Source: an uncultured Alphaproteobacteria bacterium
Lineage (GTDB): Bacteria; Pseudomonadota; Alphaproteobacteria; Rhizobiales; Beijerinckiaceae
Assembly (NCBI GenBank): GCA_963753135.1
Contig: CAVWBA010000021.1
Location: 12,166-76,165 of the forward strand
DNA length: 64,000 bases
Direction: 5' to 3'
Shown: in pieces, positions 1 to 64,000 of the stretch
Layout: each line of letters begins with the position of its first letter
Numbering within the stretch: the stretch's first letter is position 1
The notes under the pieces: model-generated
Told to the model about the DNA's origin: nothing
Database searches by the model: none
The model's input: the letters and a program-made list of their open reading frames with translations, nothing else
Position numbers and translations under genes: made by a program

Positions 1-2
1 GG

Positions 3-1199
3 TCAGGCAGGAGATTGATCCCGACTGCGCCGCAGGATGAGCGCGAGGCCCATGAGGCGTCGATCCGGGCGGAGGTAGCGAATTTCAAGCAGAAGGCGAT
101 CGACGCTGGCGGGCTCTACATCATCGGCACGGAGCGGCACGAAAGCCGCCGCATCGACAACCAGTTGCGCGGTCGATCGGGGCGCCAGGGGGACCCGGGC
201 CGGTCGAAGTTCTTCCTGTCTCTCCAGGACGATCTCATGCGCATTTTCGGGGCGGAGCGCATGGACGCGATGCTCAAGCGGCTCGGTCTCAAAGAGGACG
301 AAGCGATCGTTCACCCGTGGATCAATAAAGCGCTCGAGAAGGCGCAGCAGAAGGTCGAGGCGCGCAATTTCGACATCCGTAAGAACATTCTCAAGTTTGA
401 CAACGTGATGAACGACCAGCGCAAGGTCATATTCGAGGACCGGCGCAGGATGATGGCGTCGGAATCGCTCGAATCGACGATTGAGGATATGCGGACTGGC
501 GTCATCGACGACATTGTCGCGAAGCACATCCCGCACGACGCGTATCCCGAGGCCTGGGACATCGCAGGGCTAAAGAGCGAGGTCCTCAACAAGCTGAGCC
601 TCGATCTTCCGGTCGATGAATGGGCCAAGGAAGAGGGCATCGCTGACGAAGAAGTCGCGGCCAGACTGCACAAGGCGGCCGAAGACGCCTACGCCGATCG
701 TGTTCAGCGCAACACGCCTGACGTCATGCGGTACATCGAAAAGCAAGTCATCTTGCAGTCGCTTGACCATTTGTGGCGCGAGCATCTCGTCACGCTGGAT
801 CATTTGCGCCAGGTCATCGGCTGGCGGGGCATGGCGCAGCGCGATCCCTTGAACGAGTACAAGTCCGAAGCTTTCGAGCTTTTCCGGGAGTTGATCACCC
901 AGTGGCACGAAGGCGTCATTGGGCAAATCTCGCGGGTTGAGGTGCGGTTCCAGCAACCTGAGCCGGAGCCGCCGCCCATGCAATATCAACACATTGATCC
1001 CGCCACCGGCGAGAATGAATATGCGTTCGCTTCCCTTCCCCCCGCGGCGGACGTCGGTCTCTTGGCGGCGCCGTCCGGCGTCGATGTCGTCGATCGCGAC
1101 CCAAAAAATCCCTCGACATGGGGCCGGGTCGGTCGAAATGAACCCTGCCCGTGCGGATCGGGCAAGAAATTCAAACACTGCCACGGCCAGGTCGCTTGA
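3..1199 (+). CDS. secA: Preprotein translocase SecA, 3' part (runs off the window start)
   Basis: [25 protein letters not shown] motif and C-terminal SEC-C Zn motif [19 protein letters not shown]. Confidence 0.98.
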
Positions 1200-2077
1200 C
1201 GGATCGCCTCACGCTTGAGGCTTCGACCGCCTGCTCGGAGGCGCTAGCGACCCTCAAGGAAACGTTTGAGGTTCGCGGAATCGAAAACCCGGCGCGAGAG
1301 GCTCGGCTGAGCCTATGCGCAGCCTCTGGCGTTTCGCAAGTTGCGTTGATTGTCGACCCGTGCGCGCCGCTCGGTTCGGCAGCGTCGAGGGTTCGGGAGG
1401 TCGCTGCGCGTAGGGTGGCCGGCGAACCGCTGTCGAGGATCCTTGGCAGACGCGAATTCTGGGGCCTCTCGCTCGCGATATCGTCGCAGGTGCTCGACCC
1501 CCGACCGGAAACGGAAACGATTGTCGAAGCCGCGCTCTCGATTCTGAGCGATCGTCGCGATGAGCCGCTGTGTATCCTAGACCTTGGCGTTGGCTCGGGC
1601 GCGCTGTTGTGCGCGCTCCTCACCGAATTCGCCAAGGCGCACGGGGTCGGGGTCGATATCTCAGCCGACGCGGCAGCCGTGGCTCTCGGCAATCTTGTCG
1701 CATGCGGCCTGTCTGAGCGCGCCGAGATTCGAGTTGGGGACTGGACGGATGGTCTTGAAGGGCCGTTTGACCTGATCGTCGCCAATCCGCCGTATATTCC
1801 GACGTCTGATCTCCCGCGGCTGCCGAGAGAGGTCCGTGACTTCGATCCCTGGCTCGCGCTCAACGGCGGGATTGACGGATTTTCCGCTTATCGACGAATC
1901 CTGCCTGGATCGAGGTCCTTGCTTGCTTCGGGCGGCTGGCTGCTCGTCGAATTTGGCGTGGAACAAGCAGCGATGCTCCGCGCCATCGCGGAGCAATCCG
2001 GCTTTGCCGGTCCTACGATATACAAAGACCTTGCGGGTCTGGACCGTGTCCTGGCCGGAGCCGCGCGGCGCGAGTGA
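1196..2077 (+). CDS. prmC: Release factor glutamine methyltransferase (HemK/PrmC)
   Basis: PRPETE, DLGVGSG SAM-binding motif and NPPY motif; TTG start overlaps the secA stop. Confidence 0.95.
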
Positions 2078-2190
2078 GACCGCGCATCCCGCGCGAGGGT
2101 GAGAATCCGGCGTGGAACGCCAGAAAATGGAAGACGCGGCCGAGGGGAGGCGGCCGCGTCTTCTCTAAGCCGAGGCTAACGGCCTCGGGA

Positions 2191-2709
2191 CTACTCGGCG
2201 CCGTCGCGATCGGGTTCGCCCATGTGATGGCCCATCATCTCCATGGCGAACCGGGACCGCTCCGGCATTAGCATACGGCCAAGCATGCCAAATTTGTGCT
2301 TCTGCGAGTCGTCGAGGGAATCGTACAGGGGCTTGGCGGCGTCGGCGATCTTCTTGATGTTGGCGGCGCCCTGCGACAGACGGTCGGCCATGGCGTCAAG
2401 ATGCTCGATGGGCGACATGCGCTCGCCCTCAGCGCGCATCCGCATCATCTGACCCATGGCGTCCATGCGCGACTTATCGGCGTCCTTGACCGCGGACTCG
2501 AACGGGCTCCAAAGCTTTTCCTGGTCGGCCGTCAATCCAAGGCCCGCCCTCATGCCGGCGAGCTTGGCGTCCAGCATCATCTCGCGGTCGGCGGCCCATT
2601 GCTGCATGCGCTCCGCGCGCGCGGCCTGCTGATCGCCTTCCGCGGCCACCGCAAGGACGGGAGCGGATAGGAAACCCACGAAAAGCGCCATGAGGAGTGT
2701 GCGTTTCAT
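2191..2709 (-). CDS. Spy/CpxP (LTXXQ) family periplasmic chaperone
   Basis: Signal peptide MKRTLLMALF...; LGLTADQ and LDDSQK LTXXQ-type motifs; Met-rich. Confidence 0.8.
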   Translation of the reverse strand: MKRTLLMALFVGFLSAPVLAVAAEGDQQAARAERMQQWAADREMMLDAKLAGMRAGLGLTADQEKLWSPFESAVKDADKSRMDAMGQMMRMRAEGERMSPIEHLDAMADRLSQGAANIKKIADAAKPLYDSLDDSQKHKFGMLGRMLMPERSRFAMEMMGHHMGEPDRDGAE

Positions 2710-3003
2710 CACGATTCCGGGTGCTCGTTCCGCACGCAAAGCTGACGGCTAGCCGGATGGATTGCAAATGAACTCGGCGTAATGAAGGCGCTTAAGCGGA
2801 GGCTGCGTTTGTGGTTAGCGCGCGCTTAAGAATGAGCGTGAGGCGAGCCAACGTTGGGGGGACGCGTCGTTTTGATGGGAGTGGGAATCAACGGGTCTGC
2901 TTAGGACCAAACTCGCTGATCGCCCGGCGGGCGGCGGAACCCGCCGGCCACTGGAAAAATCGCTTTGAACACCAATATATTGTAAGCTCGCGGGAAAGGT
3001 TGA

Positions 3004-5577
<2,574 letters not shown>

Positions 5578-5655
5578 GGCCGCGGCGTCCGGTCGGTCCG
5601 TTTGGGTTTTCTTGGCGCGTCGCCATTTCGCTGCGAAGACCCCCGATTCTGAGTG

Positions 5656-5708
5656 TTGGATTTCCTTGGATTACTCTCGTCAGAATCTAGTCTTTTCAAT
5701 GGGTTACG
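5656..5708. repeat. Dispersed intergenic repeat, copy 1
   Basis: ttggatttccttgga...gaatctagtcttttcaatgggttacg resembles 8036-8077 and 44864-44882. Confidence 0.6.
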
Positions 5709-5914
5709 CGCGGCCTATAGCCGGAGGAATATTTCTCGGCGCCTTTTCCGGCCGTTGAGAAAGCGCCGGGACGGAAGTCTGCGGGCTTGGGCCATCCGAA
5801 CGGCAGGCTTCTTCATGAGGCAAGCTTAATGTAACGTGATTTCTGATTTTCTGCAAGAGATTGTCGTCCCGAAGGCGGGCGCGTTTCGCGGCGCCGGGAG
5901 GCCCTGAGCCCTGT

Positions 5915-6475
5915 TCACGATCCGAGGTCGAGCATGAGTTGCGAATCCTTCGGATAGGCCAGCGTCCCATCCGGCTCGACCCGGGCTTCCGGCGTCAAAC
6001 GCGCTTGCTCAAGGTGGCCGGGGCCCAGGATATGGAAGACCTCGTTGCCCGCGGCGATGAGATAATCGGCGATGATGCGGCGATGGCATCGCCACCAGAG
6101 GCTTTCCGCGCACATGACGGTCGACAGCGTCGCGTGACCGAGCGCGCGCAGTTTTTTAAGGCCTGAGCGAAATTCTTCGCTCAGCGCGTAGTCGGCGTAG
6201 TTGTGAAAGCTTGCGTTCTCCCAGAAAGCGTTGACCTCGGGCGATACGCCAGGCTGCTTTCCGCGAAGTCCCCCGAGTGCGGCCAAATGCTCATACGCAA
6301 TTCCATGCGCAGCGAGAGCGGCGGGGAGGACGTCGCGGTTGAATTGCGGGTTGGTCCGGGAGCGCGGGACGGTCCGCACGTCGACGACGAGCTTGATGTC
6401 CGCGGCCTTGAGCAGTGCGACGAACTCTTGCGCCGGACGAGTCGAATGTCCGATGGTGAAGAATGGGTTGGACAT
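5915..6475 (-). CDS. DUF488 family protein
   Basis: FTIGHS, VDVRTVPRSR, LMCAE-like VMCAE and CHRRIIAD; likely ATG at 6475. Confidence 0.9.
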   Translation of the reverse strand: MSNPFFTIGHSTRPAQEFVALLKAADIKLVVDVRTVPRSRTNPQFNRDVLPAALAAHGIAYEHLAALGGLRGKQPGVSPEVNAFWENASFHNYADYALSEEFRSGLKKLRALGHATLSTVMCAESLWWRCHRRIIADYLIAAGNEVFHILGPGHLEQARLTPEARVEPDGTLAYPKDSQLMLDLGS

Positions 6476-6600
6476 GGCGAGGAATATATACATCGCCTGC
6501 GTCGCGACGCGGCCGCAGCGCTTCGGCGCGACCAGGCCGGGGTTGATGCGCTGCGGAGCCAATAGTATACAATTATGATACATTTTTCGCAGGAGCGACC

Positions 6601-7440
6601 ATGCGCCAGTTCGTCCTCGCCGCGTTTCTCGCCTTTGCCGCCCTGCCGGCCGTCGCGGCTGAGCGATGGCAGACCTTGCCGCCGACGCCGGCGCCGATCG
6701 CCACCGACCGCAGCGGCGAGGCCGACGCCAACGGGATCAAGATCCACTATGCCATCTACGGCAAGGGCTCGCCGGTGATCTTCCTGCACGGCGGCCTCGC
6801 CAATACCGACTATTGGGGCAATCAGGTTCCAGCCGTCGCGGCCCATCACACCGTGATCTTGATGGACAGTCGCGGGCACGGCCGCTCGACCCGCGACGCT
6901 CGGCCCTATGGGTACGATCTGATGGCCGACGATGTCGTGGCGCTCATGGATGTGCTCAAGATCCCGAAGGCCGACATCGTCGGCTGGAGCGACGGCGGCA
7001 TTCTCGGCATCGACCTCGCGATGCGCCACAAGGATCGCGTCGGCAAGGTGTTCGCCTTCGCCGCCAACACCGTGACCTCGGGCGTGGTCGAGGGCGTCGA
7101 GAAAAATCCGACCTTCGCCGCCTATATCGAGCGCGCCGGCCATGAATATGCCGAGCATTCCACGACGCCCAAGGAATACGACGCCTTCGTCGACCAGATC
7201 AGCAAGATGTGGGCGGACCAGCCGAACTGGACGGACGATCAACTCAAGGCGATCGACACGCCGGTCCTCGTCGTCGACGGCGACCATGACGAGGCGATCA
7301 AGCGTGCGCACACCGAATATATTGCGGCGACCATCCCGCACGCCGGCCTCCTCATCCTGCCGAACGTGAGCCATTTCGCCTTCCTGCAGGACCCCGACCA
7401 GTTCAATTTCGCCATCCTGCATTTCCTCGGCGACGAGTAG
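6601..7440 (+). CDS. Secreted alpha/beta fold hydrolase
   Basis: Signal peptide; HGG, DSRGHGRS, nucleophile elbow GWSDGG, GDHD acid, SHF His. Confidence 0.92.
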   Translation: MRQFVLAAFLAFAALPAVAAERWQTLPPTPAPIATDRSGEADANGIKIHYAIYGKGSPVIFLHGGLANTDYWGNQVPAVAAHHTVILMDSRGHGRSTRDARPYGYDLMADDVVALMDVLKIPKADIVGWSDGGILGIDLAMRHKDRVGKVFAFAANTVTSGVVEGVEKNPTFAAYIERAGHEYAEHSTTPKEYDAFVDQISKMWADQPNWTDDQLKAIDTPVLVVDGDHDEAIKRAHTEYIAATIPHAGLLILPNVSHFAFLQDPDQFNFAILHFLGDE

Positions 7441-7592
7441 CCGGCGCGTCAGCCGGGCGCCGATCCCGCGAGAGGGAGTTGACGACCTCCGAGCCGACAC
7501 CGGATCATTAGGGCGCCGGCCATGGGTTCAGATCGGAACAGCCTCGCTGCGCCCCGCATCCGGGCCGAGTAGGAGCGGCGAGGGCGCCGACC

Positions 7593-7889
7593 TCACCCCT
7601 TCAGATGCTCGATCTCCATGAAGGCGAAGTCGAACGGGTTGGCGTTGACCACATTGTGCTCGACGCCCTCGCGGCGCGCGTAAGGGACATGCCGCTTGAG
7701 CGTCGCGGTGCGCGAGCCGCCGCCCGGCTCCTCGAGCAGCAGGTCGCCGTCGAGCATGGGCACGACGACATAGTCGGCCTCGTGCCGGTGCCATCCGGTC
7801 TCCGCGCCCGGCTTAAACCGCCACTCGGTGACCCGCACATGCGGCTCCGAGATATGGACATGGGGTGTGGCTTGGGGTCGTGAGGACAT
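7593..7889 (-). CDS. Small cupin domain protein
   Basis: GWHRHEADYVVVP and GVEHNVVN cupin motifs; ATG at 7889. Confidence 0.85.
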   Translation of the reverse strand: MSSRPQATPHVHISEPHVRVTEWRFKPGAETGWHRHEADYVVVPMLDGDLLLEEPGGGSRTATLKRHVPYARREGVEHNVVNANPFDFAFMEIEHLKG

Positions 7890-8035
7890 GGGCTCTTCCT
7901 TTGGAGGTCGAGCCGCCACTAAACGCCAGACGCTACGGGGTTAGCAAGAGGCCCAGACGGCGCCCGGATGCAACCGAAGCGCGAGTCGCCGTCAAGTAAA
8001 CAAAAGGAAATGCAAGGAAAATCGCTTGGAGGTGT

Positions 8036-8077
8036 TTGGATTTCTTTGGCCGAATCGGGACTTTTCAGTGGGTTACG
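8036..8077. repeat. Dispersed intergenic repeat, copy 2
   Basis: ttggatttctttggccgaatcgggacttttcagtgggttacg, similar to 5656-5708. Confidence 0.6.
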
Positions 8078-8595
8078 AGCAAAAAAATAAAAAAAATCGT
8101 TCTCCTCTAAACTCGCCTTCGAGGTTGTGCCCCTGCGTCGCGCGTCAAGTACACCCCTCCGTTCTCCAGACAGGGCTTGTCGCCGGCCTTAGTTTTCCTT
8201 CAACGAAAAACGTATTCCATAATTTCTGATTTGTCAATGAATCGATCCGGACCTTGATCGCCCATTTCTCTCATCAGACCGGCCGCGCCGTCCCGGCCGG
8301 ACTGATCCTGGCGAGCCGTCCGAAAGGGCCTCCGTCGCCGCAATTGCGAATCCGGAGGCGCCGGCGTTAGGGCCCGCGTGCGCCGCGGGGGGCAAGCGAA
8401 GGTCCTCGCCAATCGATGGCGGCCCGAAGGCGCGCCGCTAAAATCACGAAGATCGAAGGGTTCGGGCTCCCTGGCGGCCTCGCCGCCTCGTCCGGTCTCG
8501 GCGGATTCGTTGGCCAGCTCGCCTTCGCCCGGATTGCGAGGCTCGCGAGACTTGGTCAGAATGGCGCGATCCTAATCAAACTTCTGGAAGCGCTC

Positions 8596-8987
8596 ATGAA
8601 CAAACTCGTCGCGATTGCCGCCCTCGGCCTCATCGCCGGAACGGCGGCCGGCTGCCAGACCCCGGAACAATCGAGTTTTCAGGCCTCGAATGTCTGCGTG
8701 GCGGCCGGTCTGCACCCCGGAACCGCCGCCTATCGCCGATGCTACTCGGCGAATTACGCCAACCTGCGCTACAATTCCCAGGAGGCCGAGAACGCGGCGG
8801 TCGCGGGCGCGGCGCTCGGCGTCGCTGGCGGCGCGCTCGCCGGCGCCGCGATCGCCAATTCCGGCCCCTATTATTACGGCGGCGGCTGGGGCCCGGGCTG
8901 GGGCTATCGCCCTTATGTTATGGTTATGGTTATGGCTGGGGCTGGTGAGGCTGGGGTCGGCGGTGCGGCTGGGGCGGCTGCTGGTAA
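8596..8987 (+). CDS. Small lipoprotein with glycine zipper and Gly/Tyr/Trp-rich tail (apparently frameshifted)
   Basis: Lipobox-like TAAGC, two further Cys, AGAALGVAGGALAGAA zipper; the YGYGYGWGW tail lies in another frame after ~8917. Confidence 0.65.
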
Positions 8988-9041
8988 GGCGGCGCCGGGA
9001 ATATCCCGCGCCATCGCCCGTGAATTTCGAAGGAAGCGCCG

Positions 9042-9510
9042 ATGACCGCAAAGACCCCCGAGGAACGCATCGCGGAACTTGGCCTCGCGCTTCCTCCTCC
9101 CGCCCGCGCGGTCGCGAACTATGTGCCCTGGGTGATCACCGGAAATCTGGTGATGACCTCAGGCAATCTGCCATGGGCAGACGGCAAGCTCGCCTATGTC
9201 GGCAAGATCGGCCGCGAGATTTCCGGGGAGGACGGCTACAAGTCGTGTCAGCTCTCCTGCCTGAACGCGCTCGCGCAGATCAAACAGGCGGTCGGCGAGC
9301 TTGCGAAGGTGAAGCGCATCGTGCGGCTGGAAGGGGTGCTTGGGCGTGGACGACGCCTACAAGGAGCATCCCAAATGCCTCGATGGCGCCTCCGATCTGA
9401 TCAACAACGCGTTCGAAGAGAAGGGCCGCCACACGCGCATGATCTACACCAACCCGGTGATGCCGCTCGACTGCACGTCGCTGGTGGTCCTGTTCGCGGA
9501 GATTGAGTGA
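9042..9510 (+). CDS. RidA/YjgF family protein (+1 frameshift near 9342)
   Basis: LGLALPPP, ANYVP, TSGNLP; the shifted frame continues DGASDL...GRHTR...PLD to TGA at 9508-9510. Confidence 0.85.
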
Positions 9511-9597
9511 GGGGCGGCGGCGTTTCCGTTCGACCGCCTCGACAGACTTCGCGAACGCAGCCCGTCCCGCGAATTGGGCATGCGCGGCTTGCCGAGT

Positions 9598-9612
9598 TAC
9601 CAAATTTTGGTA
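9598..9612. promoter_or_regulatory. Palindromic operator upstream of parD (likely ParD autorepression site)
   Basis: TACCAAA-T-TTTGGTA with perfect 7-bp arms, 21 nt before the parD ATG. Confidence 0.6.
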
Positions 9613-9633
9613 TCTTGAGGAACGTTGAGTCCC

Positions 9634-9885
9634 ATGAGCAAGAACACCTCCGTCAGTCTCGGCGAGCATTTCGCCGACTTCATTGAGGGCCAGGTCGCGA
9701 GCGGCCGCTATGGCTCGGCGAGCGACGTGGTGCGCGCGGGACTGCGCCTTCTGGAGGAACAGGAGACGCGCCTCGCGGCCCTCCGAGCGGCATTGATCGA
9801 AGGCGAGGACAGCGGTCCGCCGGCGCCATTCGATTTCGACGCATTTCTCGCCGCCAAGCGATCCGATGCGCGCCGCGCGCGGTGA
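9634..9885 (+). CDS. parD: ParD family (RHH) antitoxin
   Basis: [39 protein letters not shown]; overlaps parE. Confidence 0.93.
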
Positions 9886-10175
9886 TGCGCCTCGAACTCA
9901 CTCCGAAAGCGCGCCGCGACATTGACGACATCTGGGAGCGCTCCTTCGAGCGCCACGGCGCTGCACAGGCGGAGACCTATATCCGAGGCATCGAACGCGC
10001 GATGCAGACGATCGCTGAGGATCCTCGCCGCGGGCGTCCTTGCGACGAAATTCGCTCTGGCTATCGGAAGTTCGCCGTCGGCTCGCATATGCTGTTCTTC
10101 CGCGTCGCGGATGGAGCGATTGTCATTGTCCGCATCCTGCATCAGCGAATGGATTTCGAGCGTCATTTGACATGA
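9882..10175 (+). CDS. parE: ParE/RelE family toxin
   Basis: [38 protein letters not shown]. Confidence 0.93.
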
Positions 10176-10299
10176 AGCGCAACGGAGAAGGCGCGGCAAA
10201 GGGTTGAGTAAAGCGCCACCGGAATGCCGGTAATGCCACCGGAATGCACCGTAATGCGCACGAGATTGAGTGAAGGCGCGGCTTTTTCGCAGCCGGTTC

Positions 10300-10530
10300 T
10301 CAGTCCGACACGTATCGATGGATCAGCGCGTTGATTAGCGTCTGATAGAGGATCCCTTCCTGCAGCGCCCGCGATTTCAGGCGGACCAGATCACGCTTGG
10401 GGATGCGCAATGAGATTTTGGCGCGCTCGTCAGTCGTGGCCGCGCGCGCCATGGCTTCGATCTCGCGCTTGCGCGTCTCGGTCAATCCGCTTTTGAGCGG
10501 GGCGTCGCCGGTCTCGAAGGCCTCGATCAA
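10300..10530 (-). pseudogene. 5'-truncated CopG/RHH-type antitoxin-like gene
   Basis: KISLRIPKRDLVRLKSRALQEGILYQTLINALIHRYV; begins at LIEAFE directly after the stop of the upstream AT-rich gene, with no RBS. Confidence 0.6.
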
Positions 10531-10533
10531 AGC

Positions 10534-12117
10534 CTATACTGTAATCATAGATGAAGCCCTATCAGCCATCAGTTTAGCGCGAATCTCAAGAAAGCGGCGA
10601 GTGTCGCTTTCTTTCAAGGCCTTCAGCGCGTCCTTGTTGATCAATTGTCGTTCGAGTGAGACCTTACCCGCCGGTGTATCTGCGCAGTCAAAGATTAGCT
10701 CTCTGACAAGTTCTGGCTTAACTGGTAGATCGTCTGGCGAAGCAATAAGCACGTTTGCTGGTATGCGCGCCGACTGCATGCGGCCACGCGCTGAAATGAC
10801 TTCCTGCAATGACAGAATCGGGACGAAATATGCAGCATCGTAAGTTCCCGTTAGCACGGGAGTTGGAATTTCCACATTGAGGCGCAGCGAACGCGGACGG
10901 AGCCCAGCCATCATAGTCACGAAGGCTGTTGTGAGGGCTTTACCTTTGAGCATTCTCCTCCGGATAAAGCGTTCGGAATCGATCTTCGCTATTGGTAGAT
11001 CCAGTCGCCCGTCCTCGATTTGGGATTCAGTCGATTTAATCATTCTTGCAACGAAATTATCGGGACGGCCTTGAAGAGCCTCGTCAAAGCTCACATAAAA
11101 GAACCATGCCCTAAGCGCGGCCTTTTGCTCGATACTTAAAACTTGACGATCTCGAAATATTCTAAAAAGTACAAGCGTCTGCCCTTCATATGGAATAAAA
11201 TCGCTAGAAAATATTGATAGCTCTTCTCTCAAAAAGCCAAATACTCGTTGGAAGACGTTGACGACATCGACAACAGCATTGTTAAGCGACTTGGCCGGCT
11301 TCTGCCGCAGCGCTAGGAGGACGTCGGGTAGCGGGTCAAGATCATATATCAAACCCAGCGCCTTCACGATGGTGTCGTCAGTCAACTCAAAATCCTGAAC
11401 TTCAAGTCCTTCTCTAATTGTATCGAGAGCCTGATTTAGATCAAAGTGCTCTGACCAGGTAATTGCACGCATGAAGTCCACTCAACTTAAGCGAGTTCCA
11501 GTTGAATTCACACGCTCAAAGATAACCACTACCTCCTCCAAATTACGCTGGGCAAGCGTCACTAAAGGTATCATATATTCTTGGAATTGGCCCTGGAGAT
11601 CGGTTAATTTGGAAAGATTATCGTCCCCAAGACCGCTATCAATTAATGTGCGTTGTACTTCTAGGAGACGACGAGGATTGAATACGGCGTTAAGCGGCAC
11701 CGCCGTGACTGCGTTTCTAACTTCAGAGGAGTGTATGAAGCGTCCATCTACGATGTCAAATGCAACATCAAATATATTCTCATCGTTTTTGTCTTTATAG
11801 TGGAAGACACCGTACAACGACGAAAGTCGCTGAAGACCGTCTAGTACGTAACTTAGTGGAAACTCAGGCTTGCTTTTCGGGAATGGTATTTCAGGCGAAT
11901 TGCTCAGCCGTAGGAAGTCGTGGTCGACGGCCCATAGCAACAAACTCCCGATCGGATACCCTTTATAGACGCTTTCCAAAAGTTCAATTACGTTGTCTAG
12001 CTCCCAGACGAACGTGCGTTGGAAGGCGGGTACAACAATTTTTCCACTGTCGATCCGTCGAAATATCGTTGTCAGATGCTCAACAGAAGGCTGTGGCGGA
12101 AAGGCGCTGCGTGTCAT
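10534..12117 (-). CDS. DUF262 (GmrSD N-terminal, ParB-like) protein interrupted by an in-frame TGA at 11482-11484
   Basis: PAFQRTFVW, GYPIGSLLLW, VLDGLQRLSSL, FERVNSTGTRLS; the frame continues TGA-VDFMRA into the 315-aa C-terminal ORF; 1584 nt is an exact codon multiple. Confidence 0.85.
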
Positions 12118-12926
12118 GCCCGTGCGGCTCCTGAACCTTGTACACCTTTATCGCCGTCGCTGTCGGCATCCTGTGCGAGACGAAGCTCTAAAATCATCGC
12201 GTCAACGAGATGTAACGTATGGCCGAGGTACTCGGCTCGAAATCGAGGTGACCGATAATCCCAGCGCGCTTGGGAGCGGGCGGTCGACACTGCTCCGCGA
12301 TCCTGCTCGTAAAATTTGTGAGTTAACTCTCGTAGAGCTGCCTGCAACTGCGTAGTTGCCTGGAACTCGACCGAAAGCGAAACGTCTATAACCTTATCTG
12401 CTACAATAACTTGCGCAGGCATTCCGATGTAAGTGTGCCAAGCATAATAGCCAACGTCCGTCGCCTTGGGGGCGGTATCCCCTTTTAGTCCTACGTCGTT
12501 GGCTGCTGCGATAATTTCCTGGGATACGCGTTCGGGCCCGTCCAGGTATCTGCAAATCAGCATTGTGCGTATGAGATCATCGACTATGCCGAACGAAGTC
12601 GAGTAAGTAATCCACCCTTCTCGTGGGTTTTTTGGCCATGAGCGATTCCAAAGGCAATTGAGTCGGAAGAGCTTGTTGGCGAAAGATGCAAAGCTTTTCT
12701 TTCTGAGTACCAGCTCCGGCGCTTTGGAGCTTTCTTGGAATACGCCACTGTCCGTCAGCACTGTCAGCCGTTTTGCAAGTACGTCCATAAATTGATGCGA
12801 ATTGACGGTATTGTGTAAAACGGTAATATTGGCTTCAAATTTCGATGACAATTCCTGACTGGTAAGATCATCGCCCAGTTGTTCTTTATGCCACCCGAGG
12901 TATTCCTCGAACGAGGGCTTATCCAC
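12114..12926 (-). CDS. RelA/SpoT-like (small alarmone synthetase-type) nucleotidyltransferase
   Basis: RxKxxxSxxxK (R75-K85), DD116-117, GYYAWH, EFQ, H203xxY in SAS order; 4-nt overlap with the DUF262 gene. Confidence 0.7.
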   Translation of the reverse strand: MDKPSFEEYLGWHKEQLGDDLTSQELSSKFEANITVLHNTVNSHQFMDVLAKRLTVLTDSGVFQESSKAPELVLRKKSFASFANKLFRLNCLWNRSWPKNPREGWITYSTSFGIVDDLIRTMLICRYLDGPERVSQEIIAAANDVGLKGDTAPKATDVGYYAWHTYIGMPAQVIVADKVIDVSLSVEFQATTQLQAALRELTHKFYEQDRGAVSTARSQARWDYRSPRFRAEYLGHTLHLVDAMILELRLAQDADSDGDKGVQGSGAARA

Positions 12927-12984
12927 AGGAGAACCCCTAGGTTGTTCAGCGCCTGCTACGTACGCGCGTAGAGGCGGTTATTGC

Positions 12985-14723
<1,739 letters not shown>

Positions 14724-14765
14724 CAGGCGCCTATCTCAGCAAGAGGAAAGTCAAAGGGAGTCCTG

Positions 14766-15161
14766 CTAGGTTTTGAGCAAGCGGAAACCTGGGGACTCGG
14801 CCGCTTCCCGGTCGAACGTCAGCGTCGTCTCGCAACCGGCGTCGAGATTGAGCGCCGCGATCAATCGGTCCGCGAAGAGATGGATCCCGGTGTTGGAATC
14901 GGTAATGGCCTCGAGGACGCTGGCTCGGTGCTGGATCGCGAGCGCGGGATGGCGGACGATTCGGGTCAGCGCGTGGCGAATCCAGTCGTCTTCCCATTTG
15001 TAGGCGCGCCGCATGGTCCATGCGAATTCGGCGAGCACGACGACATTGACGAAGATTTGGCCCGCTTTGCTCTCGTCAAGCACGCGGATGGCGCTCGCCG
15101 CCTGCTGCGCATCGTCGCTCGCGAAGATGCGGACGAGGACGTTTGTGTCGAGGCCAATCAT
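14766..15161 (-). CDS. vapC: VapC PIN-domain toxin
   Basis: GLDTNVLVR, VVLAE, FADRLI, LTFDR acidic PIN tetrad. Confidence 0.92.
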   Translation of the reverse strand: MIGLDTNVLVRIFASDDAQQAASAIRVLDESKAGQIFVNVVVLAEFAWTMRRAYKWEDDWIRHALTRIVRHPALAIQHRASVLEAITDSNTGIHLFADRLIAALNLDAGCETTLTFDREAAESPGFRLLKT

Positions 15162-15472
15162 TCGGCGGCGGTCCGCCTGGGCCTGGGTCGCCGAGGGGAG
15201 GCCTGTCGTCGAATTCTGCGATCGTCTTCGACAAGCGCATCGCCGACGGCCTGGTCCATCTCACGGATCGAAATAGGAGGCGATCGAACTTCGGTCTCGT
15301 ACATACCTGTCCAATCTTTCGCCTTTCCGGTGATGGCGTGAAAGAACACGTCGCCTTCGAGCGAGAGGTAAAACTCGACCTCGCAGCCCTCGGCGATCTT
15401 CAGCTTCTTGCGCAGGGGCGCGGGCAACGTGATAATCCCGTCAGCCCCAACGGTCGTTCGATAGTGTGGCAT
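15158..15472 (-). CDS. vapB: AbrB/MazE-type VapB antitoxin
   Basis: TVGADGIITLPAPLRKKLKIAEGCEVEF; 4-nt overlap with vapC. Confidence 0.88.
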   Translation of the reverse strand: MPHYRTTVGADGIITLPAPLRKKLKIAEGCEVEFYLSLEGDVFFHAITGKAKDWTGMYETEVRSPPISIREMDQAVGDALVEDDRRIRRQASPRRPRPRRTAAE

Positions 15473-15506
15473 TGTCGTCTCGATATTTGCGTGAGCCGCT
15501 AGGGTA

Positions 15507-16127
15507 TCACACCTTGCCCATCACCTCCTGGCGGAAGCCGTAGACTTCGCGCTTTCCGGCGATGGCGACGAGGCGCACGGATCGGCTCTGACCGGGCTCG
15601 AAGCGGACCGCCGTGCCGGCCGCGATGTCCAGGCGATAGCCCTTGGTCTTGGCCCGGTCGAACTTGAGCGCCGGGTTGGTCTCGAAGAAATGATAGTGCG
15701 AGCCGACCTGGATCGGCCGGTCGCCGGAATTGGAAACGTCGAGCGTGAGCGTCTCGCGGCCGACATTCATGGCGATCTCGCCGGGCTCGGCGATCACTTC
15801 GCCGGGGATCTCTTTGTCCTCCGCGCCGCGGATCGGATGGTGGACGGTGACGAGCTTGGTGCCGTCGGGGAAGGTCGCCTCGACCTGGATGTCGTGGATC
15901 ATCGAGGCGATCCCGTCCATCACCTGATCGGCGGAGACGACATGCGCGCCGGCCTCCATAAGCTCGGCGACCGAGCGCCCGTCGCGCGCGCCCTCGACGA
16001 CGAAATCGGTGATGAGGGCAATCGCTTCCGGATGGTTGAGCTTGACGCCGCGCTCGAGCCGACGGCGCGCCACCATCGCCGCCATGGCGATCAAAAGCTT
16101 GTCCTTTTCCCGCGGCGTCAGGTTCAT
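15507..16127 (-). CDS. ureAB: Fused urease gamma-beta subunit
   Basis: [11 protein letters not shown]...[14 protein letters not shown] (gamma) in frame with [17 protein letters not shown]...[15 protein letters not shown] (beta). Confidence 0.96.
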
Positions 16128-16182
16128 GGGGCCTTGTCCCTCCTCGTAGGCGTTGAGCTTTCCAGCAAATTTCGCGCCCCGG

Positions 16183-17019
16183 TCAAGGCCAGAGGCGCGG
16201 CTTGCGTCCGCCGAGCGCGACAATGGCGGCGAGAAGCGCGGCGCGCAATCGTTCAGACGAGGCGGCGAGGAGGCGGGCGACGAGGAGGCCGTCGAACGCG
16301 CTCGCGCCGCTTTCGACGCCCGGGCCGGCGGCTTTGAGCGCCGCCCGCAAATCGGGCAGGCGAGCCTCAATATTCGGCGCCGAAGCGACGATCGTCGACA
16401 CGGCTCGCGCGCCTGCGCCTGTCGCTTTGCGCTCCAGGGTTGCGCCGGCGTGGTCGATCCTTGTCTCGTCGGCGAACACAAGCCGGCCGTCGCGGCGAAC
16501 GCGCCATGAATCCCTTAACGTCGCGTCGATCTGGCTTTCGCCCATCGCGAGGCGCCCGAATGCGAGCGTTTCCGCAATAATGAACTCAGCTTCGCCCGAC
16601 GTCTCGACCTCGAGGCGCCGCTCGAGCCGCGCGCCGTCGAATAGAAGCGTCTCCTGAGGCAGCCAGAAGAGCCGCGCGCCGGACGCAAGCTGAAGTCGGG
16701 TCGTGATCGCCGCGGCGGGGCCGTGGCTGCGATAGATGCGCTCGGCCGAGGGCGTGGTCGCCTCGACCTCGGCGGCCTCGCCGAGGTCGAGGCTCACGGA
16801 ATAGGCATCGCCGCCGGCGACCCCGCCGCCGGTGTTGACGATCGCCGCCTCGCAAGGGTTGGACGAGCGGGGAAAGCGCCAGCGCAGGCCCCCGGTCTCG
16901 AACAGCCGGTGAGCCTCGGTGCGCTCCCCGATCCGCGCGAACGACCCGCGCGCTTCCGCGCGCGCCCGCTGCCGGCCGGCCGCATCGGCGCGCGGCTCGA
17001 CGGGGCCGAACGAATCCAT
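16183..17019 (-). CDS. ureD: Urease accessory protein UreD
   Basis: [31 protein letters not shown]; ATG at 17019. Confidence 0.95.
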
Positions 17020-17034
17020 CAGTGTGACTCTTTC

Positions 17035-17907
17035 ATGACGGCTGCGACTCACCTCAGCTCCGGCGTGCTGGCCGCCGTCCTCGGCGCGGCGGCCCTTCAT
17101 GCGCTGTGGAACTCCCTCGTCAAGAGCGCGGACGACAAGTTTCTCTCGTCGGCGGTCGTGGCGATCTGGTGCGGCGGAGTGGCTCTCTTGGCCGCTCTCG
17201 TCCTGCCCCGGCCGGCGGCAGCGGCCATGCCCTTCATCGTCGCCTCGGCCATCATCCATATCGTCTATTTCATCCTGGTCGGGCTGCTCTATCGCAGCGC
17301 CGACCTCTCGGTCGCTTATCCGATCATGCGCGGACTTGCGCCCTTGATCGCCGCAATCATCGCGCTTGCGACATTGGGCGAAGCGCCGGGGCCGATCGCC
17401 AGCCTCGGAGTGGCGGCGCTCGTCGCGGGCGTGCTGGCCATGGGCGCCAGCGGTCTCGCGCATGGTCGAATCGATCGCCCGACGATCCTTGTCGCGCTCG
17501 CCAATTCGGTCGTCATCGCGGTCTATTCGGTGATCGACGGGCAAGGCGCGCGGCTCTCGGGGGCGAGCGCCGCCTTCGCCTTCGCCTATAATTCGTGGGC
17601 GGACGCGCTGACCGCGCTCGCCTATTTGCCGATCATCCTTTGTCTTCGCGGCCGCGCGACGGTCGCCGCCTTTGCGCAGGGTTGGCGGCTCGGCCTTGTC
17701 GGCGGCGGCGCCGCCTTCCTCGGCTATGCGATCGTCGTCTGGGCGATGACCCGAGCCCCGATCGCCGCCGTCGCCGCGCTTCGCGAGACGTCGGTCGTGT
17801 TCGCAGGCGTCATCGGCGTCGTGGCGCTTCGCGAACCATTCCATGCGCAACGCGCGGTCGCCGCGCTGGTCATCCTCGCAGGCGTCATCCTTCTGCGGAT
17901 CGGCTGA
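17035..17907 (+). CDS. EamA/DMT family transporter
   Basis: AVLGAAALHALWN, DLSVAYPIMRG, VAALRETSVVF; about 10 hydrophobic segments. Confidence 0.9.
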   Translation: MTAATHLSSGVLAAVLGAAALHALWNSLVKSADDKFLSSAVVAIWCGGVALLAALVLPRPAAAAMPFIVASAIIHIVYFILVGLLYRSADLSVAYPIMRGLAPLIAAIIALATLGEAPGPIASLGVAALVAGVLAMGASGLAHGRIDRPTILVALANSVVIAVYSVIDGQGARLSGASAAFAFAYNSWADALTALAYLPIILCLRGRATVAAFAQGWRLGLVGGGAAFLGYAIVVWAMTRAPIAAVAALRETSVVFAGVIGVVALREPFHAQRAVAALVILAGVILLRIG

Positions 17908-17928
17908 CCGAAGGCGCTGCGGCCTCGG

Positions 17929-19493
17929 TCATGGCGGGCATTGCCGCTGAAGATTGACCTCGCCGCGCGGACAGACCGGGTCGAGCACCGCGGCGTAGGG
18001 ATCGGCGACCCGGTAAAGCTCATAAGCTTCGAGGGCTCCGCCGGGCTCACGCCGTTGCAAGACGCCCGCCGGCTCGACTTCATGAAAGCGCATCTTCATG
18101 TAGAGGTCGAAATGGCGGCCCGGTTCGCCGAGCGCGAGCCCAGGCGCCGCGAACCGCGTTTCGGACAGCTGAGGCCCGAATATCCACCGCATCCGCTGCT
18201 GCGGCTGCACGATGGGGATCGCCGGATCGCCATAATAGGTCATCAGCGAAGTCAGCGCGTAGCCTTGGGTGAGGACATAAGGCGCGTTCTCCGCGCGCGC
18301 CTTGGCGTCGAGATCGCGCGCGAGCCCCTGAAAGCCCTCGAGGCGCGCGAGCGGGCTGCCGGGCCCAAGCGGGATGGCGCTGGTCCCAGCCTCGGCGAAG
18401 GTCAGCGCGGCGACGGCGAGCCCGATTGGCGCGGCCCATGGAGCGGCCTTCGCGATCGCCCCGGCGAAGCCTGCGACGCCTGCCCGGCGCGTTTCGGCGA
18501 CCCAGTCCGCGGCCAGGATCGCCGCGGCCGGATAAAGCGGCGCGAGCCAGTTGCCCTGGACGCGGTCGTGCAGCGAATGCAACAGGAAGTAGACCGCCGC
18601 AGGCGCGATCGTGCAGGCGAGGATGCGCCGCGCTTCGTCGCGCGACCGGACAGGCGGGCGCGGCGCCAGGGGATTGCCCAAACGGCAGGGATGAGCGCGG
18701 CGACAACCAGCGGATTCATGAGCATAATCTGCGCAACCAGGAACTCCGCCAGATAGTAGGGCGTCAATCCGTGCGGCGGCGCGCGGCCCAGTTGCTTCAC
18801 GAAGGTCGCCCAGCCGTGCTCGGCGTTCCAGACGACGAAGGGCATGAAAATCATCAGCGCCACGGCGAGGCCGGCATAGAGCGCGGGCGAGAGGAGCCAG
18901 CGGCGCAGCGAGGGCGTCGCAACCAGGGCGAACCCGACGCCGCTTATGAAAAAGGCGGCGGTGAACTTCGATTGCAGGGCCAAGCCCAGAGCCAAGCCCA
19001 GCGCGATCAGCCAGCCTTTTTCGCTCGAGCGCCAGAGCTCGACCAGGGCCGCAAGCCCAAGCGTCCAAAACACGACCAGCGGCGCATCGGGGGTGACAAA
19101 CACCGCCCCGATGGAGACCAGCGGCATGGCGACCCACATCAGCGCCGCGAGCGCGGCTTTCTCCGCCGAATCAAACAGGCGCCAGGCGATGAAGGCGATC
19201 AGGGCGGGCAGCGCGCCGACGAGGAGGAGCGAAAGCGCCCGCACTCCGAGCTCCGAGCCGCCGAACAGCGAAGTCGAGGCGCGGATGAGGAGCGCGACCA
19301 TCGGCGGGTGGTCGAGATATCCGAAAGAAAGGGAGCGCGACCAAAGCGTATAATAAGCTTCGTCGAAAGTGAGCTCGAGCCGTCCGGCGGCCAGCGCCTG
19401 CATGGCCAGGAGCGCGATCGGCGCTGCGACGGCGCAAACGCCGAGCCGCGCGGCGCGGCGCAAGCCCGTCTCGCTCCGCGCGGGGGCGACCAT
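17929..19493 (-). CDS. GT39/ArnT-like membrane glycosyltransferase (one frameshift ~18655)
   Basis: FDEAYY, GYLDHPPMVA, TPDAPL, QSKFT; the second frame continues RVQGNWLAPLYP. Confidence 0.85.
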
Positions 19494-19710
19494 GGAATCG
19501 CCGTTCACGTCGTCGGTTTCGCTCTCGTCGGCGCTATCGAGCCCATCGCGGGCGTCCGTCGCACGCCGGCCCGCGCGCGGTCAATCATGGCCAAGAATGG
19601 GAAATTGACGCGAAGGTGTTGCGCGGCGCACACAGGCGCCCCGCCGTCGAGGTCGTATAAGTCCTCGAGGGCGACGCGGAAAGGCAGGCGGCGCGATCGG
19701 GTTGGGAATC

Positions 19711-20949
19711 ATGGCGGCCGCGGCGGACAGGAAAAGCTTGAGAGAGGCCGATCGCGACGACGCTGCGGACGCCTCGCGCTTTTTCTCGCGCATCGGCTAT
19801 CTGGTGCTGGCCGTCGGCGCGCCGGTCGGGGTCGTGCTCCACCCGCTCGGCCTCTATGTGATGTTCTCGATTGGCGTGGGTCTTCTTCTGATCGCCGCGG
19901 CCCTCGACGCGGAGCCTGGATTTATCGAGCGCTTGAGGCGGCCCTTTTACGTTCCGGCGTTTCTCGCCTTGCTGGCGGGATTGGCTTGGGCGGCGCTGTC
20001 GATTTTGTGGACGCCTTATCCGGTCGCGGCGGGCCAACACCTGCTCAAGCTGGGCGTCCTCATTGTCGCAACAATGTTGGCTGTGGCTGCGCCGCGCGAG
20101 AACGCAGCCGCGACCGATCTCTATCTCTTCCCGATAGGCGTGATGGTCGGAATGGCGGCGATCGTCGCGCGCGCTCTCGCGGAGACGCTCGCTGGCGCCC
20201 CGGACGACGGCCGGCTGGCGGCAGGCGCGGTCGCGATCGCCGTGCTGGCGTTCCCGGCGATTGGCGGACTTGCGGCGCGCGGGCGCAACGGACTTGCGCG
20301 CCTGCTTTTGATCGTCGCCCTCTGCTTCGCCTATATTGACAGCTACGCTCCGCTCACGATTGCGCTGTTTGCCGGCTATCTCGCTCTGTCGTTCTCGATC
20401 TCGGATTTGTCGCGCACCGCGCGCGAATTGAGTTGGGGCGCGGCGGCGCTCATCCTGTTGTCGCCGCTCATCCCCGCGCTCGCGCCGACCGTCTCCGCCT
20501 GGATCTTCCATGCCCGGCTCGCCTCGCTGCCGGCGCCTTATCCGTCGCTGTCGGTGGCGGCGGATGTGTTCACGCACGACAAGCTCAGGCTCATCACTGG
20601 CCATGGATTTGCGACCGTCGCCCACGGCGTTCAAGACCAGATCCTGCCGGCCCGAACTCCCCGCGCGCTCGCGTTCACGGTCTGGTATGAGCTTGGGATC
20701 GTCGGCGCGGTCCTGGCGGCGGCTGCGGCGTGGCTGGCGTTTCGCGATCTTCCGCGCGCGCCGCCGCGGCTCGCGCCCTACATGGCCGCGGCCTTCTCGG
20801 CGGTTGTCGCGCTCGCCTTCCTCAACGTCGATTTCGCCGAAATGACGACGCTAACTTTGATCGCGGTCGCCGTCATTTCGACCGATGTGGCGGCGCGGAG
20901 CCAATACCGCACCAGCCGGCCATCGGCGGCTGGGCTCGCGAATCTCTAA
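19711..20949 (+). CDS. Polytopic membrane protein, O-antigen ligase/Wzy-like
   Basis: Many TM segments; late periplasmic loop GHGF...WYELGIVG. Confidence 0.55.
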   Translation: MAAAADRKSLREADRDDAADASRFFSRIGYLVLAVGAPVGVVLHPLGLYVMFSIGVGLLLIAAALDAEPGFIERLRRPFYVPAFLALLAGLAWAALSILWTPYPVAAGQHLLKLGVLIVATMLAVAAPRENAAATDLYLFPIGVMVGMAAIVARALAETLAGAPDDGRLAAGAVAIAVLAFPAIGGLAARGRNGLARLLLIVALCFAYIDSYAPLTIALFAGYLALSFSISDLSRTARELSWGAAALILLSPLIPALAPTVSAWIFHARLASLPAPYPSLSVAADVFTHDKLRLITGHGFATVAHGVQDQILPARTPRALAFTVWYELGIVGAVLAAAAAWLAFRDLPRAPPRLAPYMAAAFSAVVALAFLNVDFAEMTTLTLIAVAVISTDVAARSQYRTSRPSAAGLANL

Positions 20950-20989
20950 GGGCCTTCGCCGCTCTTAGGCCACGCCCCTCGGGCCCGAG

Positions 20990-21286
20990 CTAGCGCTTGC
21001 TGGCGAACGCTGCCGGTCCGTGACCGATGCGCGGCCGCTTGTACTCGACCACGACGGCGCGGGTGCGGCCCGCGACCAGGCTCGCCCGGCCCCGCGTTTT
21101 GGCGGCCTGTTTGGCCGCCAAGGCCCTCACCTCGTCGACCGGCACGCCCATGAGGGAAGCGGCGATTTCGGCGCGCTGACCCGGATCGTTGGCCAGACTT
21201 TCGGCCGCGATCAGAGCCTCTTCTACTGTCGGGGTGTCGCGGCGCACGCGGCGAACGCCCCATTTGGTCTTCCAGGTGGCTGACAT
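20990..21286 (-). CDS. Small conserved-looking hypothetical protein
   Basis: MSATWKTKWGVRRVRRDTPTVEEAL; typical codon usage, ATG at 21286. Confidence 0.6.
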   Translation of the reverse strand: MSATWKTKWGVRRVRRDTPTVEEALIAAESLANDPGQRAEIAASLMGVPVDEVRALAAKQAAKTRGRASLVAGRTRAVVVEYKRPRIGHGPAAFASKR

Positions 21287-21492
21287 GGGCCCCTCTGAAT
21301 CCTGTCTACTCTTGTTGAAAAGGCCTTCTAGCAGATTTGTTGCACCGCAGCAATCCGATTCAAGCTTCAACATTTTCGTTATCCACACACGCTATGCGGA
21401 TACACGGGCGTCAATTGGGAATTGGCCCTTCGGCGCGGCGCGTCCGGCGCGGCCCATATCCTGCTTGACAAAAGTTGCGCGTAGCAAAACGA

Positions 21493-21508
21493 TTGACCAA
21501 ACGGTCAG
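21493..21508. promoter_or_regulatory. RutR/PydR-type operator upstream of preTA
   Basis: TTGACCAAACGGTCAG versus the RutR consensus TTGACCAnnTGGTCAA; TTGACA -35-like hexamer at 21465-21470. Confidence 0.75.
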
Positions 21509-21551
21509 GAATGAACCGGTCTATCTCTCCAAGGCTTAGGGGTTTCCGCCC

Positions 21552-22919
21552 ATGACGATCGTAGCCGACCCGTCGGGCGCATCCGACGTCCGCCCGGGAC
21601 GCCTGGACGAGGCGACCCTGAAAGGCAATTTTGCCGATCTGCACCCGCTCTTGACCCCGCATGAGGCGAGAGTGGAGGCGGAGCGCTGCTATTTCTGCTT
21701 CGACCCGCCCTGCCAGCAGGCCTGCCCGACCGCGATCGACATTCCGCTGTTCATTCGCCAGATCGCCGCCGGCAACCGCTCGGGCGCGGCGACCACCATT
21801 TTCGATTCCAACATCATGGGCGGCATGTGCGCCCGCGTCTGCCCGACCGAAACGCTGTGCGAGGAAGCCTGCGTGCGCGAGGCGGCGGAAATGAAGCCGG
21901 TCGTCATCGGCAGATTGCAGCGCTATGCGACAGAACCCACGATCGCCACCGGGAAATCGCCCTACATACGCGGCGCGCCGACGGGAAAACGCGTCGCCAT
22001 CGTCGGGGCCGGGCCAGCGGGCTTGGCTTGCGCGCATGAACTTAGCCGAGCCGGCGTCGACAGCACGATCTTCGAGCCGCGCGAGAAGGCGGGGGGCCTC
22101 AATGAATACGGCATTGCCGCCTACAAGACGGTCGATGACTTCGCCGCGCGGGAAGTCGAGTTCATTCTCTCGATCGGCGGCATCGAAATCAAGCGCGGGC
22201 AGGCGCTTGGCCTTAACGTCAAGCTCGACGACCTCAGGCGCGACTACGACGCCGTCTTCCTCGGCGCGGGCCTTGGCGCGACCAACAAGCTCGGATTGCC
22301 GAGGGAGGCCGAACTCGCGAACGTGATCGACGCGGTCGACTATATCGCCAAGCTCAGGCAGGCCAAGGATCTTTCCACATTGCCGGTCGGCCGCCGCGTG
22401 GTGGTGATCGGCGGCGGCATGACGGCGATCGACGTCGCCGTGCAGTCGAAGAAGCTCGGCGCCGAGACCGTGACCATGGTCTATCGGCGCGGGCCCGAAC
22501 AGATGAAGGCGAGCGCGTATGAGCAGGAGCTCGCGCAAACGAGCGGGGTCGTCATCCGTTATTGGGCGCGGCCCGTGGCGCTCGAGGGTCGCGGCGAGAC
22601 GCTGAGCGGCGTCGTGTTCGAGAGCGGCAATGGCGGCGAGAGCGCGTCCGCTCCGTTAGGCTCAGTCTTTCGCCTCGACGCCGACATGCTCTTTCTCGCC
22701 ATCGGGCAGCGCGGCGCGCCGGAAGCGCTGGACGGAGCGCCGATCGAGGTCAGGGACGGCCGCATTGTCGTCGACGACGAGCGCCGCACGACGCTAGCCG
22801 GCGTCTGGGCCGGCGGGGATTGCGTGTACGGCGGACAAGACTTGACGGTGAGCGCCGTCGAGGACGGCAAGCAGGCGGCGCGCTCGATCGCCGCGGCGCT
22901 CAACGCATCGCGCGCCTGA
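21552..22919 (+). CDS. preT: Dihydropyrimidine dehydrogenase subunit A (GltD-like Fe-S flavoprotein)
   Basis: RCYFCFDPPCQQACP, CARVCPTETLCEEAC, GAGPAG, IGGGMTAID. Confidence 0.92.
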   Translation: MTIVADPSGASDVRPGRLDEATLKGNFADLHPLLTPHEARVEAERCYFCFDPPCQQACPTAIDIPLFIRQIAAGNRSGAATTIFDSNIMGGMCARVCPTETLCEEACVREAAEMKPVVIGRLQRYATEPTIATGKSPYIRGAPTGKRVAIVGAGPAGLACAHELSRAGVDSTIFEPREKAGGLNEYGIAAYKTVDDFAAREVEFILSIGGIEIKRGQALGLNVKLDDLRRDYDAVFLGAGLGATNKLGLPREAELANVIDAVDYIAKLRQAKDLSTLPVGRRVVVIGGGMTAIDVAVQSKKLGAETVTMVYRRGPEQMKASAYEQELAQTSGVVIRYWARPVALEGRGETLSGVVFESGNGGESASAPLGSVFRLDADMLFLAIGQRGAPEALDGAPIEVRDGRIVVDDERRTTLAGVWAGGDCVYGGQDLTVSAVEDGKQAARSIAAALNASRA

Positions 22920-22933
22920 AAGGCGAGGATCCA

Positions 22934-24249
22934 ATGGCCGATCTGCGCACCAATTTTCTCGGCGTCAAATCGCCCAATCCGTTCTGGCTCGCCTCCGCCC
23001 CGCCCACCGATCGGAAGGTCAATGTCGAGCGCGCCTTCCGCGCCGGCTGGGGCGGCGTGGTGTGGAAGACGCTGGGCGAAGCGGGGCCGCCGGTCGTCAA
23101 TGTGTCGGGCGCGCGCTACGGCGCGATCCACGGGCCCGACCGGCGCCTCATCGCGATGAACAACATCGAGCTCATCACCGACCGCGACCTCGAGATCAAT
23201 CTTCGCGAGATCAAGGAGGTCAAGCGCGCCTGGCCCGACCGCGCGCTGATCGTGTCGCTGATGGTTCCCTGCGACGAGAAGTCGTGGGAGGACATTCTCG
23301 CTCGCGTCGAGGAGACCGAATGCGACGGCGTCGAGCTCAATTTCGGCTGCCCGCACGGCATGTCGCGAGCGCGGCATGGGCTCGGCCGTCGGCCAGGTTC
23401 CGGAATATGTCGAGATGGTCGCGCGCTGGTGCAAGGCGCATACCCGCATGCCGGTCATCGTGAAGCTCACGCCCAACATCACCGACGTGCGCCAGCCGGC
23501 GCGCGCGGCGAAAAAAGGCGGCGCCGATGCGGTGTCGCTCATCAACACCATCAATTCGATCATGAATATCGATCTCGACCATATGACGCCGGACGTCGCG
23601 ATCGACGGCAAGGGCACGCATGGAGGCATGTGCGGCCCCGCGGTCAAGCCGATCGCGCTGTCGATGGTGTCGGAGATCGCCCGCGATCCGGCTTGCGCCG
23701 GCCATGCCAATTTCCGCCATCGGCGGGATCACCACCTGGCGCGACGCGGCGGAGTTCATCGCTCTCGGCGCTGGCACAGTGCAGGTCTGCACCGCCGCGA
23801 TGACCTACGGCTTCAAGGTCGTCCAGGAGATGGTCACGGGTCTCGCGAATTACATGGACTCGAAGGGCTATGCGACGATCGAGGATTTCCGCGGCCGCGC
23901 GGTTCCCTCGATCACCGACTGGCAATATCTCAATCTCAATTACGTCGCGAAGGCCGAGATCGATCAGAAGCTCTGCATTCAATGCGGCCGCTGCCACATC
24001 GTCTGCGAGGACACTTCGCACCAGGCGATCTTCGCCCGCGTCAACGGCAAGCGCCAGTTCGTGGTCAACGAGGCCGAATGCGTCGGCTGCAACCTCTGCA
24101 CGCTGGTCTGCCCGGTCGAGAACTGCATCACGCTCGTTCACAAAGTCGCGGGCGTCGATCCGCGCACCGGGCTCGATTATGACCGCCCACCCGCCAACTG
24201 GACGGCGCATCCGAACAACCCGGCTGTTCACACAAGAGCGGCGGAGTAG
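22934..24249 (+). CDS. preA: Dihydropyrimidine dehydrogenase subunit B (two +1 frameshifts, ~23367 and ~23703)
   Basis: NPFWLASAPPTD, ELNFGCPHGM, VKLTPN, LINTINS, C-terminal CIQCGRC and CVGCNLC ferredoxin motifs. Confidence 0.93.
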
Positions 24250-24446
24250 CGCTGCGCGAGCGCCGCTAGCGCCCCTCGGTTCTCGGTGGCGGCGAGCCGC
24301 GTTCGGCCCGCGATTGCGCCTGAGCAGAACGGGGACATGATGGCGTACGGCGGGCACGACTGCCGACTTCGTGGCCGGACTAAGCCTCCGGCCCCTCTCG
24401 CAGCGACGTGGGTAGGCGCGCTTCGCGTCGCGCTCGTCCGAACGCC

Positions 24447-26741
24447 ATGACCCTCGCCCTCGACCGGCTTCTTCCTCGCGCGCTGATTGTGATCGCGCTC
24501 GCCGCGCTCCTCGCCGGAGGCGCCGCGTGGGCGGCTGGCGACTCGACGCTTGCCAACTGGCTTTGGGCGGCGGGCGCAATTCCCGTCATTGTCGGGCTCC
24601 TCGTGTCGATTTCACGCGACCTCCTCGCCGGCCGTCTTGGGGTGGACGCGGTTGCGCTTCTGTCCATGATCGGGGCGCTCGCGCTCGCCGAATTTCTCGC
24701 CGCCATTGTCGTGGCGGTCATGTATGCGGGGGGCGCCGCGCTTGAGGAATTCGCGGTCTCCCGCGCAGAGCGCGACATCAGGTCCCTCATCGACCGTGCG
24801 CCCCGCGTCGCGCATCGGGAAGGCGCGGGCGAGGTGGACGATGTTCCCGTCTCGGAGGTCGCGGTCGGCGATCGGCTGCTCGTGCGCGCGGGGGAGGTCC
24901 TTCCGGTTGACGGCGTCCTTGCGGGCTCTGACGCGGCGCTCGACGAGTCGGCTCTCACCGGTGAGCCGATCCCGGTCATACGACGCACGGGCGAGGCGGC
25001 GCGCAGCGGCGCCGTCAACGCAGGACAGACCTTTGTGCTTGTGGCGACGGCGACAGAGGGCGAGAGCACCTATGCCGGAATCGTGCGGATGGCGACCGCG
25101 GCGCAAACCGCCAAATCGCCCACCATCCGGACCGCGGACCGGTTTGCGCTGCTGCTTCTGCCGGTCTCGCTGGCGCTTGCAGGACTCGCATGGGGCCTCT
25201 CCGGAGATCCGGTCCGCGGGCTTGCGGTGCTCGTGACCGCGACGCCGTGCCCGCTGATCCTCGCCGCTCCGGTCGCCTATATTGCGGGCGTCGCCCGGGC
25301 GGCGCGGCGCGGTATCCTGATGAAGGGCGGGCTCGCGCTCGAGGCGCTGGCGCGGACGCGCACCGTGATCTTCGACAAGACGGGCACGTTGACGGTCGGC
25401 GGCGCGCACATCATCAGGATCGAGACCGCGCCCGGCTGGAACGCCAACGAGACGCTGCGCATCGCCGCCTCTCTCGAACAGGCGTCGCAGCATCCCGTGG
25501 CGGCGGCGATCGTCGCCGCGGCGCGCGAACGGGGGCTCAGTCTGGACACGCCGACGAACGTTCGCGAAGCCATGGGCTCGGGGCTTCAGGGCGATCTCGG
25601 GGGGCGTAAGGTCCGCGTCGGCGCCTATGCCTATGTGTTCGAGTCGTCGCTCGCGAATTCCTGGGCGCGGCGGATCCTGCGGCAGGCTTCCTTCCGCTCG
25701 GCGCTCGTCGTTTTCGTCTCCGTCGAAGCCACGCCGGCGGGGGCGATTTTGCTTGCAGATGAGTTGCGCCGCGACGCGCCGCGAGCGATCCAGGGGCTGC
25801 GGGCGGCCGGAGTCTCGCGGATCGTGATGCTGACCGGCGATAGGGCGGAAACGGCGGAAGCGATCGGCGCCGCTCTCGATCTAGACTCCGTGCTTTCCGA
25901 TCGCGACCCGGCCGACAAGGTCGCGGCGGTTGCAGTGGAGCGGGGGCTCCAGCCGACGCTGATGGTCGGCGACGGCGTCAATGACGCGCCTGCCCTCGCG
26001 GCCGCCAATGTGGGAGTAGCCATGGGCGTGCGCGGCGCGAGCGCGTCGTCGGAGGCGGCGGATGTCGTGATCCTAGTCGACGCCATCGACCGCGTATCCG
26101 ACGCGGTCGGAATCGCCCGACGCGCCTACGCAATCGCGTTCCAGAGCATGGCGGGCGGAATGGCTCTCTCGGGGGTGGCGATGGTTGCTGCGGCCTTCGG
26201 ATGGCTGACGCCGATCGCCGGCGCTCTCACTCAGGAGGTCATCGACGTCGCCGTCATTCTCAACGCCTTGCGGGCGCTGGGCTCGGGACGCGATTGGCGG
26301 CGGCGGAGATTGCCGGCGAGCGACGCCAAAGCGCTGCGAGAGGACCATCTGAAGCTGGAGACGAGCCTCGACCGGCTGCGTGACATTGTGATGGCGCTCG
26401 ACCGGGCCTTGCCTTCCGAGGGCGCCTCGCTAATCCGCGAAGCGAATGCCATAGTCGCAAAAGACCTCGTCGAGCACGAGCGCCTAGACGAAGCTAAAGT
26501 CTATCCGCGTCTGCGCCGCTCTCTCGCGAGCGGGTATGGTCTCGCGGCGATGAGTCGCGTCCACCGCGAGTTGTTGCACCTCGCGCATCTATTGTCGCGC
26601 CTGTCCGAAAGCCTCTCCGAAGGCGACACCGATCCGACGACGCTACGCGACGGACAGCGGATCGTAGAATCGATCGAGACGATCGCTCGCATTCACAACG
26701 CTCAGGAGGAAGACATCTACGAACACGCAACGGCGCATTGA
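24447..26741 (+). CDS. Heavy-metal P1B-5-type ATPase with C-terminal hemerythrin domain
   Basis: LTGE, TPCPL, DKTGTLT, GDGVNDAP, QEVID; tail with EDH, EHERLDE, VHRE, HNAQEE hemerythrin pattern. Confidence 0.9.
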   Translation: MTLALDRLLPRALIVIALAALLAGGAAWAAGDSTLANWLWAAGAIPVIVGLLVSISRDLLAGRLGVDAVALLSMIGALALAEFLAAIVVAVMYAGGAALEEFAVSRAERDIRSLIDRAPRVAHREGAGEVDDVPVSEVAVGDRLLVRAGEVLPVDGVLAGSDAALDESALTGEPIPVIRRTGEAARSGAVNAGQTFVLVATATEGESTYAGIVRMATAAQTAKSPTIRTADRFALLLLPVSLALAGLAWGLSGDPVRGLAVLVTATPCPLILAAPVAYIAGVARAARRGILMKGGLALEALARTRTVIFDKTGTLTVGGAHIIRIETAPGWNANETLRIAASLEQASQHPVAAAIVAAARERGLSLDTPTNVREAMGSGLQGDLGGRKVRVGAYAYVFESSLANSWARRILRQASFRSALVVFVSVEATPAGAILLADELRRDAPRAIQGLRAAGVSRIVMLTGDRAETAEAIGAALDLDSVLSDRDPADKVAAVAVERGLQPTLMVGDGVNDAPALAAANVGVAMGVRGASASSEAADVVILVDAIDRVSDAVGIARRAYAIAFQSMAGGMALSGVAMVAAAFGWLTPIAGALTQEVIDVAVILNALRALGSGRDWRRRRLPASDAKALREDHLKLETSLDRLRDIVMALDRALPSEGASLIREANAIVAKDLVEHERLDEAKVYPRLRRSLASGYGLAAMSRVHRELLHLAHLLSRLSESLSEGDTDPTTLRDGQRIVESIETIARIHNAQEEDIYEHATAH

Positions 26742-26791
26742 GCGTCGTGTGCTTGGTGACGCCTCTTTGAATCCATTCCGCCTTAAACTCC

Positions 26792-26910
26792 TTCAGCTTT
26801 CCGAACACCGAATTGACGTCGATCTTCTCGTCCACAGGCTTGGGCTTGGGGTCGGGACGCCGAACACTTCGAGCTGGCGCGCGGGAGCCGCCGCCGGACG
26901 GGCGGTGGTG
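26792..26910 (-). repeat. Degenerate duplicate of the DUF1013 gene 3' end
   Basis: Aligns to 29005-29124; the first 41 nt are identical. Confidence 0.9.
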
Positions 26911-26927
26911 CGCCAAAGAGATGGGTC

Positions 26928-28745
26928 TTATTCCACCGCTGAAAGACCCGCCTCGACCGAACGGCTCGGCTTCGCGCTCAAAATCAAATTGCCGATCGCC
27001 GCCCGCAGCTTGCCGTTGGATACGGGCTTGTGCATGAGCAAGAGGCCGCTGGCCTTGGCCTCCGTCAGTCGATCAGGCGCGGTGTCGCCGGTGATCAGGA
27101 TCGCGGGTATCGACCCATTGTATTCCGCACGAATGCGCTTGATGACGACGAGACCGCTTTCGCCCTCGCGCAGGCGATAGTCGCACAGGATCAGCGCAGG
27201 TCTCGCCGGGCAGGACGAGAGACGCAAAATGGCTTCGTCGCCGCCACCGACCGCGACGACGTCGTACCCCCACCCCGTCAAGAGACTCCGCGTCGCGTCA
27301 CAAACCGCGGGCTCGTCGTCGATCACGACCACGAGCCCTTTCGCCGGCGCCATGGAGGCGAAAGCCGGCTCCGGCTCGGCGACCGGCGATTGCGATTCCG
27401 CAAGCGGGATCGTCACCTCGAAGCGCGAACCCCGCCCGGGCTCCGAGCGCAATATCAATCCGCAATCAAGAAGAGAGGTCAATCGCCGGACGATCGCAAG
27501 GCCCAGTCCGAGTCCCTTGGTTGAATCGCGGTGAGGATTGCCGAGTTGATAGTACTCTTGAAACACGCGCTTCTGCTCGTCGAGCGGAATGCCGCGCCCG
27601 GTGTCGATCACCTGTACCGCGACCGTAGCGCCCCGGCGTCGGGCGCCGATCACGATCCGTCCGCGATCGGTGTAGCGCACCGCATTCGACACGAGGTTGC
27701 GCAGGACCCGCTCGATCAGCACCGGGTCGGTCCAAACGATGGCGCTGCATCGCTTCCAGACGAGGGAGACACCCTTGGCCTTTGCTTCTTCCCGGTGGTC
27801 CTGGCAAAGGCGCTCGAGCACCGGGCCGATGGGAACTGCCCGTCTCTCGACGGCGACAACTCCCGCATCGAGCTTTGAAATGTCGAGAAGCGCCGAAAAG
27901 AGGCTGTCCATCGCCGCAGTCGAGGCTTCGATCTGCTGGATGATCCGACGCCCCTCCGGCGCCATCGGAACGCCGCGCAGAGCCCCGACAAACATGCCGA
28001 GCGCATGGATGGGCTGGCGCAGATCGTAACTCGCCGCCGCGAGGAAGGATGATTTTGCCCGGTTCGCCTCCACGGCGATCTCCCGTTCCCGCTCGGCGAT
28101 GTCCTTCTGCCTTTGCAAGTCGAGCGCCATGGCCTGAGTACGAATTCTCAAGCCCACGATCTGCTTGAACGAGCGGTTCGTCGTGAAGCCCAAGGCGGCG
28201 AACGCTGCGATGAAGACGAGCATGAGCAGGCTGGTCAGGCGCTCGACGGGATTTGAAGAGACTGCGCTCGCCAGCGCATAGGGAAGCGTCGCCGGAAAGA
28301 ACAGGGCGTAGAAAGCCGGCAAATACGAGCCAAATGCGACGATCGCTCCCTCCGCGACCGCCGCAGTCACAACGACGATGATGAGCTGCACCTCGAAGCG
28401 ATCGCCTGTCGCAAGTCCTATCGGGGCCCAACCCCAGGCAATTCCCTCGGCAAAGCTGATGACGCTGAACCAGAGCGCCCACTTGCGCCATTGATCGCTC
28501 TGCGCGCGGGAGCGCGAGTAGGCGCGCCCGAGCAGGATGTGCGAGAGCGCGCAGATGACGACGAAGGCGCTCCACGCCGATCCGATTCTTGCGTCTACAG
28601 ATCCAAGGCGGTGCAGGATCGCAAGGAGAACGACAGAAGCGACCGCAGCGGAGCCCACGCCGAGCGGGCCCGCCCGGAACAATGCGTCAATCTGGGCCGC
28701 GCGAATGGCCTCGCGAGCGTCGGCGGATTCCGCCGGCGTCGTCAT
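26928..28745 (-). CDS. Membrane hybrid sensor histidine kinase/response regulator with H-box His replaced by Tyr
   Basis: TM N-terminus, ASYDLRQP, NLVSNA, DTGRGI, GLGLGL, receiver IDDE...CDYRL...HKP. Confidence 0.9.
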   Translation of the reverse strand: MTTPAESADAREAIRAAQIDALFRAGPLGVGSAAVASVVLLAILHRLGSVDARIGSAWSAFVVICALSHILLGRAYSRSRAQSDQWRKWALWFSVISFAEGIAWGWAPIGLATGDRFEVQLIIVVVTAAVAEGAIVAFGSYLPAFYALFFPATLPYALASAVSSNPVERLTSLLMLVFIAAFAALGFTTNRSFKQIVGLRIRTQAMALDLQRQKDIAEREREIAVEANRAKSSFLAAASYDLRQPIHALGMFVGALRGVPMAPEGRRIIQQIEASTAAMDSLFSALLDISKLDAGVVAVERRAVPIGPVLERLCQDHREEAKAKGVSLVWKRCSAIVWTDPVLIERVLRNLVSNAVRYTDRGRIVIGARRRGATVAVQVIDTGRGIPLDEQKRVFQEYYQLGNPHRDSTKGLGLGLAIVRRLTSLLDCGLILRSEPGRGSRFEVTIPLAESQSPVAEPEPAFASMAPAKGLVVVIDDEPAVCDATRSLLTGWGYDVVAVGGGDEAILRLSSCPARPALILCDYRLREGESGLVVIKRIRAEYNGSIPAILITGDTAPDRLTEAKASGLLLMHKPVSNGKLRAAIGNLILSAKPSRSVEAGLSAVE

Positions 28746-28976
28746 CTTCCCTCGTCGGGTCCGGATGAGGCCACGCTCACAAAGCCGCCGCCACATGGTT
28801 CACGTCCGCCCGCCGCGCAACCTCACAATCCCAGGACAAACACCTTTGCGGCGGACGCCATTCTAACCACAGAAGCGCTTAGCGCAACGATCCGCGGCTC
28901 CTGGTCGTCGCGGCCCCGAGGCTCCCTGTCTTGCCGTCGGTGGAAACGACACGAGGCAAAGAGACCTACAATCCGC

Positions 28977-29699
28977 TTATTCGCCCTCTGGCGAGGCCTT
29001 TTCTTTCAGCTTTCCGAACACCGAATTGACGTCGATCTTCTCGTCGGCCGGCTTGGGCTTCGCGGTCGGGACGCCGAACACTTCGAGCTGGCTCGCAGGA
29101 GCGGCCACTGGCCGGGCGGTGGTGATCTCCGCCGAGACCAGCGTCTGGCTGCGATCGTCTTCGACCTTGGGCCGCTCCTTTGCGGCGCGATTGACCTCGA
29201 AGTCGAGGTCGATCTGTGAGCACAAGCCCAGCGTCACCGGGTCCATCGGCTGAAGATTGGCCGAGTTCCAGTGCGTGCGCTCGCGGATGGCGGAAAGTGT
29301 GTGCTTGGTCGTGCCGACCAGCCGCATGATCTGCGCGTCCTTGAGCTCAGGATGGTTGCGCAAGAGCCACAATACGGCGTTTGGCCGGTCGTGCCGGCGC
29401 GACAACGGGGTGTAGCGCGCGCCGCGCGCCTTCTTGAATTCGGGCGTGCGCACCTTCGAGGTCGAAAGATGCAGGCGATGATTGGGATCCTGCTCGGCGG
29501 CGGCGATCTCCTCGCGCGTGAGCTGGCCGGTCGAGATGGGATCGTAGCCCTTGATGCCCGTCGCCACTTCGCCGTCGGCTATCCCCTTCACTTCCAGGGG
29601 GTGCAGTTTGCAGAACTCCGCAATCTGATCGAAGGTCAGCGAGGTGTTTTCGACCAGCCAGACGGCGGTCGCCTTCGGCATCAACGGCGCGTCGCTCAT
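28977..29699 (-). CDS. DUF1013 family protein
   Basis: MPKATAVWLVENTSLTFDQIAEFCKLHPLEV, YTPLSRRHDRP, RERTHWN. Confidence 0.9.
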   Translation of the reverse strand: MSDAPLMPKATAVWLVENTSLTFDQIAEFCKLHPLEVKGIADGEVATGIKGYDPISTGQLTREEIAAAEQDPNHRLHLSTSKVRTPEFKKARGARYTPLSRRHDRPNAVLWLLRNHPELKDAQIMRLVGTTKHTLSAIRERTHWNSANLQPMDPVTLGLCSQIDLDFEVNRAAKERPKVEDDRSQTLVSAEITTARPVAAPASQLEVFGVPTAKPKPADEKIDVNSVFGKLKEKASPEGE

Positions 29700-29962
29700 G
29701 AACGATGGCTCCTTAATGATCGCTTGCGCGCACTGGCGGGGTTTTTCCCGCAAACGCAGTCTCAAAGGATCAAACTTGAGAGGAAAACCGTTGTATAGGC
29801 GTCAGTGCAGCGAATTGCAATGTTTATAGGCAGCGTAAGCGCGGATTACTCAAGCAAAATGCGTCTCAGGGCCTCTTGCCAAGGCTGGGGGCGGAAACCA
29901 AATGCCGGGCTCAAGTTCGCCGTCCGGGCTTCTCGCCTCGCAAAATCAACGGAACCCATTCC

Positions 29963-30211
29963 ATGAAATACGCAATGTTCGCCGCCATCGCTCTGGCGCT
30001 CGCGTCAGCCACGGCGCCCGCGCCGGCTGAGGCCAAGGGGTGTCTCAAGGGCGCGGTCGTCGGCGGCGTCGCCGGCCACTATGCGGGCCATCACGGAGTC
30101 ATCGGCGCGATCGGCGGCTGCATCGTCGGACATCACATGGCCAACGAAAAGGCGAAGCAGCAGGCTGCCCCGCCCGCTCAGGCCGAGCCGGCGCCCAAGC
30201 CGAACGGTTAG
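29963..30211 (+). CDS. Small secreted glycine-zipper protein
   Basis: Signal peptide ending AEA; KGCLKGAVVGGVAGHYAGHHGVIGAIGGC. Confidence 0.8.
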   Translation: MKYAMFAAIALALASATAPAPAEAKGCLKGAVVGGVAGHYAGHHGVIGAIGGCIVGHHMANEKAKQQAAPPAQAEPAPKPNG

Positions 30212-30232
30212 CAACGCCGCGGGTCGGCGGCC

Positions 30233-31297
30233 TCAGGCCTTGTTGTTGAGCGCGCGCTCGGACTTGGGATCGAGCGGCCAGCGCGGCCGGCCCGGAGCGT
30301 CCAGCCCATCGATCATCCCGAGCCTGAGCCGCTCGACGCCCGCCCAGGCGATCATTGCGCCGTTGTCGGTGCAGAGTTTCGGCGGCGGCGCGACAAGGGG
30401 TAGGCCAACCTCGGCGCACAATTGGGTCAGCGCCCCCCGCAGCGCCGCATTGGCCGCGACCCCGCCGGCGATCACCACCGCGCGCGGAGCGACGCCGAGT
30501 CGCCGGCGGAACAGCTTCAAGCCGACGCGAATGCGGTCCTCGACCACATCGACCACGGCCGCCTGAAACGAGGCGCAGAGGTCGGCGACGTCGCGCGGCC
30601 GCAACGGAGCCACAAATTCCGCCGCGAGGCGGACTGCCGTTTTGAGGCCCGACAGCGAAAAATCAGCATCTGGCCGGCCAAGCAAAGGCCGAGGTAGGGC
30701 AAAGCGCGTCGGATCGCCGCCTTGCGCAGCCGCCTCTACCGCAGGCCCGCCGGGAAACGACAGTCCCAGCAGTTTGGCGGTCTTGTCGAACGCTTCTCCG
30801 ATGGCGTCGTCCATGGTCGCCCCGAGGCGAACGTAATCGCCAACGCCTTTGACCGCGAGGATCTGCGTATGTCCACCCGAGGCGATGAGCACGAGAAAGG
30901 GAAAGGCGACGGTCTCCGTCAGCCGCGCGGTCAAAGCGTGCGCCTCGAGGTGGTTGACGGCGACGAAAGGCTTGCCGCACGCCAACGCCACGCCCTTGCC
31001 CGCCATCAGCCCGACAAGGACGCCGCCGATGAGGCCGGGTCCTGCCGCGGCCGCCACTCCGTCGAGGTCCTTGGCGGAGACCTTGGCTCGCCTGAGCGCG
31101 CTTGCGATGAGCAGATCGATGATCTCGACATGGGCGCGGGCCGCGATTTCCGGCACGACGCCGCCGAACGGCGCGTGCGCGGCGATCTGGCTCATCACTT
31201 CGTCGGCGAGGATTTCGCCTGAGCCGTCAGGCTTGAGCCGCACCACCGCCGCCGCCGTCTCGTCGCAGGTCGTCTCAATGCCAAGAACGCGCATCAT
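30233..31297 (-). CDS. tsaD: tRNA t6A37 threonylcarbamoyltransferase TsaD
   Basis: [46 protein letters not shown]. Confidence 0.97.
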
Positions 31298-31428
31298 GAA
31301 AGCCCATAGCCTGAACGGGAGGCTGAGAAAACCCGCTTTGCCGCGGCGCGATTGCGTACGACCCAGGCGTTCGGCCGCTCTGTCGCTGCTTTTCAAGGCA
31401 TGGTAAGGTTTGGCGACAGGAGGGGCCT

Positions 31429-32256
31429 ATGAGCAGCCCAATCGGGCCAAACGAAATTCGCGTGGTGATCCGGCCGGTCGAAGCGCGCGACTACGATCTG
31501 GGGCCTATCCCAGCCGAATTGTTCAAGAAGACGTTCGACGCGTTTTTGACGGCGCTGCAGGTGACGGACCGCGAGCTTCAGCCGAAAGCGCGATCGAGCG
31601 AGTTTTTGATCTCTCAGCTGGCGCTCAATCCTTATGAGTTCGGAATCCTGGAGAAGCGGAAAGCGTTCGGCCAAACCGGCCCGTCGGCGATCGAGTTCTT
31701 CCGGCGCTGCGCCGAGGGCGTTTACCGCAGCGACTACCAGACGGTCGTTCGTCATCCCCGGGTGACGCGGGCGTTTATCCGCATCGTGAAGGCGTTCAGC
31801 CCCTCCTTTCATATCCTGGCGCAATTCCACAACGCGGAACTGCCGATAGACGATTTCTTTCGCCGCCAGGTCGATCGGGTCGGGGCCAAGGATGATGCAG
31901 TGCGGACAGACAACTGGTTCCTGGGCAGCGCGATCATGTCGTTCGAAGGGCGGCTCGACGAGATCGACTATCGCGGCCCGGTATGGACGGGCGACCTCAT
32001 GCTCCCGGCGGGAACGACCCACGTCGAATGCGTTTTCGACAAATCGCAGGGCGAGGATGCGTTGAACCCTTTCGGCAACAAAAACGTTTGCGTCACAGGA
32101 CGAGCTATCTACACTGGCGACAGCCAGCTTCCTGAGCGAATAGAAGTGTTAACGATCGAAGAAAGAGCCCACGTGAGCGCCGCGATCGACATCCGCGGCT
32201 CGCTGCGCATGAATTTCTCATCGGACGAGGACAACGACCTTGATTGCGTCGAGTAG
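31429..32256 (+). CDS. Hypothetical 275-aa protein, putative partner/antitoxin of the downstream PIN protein
   Basis: Clean ORF with GGAGG RBS; overlaps the PIN gene by 17 nt. Confidence 0.7.
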   Translation: MSSPIGPNEIRVVIRPVEARDYDLGPIPAELFKKTFDAFLTALQVTDRELQPKARSSEFLISQLALNPYEFGILEKRKAFGQTGPSAIEFFRRCAEGVYRSDYQTVVRHPRVTRAFIRIVKAFSPSFHILAQFHNAELPIDDFFRRQVDRVGAKDDAVRTDNWFLGSAIMSFEGRLDEIDYRGPVWTGDLMLPAGTTHVECVFDKSQGEDALNPFGNKNVCVTGRAIYTGDSQLPERIEVLTIEERAHVSAAIDIRGSLRMNFSSDEDNDLDCVE

Positions 32257-32845
32257 CGACAAGCATTTCCTCCATTCAAGCGTTGTGCTTCGCCACGCGA
32301 ACGGGGAATCGGGCGAGGCCGAACATCACATCGAGACGATTCTGACCGAGGCGGCTGTCCACAAGCGTCGCGTATGGGTGAGCAGCGTCCTGTTTGCAGA
32401 GCTCAGGCCGTCGACATTCGTCCCCGGCCGGTTCGCCACCCTGTTCGAATTGACGCGCTATATCCGGGCGCTGGCGACCCTGGTGACTCCTGACCCCAAC
32501 GCAATGCTGCGCGTGGCGCGGCTCCGCGACGCCAAATGGCATATGCCCAGCGAGGGCCGTGAAGCAGAAGGAAAGCCGCGCGCGATGGCCCTCGGTGACG
32601 CCATGGAGATTGCATCGGCTCTGTGGGTCAAGGAGGCGATCGGCGTGCCCGACCTCGAGTTCCTCACCTTTGACAATTGGTGCGCTCCTGACGGGACCCC
32701 CGGCAATCGCCTCTGCCTGCTGCATCTCCAGGATTATGCGGTCGATGTGGGGAGGGATGCCGACGTCAAGGCGGCAATCCGCCTGATCCGTGTCGAACCG
32801 CTCGTCCACGCGCAAGCCTACCCCAATTCCGTGCCAGCGGGATAA
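32240..32845 (+). CDS. Atypical PIN-domain (VapC-like) protein
   Basis: SSVLFAEL, GDAMEIASA and FLTFD match the PIN layout; the first acidic position reads FLHSSV. Confidence 0.6.
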   Translation: MIASSSDKHFLHSSVVLRHANGESGEAEHHIETILTEAAVHKRRVWVSSVLFAELRPSTFVPGRFATLFELTRYIRALATLVTPDPNAMLRVARLRDAKWHMPSEGREAEGKPRAMALGDAMEIASALWVKEAIGVPDLEFLTFDNWCAPDGTPGNRLCLLHLQDYAVDVGRDADVKAAIRLIRVEPLVHAQAYPNSVPAG

Positions 32846-32929
32846 ACGCCTCCGGCTCGAAAGCTTTGATCCGTCCTCGCGTCCCTCCATATTGGCGGGG
32901 CATACGAGCGATAAGGGCTGGCGCGCCGA

Positions 32930-33730
32930 ATGAGGGAACCATCCCCGACACGAACGCGCCCTTCGCGCGCGAACCCTCACTCTCCCGCTGGAGAGCGGGG
33001 ATCGCGTCCCAAAGTCGCCTTGTTCCGCGCGCGAGAAGACGCGAATGCGAGCGCGGTGCGGCTGCGCCGGTTTGGCTTCTCCGTCGTCCGCCTTCCGGTG
33101 ATCGAAATCCGGCCTTCGCCGGTTGAGCCCGAGCGGCTGCGCTATGACGCCGTCATCGCGAGCAGCGACAAAGCGTTCCTGAGCGCCCCGAGCCTCGATC
33201 AGCGTTCGGCGCTCTATGTTGTGGGCGCGCGCACCGGGCGCGCGGCTGAGGCCCGCGGCTGGAGTCTCGCGTCGCCGCCGGCGCGGGAAGCGGGCGAATT
33301 GATCGCGACGCTCATGGCCATGCTGAAGCCTCGGGCAAGCGTGCTCTACCTCGCGGGGCGTGACCGCAAGGCGGCTACCGAGGCGGCGCTTGCCGAAAGG
33401 TTCGAGCTGGAAGTCGTCGAAACCTATGCGGCGGAGGCGCGTGAGGCTTGGCGTCCGTCCGAAGCGCGGGCCCTCGCGTCCTGCGTCGCCGCCTTGCACT
33501 ATTCACGCCGGTCGGCGGCGCTCGCGGCGGCGCTCGCGAAGAGAGCGGGCGCGAACGACTGTTTCCTCAACCTCAAGCACGTCTGCCTTTCGCGCGACGT
33601 TGCAGAGCCATTACAAAAGCTTGGCGCGACCCGCATCGCGCTTGCCGAAACGCCCGACGAAGCGGGACTTTTTCGCACATTGCGCGAAGAGCTCGGCGGG
33701 TTTCCTTCCCTTGGGTCGTCCCGTATATAG
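32930..33730 (+). CDS. hemD: Uroporphyrinogen-III synthase (true start probably near 33001)
   Basis: VGARTGRAA, LYLAGRDR, VETY, HYSRRSA; directly upstream of COG4223-hemY. Confidence 0.88.
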   Translation: MREPSPTRTRPSRANPHSPAGERGSRPKVALFRAREDANASAVRLRRFGFSVVRLPVIEIRPSPVEPERLRYDAVIASSDKAFLSAPSLDQRSALYVVGARTGRAAEARGWSLASPPAREAGELIATLMAMLKPRASVLYLAGRDRKAATEAALAERFELEVVETYAAEAREAWRPSEARALASCVAALHYSRRSAALAAALAKRAGANDCFLNLKHVCLSRDVAEPLQKLGATRIALAETPDEAGLFRTLREELGGFPSLGSSRI

Positions 33731-33759
33731 GGCCCCGCGAAAACCGAGAGCGCGAGGCG

Positions 33760-35049
33760 ATGGTCGACGAGGAAATTGAGGACATTCCGGCTGGGCCGAC
33801 CGGCGCCCCGGTCAATCGTGATTCGCGGCGCGAGCCGGAGGTCATTGAAGGAGAAGTTGCAGCGCGCGAGATGGACGACAGCAAGTCGCCTCCGTACACG
33901 ACCGGAGCCGAAGCCAGCGCTGACCCTCCCCCTTCCGCCAAGCCCGCTCGAGGCGCTGGCGCTCGCGGGGTTCTCGGCGGGGCGGTCGCCGGGTTGATCG
34001 TCTCTGCATTGGCTCTCGGCGCCGGCTACACGCTTTTGGCCCCCAAGGCCGACCTATCGGACGTCCCGAATCGATTGAGCGCTCTCGAAACGCAGGCGCG
34101 GCAGACGAATGATGCGGTCGCCGCAGAGGCCAATCGTGAGAGCGCGGCGACCGGCGCCCTCGAAAAGCGGATCAGCGCGCTCGAGTCGGGCGCTGGAGCG
34201 TCAAAAACGGCGGATCTCGAGAAGAGAGTCTCAGCGTTGGAGGCCGCCAGCGCCGGAAATAGCGCCGCGAGCGAAGCGACCCAGCGTTTGGCCGCTCAGG
34301 CCAAGGATTTGCGCGCCGACCTCGATGCCGAGAAGGGCGAGCTTCCTGACTTGTCAGCGCGCGTCGCGAAACTCGAATCCGACGCGTCAAAGGCGAACAC
34401 GAACGTGTCCGGCGCCGATCTCGCCGCGCTCGCTGCCCGGGTCGATAAGGTTGAGGCGACTCTTCCCGGGCGGATCGACAAGATCGAGGCGGCGCTCGCC
34501 GCGCCCAAGCCTGAAACGCGGTCCCCCACCGATACCGACGCCGCGATCGCCGTCATCGCGGACGCCGCGAAAGATCGGCTCCGCGCGGGCGACCCCCTTG
34601 GTCCCGACCTTACGGCCTTGCAGCACCTTGGCGTCGACGCAGCGACGCTGGCGCCGCTGCAAGCGGTGGCCAATGGGGCGCCGACCAACAGCGCGCTGGC
34701 GGACTCGTTCAGCGCGGTTGCGCCGCACATATTGGCAGCGGCGGCCCCATCGGAGACCGGCAGTGTGACGGATCGTTTCCTCGCCCATCTCCACGACCTC
34801 GTGAAGGTGCGCGAACTCAACGAGACAGCCGGGAACGATCCCCAGGCTTTGGTCTCCCAGATCGAGGCGATGAGCCGGCGCGGCGATATCGCTGGCGCGC
34901 TCGCCGCTTTCGATAAGCTCCCCGAAGCGGCGCGCAAGGCGGCCGGCGATTGGCCGACGCTCGCCCGCGCGAGGCGGACGGCGGATGAGGCGCTTCAGTC
35001 TATCCGCGAGGCGGCGGTCGGGCGGCTCGCAAGCGGCCCAAAACCGTGA
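33760..35049 (+). CDS. COG4223 (mitofilin/HemX-like) membrane-anchored coiled-coil protein
   Basis: Pro-rich N-terminus, one TM, coiled coil, RGDIAGALAAFDKLPE tail; lies between hemD and hemY. Confidence 0.8.
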   Translation: MVDEEIEDIPAGPTGAPVNRDSRREPEVIEGEVAAREMDDSKSPPYTTGAEASADPPPSAKPARGAGARGVLGGAVAGLIVSALALGAGYTLLAPKADLSDVPNRLSALETQARQTNDAVAAEANRESAATGALEKRISALESGAGASKTADLEKRVSALEAASAGNSAASEATQRLAAQAKDLRADLDAEKGELPDLSARVAKLESDASKANTNVSGADLAALAARVDKVEATLPGRIDKIEAALAAPKPETRSPTDTDAAIAVIADAAKDRLRAGDPLGPDLTALQHLGVDAATLAPLQAVANGAPTNSALADSFSAVAPHILAAAAPSETGSVTDRFLAHLHDLVKVRELNETAGNDPQALVSQIEAMSRRGDIAGALAAFDKLPEAARKAAGDWPTLARARRTADEALQSIREAAVGRLASGPKP

Positions 35050-35110
35050 GGCCTCGGCCGGGCGTCCAGGCGTCTTTCGGCGCGCATTGGCGTTTTGAAG
35101 CGGGGTCAAG

Positions 35111-36655
35111 ATGATTCGCCTGCTGATTTTCCTGGCGGCGCTGGCGCTGGCCGCTTTGGGCCTGACGTGGCTTGCGAACAATCCGGGCGTCGTGGACGTC
35201 ACCTGGCGGGGCGAGCAGTACGAGGTCTCGTTGATGTTCGGGCTCGCCGCGGTCCTGGCGCTGGCGGTTGCGATCGCGATCGTGTGGGCGGTGCTGCGCT
35301 TCGTCTTCCGCATCCCTTCGCTGGTTTCGGTCGGCGCGCAGGCGCGCAGGCGTGAGAAGGGGTTCCAGGCTTTGTCGCGCGGCATGCTCGCCGTCGGCGC
35401 GGGCGACGCGCGAGCCGCCGCCAAATATGCGTCGGACGCGGGGCGGCTAATCGGGCGCGAGCCGATGACCAAACTCCTGCAAGCGCAATCGGCGCAGCTT
35501 GCGGGCGACCGCGCCAGAGCCGTCGCGGCCTATAACGCCATGCTCGATCATCACGAGACCCAGGGCATCGGCCTGCGCGGCCTGCATGTCGAGGCGCGGC
35601 GCGCCGGCGATCATGCGGCGGCGCTGCAATACGCGATGCGCGCCAACGCGCGCACTCCCGCGGCCTGGGCCGGTCAGGCGGTTCTCGACGACCGCACGCG
35701 GCGCGGGGACTGGGCCGGCGCGCTCGCGACCGTCGACTCGAACGCCGCCGCCCGGCTCATCGACAAGCCGACCGCGAACCGCTGGCGCGCGGTGATCAAG
35801 ACAGCGATGGCCGAGGCGGCGATGGAGCGTGATCCCAAGGCCGCGCTCGTCATGGCGCAGGAGGCTTGCAAGCTCGCGCCGACGCTTGTGCCCGCGGCGG
35901 CGATCAGCGGCCGGCTCACCGCGCAGACGGGCGATTATCGCCGCGCGAGCCGCATGCTCGAGGCGGCTTACGCGCAAACGCCCCATCCCGACCTCGCAAT
36001 GGCCTATCTGCGTGTCCGTCACGGCAATTCGTCGGAGGACCGGCTGACGCGAGCCCGGACGCTCGCGCGCACGGCGCCCAACGATCCCGAATCGCTCCTC
36101 ACTGTGGGGCGCGCGGCGCTTGAGGCGCACGAATTGTCCGCCGCGCGCGCGGCGATCGCACCTCTCATCGCCTCGGACTCGCCGCACGGCCGCCCGACCC
36201 GACGCGTCTGCTTGCTGATGGCGGACATCGAGGAGGCTGAGGGCAATCACGGCGCGGTGCGCGAGTGGCTTGGCCGCGCGGCGCGCGCCCCGCGCGACAA
36301 GGCCTGGGTGGCGGACGGGGTCATCAGCGACCGTTGGGCGCCGGTTTCGCCGTCGGGAACGCTCGACGGCTTCGTCTGGCGCACGCCTGACGAGCGCCTC
36401 GCCGCGCCGGCGGAGAGCCCGCCGGCACCGATGCCGCCTGCTGAAGCGATCGCCGCGCCTGTGCCCGCGGTCACGGCCGCGCCCGAGGCGATCGCGCCGC
36501 CTGCGCCACGCTCGGAGCCTGCGCCCGCGCCAACCGTCGTTCCCCCGGTGCGGTCGGGCGTCATCATCGATCCCGTATCGATGGCGCCTGACGACCCAGG
36601 CCCTCAGGAGCAGGAATCAAAACCGCGCCGCTCCTGGCTCTACGCCAACGAATGA
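35111..36655 (+). CDS. hemY: Heme biosynthesis-associated HemY TPR protein
   Basis: MIRLLIFL, ALSRGMLAVGAGD, TPR-like repeats, RAPRDKAWVADG. Confidence 0.9.
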   Translation: MIRLLIFLAALALAALGLTWLANNPGVVDVTWRGEQYEVSLMFGLAAVLALAVAIAIVWAVLRFVFRIPSLVSVGAQARRREKGFQALSRGMLAVGAGDARAAAKYASDAGRLIGREPMTKLLQAQSAQLAGDRARAVAAYNAMLDHHETQGIGLRGLHVEARRAGDHAAALQYAMRANARTPAAWAGQAVLDDRTRRGDWAGALATVDSNAAARLIDKPTANRWRAVIKTAMAEAAMERDPKAALVMAQEACKLAPTLVPAAAISGRLTAQTGDYRRASRMLEAAYAQTPHPDLAMAYLRVRHGNSSEDRLTRARTLARTAPNDPESLLTVGRAALEAHELSAARAAIAPLIASDSPHGRPTRRVCLLMADIEEAEGNHGAVREWLGRAARAPRDKAWVADGVISDRWAPVSPSGTLDGFVWRTPDERLAAPAESPPAPMPPAEAIAAPVPAVTAAPEAIAPPAPRSEPAPAPTVVPPVRSGVIIDPVSMAPDDPGPQEQESKPRRSWLYANE

Positions 36656-36665
36656 GATCGGCCGG

Positions 36666-37912
36666 GTGGATGAATTTCGCGATCTGAAGCCAGTCCTGAC
36701 CTCGGTCGTCATCGTCGGCGCCGGGCACGCCGGGGTTCAGGCCGCGGCGTCCTTACGTGAACAAGGGTTTCAAGGCGAAGTTGTTCTTCTCTCCGCCGAG
36801 AAGGATTTGCCCTATCAGCGTCCGCCGCTCTCCAAGGCCTTTCTCAAAGGTGAGATGGACATCCATGGGCTCCCGCTCAGGGCCCATGCGCATTTCCGCG
36901 AGCAGCGCATCGACTTGAGGCTCGGCGTCAGCGCGACGCGGATCGACCGCGCTCAGCAAGAGGTCGAGCTCAGCGACGGCGGCCGCGTCGGTTACGGACA
37001 TCTCATTCTCGCGACTGGCGCGAGACAACGGCGGCTCGACGCGCCCGGCGTCGATCTGCCCGGCGTCTTCGCGCTCCGCGACATTGCGGATGCGACCGCG
37101 ATCCGCGCGCGCCTGGAGGCGAAGCCCAAGGTTGTCATTATCGGCGCCGGATTCATCGGCCTCGAGATCGCCGCGACCGCCGCGAGCCTCGGGGCCGAGG
37201 CGACCGTTGTCGAGATCGCGCGCCCGATGGGCCGGGCGGTCTCGCCGATCCTGTCGGATTTTTTCTTAAAAGAGCACGCGGCGTTTGGGGCGCGCTTCAA
37301 GCTTGGCGTCGGCGTCGCGGCGATCAAGGGGCGCGAGCACGCGGAAACCGTCATTCTCACCGACGGCGAGGCGTTGAGCGCCGACATGGTCGTCGTCGGG
37401 ATCGGCGTCGTTGCGGAGGACGCGCTGGCGCGGGATTGCGGCCTCGAATGCGACAATGGAATCGTGGTCGACGAGTTTCTGCTCACTTCCGAACTCCACG
37501 ATCTCGGCGATCGGCGATTGCACCGCCTTTCCGCATGCGGCGCTTGGGCTCAGAACAAGGCTCGAATCGGTGCAGAACGCCGTCGACCAGGGGCGCTCGG
37601 TCGCCACGCGTCTCGTAGGCAAGCCAAAACCATACAATGAGCTCGCCTGGTTCTGGAGCGACCAGGGCGACTTGAAACTGATGATCGCCGGCCTCGCCCA
37701 TGGCGTCGATGAGTGGGTGGTGCGCGGCGATCCCGCGACGCGGGCCTTCTCGACCTTCGGCTTCCGCGACGGCAAGCTCGTCGGTGGTCGAATCGGTGAA
37801 CCGCGCCGGCGACCACGCCGCCGCCAAGCGCATCATCGGCACGACGAAAACGCTGACGCCGGAAGAAGCGGCCGATCTGGGGTTCGACTTGCGGGGCCTG
37901 GCGAAGCGGTAG
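36666..37912 (+). CDS. FAD-dependent ferredoxin reductase (two +1 frameshifts, ~37492 and ~37787)
   Basis: IVGAGHAG, YQRPPLSK, LILATG, IGAGFIGLE, RLESVQNA, WFWSDQ. Confidence 0.9.
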
Positions 37913-38233
37913 GGGGCGGCGACGCGAGCGGTGCGTCGGGGGCTTTGGCTCTTGAAAGTCGTCGTGAAGAACGCGCTCTGAGGTTTGAACAAGGTCACGC
38001 TGCTCAGCGATCAGCTTTAAATCCTACGACAGCAGGGAGCCTCATTGCCATCGATCCGGGCGGGACGCCATCGCGTTTCGCCTCCTGGCCGGGGCCATGC
38101 CGATTCATGCAGCCTATCTCCGGCACGATTGCCCTAGCCTACACGTGGAAGGGGGCCTGCCCAAGGCGACCCCCTATCCTAGACTATCACGGTGATAGTG
38201 CGCAATCAGAAGCGACCTCTAGCGGATGGTCCC

Positions 38234-38473
38234 TTACAGGAAATAGTAGACATCCACGGTCCCGTTAGGGCCGTTGGTAAATGAAGCTTCGCCAGCACCC
38301 TGCGGAGGCGGAGCATTGATGAAAGAGATCGCCGCCGCAGCATTCGCTACATTGATATGATGCCACGTTTTCACGTGGACTAAGAGTGGCGCACCAGATG
38401 TTACAATTGACCGAGCTGCCGGTTCGAGAATCGAACGCTTGACGTCAGCCGCGTGTGTCGGAGTGTGTGCCAA
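38234..38473 (-). CDS. Unknown 79-aa protein
   Basis: AAGGAG RBS at 38480-38485, 6 nt upstream of the start; AT-rich upstream region. Confidence 0.65.
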   Translation of the reverse strand: MAHTPTHAADVKRSILEPAARSIVTSGAPLLVHVKTWHHINVANAAAAISFINAPPPQGAGEASFTNGPNGTVDVYYFL

Positions 38474-38586
38474 TGTTTTCTCCTTTTACATTCCAAGCAT
38501 AATTGCAGTAATTAACGATTATTTATTAGGTCCCACTTGGGGGGATAACTGTTACACCGCAGTGTACCAAACAGCAATGGGGAGAA

Positions 38587-39744
38587 CTACCTACTGGCTC
38601 GAGACTCAACATCATTCATCGGCCTCAAGAAAAAGCGCACCATCACGCGCGAGGCGTCGAGGCCGACATTTTGCGTGTAGCTGCCGCGCGGGTCGCCGCC
38701 GAACCAGGCGTGGGCGCCGCCTTCGACCAGCCATTGCTCGGCGGCGGGGCACCCGTCGGCTTCTTTCAGCACGATCCGGCTCACGCGGCCGCCTTCGATC
38801 GGCCAGTCGAGGTCGCTTCGCGTGAGCGAGGCTTCGCTGCGTTCGACCTCGTCAAGAATGCGTTCGCCGTTGACGGGATTGACCGTTCCATCGGCCAGCC
38901 CATGAAAGATGATCTTACGGCTACGTCGATCGCTCGGGGCGAGAGGCGCGGGATCGAAGGCCGCCGTTCCCTTCATTGCGGCGAAGGCGGAGGGCACGTC
39001 GCCGGCTGACTTATAGGGGAGGCCGGAGTGGATCCCGACCGCGTCGAACACGTCCGGATAGGCCGAGGCCAGAATCTCCGCCATCGCGCCGCCCGCCGAT
39101 AGGCCTGCGGCGAAAACGCGCTCCCTTCGGACGTCGAACTCCTTCGCCAAGGCTTGCGCGAGACCCGCCAGTTTGGCTGGTTCGCCCGAGCCGCGGTTCT
39201 GATGGCGCCGGTCGAACCAGTTCCAGCAGCCATTGGGATTGGCGCGGCGCGGCTGGTGCGGATAGGCGACGATGAGGCCGAACTCCTCCGCAAGCTCGTT
39301 CATCCTCGTGCCAAGCGCGAAATCTTCCGGGTCCTGCGCGCAACCATGCAGCATGAGCACGAGCGCCAGCTCTTGGCCCTCGTGATCGGCCGGGATGTAG
39401 AGCCGATAGTCGAGGGAGCCCGCCGGGCCGCGATAGGCGCGCCTCAGGAACCGTTCGCCGAGATCCGGCGCCGGCGTTGGTTCGGGCGCTTCTGGAGCGC
39501 TGGGCGGGATGATCGGCCGGACGCGCAGGGCGCGCAAGGTTTCGCCCAACGGTCGCCGCGCCGCGGGCGCATAAGCGGAAGCCCGCCGCTGCTCCTGCTG
39601 CGGCGCAACCTTGAGATCGCTTTCGGCGCCTCTCGCCGTCCCGCCCGAGAGCGCGTCACGGAGCAGAGCGGTCGCCCCGGCGAGGTTGGACTTTCGCACG
39701 AGGCTGAGAGCGTCGCCCACGGCGTCAAGCAAGCTCGGTTTCAT
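38587..39744 (-). CDS. PHB depolymerase family (LpqC-like) esterase
   Basis: MLHGCAQ, ANPNGCWNWF, AGLSAGG, IFHGLAD, HAWFGG. Confidence 0.9.
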   Translation of the reverse strand: MKPSLLDAVGDALSLVRKSNLAGATALLRDALSGGTARGAESDLKVAPQQEQRRASAYAPAARRPLGETLRALRVRPIIPPSAPEAPEPTPAPDLGERFLRRAYRGPAGSLDYRLYIPADHEGQELALVLMLHGCAQDPEDFALGTRMNELAEEFGLIVAYPHQPRRANPNGCWNWFDRRHQNRGSGEPAKLAGLAQALAKEFDVRRERVFAAGLSAGGAMAEILASAYPDVFDAVGIHSGLPYKSAGDVPSAFAAMKGTAAFDPAPLAPSDRRSRKIIFHGLADGTVNPVNGERILDEVERSEASLTRSDLDWPIEGGRVSRIVLKEADGCPAAEQWLVEGGAHAWFGGDPRGSYTQNVGLDASRVMVRFFLRPMNDVESRASR

Positions 39745-39758
39745 GGATTATGCTCCGG

Positions 39759-40172
39759 TCAGCGCAGGCGGTCGGCGAGCGCGGCTTTGACCTCCGCCGG
39801 CGCGTGCAGCGCGCCGAGCACGGTCAGCGATTCGATGGTCGCGCGGGCGAGATCGGGCGTGACGTCGTCGGCGATGACCGCGAGGCCCAGCACACGAATC
39901 TTCAACCGTTCGCCCGCCGCCTGAACGGCTTCCAGGTCCTGCCTGGCAAAGGTCCGCAAGCCCAATTCAAGGGTGAGGCGCGAAGCCGCCTGCTTCGCCG
40001 TATCGGCATGGGTCGCAAGCTGGTTGCGGATCGCCGTGCGGATGAAATCCGAGCGATTGGAATAGAAGCCGTCGCGCACCAGAAGATCGATCGATCCGAG
40101 ATCGACAAAGCCAAGATTGATAGTCAGCTTCTCGCTATCGGGCGGCTTGGCCAGGAGGGAACGTCCAGACAA
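39759..40172 (-). CDS. CopG/RHH family transcriptional regulator
   Basis: KLTINLGFVDLGSIDLLVRDGFYSNRSDFIRTAIRNQL; upstream of the esterase. Confidence 0.85.
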   Translation of the reverse strand: MSGRSLLAKPPDSEKLTINLGFVDLGSIDLLVRDGFYSNRSDFIRTAIRNQLATHADTAKQAASRLTLELGLRTFARQDLEAVQAAGERLKIRVLGLAVIADDVTPDLARATIESLTVLGALHAPAEVKAALADRLR

Positions 40173-40499
40173 GCTTACCCCTCCATTCAGATATTGTGTG
40201 GATGGTATATGGATGGTGGTCCACTGGCTGTCAAGGCTGCCCGACGGCCTTGCGCCCGGACTTGATCCCGGATTGTCCTGTCCGTCAGGACGCGCGGCTT
40301 GCTAAAGCGTGGTCTCTCTTTCCAGAATCATAATCGAGGCAGGAGGTCATTTTGAGGGCGCAAACCGCGTAAGAAGTCTCATCCGCCGCTCGGCGCTTCG
40401 GGATTATTATGAGATTCCGGCCCAAGCCGCCATAATCGCTTTCTTCGCCTCTAGCATTCGGAGAGCGGCCGCTACGATGACGGTGGGATGGTGGGCGTG

Positions 40500-41279
40500 A
40501 TGACATCGAAGTGCAGAATTGTGGCGCTTGCGGCTATCGGGTTGGTCTTGGGCTTTGCCGCGAAGGCGGCGGATCGGACCGTGCGCCTGCAGAACCCGCC
40601 GCCGGTCAGAAAGGAAGCCGCCGCAATGCCGCTGATCGCCGATCCGTCGGACGACGCGGAGCGTCGGATCAACGCCGCCTTGAAACGTCTCGACGCGAGC
40701 CTGCGCAAAGCAATCGCCGGCTGCAAGGGCAGCGACGGCGCTCCGGGCGACTGGGAGCGCAAAGTCGAGCCGACGATGCGCGGACCCGGCTATCTCAGCT
40801 TCGTCATTAAGGATATGTCGTTCTGTGGAGGCCCCTACCCGCCAAGCGGGACGATGTCGATCGTCTATGATCTGCGTACAGGATATCCGGTGGACTGGAC
40901 TCACCTGCTGCCGCCTTCGCTGACCGGTAAAGTCTCCTTGAATCCGGGTATGGACGGGACAAAAATGGTGACGCTCGCCTCCCATCGGCTCTTCTCGCTG
41001 TACCTGGGTGGATACGATGCGGCGAGCCGAATGCCCGGAACGGATATTGCGGCGGAAGACCTGGCCAATTGCAAGGAGGCGGTGCAAGAGACGCCCGATC
41101 CGCCAATGATGGTCTGGCTCGACGCTAAGGCAGACGGCCTCGCCGTGCAATTTGATCTGCCGCACGTCGTGCAGGCCTGCGCCGTGCCTGTGGTGATCCC
41201 CGTCGCCACCCTGCGCGAGGACGGCGCTAATTCCGGCCTGCTCGCCGCGATCGAAGCGGCGCACAAGGAGGGAATGTGA
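40500..41279 (+). CDS. Secreted hypothetical protein with six Cys in the mature part
   Basis: Signal peptide ...GFAAKAA; FCGGPYP, VYDLRTG. Confidence 0.7.
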   Translation: MTSKCRIVALAAIGLVLGFAAKAADRTVRLQNPPPVRKEAAAMPLIADPSDDAERRINAALKRLDASLRKAIAGCKGSDGAPGDWERKVEPTMRGPGYLSFVIKDMSFCGGPYPPSGTMSIVYDLRTGYPVDWTHLLPPSLTGKVSLNPGMDGTKMVTLASHRLFSLYLGGYDAASRMPGTDIAAEDLANCKEAVQETPDPPMMVWLDAKADGLAVQFDLPHVVQACAVPVVIPVATLREDGANSGLLAAIEAAHKEGM

Positions 41280-41478
41280 ATGTGGGGCGTCAGCCGCCCG
41301 ACGTCCCAGCTCCAAAGTCAATCAGGGTATTGAGCGGATGATGACCCCGCTGGTTTCCAGGCCCCGCCGAGCATTGAAGGAACGCCGCCCTCGCTGGCGG
41401 ACGAGACTCGGAAATGGCGCCGCAAACGCTTGAATAGATTGAATCCGGATTCGGAACGGGCAGGGGCCTAGCAAGCCG

Positions 41479-42651
41479 TCACGGCTTCACCCACTTGCCG
41501 TTGGCCTTCGACGACTTGACCGCCGCCTCGACAAACGCCAAGCCCTTGACCCCGTCATCGATCGTCGGGAAATGAGCGGACTTGAGCGGCTTCTTGCCCA
41601 CTCGCGCAGCTTTGATGGCGAGCGCGACTTCCGAATAGATGTTGGCGAAGCCCTCGAGATAGCCTTCCGGATGGCCAGGCGGAACGCGCGTCACCCGCGC
41701 CGCCGCCACCCCGGAATCCGGCCCGCCGCGGGTCACGATACGGGTCGATTGTCCGAGCGGCGACCAGAAGAGAGTGTTCGGATTGTCCTGCCTCCAATGG
41801 AAGCCGCCCTTCGTCCCGTAGACGCGCAGCATGAGCCCGTTCTCGTTGCCCGGCGCCACCTGGCTCGCCCAGATCGCGCCGCGCGCGCCATTGGCGTAGC
41901 GCAACATGATCTGCGCATTGTCGTCGAGCTTGCGCCCGGCGCCGAACGACGTGAGGTCGGCCGCGAGCTCGGCGAGCTCGAGCCCAGTCACGTAGTCGGC
42001 AAGGTTATAGGCATGCGTGCCGATGTCGCCGAGCGACCCGCCCGCGCCGGAGCGTTTCGGATCGACGCGCCATTCGGCCTGCTTGTTGCCGGTGGTCTCG
42101 GTCGCGCCCGTCAGCCAGTCCTGCGGATATTCGGCGTGAACGAGGCGGATCTCGCCGAGTTCGCCGGCGCGGACCATCTCGCGCATGCGGCGGACCAGCG
42201 GATAGCCGGTGTAATTGTGGGTCAGCGCGAATACGAGGCCCGACTTCTCGACCGCATCGCGCATCTTTTTCGCTTCCGTTAGGCTCACCGTCAGCGGCTT
42301 GTCGCAGATGACATGGACGCCGGCCTTGAGGAACGCATAGGTCGGCCCGGCGTGGACGTTATTCGGCGTGACGATGGCGACCGCCTCGATCCCGTCGGCC
42401 CGCTTGGCCTCGGCCTTCGCCATGCTCGCGTAGTCGTCGTAGATGCGGTCGGCGGTGAGACCGAGCGCCTGGCCCGAGCGCCGCGACTTCTCCGGCGTCG
42501 ACGACAAGGCGCCGGCGACGAGCTCGTAGTGATCGTCGATGCGCGACGCGATGCGGTGAACCGCGCCGATAAAGGCCCCTTCGCCGCCGCCGACCATACC
42601 AAGTCTGATCCTGCCGCCCTTGTTGGCGTCGCTGCGTCCCTCGATGGCCAT
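41479..42651 (-). CDS. Gfo/Idh/MocA family oxidoreductase
   Basis: LGMVGGGEGAFIGAVH, VICDKP, GDIGTHA. Confidence 0.93.
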   Translation of the reverse strand: MAIEGRSDANKGGRIRLGMVGGGEGAFIGAVHRIASRIDDHYELVAGALSSTPEKSRRSGQALGLTADRIYDDYASMAKAEAKRADGIEAVAIVTPNNVHAGPTYAFLKAGVHVICDKPLTVSLTEAKKMRDAVEKSGLVFALTHNYTGYPLVRRMREMVRAGELGEIRLVHAEYPQDWLTGATETTGNKQAEWRVDPKRSGAGGSLGDIGTHAYNLADYVTGLELAELAADLTSFGAGRKLDDNAQIMLRYANGARGAIWASQVAPGNENGLMLRVYGTKGGFHWRQDNPNTLFWSPLGQSTRIVTRGGPDSGVAAARVTRVPPGHPEGYLEGFANIYSEVALAIKAARVGKKPLKSAHFPTIDDGVKGLAFVEAAVKSSKANGKWVKP

Positions 42652-42738
42652 TTCTCGCGTCTTCCTCCCTGGCGCGAGCCATGAAGCTCGCGCTCAATTT
42701 GCTTTCGAATTGGCTTTGCCGTCTCGGCGCCGGCGCCG

Positions 42739-42852
42739 TCAGTCGAAACCGGAGAGCGCGTCGCGGCCGATCACGTCGCAGCCGAAGCGCCAGAGGTCGC
42801 TGTCGGGCGGGGGAGTCAGATAAAGCGCGTAGCGGAAGTCGTTTGCGGACAT
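42739..42852 (-). pseudogene. N-terminal remnant of a DUF1045 (phosphonate-cluster) gene
   Basis: MSANDFRYALYLTPPPDSDLWRFGCDVIGRDALSGFD* resembles the RYAIYxxP...LWRFG...GRDA start of DUF1045. Confidence 0.6.
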
Positions 42853-43203
42853 GGCCAACCCCGAGGATATGCTCGCACAGTCCCGACGCCTCGGGCAATG
42901 GCCCTTCCCTTTGAGCTTGAGCCCGATTTGGCGGACGAGCGATTGGGCCTCCGGCGCGCTTACAGAACAGTAACCGGACGGTTGTAAACATATCCGGTCC
43001 GAATGAGTTGGACCTGTCCGCCGCGTCGTCGCGCTGAAGCGCGATCCGCGCCCGCCATGATGGCCGCCTAAGCACGTCCATCAGGGGTCGGCCAGAATGC
43101 GTCATGCAGCACATAGATCTACCCATTGGGCGGGTTCGCCATCGCTCGCGAGGCCCTCGCCCCGCCATTTGAGCCCTCTCACCTCAATGACATCGGCACG
43201 ATC

Positions 43204-44304
43204 ATGAGCGTCATAAGGTTCATCCGGTCGCAAGCCCGTGCGGCTTACGCTCTCCTCGCGGTCTTCCTGGGCGTAGCTGCGCTGGCCGCGGTCAGCTCCT
43301 TTGTTCCCGACCGAGCGCTCAGCGCGTTGCGGTCTTTGATCCCGGCCGACACTCCGTTCTTCCAGCTTCTGCTGCTCGGCTGGATCGGCGTTGGCCTCGG
43401 CCGTCTGACGATCAAGGCGCCGCCGATCGCAGCCGAGATCGACGCTCCGGCCGCAAAGCCGCGACGAGACACGGCCGAAAGGGACGAAAAGGTCGACGCT
43501 GTGCTCCGCCACGTCGCAAAGGTGCTGCAGGCCCATGTGACCGACAGCAAAAGCTTTTCCGAGCGGCTCGATGGCCACAACGAACGGCTGTCGCGGCATG
43601 AATCCGTGGGCCCAATCAAGGAAATCGTGCTGGCCCTCATCGAGGACAATCGCGACATGCGCGATAGGCTCGACAATGTGAGGAACCAGCTCGAAGAGTC
43701 GCGCCTCCAGGTCGTGCAGCTGCAAACACATCTGGAACGCGCGGAGGAGGCAGGGCTGCGCGACGTCGTGACCGCGATCGGCAATCGCCGCTTCTTCGAC
43801 GCTTGCTTCATCGAGGAGGTGGAGAAGGCGCAAAGGCTTGGCGACCACATTTGTCTCGCGCTCGCCGACATCGACAAGTTCAAACATGTCAACGACCGTT
43901 TCGGCCATCTGGTCGGCGACCGCCTGTTGCGGCTGTTCGCCAACATCCTGGTGCAGAACGTGCGCGGACAAGACAAGGTCGCGCGTTTCGGCGGCGAGGA
44001 GTTCGCGCTGATCTTCCCTGGCGCGCGGCTCGGTGAGGCGGTGACCGCGGCCGAACGGATCCGAGTCGTTCTCGAGTCCAAGCAATGGACCATTGAGCCG
44101 AGCGGCGAGCGGGTCGGCAAGGTGACCGCGTCGTTCGGGGTGGCGAAGCTGAGGGCGGACGAGTCCCCCAACGACCTCTTGCGGCGCGCCGATGAGCGCC
44201 TCTACGAGGCCAAGGTCCAGGGCAGAAACCGTGTCGTGGCCGACGATCCAAATGACGAAACCTCCCGACCGTCGCCTCGCGACAGACGCGCCGCGGCGGG
44301 CTGA
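43204..44304 (+). CDS. Membrane-anchored diguanylate cyclase
   Basis: Two TM helices, coiled coil, DIDKFKHVND, RGQD I-site, RFGGEEF. Confidence 0.93.
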   Translation: MSVIRFIRSQARAAYALLAVFLGVAALAAVSSFVPDRALSALRSLIPADTPFFQLLLLGWIGVGLGRLTIKAPPIAAEIDAPAAKPRRDTAERDEKVDAVLRHVAKVLQAHVTDSKSFSERLDGHNERLSRHESVGPIKEIVLALIEDNRDMRDRLDNVRNQLEESRLQVVQLQTHLERAEEAGLRDVVTAIGNRRFFDACFIEEVEKAQRLGDHICLALADIDKFKHVNDRFGHLVGDRLLRLFANILVQNVRGQDKVARFGGEEFALIFPGARLGEAVTAAERIRVVLESKQWTIEPSGERVGKVTASFGVAKLRADESPNDLLRRADERLYEAKVQGRNRVVADDPNDETSRPSPRDRRAAAG

Positions 44305-44326
44305 CCGGCCTCGAGATCGCGCGACA

Positions 44327-44776
44327 ATGTCCGGCCTCCCCAACGATGCGTTTCAGCGCGCCCTCGACGAGGCCGGCCGGAAGGATGACGCGGCGAACGA
44401 GAACAGCGCGGGCCCGACGGGCGCGCCCCGCGTGCGCGGCGTCGCCTTTGGCGCCCCGCCCGGCGCCGGCGGCAAGGCGCGCTTCGGCCTGGCCTTGGAC
44501 TGGATGGACGAACCCGTGAGACCGCCCCCCCCGCCCCAACCTCCGCCGCGTCCGCGACCCGAGCGTTCCGGCGATACGCCCTCCGAGATCGCGACGGAGC
44601 TCGGCCTTGGCGCGGCGCTGACGCTTGACCAGCTCACGTCCCGCTGGCGCGATTTCGTCTGGCGCAATCATCCCGACCGCCAGCCCGCCGACGCGCGCGC
44701 CCAAGCCAACGCCCGAGTGGCGATCGCCAACACGCTCTACGACCGAGCCCGGCGCAAGCTCGCCAACGCGCGCTAG
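44327..44776 (+). CDS. Protein with a C-terminal J-domain
   Basis: LGL...WRDFVWRNHPDR...NARVAIAN; Pro-rich linker. Confidence 0.8.
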   Translation: MSGLPNDAFQRALDEAGRKDDAANENSAGPTGAPRVRGVAFGAPPGAGGKARFGLALDWMDEPVRPPPPPQPPPRPRPERSGDTPSEIATELGLGAALTLDQLTSRWRDFVWRNHPDRQPADARAQANARVAIANTLYDRARRKLANAR

Positions 44777-44882
44777 CGGGCGCCCGCCCATGCGGCCGAA
44801 TAAGCGCCCTTAAACGTTATTAGATGCCAGTAGGCGTTAGTAAATTTACTAGCGTTTACTTTTCCGAATTGGGACTTTTCAA

Positions 44883-45690
44883 GGTCGTGTCCCAGTTGAT
44901 GGTGTAGCTCGGACGGAGCAAGCCGCTCGCGAAGCGCGCTCTCCATAGCGTCGTAGCGAGCGAGCGGCTTGCGGGGGCCATCGGCGGGTCTCCGGTAGGT
45001 TCGGGTTGCGAATCTCAAACGCAACCGAGGAACCCCGATGACCGACGAGATGATGAACCTTCGCGCGATTGTGGAGAAGGCCCCCGACGCCGACATTTTG
45101 CGCGACATGATCGCCTTCGCCGCCGAGCGGCTGATGGAGATGGAGGTTGGCGCGAGGACCGGCGTTGGCTTTGGCGAGCGATCCCCTGATCGGCTCGTCC
45201 AACGCAACGGCTATCGCGATCGAGACTGGGAGACGCGCGCCGGCACGGTCGAGATCCGCATCCCCAAGCTGCGCAAGGGCTCATACTTTCCGAGCTTTCT
45301 CGAGCCGCGCCGAATGGCCGAGAAGGCGCTGACCGCCGTGATCCAGGAAGCCTATATCCACGGCGTCTCGACCCGCTCGGTCGACGATCTGGTTCGCGCC
45401 ATGGGCGGAACCGGGGTGTCGAAGAGCCAAGTATCGCGCCTGTGCGAGGAGATCGACGCACGGGTAAAGGCTTTTCCTCGACCGGCCGCTCAAGGGCGAC
45501 TGGCCCTATGTCTGGGTCGACGCGACCTATGTGAGGGTGCGCCGCAATCACCGCATTGTTTCGGTCGCAGTCATCGTGGCCGTCGGGGTCAATGCGGACG
45601 GCCGGCGCGAAGTGCTCGGCATCGGCATTGGCCCCTCCGAGGCCGAGACTTTCTGGACTGAGTTCCTTCGCAACCCTCACACGCGACGCC
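44883..45690 (+). mobile_element. Truncated IS256-family element (left end and 5' half of the transposase)
   Basis: Putative left IR ggtcgtgtccca...ggtgtagct; transposase 45038-~45685 ([36 protein letters not shown]); no right end seen. Confidence 0.85.
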
Positions 45691-46281
45691 CCCTCCCTCA
45701 CCAACGCCCTCCCAGCCTGACCCCCACCCCCTTGGGAGTTACTAAAAAAGCGCGAAATAGAAACGCTCAGTAAGAGCATCGTATTCCGCTCATGTCTTCA
45801 TCTTGCCATAGATAGGTACATCCCCTACGGCGACCTTCATGTGGTTGGAAGCTTGCTCGATCCAGAGGCCAAAAACAGTGTTTCGAGGCTTCGGGTCGAA
45901 ACTGCCCCCGACGTTCTTCGAGCCAGCAACTTCGGCTTCGGGCGGGAAGCGCCGCTACCGTGCGCGCCTCGGAAAGGACCGGAGTCCGCGCCCAACCGGT
46001 CATTCACTGCGAGCGCGAAACGGCAAACCTCCGCCACCCTTGTCATTTTCCCTCGTCCGATATCCCGAAGGAGGCAGCGCAAAAAATTCAGTTGACCCGC
46101 TTAGTAGTTGGTGCCTTACTAAACACCAAATCGTGCCGGCCGACGAGTCGCCTCATGGGGCAAAGCCGAGGATGTTGATTGGTTTCGTTTTGCTCCGGAC
46201 CTCGTGAAGGTTCCGGAATCGCGGCTAACTCGTGTTTAGTAACGGCCGGCAACGCCCGGCCAAAAATCGGAGGAGCGAACA

Positions 46282-47629
46282 ATGAGGATGAGAAGGACGA
46301 CTCTATCTCTGACATGCGCTGCAAGCATGCTGGCGCTGACTCTCGGGGCGGCGTCATCCGCGCGGGCTGAAGGCAAGTCGCTAACGATGTGCTGGGCGGC
46401 GTGGGACCCGGCCAACGCGCTGGTGGAGCTCGACAAGGACTTCACCAAAGAGACCGGCATTGAGATGAAACACGAGTTCGTCCCGTGGACGAGCTACGCA
46501 GACCACTTCATCAACCTTCTCAACTCCCGCAGCAGCGAATGCGACCTGATCATCGGCGACAGCCAATGGATCGGCGGCGCGGCGGAGAACAAGTGGTACA
46601 TCAAGCTCAACGACTTCTTCGACAAGAACAAGATCTCGATGGACACGTTCTTGCCCGCGACCGTCGTCGGATATGCGGAATGGCCCAAGAACACGCCGAA
46701 CTACTGGGGTCTGCCTGCGATGGCCGACGCGGTCGGCTGGACTTACCGCAAGGACTGGTTCGCCAAGCCAGAGCTACGCGCCGAATTCAAGGCGAAGTAC
46801 AATCGCGAACTCGAGCCGCCCAAGACGTGGGACGAGCTCATTGAAGTTTCGAAATTCTTCACAGGCAAAGAGATCGACGGCAAGAAAGTCTACGGGTCGT
46901 ATATTTTCACCGAGCGAGGCTCGGAAGGCATCACGATGGGCGTCACCAACGCGATGTACAATTACGGCTTCGACTACATGGACCCCGACAAGCCCTACCA
47001 CATGACGGGCGTCGTGAACTCCACGGGCGCCGCCAAGGGCATGGACGTCTACAAGGAGCTATTTGACTGCTGCCAGCCGGCGGGCCTGACGAACGCGTAC
47101 ATGCAGGAAGGACTTGACGCCTTCAAGTCCGGCCAAGTCGCCATGCAAATGAACTGGTATGCGTTCTTCCCAGGGCTCGCCAAGGATCCGAATGTCGGCG
47201 GGGACAAGATCGGCTTCTTCAAGAACCCAGCCGGTCCGGCCGGTCAGTTCACCCAGCTCGGCGGTCAGGGCCTTTCGGTCGTCGCCGCTTCGAAGAACGT
47301 CGACGATGCGTTGCTCTACGTGAAGTGGTTCGCGCAACCGGCGATTCAGCAGAAGTGGACGGACTTGGGCGGCGCGTCGGCCTCGAAGGCCGTGCTCGAA
47401 CTCGGACGCCTACAAGAAGAGCGCACCCTACGCGCCCTCGTTCGTTGAGTCGATGGGAATCGTGAAGGACTTCTGGGCAGAGCCGCTTTATGTCCCGCTT
47501 CTACTCGACATGCAGAATCGGGTCCATGATTACGTTGTCGCGAATAAGGGCACGTCCCAAGAGGCGCTCGACGCGCTGGTCAAGGACTGGAAGAAGGTCT
47601 TCAAGCAGGAAGGCAAGGATCCCTCGTAA
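46282..47629 (+). CDS. Sugar/polyol ABC transporter substrate-binding protein (+1 frameshift ~47398)
   Basis: Signal peptide, WAAWDPA, GDSQW, QLGGQG; the shifted frame continues KDFWAEP...KDPS*. Confidence 0.9.
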
Positions 47630-47727
47630 TCGGGCTCACGGCGCCCCGTCGTCGGGCGAAAGTCCATCTCTCCCTCGGCGCCGCCTACAGGCCCGAGGGA
47701 GCTCCGACGATTGAGCGAGCGGACGGA

Positions 47728-48687
47728 ATGAACGGAACGAACGCCACTCAGACGCTGATCGAGCGCGCCGCCATGCGGACCGCCGCGCCCGTCGCCCCAC
47801 GCCTACGCGGCATGTCGGACCGCGCAATCGCCTGGCTCTTCATCCTGCCGACAATGGCGCTCTTGCTCGCGATCAACATCTTTCCGCTGATCTGGGCGAT
47901 CCGGCTCTCGTTCACCGGATTCATGGCCAATCTGCCGAACCCCGCCCGGTTTCTTGGCTTGGACAATTATGTAGACATCCTGACCGACGAGGATGTCTGG
48001 ACGAACTTCCAGATCACCGCGCATTTCGTGTTTTGGACGATCGCGCTGCAGGTGGTTATCGGCCTCGGTCTTGCGTTGCTCATCAACCACAAATTCCGCG
48101 GTCACAGCTTCTGGACGACCGTCATCCTGCTGCCGATGATGCTGTCGCCCGCAGTGGTCGGCAATTTCTGGACCCTGCTGTTCCAGCCGCAGATTGGGCC
48201 GTTCAACTACTTGATCGGATTCTTGACCGGCGTCGCGCCGAGTTCGTTCACGATGATTGGGAGCGTCAACCTGGCGCCGTGGACAATCGTGCTGGTCAAT
48301 ACCTGGATGTGGGCTCCGTATGTCATGTTGATCTGCCTGGCGGGTCTTCGCTCCATTCCCGACTACATCTACGAAGCTGCAGAGATCGACCGCGCCTCTA
48401 CCTTGCGTCAATTCTGGTCGATCACGCTGCCGATGGTCCTGCCTTTCCTCATGCTTGCCGTGCTGTTCCAGGCAATCCAGTCGTTCGAAATGTTCGACAT
48501 GGTTAACCTTTTGACCTCGGGCGGCCCAGGCTCGACCACCGAGCTTGTCTCAATCACGCTCAAACGGGCCGCGTTCGAAAAGTGGGAGACCGGTTATGCG
48601 TCGGCGCTCGCCGTGATCCTGTTCGTAACGATATTCGGCGCTGCGAACGTCTATGTGAGGGCGCTCAACTGGGTGAAGCAGCAATGA
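47728..48687 (+). CDS. Carbohydrate ABC permease
   Basis: LLPMMLSPAV, IYEAAEID EAA loop. Confidence 0.93.
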   Translation: MNGTNATQTLIERAAMRTAAPVAPRLRGMSDRAIAWLFILPTMALLLAINIFPLIWAIRLSFTGFMANLPNPARFLGLDNYVDILTDEDVWTNFQITAHFVFWTIALQVVIGLGLALLINHKFRGHSFWTTVILLPMMLSPAVVGNFWTLLFQPQIGPFNYLIGFLTGVAPSSFTMIGSVNLAPWTIVLVNTWMWAPYVMLICLAGLRSIPDYIYEAAEIDRASTLRQFWSITLPMVLPFLMLAVLFQAIQSFEMFDMVNLLTSGGPGSTTELVSITLKRAAFEKWETGYASALAVILFVTIFGAANVYVRALNWVKQQ

Positions 48688-49637
48688 GCGTCGTTCCGTC
48701 GCAGCGCCCATTCTCCGAGTCGTCGCCGCTTGTCCGTTGGCTCTCCGGCGCCATCGTCATCTTTTACGCCATTCTCACGATCCTACCTTTGGCGTGGATT
48801 GGGGCGACGGCCTTCAAGTCACAGGAGGACGCGATCGCCTATCCTCCGAAGGTGTTCTTCACACCGACGCTTGAGGGCTTTGTCGATCTATTCACAGTAC
48901 AAACGCACCAGTCGCACGAGTTCATTTCCAAGCTCCCTCCGCCTGCGACATGGTACGAGAAGATCGCCCGCGACCGCGACATGGTGATCGCCGGTCCATC
49001 GCGTGTCGTCGAGCGCTTCCTAAACTCGCTGATCATCGGCTTCGGCTCAACGATCCTCGCGACTTTCCTCGGTACGCTGGCCGCCTATGCCTTCTCACGA
49101 TTTCGCGTGCCTCTGGCCGACGACCTGCTTTTTTTCATCCTGTCGACGCGTATGATGCCGCCGATCGCGGTCGCGGTCCCGATTTACATGATGTACCGCT
49201 GGCTTGGGCTCTACGATACGCGAATAGGCATGATCCTGCTCTACACGGCGGTGAACGTGTCGCTTGCGGTCTGGCTGCTCAAGGGTTTCATCGACGAGAT
49301 CCCGCGCGAGTACGAAGAGGCGGCCCTGGTCGATGGCTACACGCGGCTGCAGGCCTTTCGCAAGGTGGTGCTGCCGCAGGCCGTGACCGGCATCGCCGCG
49401 ACGTCGATTTTCTGCCTGATTTTCTCCTGGAACGAATATGCCTTCAATCTCCTGCTGACGAGTTCGGACGCGCAAACGATGCCGCCCTTCATCCCGTTCA
49501 TCATCGGCGAGGGAGGGCAGAACTGGCCGGCTGTCGCCGCCGGGACGACGTTGTTTCTGTTGCCGATCGTCATTTTCACGATCGCTCTGAGGAAACACCT
49601 GTTGCGTGGGATAACATTCGGAGCGGTGCGCAAATGA
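48684..49637 (+). CDS. Carbohydrate ABC permease
   Basis: RMMPPIAV, YEEAALVDG EAA loop, WNEY. Confidence 0.93.
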   Translation: MSVVPSQRPFSESSPLVRWLSGAIVIFYAILTILPLAWIGATAFKSQEDAIAYPPKVFFTPTLEGFVDLFTVQTHQSHEFISKLPPPATWYEKIARDRDMVIAGPSRVVERFLNSLIIGFGSTILATFLGTLAAYAFSRFRVPLADDLLFFILSTRMMPPIAVAVPIYMMYRWLGLYDTRIGMILLYTAVNVSLAVWLLKGFIDEIPREYEEAALVDGYTRLQAFRKVVLPQAVTGIAATSIFCLIFSWNEYAFNLLLTSSDAQTMPPFIPFIIGEGGQNWPAVAAGTTLFLLPIVIFTIALRKHLLRGITFGAVRK

Positions 49638-49837
49638 CCGGGCGGTCCGACACGAAGCTCATGCGATGGACGCGCTGGTTTAAGCGCGGACCTTGGGAGA
49701 ACGGGGCAATGACCCTGATCGGCCTCGGGATTCTGATGCTGACGCAGCCGTTTCTCCTCGATCTCTACACCTACTCATTCGTCACGATCCTTGCCGGCGC
49801 GCTCGCGTTCGTCGTCGTCAGCCACTTTCCGCAGTGA
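49634..49837 (+). CDS. Small two-TM membrane protein of the ABC operon
   Basis: Overlaps the permease stop; two hydrophobic segments. Confidence 0.7.
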   Translation: MTGRSDTKLMRWTRWFKRGPWENGAMTLIGLGILMLTQPFLLDLYTYSFVTILAGALAFVVVSHFPQ

Positions 49838-49846
49838 GGTCTTGTC

Positions 49847-50959
49847 ATGGCCGAGATTCGCGTCGAGCGGTTGCATAAGGCTTTTCACGACTTCGTCGCC
49901 GTTAAAGATTCGAGCTTCGTGATCGAAGATCGCTCCTTCTTCGTCATGTTGGGTCCCTCGGGATGCGGCAAGACGACAACCCTGCGGATGATCGCCGGCC
50001 TTGAACTGCCGACGGACGGGCGGATCTTTCTCGACGGCAAAGATGTGACCTTCAAGCGCGCTTCCGAGCGCGACATCGCCTTCGTCTTCCAGCTCTTCGC
50101 GCTTTACCCGCACATGAACGTCCGGCGAAACATCGCCTTTCCGCTTGTCTCGATGGGCATGAAGCGGGCCGACGTCAGGGCGCGGGTCGAGGAGGCCGCT
50201 CGCATCCTGCGCATTACCGAACTGCTCGACCGTCCGGTGTCAGGCCTGTCCGGCGGCGATCGTCAGCGCGTCGCGCTCGGGCGCGCCATCGTGCGCCGCC
50301 CCATGGCATTCATGATGGACGAGCCGCTCGGCGCGCTCGATTCGGAGTTGCGCGACATCATGTGCGGCGAACTGCGCGGGTTGCACGACCGGCTGAAAGC
50401 AACGACCGTTTATGTGACACACGACCAGACTGAGGCGATGTCGCTCGGCGACAGGATCGCGGTGATGAGCCATGGCATGATCGAACAATTGGGCACGCCG
50501 CGCCAGATCTATGATCGGCCAGCCTCCATTTTTGTGGCCGACTTCATCGGCTCGCCGCCGATGAACCTGCTGACGTTCAACGACTCGCTGGAGCCAGGCC
50601 GGGCAAATGTTCGCGTCGGCCAAGCCGAGATCAACGTTCCGGCCCCGCGCGAGGCGATGGCGGCGCGCGACCTCGTCTTGGGAGTTCGCCCCGAACACGT
50701 CCGCCTGAACGATGGCGCTGGGCTGCGTGGCGAAGTTTTTGGGACGGAATACCTCGGCACCACTCAGATCGTCACCATCACGACCGCGCACGGTGTGGTC
50801 AAAGCGCGACTCGCCTCGACTGTCAAAGTGTCCATCGGCGATCCCGTTGGGCTCGCATTTCGCCCTGACCGCATCTCGCTGTTCGACGCCGCTTCCGGTC
50901 ACGCCATTCGCACGGCGCTCCACGACCACGCTCCAGCTATGGAGCACGCCCATGTCTGA
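49847..50959 (+). CDS. MalK-type ABC ATPase
   Basis: GPSGCGKTT, LSGGDRQR, MDEPL, YVTHDQ. Confidence 0.95.
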   Translation: MAEIRVERLHKAFHDFVAVKDSSFVIEDRSFFVMLGPSGCGKTTTLRMIAGLELPTDGRIFLDGKDVTFKRASERDIAFVFQLFALYPHMNVRRNIAFPLVSMGMKRADVRARVEEAARILRITELLDRPVSGLSGGDRQRVALGRAIVRRPMAFMMDEPLGALDSELRDIMCGELRGLHDRLKATTVYVTHDQTEAMSLGDRIAVMSHGMIEQLGTPRQIYDRPASIFVADFIGSPPMNLLTFNDSLEPGRANVRVGQAEINVPAPREAMAARDLVLGVRPEHVRLNDGAGLRGEVFGTEYLGTTQIVTITTAHGVVKARLASTVKVSIGDPVGLAFRPDRISLFDAASGHAIRTALHDHAPAMEHAHV

Positions 50960-51968
50960 GGTGTCGCTCGACGGAGTATCGAAGCAGTTCGGCGCGACGC
51001 CTGCGGTGTCCGATCTTTCGCTGACCATCGAGGACGGCGCGTTTGTGGTGTTGCTCGGGCCGACCGGGGCCGGCAAGACCACTACGTTGCGACTGATCGC
51101 AGGCCTCGAGCGTCCAGATGCGGGACGGATCCGCATTGCCGGCCGGGATGTCACGCGCGACTCGCCCGCGCAGCGCGATGTCGCCTTCGTGTTCCAACAG
51201 TATTCGCTCTATCCACACTTGTCGGTGTTCGACAATCTGGCCTTCCCTCTGCGCTCGCCTGCGAGGCCGACTCCGGAGCCAGCGATCCTCCAGAAGGTGA
51301 ACGAAATCGCGACGCTGCTGCGCATCTCCGACAAGCTGGACCAGCGGGTCACGAAACTATCCGGGGGCCAGATGCAGCGTGTGGCCATCGGCCGCGCCCT
51401 CGTTCGCTCGCCGTCTATCTACCTGATGGACGAGCCGCTATCGTCATTGGACGCAAAGCTGCGCGCCGAATTGCGCATCGAACTGAAGCGCATTCAAAAC
51501 GAACTCGGCGCGACGATCCTATACGTCACCCACGATCAGACAGAGGCCATGACTCTCGGAAGCCAGGTTGGCGTGATTGAAAACGGTCGCGTGGTGCAGT
51601 TTGGCACGCCGCGGCAAGTGTACGAGAATCCGTTGAATGCCTATGTCGCCGCCCGTTTGGGCGTCCCTCCGATCAATCTGACGCCGCGCTCCTCATTCCC
51701 CGAGGTCGCAATGCCCGAGGGCACGGCTACGGTCGGCGTTCGAACGGAGCACGCCCAGATCAGCAAGGCTAACGGTCGACGCGCATCAGGCCGTGTCACG
51801 TGGGTCGAGCATCTCGGCGATCAGGATCATTTGCACATCACTCTTGACGAGCACGATTTCGTCACCCTTGCCGATCCCGATTCCGGGCTAGGACCAGGTG
51901 ATGACGTAACGATCGCCTTGACCGATCCGCTTTTCTTCAACGCCTCCGGCGAGAGGGTGCGGGCATGA
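50952..51968 (+). CDS. Second MalK-type ABC ATPase
   Basis: GPTGAGKTT, LSGGQMQR, MDEPL, YVTHDQ. Confidence 0.95.
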   Translation: MSEVSLDGVSKQFGATPAVSDLSLTIEDGAFVVLLGPTGAGKTTTLRLIAGLERPDAGRIRIAGRDVTRDSPAQRDVAFVFQQYSLYPHLSVFDNLAFPLRSPARPTPEPAILQKVNEIATLLRISDKLDQRVTKLSGGQMQRVAIGRALVRSPSIYLMDEPLSSLDAKLRAELRIELKRIQNELGATILYVTHDQTEAMTLGSQVGVIENGRVVQFGTPRQVYENPLNAYVAARLGVPPINLTPRSSFPEVAMPEGTATVGVRTEHAQISKANGRRASGRVTWVEHLGDQDHLHITLDEHDFVTLADPDSGLGPGDDVTIALTDPLFFNASGERVRA

Positions 51969-52573
51969 CGCCGGCGCTTTTACATCGCCTGATTCTGACA
52001 GTGGCCGACGACGTCATCGCACATGCCGACGAACTCACTGACCTCGATCAGGCGGTGGGGGACGGCGACCACGGAATCAACATGAGACGCGGTTTTGAGG
52101 CCGTGCGGGCGGACGCCGCATCGACTGCCGAGAAGCCGCTGCCGGAAGCGCTCAAAGCGATAGGCACGCAGATCGTGATGAAGGTGGGGGGCGCCTCTGG
52201 CCCGCTTTACGGGACGCTGTTCTTGGCGCTCAGCAAGGAGATCGCTCCGGACGCCTCCAATCTCCCGACCGCTTTCGCCAAGGCCGTCGAAGCCGTCAAG
52301 GCGCGGGGCAAGTCACACCCGGGCCAGAAGACCATGCTCGACGTCCTCGCGCCGGTGCAGATGGCGCTCGCCGAAGGAGGCGTGGACCTGCCCAGCCGGC
52401 TGCCGGAGGTCGCCGCCAGCGCTGCGGACGCAACCATCCCGATGCTGGCCACGCGGGGCCGCGCGTCCTTCCTGGGCGAGCGTTCGATCGGGCACATGGA
52501 CCCCGGCGCCCGCTCGTCGGCCCTGATCGTTGCGTCCCTATGCCGCGTGTTGGAGGGGGTAAGCCTTGGCTAA
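51965..52573 (+). CDS. dhaL: Dihydroxyacetone kinase ADP-binding subunit
   Basis: LDQAVGDGDHG, GGASGPLYG, GQKTMLD, GRASFLGERS, DPGA. Confidence 0.95.
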   Translation: MTPALLHRLILTVADDVIAHADELTDLDQAVGDGDHGINMRRGFEAVRADAASTAEKPLPEALKAIGTQIVMKVGGASGPLYGTLFLALSKEIAPDASNLPTAFAKAVEAVKARGKSHPGQKTMLDVLAPVQMALAEGGVDLPSRLPEVAASAADATIPMLATRGRASFLGERSIGHMDPGARSSALIVASLCRVLEGVSLG

Positions 52574-52955
52574 CGTCGGGATCGTCATCGTGTCGCACTC
52601 GCCCAAGATCGCTGAGGGCGCCGCCGACATGGTGCGTCAAATGGTTGGGGACAGCGTCAATCTCGCCTACACCGGCGGCGATCCGGGCGGTGGACTCGGA
52701 ACTGGCGTCGCGGAGATTCGCGACGCGATCGACCGCGCATGGTCGGAGGCGGGCGTCGCTATTCTGGTCGATCTCGGCGGGGCCGAAACGAACAGTGAAA
52801 TGGCCGTGGAGATGCTTGAAGAGGAGCGACGGGGACGGGTTGTCGTTTGCAACGCGCCAATCGTCGAGGGCGCCGTGATGGCGGCGACCGAAGCGTCCGG
52901 CGGTTCGTCGCTGGAGGCCGTTCAGCGTACCGCCGAGGAGTTCTCCGCGCAATGA
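52566..52955 (+). CDS. dhaM: DhaM phosphotransferase (EIIA-Man-like)
   Basis: GIVIVSHS, VDLGGA, NAPIVEGA. Confidence 0.93.
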   Translation: MANVGIVIVSHSPKIAEGAADMVRQMVGDSVNLAYTGGDPGGGLGTGVAEIRDAIDRAWSEAGVAILVDLGGAETNSEMAVEMLEEERRGRVVVCNAPIVEGAVMAATEASGGSSLEAVQRTAEEFSAQ

Positions 52956-52966
52956 AGGACCGGGCA

Positions 52967-53293
52967 ATGAACGACCACGTCGGCGCCGCCGAGCATGCGA
53001 CTGACCGGGCAGAGCTCATCAACGCCGTCGGCCTGCATGCGCGGCCCTCGGTCAAGCTGACCCAGCTTGCGAAGACGTTCGATTGCCGGGTCGAAATCGC
53101 ATTGTCGGCGGACGGGCCGTGGGTCGATGCGAAGAGCCCGGTGAAGGTCATGCGCGTGAAGGCGCCGCGCGGGGCGGTCTTGCATTTGCGCACGTCTGGT
53201 AAGGGCGCGCGGGCGGCAGCGGACGCGCTGATGGGTCTGGTCCGCACTGGCTTCGGCGAAACCAACGAGCCGGCGGATGTCCAAGGTGGGTGA
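52967..53293 (+). CDS. HPr family phosphocarrier
   Basis: GLHARP His site; DAKS Ser46-like site. Confidence 0.92.
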   Translation: MNDHVGAAEHATDRAELINAVGLHARPSVKLTQLAKTFDCRVEIALSADGPWVDAKSPVKVMRVKAPRGAVLHLRTSGKGARAAADALMGLVRTGFGETNEPADVQGG

Positions 53294-54896
53294 GCTTCGA
53301 CTCTTCGGCCGAAGCGCGGCGCCTGGCGTCGGGGCGGGCGTGGTCGCCGTTCTCGACTCCGCAAAGCCTGCGAAGCGCAAGACCGGCACGCGGGCGGAGG
53401 AAGTCCTGGCGTTGCAACAGGCCCTATCGCGAGCGTTGGCGGAAGTTGAGGCCTTGGCGGAAAGAGCGACTGGCGAGGCCGCCGACATGCTGAGCTTTCA
53501 AGTCGCGATGCTTTCCGATGACGAGCTGGTTCGCCCAGCGCGGGAGGCCGTCGAGGCCGGCGCGTCGGCCGCCGCCGCGTGGGAATCGGCGATGGACGTC
53601 GAAATCGCCGGCTATCGCGAGGCCGAGGACGAGTATTTCTCCGCCCGAACGGCCGACCTAGAAGACATCCGCGATCGCGTGCTCGGCCATCTGACGTCAG
53701 GCGCCGCCGCTCCCGTCATTCCGCCCGGTTCCGTGGTCGTGGCGGCCGACCTGCCGATCTCGCGCTTCCTCGCCATCGACTGGGCGCAAGGGGGCGCCAT
53801 CGTGCTCACCAAAGGCAGCCCGACCAGCCATGTCGCCATGCTGGCGCGGGCGCGCGGCGTGCCGATGGTCGTGGGCCTCGACGGCGCGCCCGTCGCCATG
53901 GCCGGCCGCGAGGCGCTGGTGGACGCCGCGGCGGGCGAGGTGGTTCTGGACCCTAGCGACACCACCCGGGTCGCCTTCGCCGCGAGGGCGCAAAGCGAAA
54001 AGTCCGCAAATGCGGCCGAAGCCGCCTTCCGCTTGGGTCCGGCAGTCACCAGGGACGGAACCCGGATCGCGCTCAACATCAACGTCGGTTCGGCTCACGA
54101 GCTTGATGGGATCGATCCCGCCATTTGCGACGGCGTCGGCCTCGTGCGAACCGAATTGCTGTTTCACGCGCCAGGCGGACTGCCGAACGAAGAGACGCAG
54201 GTCCAGGCCTATCGCCGCGTCGTCGCCTGGGCGGAGGGGCGGCCCGTGACCATACGCACGCTGGACGCCGGCGGCGACAAGCCGATCCCGGGCGTCACCA
54301 TGGACGGCGAAAGCAACCCCTTCCTCGGCGTGCGCGGCATCCGCCTGTCGCTACGCAATCCGGCGCTGTTCCAAACTCAGTTGCGCGCGCTCGCGCGCGC
54401 GGCCGCAGACCGCGATCTGCGCGTCATGCTGCCGATGGTGACGACGCCGGCCGAACTCGACGCCGCTCGCAAGCTTTTGGCGGAGGCGCTCGCGAGCCTC
54501 GCGCACGACGATATCCCGGCCGCGCGTCCAGAGCTCGGCATCATGGTCGAGGTCCCCGCGGCAGCCATCGCCATCGACCAGTTCGACGCCGATTTCTTTT
54601 CGATCGGGTCGAACGACCTGACGCAGTATGTGACCGCCGCCGGCCGCGACATTGGCGCGGTCGCCGATCTCGCCGACCCGATGAACCCCGCGGTGCTGCG
54701 GCTGATCGCCTCGGTCGCGCGCCACGGGCGCGAAACCGGCCGCGACGTCAGCCTGTGCGGCGACGCCGGCGGCGAGCCTAAAATGATCGGAGCGTTGCTG
54801 CGGGCAGGCCTCCGCTCTCTGTCCGTCGCCCCCGCGTTGGTCGGCGCGGCCAAGCAGGCGATCGCCGCAATCGACTTGCGCGATGCTGCGCCGTGA
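53277..54896 (+). CDS. PTS enzyme I (PEP-protein phosphotransferase)
   Basis: SPTSHVAMLAR, GLVRTE, IRTLDAGGDK, NPFLGVRGIR, SIGSNDLTQY. Confidence 0.95.
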   Translation: MSKVGELRLFGRSAAPGVGAGVVAVLDSAKPAKRKTGTRAEEVLALQQALSRALAEVEALAERATGEAADMLSFQVAMLSDDELVRPAREAVEAGASAAAAWESAMDVEIAGYREAEDEYFSARTADLEDIRDRVLGHLTSGAAAPVIPPGSVVVAADLPISRFLAIDWAQGGAIVLTKGSPTSHVAMLARARGVPMVVGLDGAPVAMAGREALVDAAAGEVVLDPSDTTRVAFAARAQSEKSANAAEAAFRLGPAVTRDGTRIALNINVGSAHELDGIDPAICDGVGLVRTELLFHAPGGLPNEETQVQAYRRVVAWAEGRPVTIRTLDAGGDKPIPGVTMDGESNPFLGVRGIRLSLRNPALFQTQLRALARAAADRDLRVMLPMVTTPAELDAARKLLAEALASLAHDDIPAARPELGIMVEVPAAAIAIDQFDADFFSIGSNDLTQYVTAAGRDIGAVADLADPMNPAVLRLIASVARHGRETGRDVSLCGDAGGEPKMIGALLRAGLRSLSVAPALVGAAKQAIAAIDLRDAAP

Positions 54897-55306
54897 ATGA
54901 CGCTGCTCCCGGCGCAACCGTCGCCGACTATAAGGCGCTTCTGCAGACGGTGTGCGACAAGCGGCCTTCGGGCACGCGCGGGCGGCTCGCCATGGCGCTC
55001 GGCACGAACCGCTCTTTCGTGTCGCAACTGGTCAATCCGAACTATGCGATGCCGATCCCGGCTCAGCACTTGGAGACCATTTTCGAGGTTTGCCACTTTT
55101 CCCCGGCGGAACGCGGCGCCTTTCTGGCCGCCTATGACGAAGCGCATCCGGGCCGGCGCGAAACCGGCGAGTTGGCGGCGGGGACTCGCGTGATCAGCCT
55201 CGTTGTGCCCGATTTGGGAAACGCGCGGAGAAATCAGGAGGTTGACGCCATGCTTGCGGACTACGCGCGGCATCTGGTTCACTTCGCGGCGACGATGAAG
55301 GACTGA
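54893..55306 (+). CDS. Uncharacterised protein with an XRE-like HTH
   Basis: RGRLAMALGTNRSFVSQL; coupled to the EI stop. Confidence 0.65.
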   Translation: MNDAAPGATVADYKALLQTVCDKRPSGTRGRLAMALGTNRSFVSQLVNPNYAMPIPAQHLETIFEVCHFSPAERGAFLAAYDEAHPGRRETGELAAGTRVISLVVPDLGNARRNQEVDAMLADYARHLVHFAATMKD

Positions 55307-55351
55307 AGCCGGGCCCCATGAGCGCCCGCCAGACAGGGGGAGGACGACGGA

Positions 55352-56344
55352 ATGAAGAGACTGATGAACGCCGTCGAGACGATGCTAGACGAGAGCCTCG
55401 ACGGTTTCGCCGCCGCGCATTCCGACATCGTCGAACTCGGACCAGAGCGAAAGTTTGTCCGCCGGCGGGCGGTGACCCAGGGCAAGGTCGCGCTGATTTC
55501 GGGCGGCGGCTCCGGCCACGAGCCTTTGCACGCAGGCTTCGTCGGCCTCGGAATGCTGGACGCCGCCTGTCCGGGCCAGGTGTTCACTTCGCCGACGCCA
55601 GACCAGATGGTCGCGGCAATCGAGGCCGTCGACACCGGCGCGGGCTGCTTGATGATCGTTAAGAACTACGAAGGCGACGTCATGAACTTCGAGATGGCCG
55701 GCGAGCTCGCCGCCGCCAGCGACCGAAAGGTGGAATCGGTTGTGACCAACGACGACGTCGCCGTCCCTAACTCGACCTGGTCGACCGGGCGGCGCGGCGT
55801 GGCCGGGACTCTGGTGGTGGAGAAGATCGTCGGCGCGGCCGCCGAACAGTTGTTGGGGCTCGAGGACTTGCGCGATCTCGGCCGGCAGGTGAACGACCGC
55901 ACGCGCTCGTTCGGTATCGCCTTGTCGCCCTGCACCGTGCCGGCGGCCGGCAAGCCGACATTTGAACTCGGCCCCGACGAGATGGAGGTCGGCGTCGGCA
56001 TCCACGGCGAGCCGGGCCGCCGGCGCAGCAAGATGAGCTCGGCTAACGCCATAGCCGAGGAGATGTTGAGCGCGATCCTCGGCGATCTCGCGCCCTCCGC
56101 CGGCAGCGAATGTCTTTTGCTGGTCAACGGGTTCGGTGGGACGCCGCTCATGGAGCTCTACCTGATGGCCAATGCCGCCCGACGCATCCTCGTGGACCGC
56201 GGTCTTGCGGCCACTCGCCACTTGACGGGCTCACTGGTCACGTCGCTCGATATGGCCGGCTGCTCGCTGACGATAACGCTGCTCGACGAGCGACTTACCC
56301 GGTTGTGGGACGCTCCCGTCAGGACTGCTGCTCTGTCCTGGTAG
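55352..56344 (+). CDS. dhaK: Dihydroxyacetone kinase substrate-binding subunit
   Basis: SGGGSGHEPLH, FTSPTPD, KNYEGD, GRRGVAG, GVGIHGEPG, TSLDMAG. Confidence 0.96.
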   Translation: MKRLMNAVETMLDESLDGFAAAHSDIVELGPERKFVRRRAVTQGKVALISGGGSGHEPLHAGFVGLGMLDAACPGQVFTSPTPDQMVAAIEAVDTGAGCLMIVKNYEGDVMNFEMAGELAAASDRKVESVVTNDDVAVPNSTWSTGRRGVAGTLVVEKIVGAAAEQLLGLEDLRDLGRQVNDRTRSFGIALSPCTVPAAGKPTFELGPDEMEVGVGIHGEPGRRRSKMSSANAIAEEMLSAILGDLAPSAGSECLLLVNGFGGTPLMELYLMANAARRILVDRGLAATRHLTGSLVTSLDMAGCSLTITLLDERLTRLWDAPVRTAALSW

Positions 56345-56723
56345 GGAGGTAGCTTTATAAATGATTGACGGCTCTTCTTTCCCTACACAGCACACCTCGA
56401 CCTCAGCGGCGCGTGCGTGCAGAATAACCATTGCAGTCGCGACTGAATTGGCGAAGGAGGCGAAGGTCCGCTTCGCGTCGACCTGAACGCCCTGGCTCGT
56501 TTTCAGGGGCGGCGGCTCCTGACGCAACCACGCCTTCGGCCAAAGACCGCTTTCTTGCGCTTACCGCCCGTTCGTAGGCCCTATCTCAAAGGGCGCCAAA
56601 GGGCCGACTTTGTCCGTTCGCCGAATTGTCCGGCGACGACCGCTGTTTGCGCGGCGCCACCGTCCAGTCCCCGCGACAGCAACCCACAAGCGATCGCCGG
56701 CTTACGGGCGCGCCCAAAAGCGC

Positions 56724-56841
56724 GCCCCAACGCTATAGGGGTATGGGGGGTTCCGCGCCACCGAACGCCGCAGAACCGGCGCAAGCCTTATTTCCCTGGG
56801 GACTGCCACTGCGGCGGTTGCAGTGCCCCAACGCTATAGGG
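56724..56841 (+). repeat. Two 17-bp direct repeats GCCCCAACGCTATAGGG
   Basis: Identical copies at 56724-56740 and 56825-56841. Confidence 0.85.
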
Positions 56842-56844
56842 AAC

Positions 56845-56977
56845 GAGAAGTCTTCCGATGATCGGCAGACCGGCCGATGCGCCCGCGCCGAAAGATGCGA
56901 AGGAACGGCGCAGGTCGTGGATGCGAACACTCTCCAAACCGGCGGCCCGGCTCACAGCAGCCCATGGCTTCTTGAGT
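56845..56977 (-). pseudogene. Tyrosine integrase C-terminal fragment (distal side of IS66)
   Basis: KPWAAVSRAAGLESVRIHDLRRSFASFGAGASAGLPIIGRLL. Confidence 0.88.
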
Positions 56978-57025
56978 GTAAGCGGCGTTTAGACCGCACC
57001 TTCCAGGGTGTTGGCGGATGGGTGA

Positions 57026-57499
57026 TTGTCTGACGTCGCTGAGTTCGAGCGGGTTAGACACGTGTCGGACACTGAGCTTTTGCACAAATCGAAGCCGGAG
57101 GCGGTTCGCCGGCTTGAGGTCTTCACGGGATCCGGCCGGCGGAGGGCATGGACGCCGGAGCAGAATGCGCGGATTCTCGCTGAGAGCTACGAGAGCGGAG
57201 AGGATGTCTCGGCTGTCGCGCGGCGATATGGGCTGACTCCGCAGCAGTTATTCGGCTGGCGCCGTGACGCGCGAAGTCATGCCGCCCGACGACGGGGAAG
57301 CGATGGAGGCGTGACTTTCACGCCGGTGATGGTGGACGCGTCTATGCCGGATGCGCGGCCGCCTGCTGCAACCGTTCTTCCTGGAAGCGCGGCCGGGATG
57401 ATCGAGATCGTGCTCGGCGCGGCGACGGTTCGCGTCGGGGCCGGGACCGATGTCGCGACGCTGACGAAAGTGCTGCGTGCGGTGAAGGCGGCGACGTGA
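57026..57499 (+). CDS. tnpA: IS66 TnpA (HTH)
   Basis: RRRAWTPEQ, VSAVARRYGL...QLFGWRR. Confidence 0.9.
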   Translation: MSDVAEFERVRHVSDTELLHKSKPEAVRRLEVFTGSGRRRAWTPEQNARILAESYESGEDVSAVARRYGLTPQQLFGWRRDARSHAARRRGSDGGVTFTPVMVDASMPDARPPAATVLPGSAAGMIEIVLGAATVRVGAGTDVATLTKVLRAVKAAT

Positions 57500-57849
57500 T
57501 CACGGTTCCGGCGGGCGTCCGGGTTCTGGTAGCGACGAAGCCGGTGGACTTCCGGCGAGGCGCGGACAGCCTCGCCGCGCTGGCGAAAGAAGAGCTTCAA
57601 CGCGATCCGTTCTCCGGAACGATTTTCGTCTTTCGCTCGAAGCGAGCGGACCGTTTGAAGATTTTGGCGTGGGACGGATCGGGCCTGATCCTGTACTGGA
57701 AGCGGCTCGAGCAAGGCGCGTTTCGCTGGCCGCCGATCAGCGACGGCGTGATGCGGCTGTCGGCTTCGCAGCTCGCCGCGCTCGTGGATGGCCTGGACTG
57801 GTCGCGTCTTCATGCGCGGGATATTCCGGCGCCGGAGACCGCGTCGTGA
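57496..57849 (+). CDS. tnpB: IS66 TnpB accessory protein
   Basis: PVDFRRG, FVFRSKRADRLKIL, WDGSG, KRLEQG. Confidence 0.93.
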   Translation: MITVPAGVRVLVATKPVDFRRGADSLAALAKEELQRDPFSGTIFVFRSKRADRLKILAWDGSGLILYWKRLEQGAFRWPPISDGVMRLSASQLAALVDGLDWSRLHARDIPAPETAS

Positions 57850-57905
57850 AGCCTGTGCTCAGAGGCTGATTTCTCTCCCCAATTGGGCGCAAATCTGATT
57901 CTCTG

Positions 57906-59495
57906 TTGGTCGTGAGCGCCGACGCGAATCAGTCTCCGACCGACATCGACGCGTTGCAAGCGCGCCTGGTGGCGGCGGTCACCGAGCGGGACGCCGCCAT
58001 CGCGGAGCGGGATGCGGCGCTGTCGCGGAACGACCGCCTGCTACATCTTTTGCGTCAGCTGCAGCGGATGCAGTTCGGTCGAAAGTCCGAGAAGCTTGAT
58101 CCTGACCAGTTCGCCCTAGCGCTGGAGGACGTCGAGCAGGCCATCGCGTCTAGCGAAGCCGCCGACGACAAGCAGAACAAGGCGGCTGCCGCGGCGCGGG
58201 CCGAGAAGCGCCGTGCGAACCGCGGCGCGCTGCCGGCTCATCTTCCGCGCATCCATGTGACGATCGAGCCCGAGGACCGGAACTGCCCGTGCTGTTGCTC
58301 GCCGATGCATGCGACCGGCGCTGACCTCTCAGAGCGCCTGGACGTGATCCCTGCGCAGTTCCGGGTGATCGTGACGCGCCGTCCCAAATACGCATGCCGT
58401 GCTTGCGAGCAGGCGGTGGCGCAGGCGCCGGCGCCCGAGCGGTTGATCAAGGGCGCCCTGCCGACCGAAGCGATGGTCGCCTCCGTGCTGGTTTCCAAAT
58501 ATGCCTGGCATCTGCCGCTCTACCGGCAGGCCCAGATGCTGGCCGTCCAGGGTCTCGACATCAAGCGCTCGGTCCTGGCGTTCTGGGTCGGCTATGCAGC
58601 GGCCGAGCTCAAGCCGGTCTATCTGCGTCTTCGCGAGCTCATCCTGGCTTCCGGCAAGATCGTCGTCGACGAGACGAAGGCGCCTGTGCTCGATCCCGGC
58701 CGCGGCCGCGTCAAACAGGGCTATCTGTGGGCGGTCGCCCGCGACGATCGGGCATGGGGCGGGAGGGATCCGCCGGCGATCGCCTACGCCTATGCGCCGG
58801 GCCGGGGCGCCGTCCATGCTCTGAAGCTGCTCGATAGCTATCGGGGCGTCGTCCAATGCGACGGTTACGCCGCCTATAAAAACGTAGCCGCCAATTCGCC
58901 GGACGGCAGGATCGTGCTCGCCTTCTGCTGGGCCCACCTGAGGCGCAGGTTCTTCGATCAGGCCAAAGGCGCCGCTCCGATCGCCCGCGAAGCGCTCGAA
59001 CGCATCGCAGCGCTCTACGCGATCGAGAAGTCGATCCGTGGCATGAGCGCCGACGTGCCTCGCAGGGTGCGCCAGGAGAAGAGCAAGCCGCTCGTCATGG
59101 CGTTCAAGCCTTGGCTCGAGCAGCAGCTGGCGCGCGTCTCTGGCAAGGCCGAGATCGCCGAGGAACTCCGCTACGGTCTGAACCACTGGGAAGGGCTCGT
59201 CCGCTTCCTTGACGACGGCCGCATCGAGCTCGACACGAACATCGTCGAGCGCGGCATCCGCCCGATCATTCTCAACCGCAAGAACGCGCTTTTCGCGGGC
59301 CATGACGAGGGCGCGGAAAATTGGGCCTGCGTCGCCTCGCTGGTTGAGACCTGCAAATTGAATGATGTCGATCCGCAAACCTACTTCGCCGATGTCCTCG
59401 ACATGCTCATCAATCTCTGGCCCGTCGCGAGCATCGACGAACTCATGCCCTGGGCCTGGACCAAGTCGCGCACCGCAGATCAACTCGCCGCTTGA
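57906..59495 (+). CDS. tnpC: IS66 TnpC transposase
   Basis: FGRKSEK, HLPLYRQ, VDET, CDGY, CWAHLRRRF, DTNIVERGIR, RKNALF. Confidence 0.95.
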   Translation: MVVSADANQSPTDIDALQARLVAAVTERDAAIAERDAALSRNDRLLHLLRQLQRMQFGRKSEKLDPDQFALALEDVEQAIASSEAADDKQNKAAAAARAEKRRANRGALPAHLPRIHVTIEPEDRNCPCCCSPMHATGADLSERLDVIPAQFRVIVTRRPKYACRACEQAVAQAPAPERLIKGALPTEAMVASVLVSKYAWHLPLYRQAQMLAVQGLDIKRSVLAFWVGYAAAELKPVYLRLRELILASGKIVVDETKAPVLDPGRGRVKQGYLWAVARDDRAWGGRDPPAIAYAYAPGRGAVHALKLLDSYRGVVQCDGYAAYKNVAANSPDGRIVLAFCWAHLRRRFFDQAKGAAPIAREALERIAALYAIEKSIRGMSADVPRRVRQEKSKPLVMAFKPWLEQQLARVSGKAEIAEELRYGLNHWEGLVRFLDDGRIELDTNIVERGIRPIILNRKNALFAGHDEGAENWACVASLVETCKLNDVDPQTYFADVLDMLINLWPVASIDELMPWAWTKSRTADQLAA

Positions 59496-59570
59496 ACCGG
59501 CAGCCTTCCGACCGGGCGCCCAAAATTCAACGTCAAGCAATCATCACAGTGCCCCGTAAAGGACGCTTAC

Positions 59571-60575
59571 TCTTGAGGTCCGCCCGCGGTGCGCCATCCT
59601 TCGATCCAGCAATCACATGCGGGTTGCCCGCGACCCGCAGAACGTCTCGCAGCACCTTTTGGGCGGCGGCTGAGAGGTGGAGTGCTTCTTGCCTGCTTTT
59701 GCTGTCGGCTAGGAAATTCAGTCCGCGCTCGAGGTCGATTTGCACCCATTTGGGGTGAAGAATTTCGCGGAGGCGAGCGCCAGTGAGGAGTAACAGCCGA
59801 AGGGCTGCCACAGCATATGGGTCAAGCTTGACGCGCCGATGGTCGGCCTTCGCGGCGTGCTTCGCTGTCGCTTTGGCTTCGTCAACGGAATACGGCAACC
59901 CAACCGTCTCCCCTTCCCGCAGCGCGTCGCCTAGTCGCGCCAATTCTTCGCTTGTCAAAAAGCGTTCTCGCCCCTGCTCGCGATATTTCTTGATGTTCTT
60001 CACCGGGTTCTTCCCCTCGGGAAACAAGCCCGCGCCGGCCGCCCAAACAAAAGCCTTTGACAAACAGCAACGGCGCGATTGGCGGCGTAGGGACGACCGG
60101 CCATGCAGAAATGCAGGGTCGCGACGTGCGAGCGGGTCAGCGCCGTGGACTTCAGCGCTCCATGAGCGCGGCATAGCTCTTCGAGCGCTATCCGATCGTC
60201 TATCGCCGTTTCGGGCTTGAGCATCGGTCCGATGTATCGAGCATCAAAGAAGTCGATCAGCTCGCTGACTGTCAGAGAGGCCGGACGCTCCGCTTTCTCC
60301 TTTGCGGGATCTTCGCCCAGCCGGACAGCAGCCAGTATTTCGGCGGCGGCTTTGCGGGCCTGATCGGGCGTCAATTGAGAGGTCTTGGCGAGCGTGACAC
60401 GCTTTTTGGCTACGCCGCGCCCGCCGCCATACGGTCGATATTCGCAAACCCACGACTTGATGCCTGGGGGATAGACCGCGACGCTGAAACCAATAAGATC
60501 CGCGTCCTATTCGTTGTATGGCTTTGAACGGGCCTTGAGGCCCGCGAGGGATCGTTTAGTTAGTTTCTCCACCAT
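59571..60575 (-). pseudogene. Phage-type tyrosine integrase, N-terminal part (in-frame TAG at 60507-60509, frameshift ~60085, split by IS66)
   Basis: KLTKRSL, arm-binding region, RERFLTSEEL, LLLTGARLREIL, DSKS, APRADLK at the IS junction. Confidence 0.9.
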
Positions 60576-60715
60576 CAATGCACTCGCGCCCAAATCGCGA
60601 CCGAAAATCAACGACGGGAAACGATCGGAAAGCAGCAGTATATCGCACCGGGCGATTTGCAACAGATTTGTAGGCTCAAGAGGTGGATAGAAATGAGTAG
60701 AAATCGTGGTCCGTG

Positions 60716-60762
60716 AGATTGTGGATCTGGAGGTCCCCGTTCGAGCCGGGGTGGCGGTACCA
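60716..60762 (+). repeat. 3' half of tRNA-His(GTG), att-site remnant
   Basis: AGA-TTGTGGA-TCT anticodon arm, CCCCG-TTCGAGC-CGGGG T arm, TGGCGGT-A-CCA end; no 5' half or D arm upstream. Confidence 0.85.
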
Positions 60763-60925
60763 TTGATAAGGCAGTCGGCGGGAATTCCGGTTGAACTGAG
60801 ACGGGTCACTGCAGACTCGAGGTCGCGAAGACGTCTTGAGCCGCGCCTGGTTCTAATGTCCTCGCGAGACTTGCTTGCTCCCGCTTGACGGCGAAGAGCG
60901 GGTCCCGTTGGAGCAAGCTTGAACC

Positions 60926-62026
60926 ATGGAATCGATCGAGTGTCTCGTCGTCGGCGCGGGCGTCGTTGGGCTTGCCGTCGCGCGAGCGCTCGCCCGGGCC
61001 GGGCGAGAAGTGATCGTCGTCGAGCGCGAAAGCGGGATTGGAGAGGGCGTCAGTTCGCGCAATAGCGAAGTCATCCATGCCGGCATCTATTATCCGACGG
61101 GGCTTAACAAAACGCGGCTCTGCGTCGAGGGCAAAGCGATGCTGTATGCGTTTTGCCGAGAGTTCGGCGTTCCGCACCGGCGATGCGGCAAGCTCCTGGT
61201 GGCGGCGAACGAAGGCGAGGTCGACAAACTCGCCGCGCTCAAAGCCCAGGCCGAGGCCAACGGCGTCACCGATCTCATCTGGCTGAGCGGCAAGGAGGCG
61301 CACGCGCTCGAACCCGCGCTGGTCGCGGAGCGGGCGCTGCTGTCACCCTCGACCGGCATCATCGACGCTCATGCCTTCATGCTGGCGCTCAGCGGCGACG
61401 CCGAGGCCCATGGCGCGATGATCGCGCTCGAAACGCCTGTCCTCGCAGGGCGCGCCGCGGAAAGAGGACTTATCGTCGAAACAGGAGGCCACGCGCCCAT
61501 GCGCATCGCGGCGGCGCTTGTCATCAACACCGCGGGTCTCGGCGCGCAGGCGATCGCGCGCTCTATCGTCGGAATGCCCGCCGACAAGATTCCACCGTTG
61601 CATCTCGCCAAGGGCAATTACTTTGTCCTCAGTGGGCGCTCCCCCTTCTCGCGCCTCATCTATCCGATGCCGACGCCGGGCGGCCTCGGCGTGCATCTCA
61701 CCCTCGATCTCGCCGGACAGGCCAAGTTTGGCCCTGACGTCGAATGGGTGGGCGCGATAGACTATGCCGTCGATCCGGGCCGAGCGACGACCTTCTATGC
61801 CGCGATCCGCGCCTATTGGCCGGGCCTGCCCGACGGCGCGTTGCAGCCGGGCTACGCCGGGGTCAGGCCAAAGATCGCGCGTCCTGGCGGCTCGACCACG
61901 GATTTCCTCATCCAGACCGAAAAGGATCACGGCGTCGCCGGATTGATCAACCTCTTTGGCATCGAGTCGCCAGGCCTGACGGCGAGCCTGGCGATCGCGG
62001 ACCGGCTGGCTCAAGATTGGTTTTAA
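60926..62026 (+). CDS. L-2-hydroxyglutarate oxidase-like FAD oxidoreductase
   Basis: [48 protein letters not shown]. Confidence 0.9.
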
Positions 62027-62549
62027 TAACCCTAAAAAAAGGCCTGCCTAACCTCCATCCCTCCTGATGGCTCGAGCGTACCCGGACCCGTCAGCGTTAA
62101 AAAAACGGCAGAGAAAGGCAAACTCGGGCTCGTTTCGCTAAGTGACCGTTTCAACAATGATGTTCTGTTCAACTGGCGTGGGCGCTAACGGCTTTCCGGT
62201 TTTTGGGGGACGGATGCGACTGCCGGCGTCACGCGAACTCGTCCCGGGCGCGGGCGGGGCCTCCGACCCGGCCGGATTCAATCCGACCAATATCACCGTC
62301 ATCAACGGTGAAATTATTCAAAGCTAGCGGCGATATGGGCTGTGGGTCTCGAACGGGACGCCGGGACGCACGAACTGACCGGCATAACCAGGCGCCGATC
62401 CCTTTCAGGCGGGTCACGCCCAGCTATGATCACCGACGAAACCGTAGCCCGCACGCATGAGCCGGAGCCTCGACGACCGACATCGGAATGGACCCGTCGG
62501 GTCTCGCCCGTTTACGATGGCGGTCTGGCGACGATTGCTGCCCGGCAAG

Positions 62550-62960
62550 CGGGTAAACGCTCTGCGATCAATGAAGGCCGGCCTACTGGAGTTTTCGGAC
62601 CAATCGGCCGTAGGCGTTTCTTCGAGCACAAGATTAATGAAGAGTGAAGCCTATATTGATTGGACGCAGAGCGCAGAAACTGTTCGCAACCAGATCCACG
62701 GACTGTCGCCATCGCTTGGCGCCTTTTCAAGGGAGCCGGCTCGCGGAGCGCACATTAAGTTTCTACGCGCTGAGGTGACGACTGGTAGCGGGGCGCCAGG
62801 CATCCTCCTCCGCGAAGATTTGCGCATCGCATGCGGCGAGGGCGCCGTACAAATTCTCCAAGTGCAGCGTCCCGGCAAATCTATAATGAGCGGTCGCGAA
62901 CTGATCCATGGCGCAAGGCTTGTTCCAGGAGCGATCTTCGCACCAGCAAATGTGCGTTGA
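62550..62960 (+). pseudogene. Methionyl-tRNA formyltransferase C-terminal fragment
   Basis: EAYIDW, IHGLSP, IACGEGAV...VQRPGK; no N-terminal formyltransferase domain. Confidence 0.7.
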
Positions 62961-63200
62961 TTTAGGGCGCCATAGTTTGATCGGCGATCGGGCCCTCGTT
63001 GTTCGAGGCGGCTAGTATCGACTTACGCGAAGGGGGAATGTCCCCGTTCACTTCGAACCTTGATCGCTCGGCAAGCCTTTACCGAGCTGGCGACAGCCGG
63101 TCGAGGCCGCGCCGCGAGGCGTAGCGCGCAACGCGCCAGCCTTGATGGGCGGCGGTCTGGCCGGCTCCGCCCGAGCGGTCATGGTTCAGCTTGCCTTGCG

Positions 63201-63563
63201 CTACAGCGTGATCGGCAGGTCCAGCTCCACCCGGTCGTGCATTACCTTGGGCGTGATGCGGCCGCGCTCGCCGCGTTCGAGGCGGACCAGGCCATAGCCT
63301 TCCATTGTTCGCAGCGTGCGCGACAGGTTTGACTTGGCCTTGCCGGTGATGCGCGCCAGCTCGTCGAGCGAGCCGGGCGCCTTCTCCGCGATGACGCGCA
63401 GCAGCTCGCGGTTGCCGGCCGAGAGTACCTTGGCAAAGGACTCGGTCGAAGTGAACCAGACTTTCGGCTCGTCGGAAGAGATGCGACGCTCGCGGCGCGC
63501 CACAGCCATGGTGCGGGCCTTCATCTCCTCATAGCTGGCGATGCCGATCTTCAAGGTGGTCAT
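63201..63563 (-). CDS. HVO_A0114-like winged-HTH regulator/antitoxin
   Basis: LKIGIAS, WFTSTESFAKVLS, SLDELARITGKAKSNLSRTL. Confidence 0.8.
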   Translation of the reverse strand: MTTLKIGIASYEEMKARTMAVARRERRISSDEPKVWFTSTESFAKVLSAGNRELLRVIAEKAPGSLDELARITGKAKSNLSRTLRTMEGYGLVRLERGERGRITPKVMHDRVELDLPITL

Positions 63564-63628
63564 GGGATCACTCCTCTCTCCCGTAGCACGGCGTCCACAA
63601 TCTCCCAGAAGTCGGTGAGCAGGGTCGC
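63560..63628 (-). pseudogene. C-terminal remnant of a DUF6516-like toxin
   Basis: ATLLTDFWEIVDAVLRERGVIP* with an ATGA overlap into the HTH gene. Confidence 0.6.
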
Positions 63629-63639
63629 TTCGCTTAGCG

Positions 63640-64000
63640 TCAGATGCTGATGAGCCCTTTGCAGATCGCGAGAGTGATCACTCCGAGGTGCGTTTGTTCA
63701 GCGAATTCGCCCGAAAGGATTGACGCGCGAAGTTCGGCCGGCGAAGCCGAGCTAACAGCGACACCGGGTTCCTCCACAAAATGCTGCACGCGCTCGCCCG
63801 CTTCAATGAAGAACGAATACGTAGAGTTATCGATTCGGCTTGAACAGGTCGCGGTCTTCCCGATTAGCACAATCGAGCGAATGGAGTACCCGGTTTCCTC
63901 CAGTAACTCCCGCTTCATCGCGTCCGCCGGTTCTTCGTTCTTTTCAAGTAAGCCCGCAGGCAACTCAAGGGAGAAACGTTCGATTGCCGGTCGATATTGG
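63640..64000 (-). CDS. NUDIX hydrolase (5' end outside the window)
   Basis: YRPAIERFSLELPAG; Nudix box GLLEKNEEPADAMKRELLEETGY. Confidence 0.9.
   Translation of the reverse strand, partial: QYRPAIERFSLELPAGLLEKNEEPADAMKRELLEETGYSIRSIVLIGKTATCSSRIDNSTYSFFIEAGERVQHFVEEPGVAVSSASPAELRASILSGEFAEQTHLGVITLAICKGLISI

What the first reader, a model, noticed from the sequence alone, without database searches (positions are those of the whole stretch)
10534..12926. Candidate new defence module: alarmone-synthetase-like nucleotidyltransferase coupled to a nuclease-less DUF262 protein
Seen: two co-oriented genes with a 4-nt overlap in an AT-rich patch (hand-counted 60-nt lines at 11101 and 11161: 45% and 33% GC, versus 72% at 13141 in ureC), flanked by TA genes. 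Established: toxic small alarmone synthetases (ppApp producers, tRNA pyrophosphokinases such as CapRel) act in anti-phage TA systems, and DUF262 is a ParB/sulfiredoxin-fold NTP-binding domain used in GmrSD and SspE defence. I do not recognise this pairing as a named system. Inference: a nucleotide-signal or toxin/antidote module in which DUF262 senses, hydrolyses or is regulated by the SAS product or modified phage DNA.
Basis: partly seen in the sequence, partly recalled or inferred. Interest (0 to 1): 0.88.

Follow-up and report, generated by a model that had tools for sequence, protein, structure and literature searches.

The report
Alarmone-synthetase-like enzyme paired with nuclease-less DUF262
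A horizontally acquired two-gene cassette pairs a divergent relative of bacterial alarm-nucleotide synthetases with a ParB-like DUF262 protein that has lost its nuclease; the pairing is fixed across many phyla, matches no named system, and is most likely an untested toxin-type or anti-phage module whose second gene carries a premature stop in this genome.

Summary
On the minus strand, a 270-aa gene (12114-12926) overlaps by ATGA a DUF262 gene (10534-12117). Both lie in a 49% GC islet in a 64% GC genome, directly downstream of ureC and among ParDE, VapBC and a BrnA-like remnant.

The 270-aa protein has the RelA/SpoT small-alarmone-synthetase fold with all core catalytic motifs, although Pfam does not detect it.

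The DUF262 protein is BrxU/GmrSD-like, but its C-terminal nuclease motif is degenerate (Phe where the catalytic His should be). A single in-frame TGA interrupts it at codon 212, where intact relatives have Arg.

Of 74 related loci, 31 carry DUF262 directly downstream (about 530 aa or about 221 aa). In a sister clade, 42 of 43 carry an unrelated ~147-aa protein; the remaining contig ends at the stop codon. In Vibrio parahaemolyticus the pair is one integron cassette.

PADLOC, Pfam, NCBIfam and the literature name no such pair. PDC-M55 and PD-T4-2 reuse related DUF262 proteins with other partners.

Best reading: a toxSAS-type effector controlled by a DUF262 switch, acting as a TA-like or abortive-infection module. 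No function has been tested.

This scan has already noted DUF262/RelA-SpoT pairs on other genomes, described there with DUF262 named first.

The parts
12114..12926 (-). SAS-like gene (270 aa): a divergent RelA/SpoT-fold pyrophosphokinase with a GTG start and an AGGGG Shine-Dalgarno at 12934-12938
   Evidence: ORF. AF2 model with pLDDT 92. The top 43 Foldseek PDB hits are all SAS/toxSAS, led by RelP 6ewz at E=3.5e-10. The family profile hits RelP 6fgk at E=1.3e-7 and RelQ at 5.6e-5. Invariant residues are K77, S81, K85, R88, D117, R120, G159-Y160-Y161, H164, E187 and Q189. dN/dS is 0.067 against L075.
12114..12117 (-). ATGA stop/start overlap coupling the two genes
   Evidence: Sequence. Comparable 1-14 nt overlaps or gaps of a few nt occur in most related loci.
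11485..12117 (-). DUF262 (GmrSD_N, ParB/Srx-fold) domain, codons 1-211
   Evidence: Pfam PF03235 at E=3e-25. PADLOC PDC-M55C at 8.9e-39 and NsnA at 2.4e-11. Invariant PAFQR and DGLQR motifs. BrxU 7p9k by sequence at 2.2e-18.
11482..11484 (-). In-frame TGA at codon 212 of the DUF262 gene
   Evidence: Relatives have mostly Arg here, others Ala, Thr, Ser, Val or Lys; the codon is CGG in L079 and L076. Close homologues are intact at 527-529 aa and 85%/79% identity. The genome search flags '1 TGA'.
10534..11481 (-). C-terminal 315 codons of the DUF262 protein: a helical region plus a degenerate DUF1524-like remnant with no catalytic His
   Evidence: PDC-M55C profile positions 235-533 at E=5.7e-15. 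No Pfam hit. The whole-protein model (pLDDT 88.6) matches BrxU 7p9m at E=2.8e-11 and DndI 9jfl at 5.7e-4. Position 431 is F in 39 of 55 sequences and never His; S449, K/R451 and N455 are conserved. dN/dS is 0.10 against L079, so there is no sign of decay.
10474..12984 (.). Low-GC accessory islet carrying the module, inserted downstream of ureC
   Evidence: Composition. No match in 12 same-genus genomes. Only 3 of 151 family genomes carry the SAS-like gene. The same ureC-SAS-DUF262 arrangement occurs on metagenome contig L075 at 93% nt identity.
10300..10530 (-). CopG/BrnA-like antitoxin ORF, probably a 5'-truncated orphan, starting 3 nt after the DUF262 stop
   Evidence: Pfam CopG_antitoxin at 6.8e-5, below the curated cutoff. 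Only 10304-10473 matches the copies in relatives. Sequence.
9625..10175 (+). ParD-ParE toxin-antitoxin pair (context)
   Evidence: Pfam ParD_antitoxin at 2.5e-38 and ParE_toxin at 9.1e-23.

Best explanation
The pair is a mobile two-gene conflict module of the toxSAS type.

Shown:
- The upstream gene encodes a catalytically complete RelA/SpoT-fold pyrophosphokinase.
- The downstream gene is translationally coupled to it and encodes a ParB-fold DUF262 NTP/DNA-switch protein whose GmrSD-type nuclease has degenerated.
- The two genes are inherited, transferred and selected as a unit.

Inferred:
- The SAS-like enzyme is the growth-arresting effector. It would transfer pyrophosphate from ATP to a nucleotide (ppGpp/ppApp type) or to tRNA 3' ends.
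- The DUF262 protein is its cognate controller. It either holds the enzyme inactive until infection or stress (TA-like, slightly favoured) or licenses it after sensing DNA or NTP changes (PANGU-like).
- The DUF262 domain alone appears sufficient as partner, because a whole subclade has only that domain (~221 aa).

In this genome the long DUF262 gene carries a premature TGA at codon 212. That position is about 13 residues before the point where the natural short forms end. The local copy is therefore either recently damaged, reduced to a near-short form, or mis-assembled.
For: Fold and motifs.

Fixed partnership: 31 of 31 clade-A loci have DUF262 directly downstream. 42 of 43 clade-B loci have the ~147-aa partner, and the one exception ends at the contig edge. 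All 5 long-DUF262 homologues checked by context have the SAS gene upstream.

Partner swapping: the split between the two SAS clades has SH-aLRT 99, and the short DUF262 forms are nested within the long ones.

Mobility: the pair is exactly one integron cassette in V. parahaemolyticus. It is sporadic, found in 3 of 151 family genomes, and bacteria and archaea are intermixed in the tree. It sits on a low-GC islet. Some neighbours are Eco57I-type R-M genes, PIN or CcdAB TA genes. A distant homologue with a small partner lies in the rep-parM region of conjugative plasmids.

Selection: dN/dS is 0.03-0.10 on all three parts.

Natural knock-outs: the SAS gene is split by an IS or a frameshift while the partner stays intact in L077, L068 and L065. 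No assessable locus has an intact SAS gene with the partner absent.

Precedents: toxSAS TA systems in conserved, often overlapping bicistrons (PMC7229694). PANGU type I, a DNA-binding sensor plus toxSAS (bioRxiv 10.64898/2026.04.06.716658). Nuclease-less DUF262 proteins in validated defence systems, namely PD-T4-2 (PMC9519451) and TgvA (PMC12409362).
Against: No toxicity, phage or biochemical data exist for any family member.

The window's SAS protein is not detected by Pfam RelA_SpoT, NCBIfam or any PADLOC model. Its acceptor substrate cannot be inferred. RelQ's adenine-stacking Arg position (R75 here) is not conserved in the family, and the Arg of the EIQIRT motif is Thr.

Genomic contexts are mixed; for example, the pair lies between thiC and a RidA gene in Bradyrhizobium. 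Defence-island enrichment was not quantified.

If DUF262 were an essential antitoxin, a stop at codon 212 with an intact SAS gene would need the fragment to remain functional. The PANGU-like activator variant copes with this more easily.
Confidence: 0.55

Rival explanations
1. Signal and receptor. The SAS-like enzyme makes a nucleotide second messenger, and DUF262 is its receptor or effector, as in CBASS.
For: DUF262 is an NTP-binding ParB/Srx fold with invariant PAFQR and DGLQR motifs. SAS enzymes make signalling nucleotides.
Against: The short DUF262 forms (~221 aa) and the long form both lack a recognisable killing domain. The sister clade replaces DUF262 with an unrelated 147-aa protein that has only four invariant residues. 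A constitutive synthetase would also need its own sensor, and the 270-aa protein has no evident sensor domain.
Confidence: 0.12
2. Enzymatic antidote (type IV antitoxin-like). The DUF262 NTPase hydrolyses the toxic SAS product, as SAH antitoxins do.
For: DUF262 domains of BrxU bind and hydrolyse NTPs (PMC12409362). The nucleotide-binding motifs are invariant. The SAH antitoxin ATfaRel is a precedent (PMC7229694).
Against: The ~147-aa partner of the sister clade shows no enzyme-like homology. No ParB-fold enzyme known to me acts on 3'-pyrophosphorylated nucleotides.
Confidence: 0.1
3. In this genome the module is a dead remnant, or the stop is an assembly error. Under the second the gene is really intact.
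For: A TGA stands where relatives have Arg. The neighbouring ureC and the RidA-like gene carry frameshifts relative to relatives. That suggests either a pseudogene-rich region or an error-prone assembly.
Against: The sequence after the stop shows no decay: dN/dS is 0.10 with no further stops or indels over 315 codons. The SAS gene keeps every invariant residue. The break is a substitution, whereas the other defects nearby are indels. This rival concerns the local copy only, not what the family does.
Confidence: 0.15
4. A non-conflict role, for example a stress-signalling SAS with a DNA-bound regulator, or a nucleotide- or DNA-modification function.
For: RelP and RelQ, the closest solved structures, are non-toxic housekeeping SAS enzymes (PMC7229694). 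Some contexts are ordinary metabolic neighbourhoods.
Against: The distribution is sporadic, horizontally transferred and borne on an integron cassette, with partner swapping. The pair is missing from 12 congeners.
Confidence: 0.08

Closest known systems
toxSAS toxin-antitoxin modules (FaRel, FaRel2, PhRel, PhRel2, CapRel; Jimmy et al. 2020, PMC7229694; PMC11782079)
   Same: A single-domain RelA/SpoT-fold synthetase sits in a conserved, overlapping bicistron with a swappable partner. Distribution is mobile and sporadic. CapRel 7ztb and FaRel2 8pu3 are among the fold hits.
   Different: The sequence family is different: Pfam RelA_SpoT does not detect the window protein, and RelP/RelQ score better than CapRel/FaRel2. 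The protein carries an extra N-terminal three-helix unit and a long C-terminal helix. The partners, DUF262 or the 147-aa protein, are not among the described antitoxins; neither the toxSAS paper nor the NetFlax paper mentions DUF262. Toxicity is untested.
PANGU type I (Pag1A YejK-like nucleoid protein plus Pag1B GRel toxSAS; bioRxiv 10.64898/2026.04.06.716658)
   Same: A two-gene operon pairing a DNA-associated protein with a SAS effector. It shows that a partner can activate a toxSAS rather than neutralise it, which would explain why a DUF262 stop is tolerated.
   Different: The sensor here is ParB-fold DUF262, not YejK-like. This SAS has no acidic DNA-mimic C-terminal domain. No evidence was obtained for DNA binding, tetramers or pppGpp synthesis.
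GmrSD-family type IV restriction enzymes (BrxU 7P9K/7P9M, SspE, Eco94GmrSD) and DndI
   Same: The DUF262 protein is their homologue over its whole length, with the NTP-binding motifs conserved.
   Different: The DUF1524 His-Me nuclease is degenerate, with Phe in place of the catalytic His and no Pfam hit. A subclade lacks the C-terminal half altogether. The putative effector is a separate pyrophosphokinase gene.
PD-T4-2 (Vassallo et al. 2022, PMC9519451) and TgvAB/GrwAB (PMC12409362)
   Same: These are validated defence systems that use a nuclease-less DUF262 protein together with a separate partner protein.
   Different: The PD-T4-2 partner is a ~170-aa protein that is weakly HEPN_RiboL-PSP-like and lies downstream of DUF262. 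TgvA pairs with a DUF262-DUF1524 nuclease. Neither has a SAS-like gene. PD-T4-2_A matches the window protein only at 1.1e-6 over 43 residues.
PADLOC candidate PDC-M55
   Same: Its C component is a related long, nuclease-less DUF262 protein. Both halves of the window protein match the model.
   Different: True PDC-M55 loci score 1e-109 to 1e-125 and carry an AAA_15/AAA_21-DUF3696 ATPase and a ~300-330-aa protein upstream, with no SAS-like gene. It is a candidate only and is not mentioned in the searchable literature.

Membership tests
RelA/SpoT homologue synthetase (SAS) superfamily | Synthetase-domain fold (alpha/beta nucleotidyltransferase core) | tested here: met
   AF2 model with pLDDT 92 and pTM 0.86. 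Foldseek PDB ranks 1-43 are all SAS or toxSAS. The viral library returns RelA/SpoT and Tas1-like proteins.
RelA/SpoT homologue synthetase (SAS) superfamily | Catalytic acidic residues (RelQ D72 and E139) and the G-loop GYxxxH Tyr | tested here: met
   In the profile alignment to RelQ and RelP, D117 aligns with D72, Y160 with Y116, and E187-x-Q189 with E139-x-Q141. All are invariant in 51 sequences.
RelA/SpoT homologue synthetase (SAS) superfamily | Basic ATP-phosphate motif K-x3-S-x3-K-x2-R | tested here: met
   K77, S81, K85 and R88 are invariant and align to RelP VKSFESIVNKLMR. The Arg two residues before K77 is present in the window protein (R75) but is not conserved in the family.
RelA/SpoT homologue synthetase (SAS) superfamily | Match to Pfam RelA_SpoT (PF04607) at the gathering score | tested here: not met
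   The window protein gives no hit even at E<=0.1. Only 4 of 51 family members hit, best E=0.0014. A distant plasmid homologue does pass, at 29.2 bits against a cutoff of 27.
RelA/SpoT homologue synthetase (SAS) superfamily | Pyrophosphate transfer from ATP to GDP/GTP, ADP/ATP or tRNA | not testable with these tools
   Needs enzyme assays or LC-MS.
toxSAS toxin-antitoxin system | Conserved bicistronic arrangement with a cognate partner | tested here: met
   73 of 74 loci have a partner directly downstream; the exception ends at a contig edge.
toxSAS toxin-antitoxin system | SAS toxicity that depends on the active site and is neutralised by the partner | not testable with these tools
   The only indirect evidence is that three loci have a broken SAS gene with an intact partner, and none has an intact SAS gene with the partner absent.
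toxSAS toxin-antitoxin system | Membership of a validated toxSAS subfamily (FaRel, FaRel2, PhRel, PhRel2, CapRel) | tested here: inconclusive
   CapRel (2.2e-4) and FaRel2 (1.4e-3) are weaker fold hits than RelP and RelQ. The RSH subfamily HMMs were not available.
GmrSD / type IV restriction (DUF262 + DUF1524) | N-terminal DUF262 domain with a DGQQR-type motif | tested here: met
   PF03235 at 3e-25. D93, G94, Q96 and R97 are invariant. BrxU by sequence and by fold.
GmrSD / type IV restriction (DUF262 + DUF1524) | C-terminal DUF1524 His-Me finger nuclease with a catalytic His | tested here: not met
   No Pfam hit on residues 213-527. No invariant His. The position equivalent to the motif His holds F, Y, L, I or M, while the downstream Asn (N455) is retained (the motif assignment is my inference).
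PADLOC PDC-M55 | The three genes A (AAA ATPase), B and C (DUF262) together | tested here: not met
   Only C matches, and at paralogue level. The gene upstream in the window is SAS-like, not an ATPase. True M55 loci lack the SAS gene.
PD-T4-2 | A ~377-aa DUF262 protein followed by a ~170-aa partner | tested here: not met
   The A model matches at 1.1e-6 over 43 residues only. No homologue of the small partner is present, and the gene order is the opposite.
PANGU type I | A YejK-like nucleoid-associated sensor plus a GRel toxSAS with a DNA-mimic domain | tested here: not met
   The partner is DUF262, not YejK-like. The SAS model has no C-terminal acidic domain. The comparison is by analogy only.

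The most novel reading that the evidence does not exclude
A type-IV-restriction-style sensor (a GmrSD-family DUF262 NTP/DNA switch) has given up its nuclease and instead gates a separately encoded pyrophosphokinase. Detection of foreign or modified DNA, or of NTP perturbation, would then be converted into alarmone or tRNA-based growth arrest. The same previously unclassified SAS clade, with an alternative 147-aa partner, would extend toxSAS-like modules into archaea (Methanosarcinales, Bathyarchaeia, ANME-1, Thaumarchaeota).
Probability: 0.3. Interest if true: 0.8.

Novelty: new variant of a known kind. Interest (0 to 1): 0.62.

Why it matters
If confirmed, the family would add a new clade of SAS-type effectors: 733 clusters at 50% identity, spanning bacteria and archaea. 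It would also add two new partner classes to the toxSAS and defence repertoire.

It would show that the DUF262 sensor of GmrSD/BrxU/SspE is a portable control module. That module can be wired to non-nuclease effectors: a SAS here, an ATPase set in PDC-M55, and a HEPN-like protein in PD-T4-2.

The natural long, short and 147-aa partner series, together with the integron-cassette form, gives ready-made constructs. These could test what the partner senses and whether it inhibits or activates the enzyme.

Tried and rejected
- Sequence libraries found nothing for the SAS-like protein: Pfam, NCBIfam, PADLOC, PHROGs and single-sequence PDB search. Only the family profile and the fold search were informative.
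- PDC-M55 membership was rejected, because true loci have ATPase and unknown-protein partners.
- PD-T4-2 membership was rejected.
- Recoding or selenocysteine at the TGA was rejected. Relatives have ordinary Arg, Ala, Thr, Ser, Val or Lys codons there, and close homologues are plain 527-529-aa ORFs.
- P0177 was considered as a second natural split of the DUF262 gene and rejected, because it starts 36 nt from a contig end.
- The ~147-aa partner has no Pfam, PDB-profile or PADLOC homology and no similarity to DUF262.
- The phage collection holds no homologue.
- Literature searches for DUF262 with alarmone, RelA SpoT, PDC-M55, GmrSD with alarmone synthetase, and ParB with RelA SpoT found no description of the pair.
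- Getz et al. 2025, which tested V. parahaemolyticus integron cassettes, is not in the library. I could not check whether this cassette was among those tested.
Full report
**Anatomy**

All the relevant genes lie on the minus strand. From upstream to downstream they are:
- ureC at 12985-14723, which is frameshifted.
- A 58-nt spacer with an AGGGG Shine-Dalgarno.
- A 270-aa ORF at 12114-12926 with a GTG start.
- A DUF262 ORF that starts in the ATGA overlap at 12117.

The DUF262 frame runs for 527 codons to 10534. It is interrupted once, by TGA at 11482-11484 (codon 212).

A CopG/BrnA-like ORF follows 3 nt later, at 10300-10530. ParDE lies at 9625-10175 on the plus strand, and VapBC lies beyond ureC at 14766-15472.

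GC content falls to 43-53% over the pair, against 62-70% on both sides. The module is 48.8% GC and the genome 63.6%.

**The region is accessory**

Twelve same-genus genomes carry ureC at 71-93% identity, but none matches window 9511-12983. Only 3 of 151 genomes of the family have a match to the SAS-like profile.

A metagenome contig, L075, has the same ureC-SAS-DUF262 arrangement at 93% nucleotide identity. The insertion therefore predates that divergence (dS about 0.3), and it has been under strong purifying selection since. dN/dS is 0.067 for the SAS gene. Against L079 it is 0.034 for the DUF262 N-terminal part and 0.10 for the C-terminal part.

**The 270-aa protein**

Single-sequence searches of Pfam, NCBIfam, PADLOC, PHROGs and PDB gave nothing.

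A search of 5.8 billion proteins returned 86 homologues, many labelled by JGI as ppGpp synthetase/RelA/SpoT-type. A profile of 51 of them (alignment A1) matched RelP (6fgk, E=1.3e-7) and RelQ (5.6e-5).

That alignment places the invariant residues on known functional positions:
- D117 on RelQ D72.
- G159-Y160-Y161-x-x-H164 on the G-loop GYRSYH.
- E187-x-Q189 on EIQ.
- K77-x3-S81-x3-K85-x2-R88 on the ATP-phosphate motif.

AlphaFold2 with this alignment gave pLDDT 92. The first 43 Foldseek hits in the PDB are all small alarmone synthetases or toxSAS: RelP at 3.5e-10, then RelQ, an exported Streptomyces SAS, CapRel and FaRel2. Viral hits are RelA/SpoT and Tas1-like proteins.

The fold and the catalytic core are therefore established. 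The product and the acceptor are not. Two positions differ from the housekeeping SAS enzymes: the Arg of EIQIRT is Thr, and the adenine-stacking Arg position is not conserved.

Against 1.84 billion cluster representatives, the profile finds 733 clusters at E<=1e-3 and 346 at E<=1e-30. Nearly all are single-domain proteins of about 260-280 aa.

**The DUF262 protein**

Residues 16-211 match Pfam GmrSD_N at 3e-25. Both halves match the PADLOC model PDC-M55C, at 8.9e-39 and 5.7e-15.

With the TGA read through, the protein has many intact homologues of about 530 aa. The closest are 85% and 79% identical.

A 55-sequence alignment shows invariant PAFQR and DGLQR motifs. The profile hits BrxU at 2.2e-18. 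The AF2 model (pLDDT 88.6) matches BrxU at 2.8e-11 and DndI at 5.7e-4, with weak matches to ParB and Noc.

The C-terminal half has no Pfam DUF1524 hit. Its best-conserved stretch, F-x-P-I ... S-x-K/R-x-x-A-N, resembles the DUF1524 (D/E)H-x-x-P ... N-L-x-L-L motif. However, Phe, Tyr, Leu, Ile or Met stands where the catalytic His would be; Phe accounts for 39 of 55 sequences and His for none. The motif assignment is my inference. 'Nuclease-less' is therefore supported.

**The stop codon**

At codon 212 relatives have mostly Arg, with Ala, Thr, Ser, Val or Lys in others. The codon is CGG in the two closest DNA-level relatives.

The 315 codons after the stop have no further defects and a dN/dS of 0.10. 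The change is therefore recent, harmless or artefactual.

The neighbouring ureC has indels relative to four congeners, and the RidA-like gene also appears frameshifted.

Natural short DUF262 partners end only about 13 residues after this position.

**Conservation of the pairing**

A scan of one genome per GTDB species found 68 loci. I analysed these together with the loci fetched by identity.
- Every member of the SAS clade that contains the window has a DUF262 gene directly downstream, usually overlapping. That is 31 loci, either about 530 aa or about 221 aa.
- All 5 long-DUF262 homologues examined starting from the DUF262 side have the SAS gene upstream. In Stutzerimonas stutzeri ATCC 14405 that SAS gene is split by an IS element.
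- The sister SAS clade includes many archaea. It carries instead a conserved ~147-aa protein with no detectable homology, in 42 of 43 loci. The exception ends at the contig edge.

In the tree, the two clades separate with SH-aLRT 99. Short DUF262 forms are nested inside long forms, and host phyla are intermixed.

In V. parahaemolyticus the pair is bounded exactly by attC-like repeats, so it forms a single integron cassette. Some other loci sit next to Eco57I-type R-M genes or TA pairs.

Conjugative Proteus and Providencia plasmids carry a distant homologue that passes Pfam RelA_SpoT. It has a 120-aa upstream partner and lies between rep and parM.

**Comparison with named systems**

No PADLOC model matches any of 51 SAS-family members significantly.

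True PDC-M55 loci score 1e-109 to 1e-125 on the C model. They have an AAA_15/AAA_21-DUF3696 ATPase and a ~300-330-aa protein upstream, and no SAS gene.

PD-T4-2 is a 377-aa nuclease-less DUF262 protein followed by a ~170-aa protein that is weakly HEPN_RiboL-PSP-like. Its defence role is validated in its native host (PMC9519451).

TgvAB and GrwAB also use a nuclease-less DUF262 protein (PMC12409362).

The toxSAS and NetFlax papers do not mention DUF262. Full-text searches found no description of the pair.

PANGU type I pairs a DNA-bound sensor with a toxSAS that the sensor activates. I reached this lead through earlier notes of this scan. Those notes record DUF262/RelA-SpoT pairs in at least 10 other genomes, described there with DUF262 named first. 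The by-sequence look-up, which only detects fairly close matches (about 60-70% protein identity), linked none of them to this window.

**Mechanism**

Shown: a catalytically complete SAS-fold enzyme and a ParB-fold switch protein without a nuclease are co-inherited, translationally coupled, mobile and under purifying selection.

Inferred: the SAS is the effector and the partner is its controller. Three observations favour direct protein-protein control over dedicated product chemistry:
- Unrelated partners are interchanged.
- The bare DUF262 domain suffices as partner in one subclade.
- SAS-broken, partner-intact loci exist, while the converse does not.

Whether the partner inhibits (TA-like) or licenses (PANGU-like) cannot be decided here. 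The stop in DUF262 alongside an intact SAS gene fits licensing, or a still-functional N-terminal fragment.

**Verdict**

I classify the finding as a new variant of known kinds (toxSAS modules and DUF262-sensor defence systems), with interest 0.62.

Noticed in passing
window 12985-14723 (-): ureC is broken into three reading frames. Against four same-genus genomes the window has an extra base near 13991-13997 and indels near 13515-13538. Metagenome contig L075 (93% identity) has the 3' part in one ORF. A second, 68%-identical ureC copy lies on contig C26 of the same genome.
   Followed up: partly
window 9042-9510 (+): The RidA/YjgF-like gene appears frameshifted. The Pfam match stops at profile position 95 of 148, and the expected C-terminus lies in an overlapping ORF at 9340-9510. 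With ureC, this points either to an error-prone assembly or to local pseudogenisation.
   Followed up: partly
window 10300-10530 (-): A CopG/BrnA-like antitoxin ORF has no BrnT toxin and starts 3 nt after the DUF262 stop. Only 10304-10473 matches the copies in congeners. It is probably a 5'-truncated orphan left by insertion of the low-GC module.
   Followed up: partly
window 14766-15472 (-): A VapB (MazE-like) and VapC (PIN) pair sits between ureAB and ureC. Among the sampled congeners, only one (G004) aligns through this stretch.
   Followed up: partly
L004 5842-7600 (V. parahaemolyticus chromosome): The SAS gene plus the short DUF262 gene form exactly one integron cassette between attC-like repeats, in an array that also carries CcdAB and acetyltransferase cassettes.
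   Followed up: yes
L077 2978-5001 (Stutzerimonas stutzeri ATCC 14405): The SAS-like gene is split by a DDE transposase insertion, while the downstream long DUF262 gene is intact.
   Followed up: yes
L029-L074 (clade-B loci, e.g. L036 827-1270): A conserved ~147-aa protein has only Y8, S107, N129 and C130 invariant (an ENCD motif) and no detectable homology. It always lies directly downstream of clade-B SAS-like genes, in many archaea and bacteria.
   Followed up: partly
L089-L094, L102: PADLOC candidate PDC-M55 resolves to an AAA_15/AAA_21-DUF3696 ATPase, a ~300-330-aa unknown protein and a long nuclease-less DUF262 protein.
   Followed up: partly
L109 3605-4768 (Proteus mirabilis plasmid pPM14-NDM_123k): A distant SAS-like gene (24% identity, passes Pfam RelA_SpoT) follows a 120-aa ORF 4 nt upstream, between the replication and parM partition genes of a conjugative plasmid. 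This is an addiction-module-like position.
   Followed up: partly
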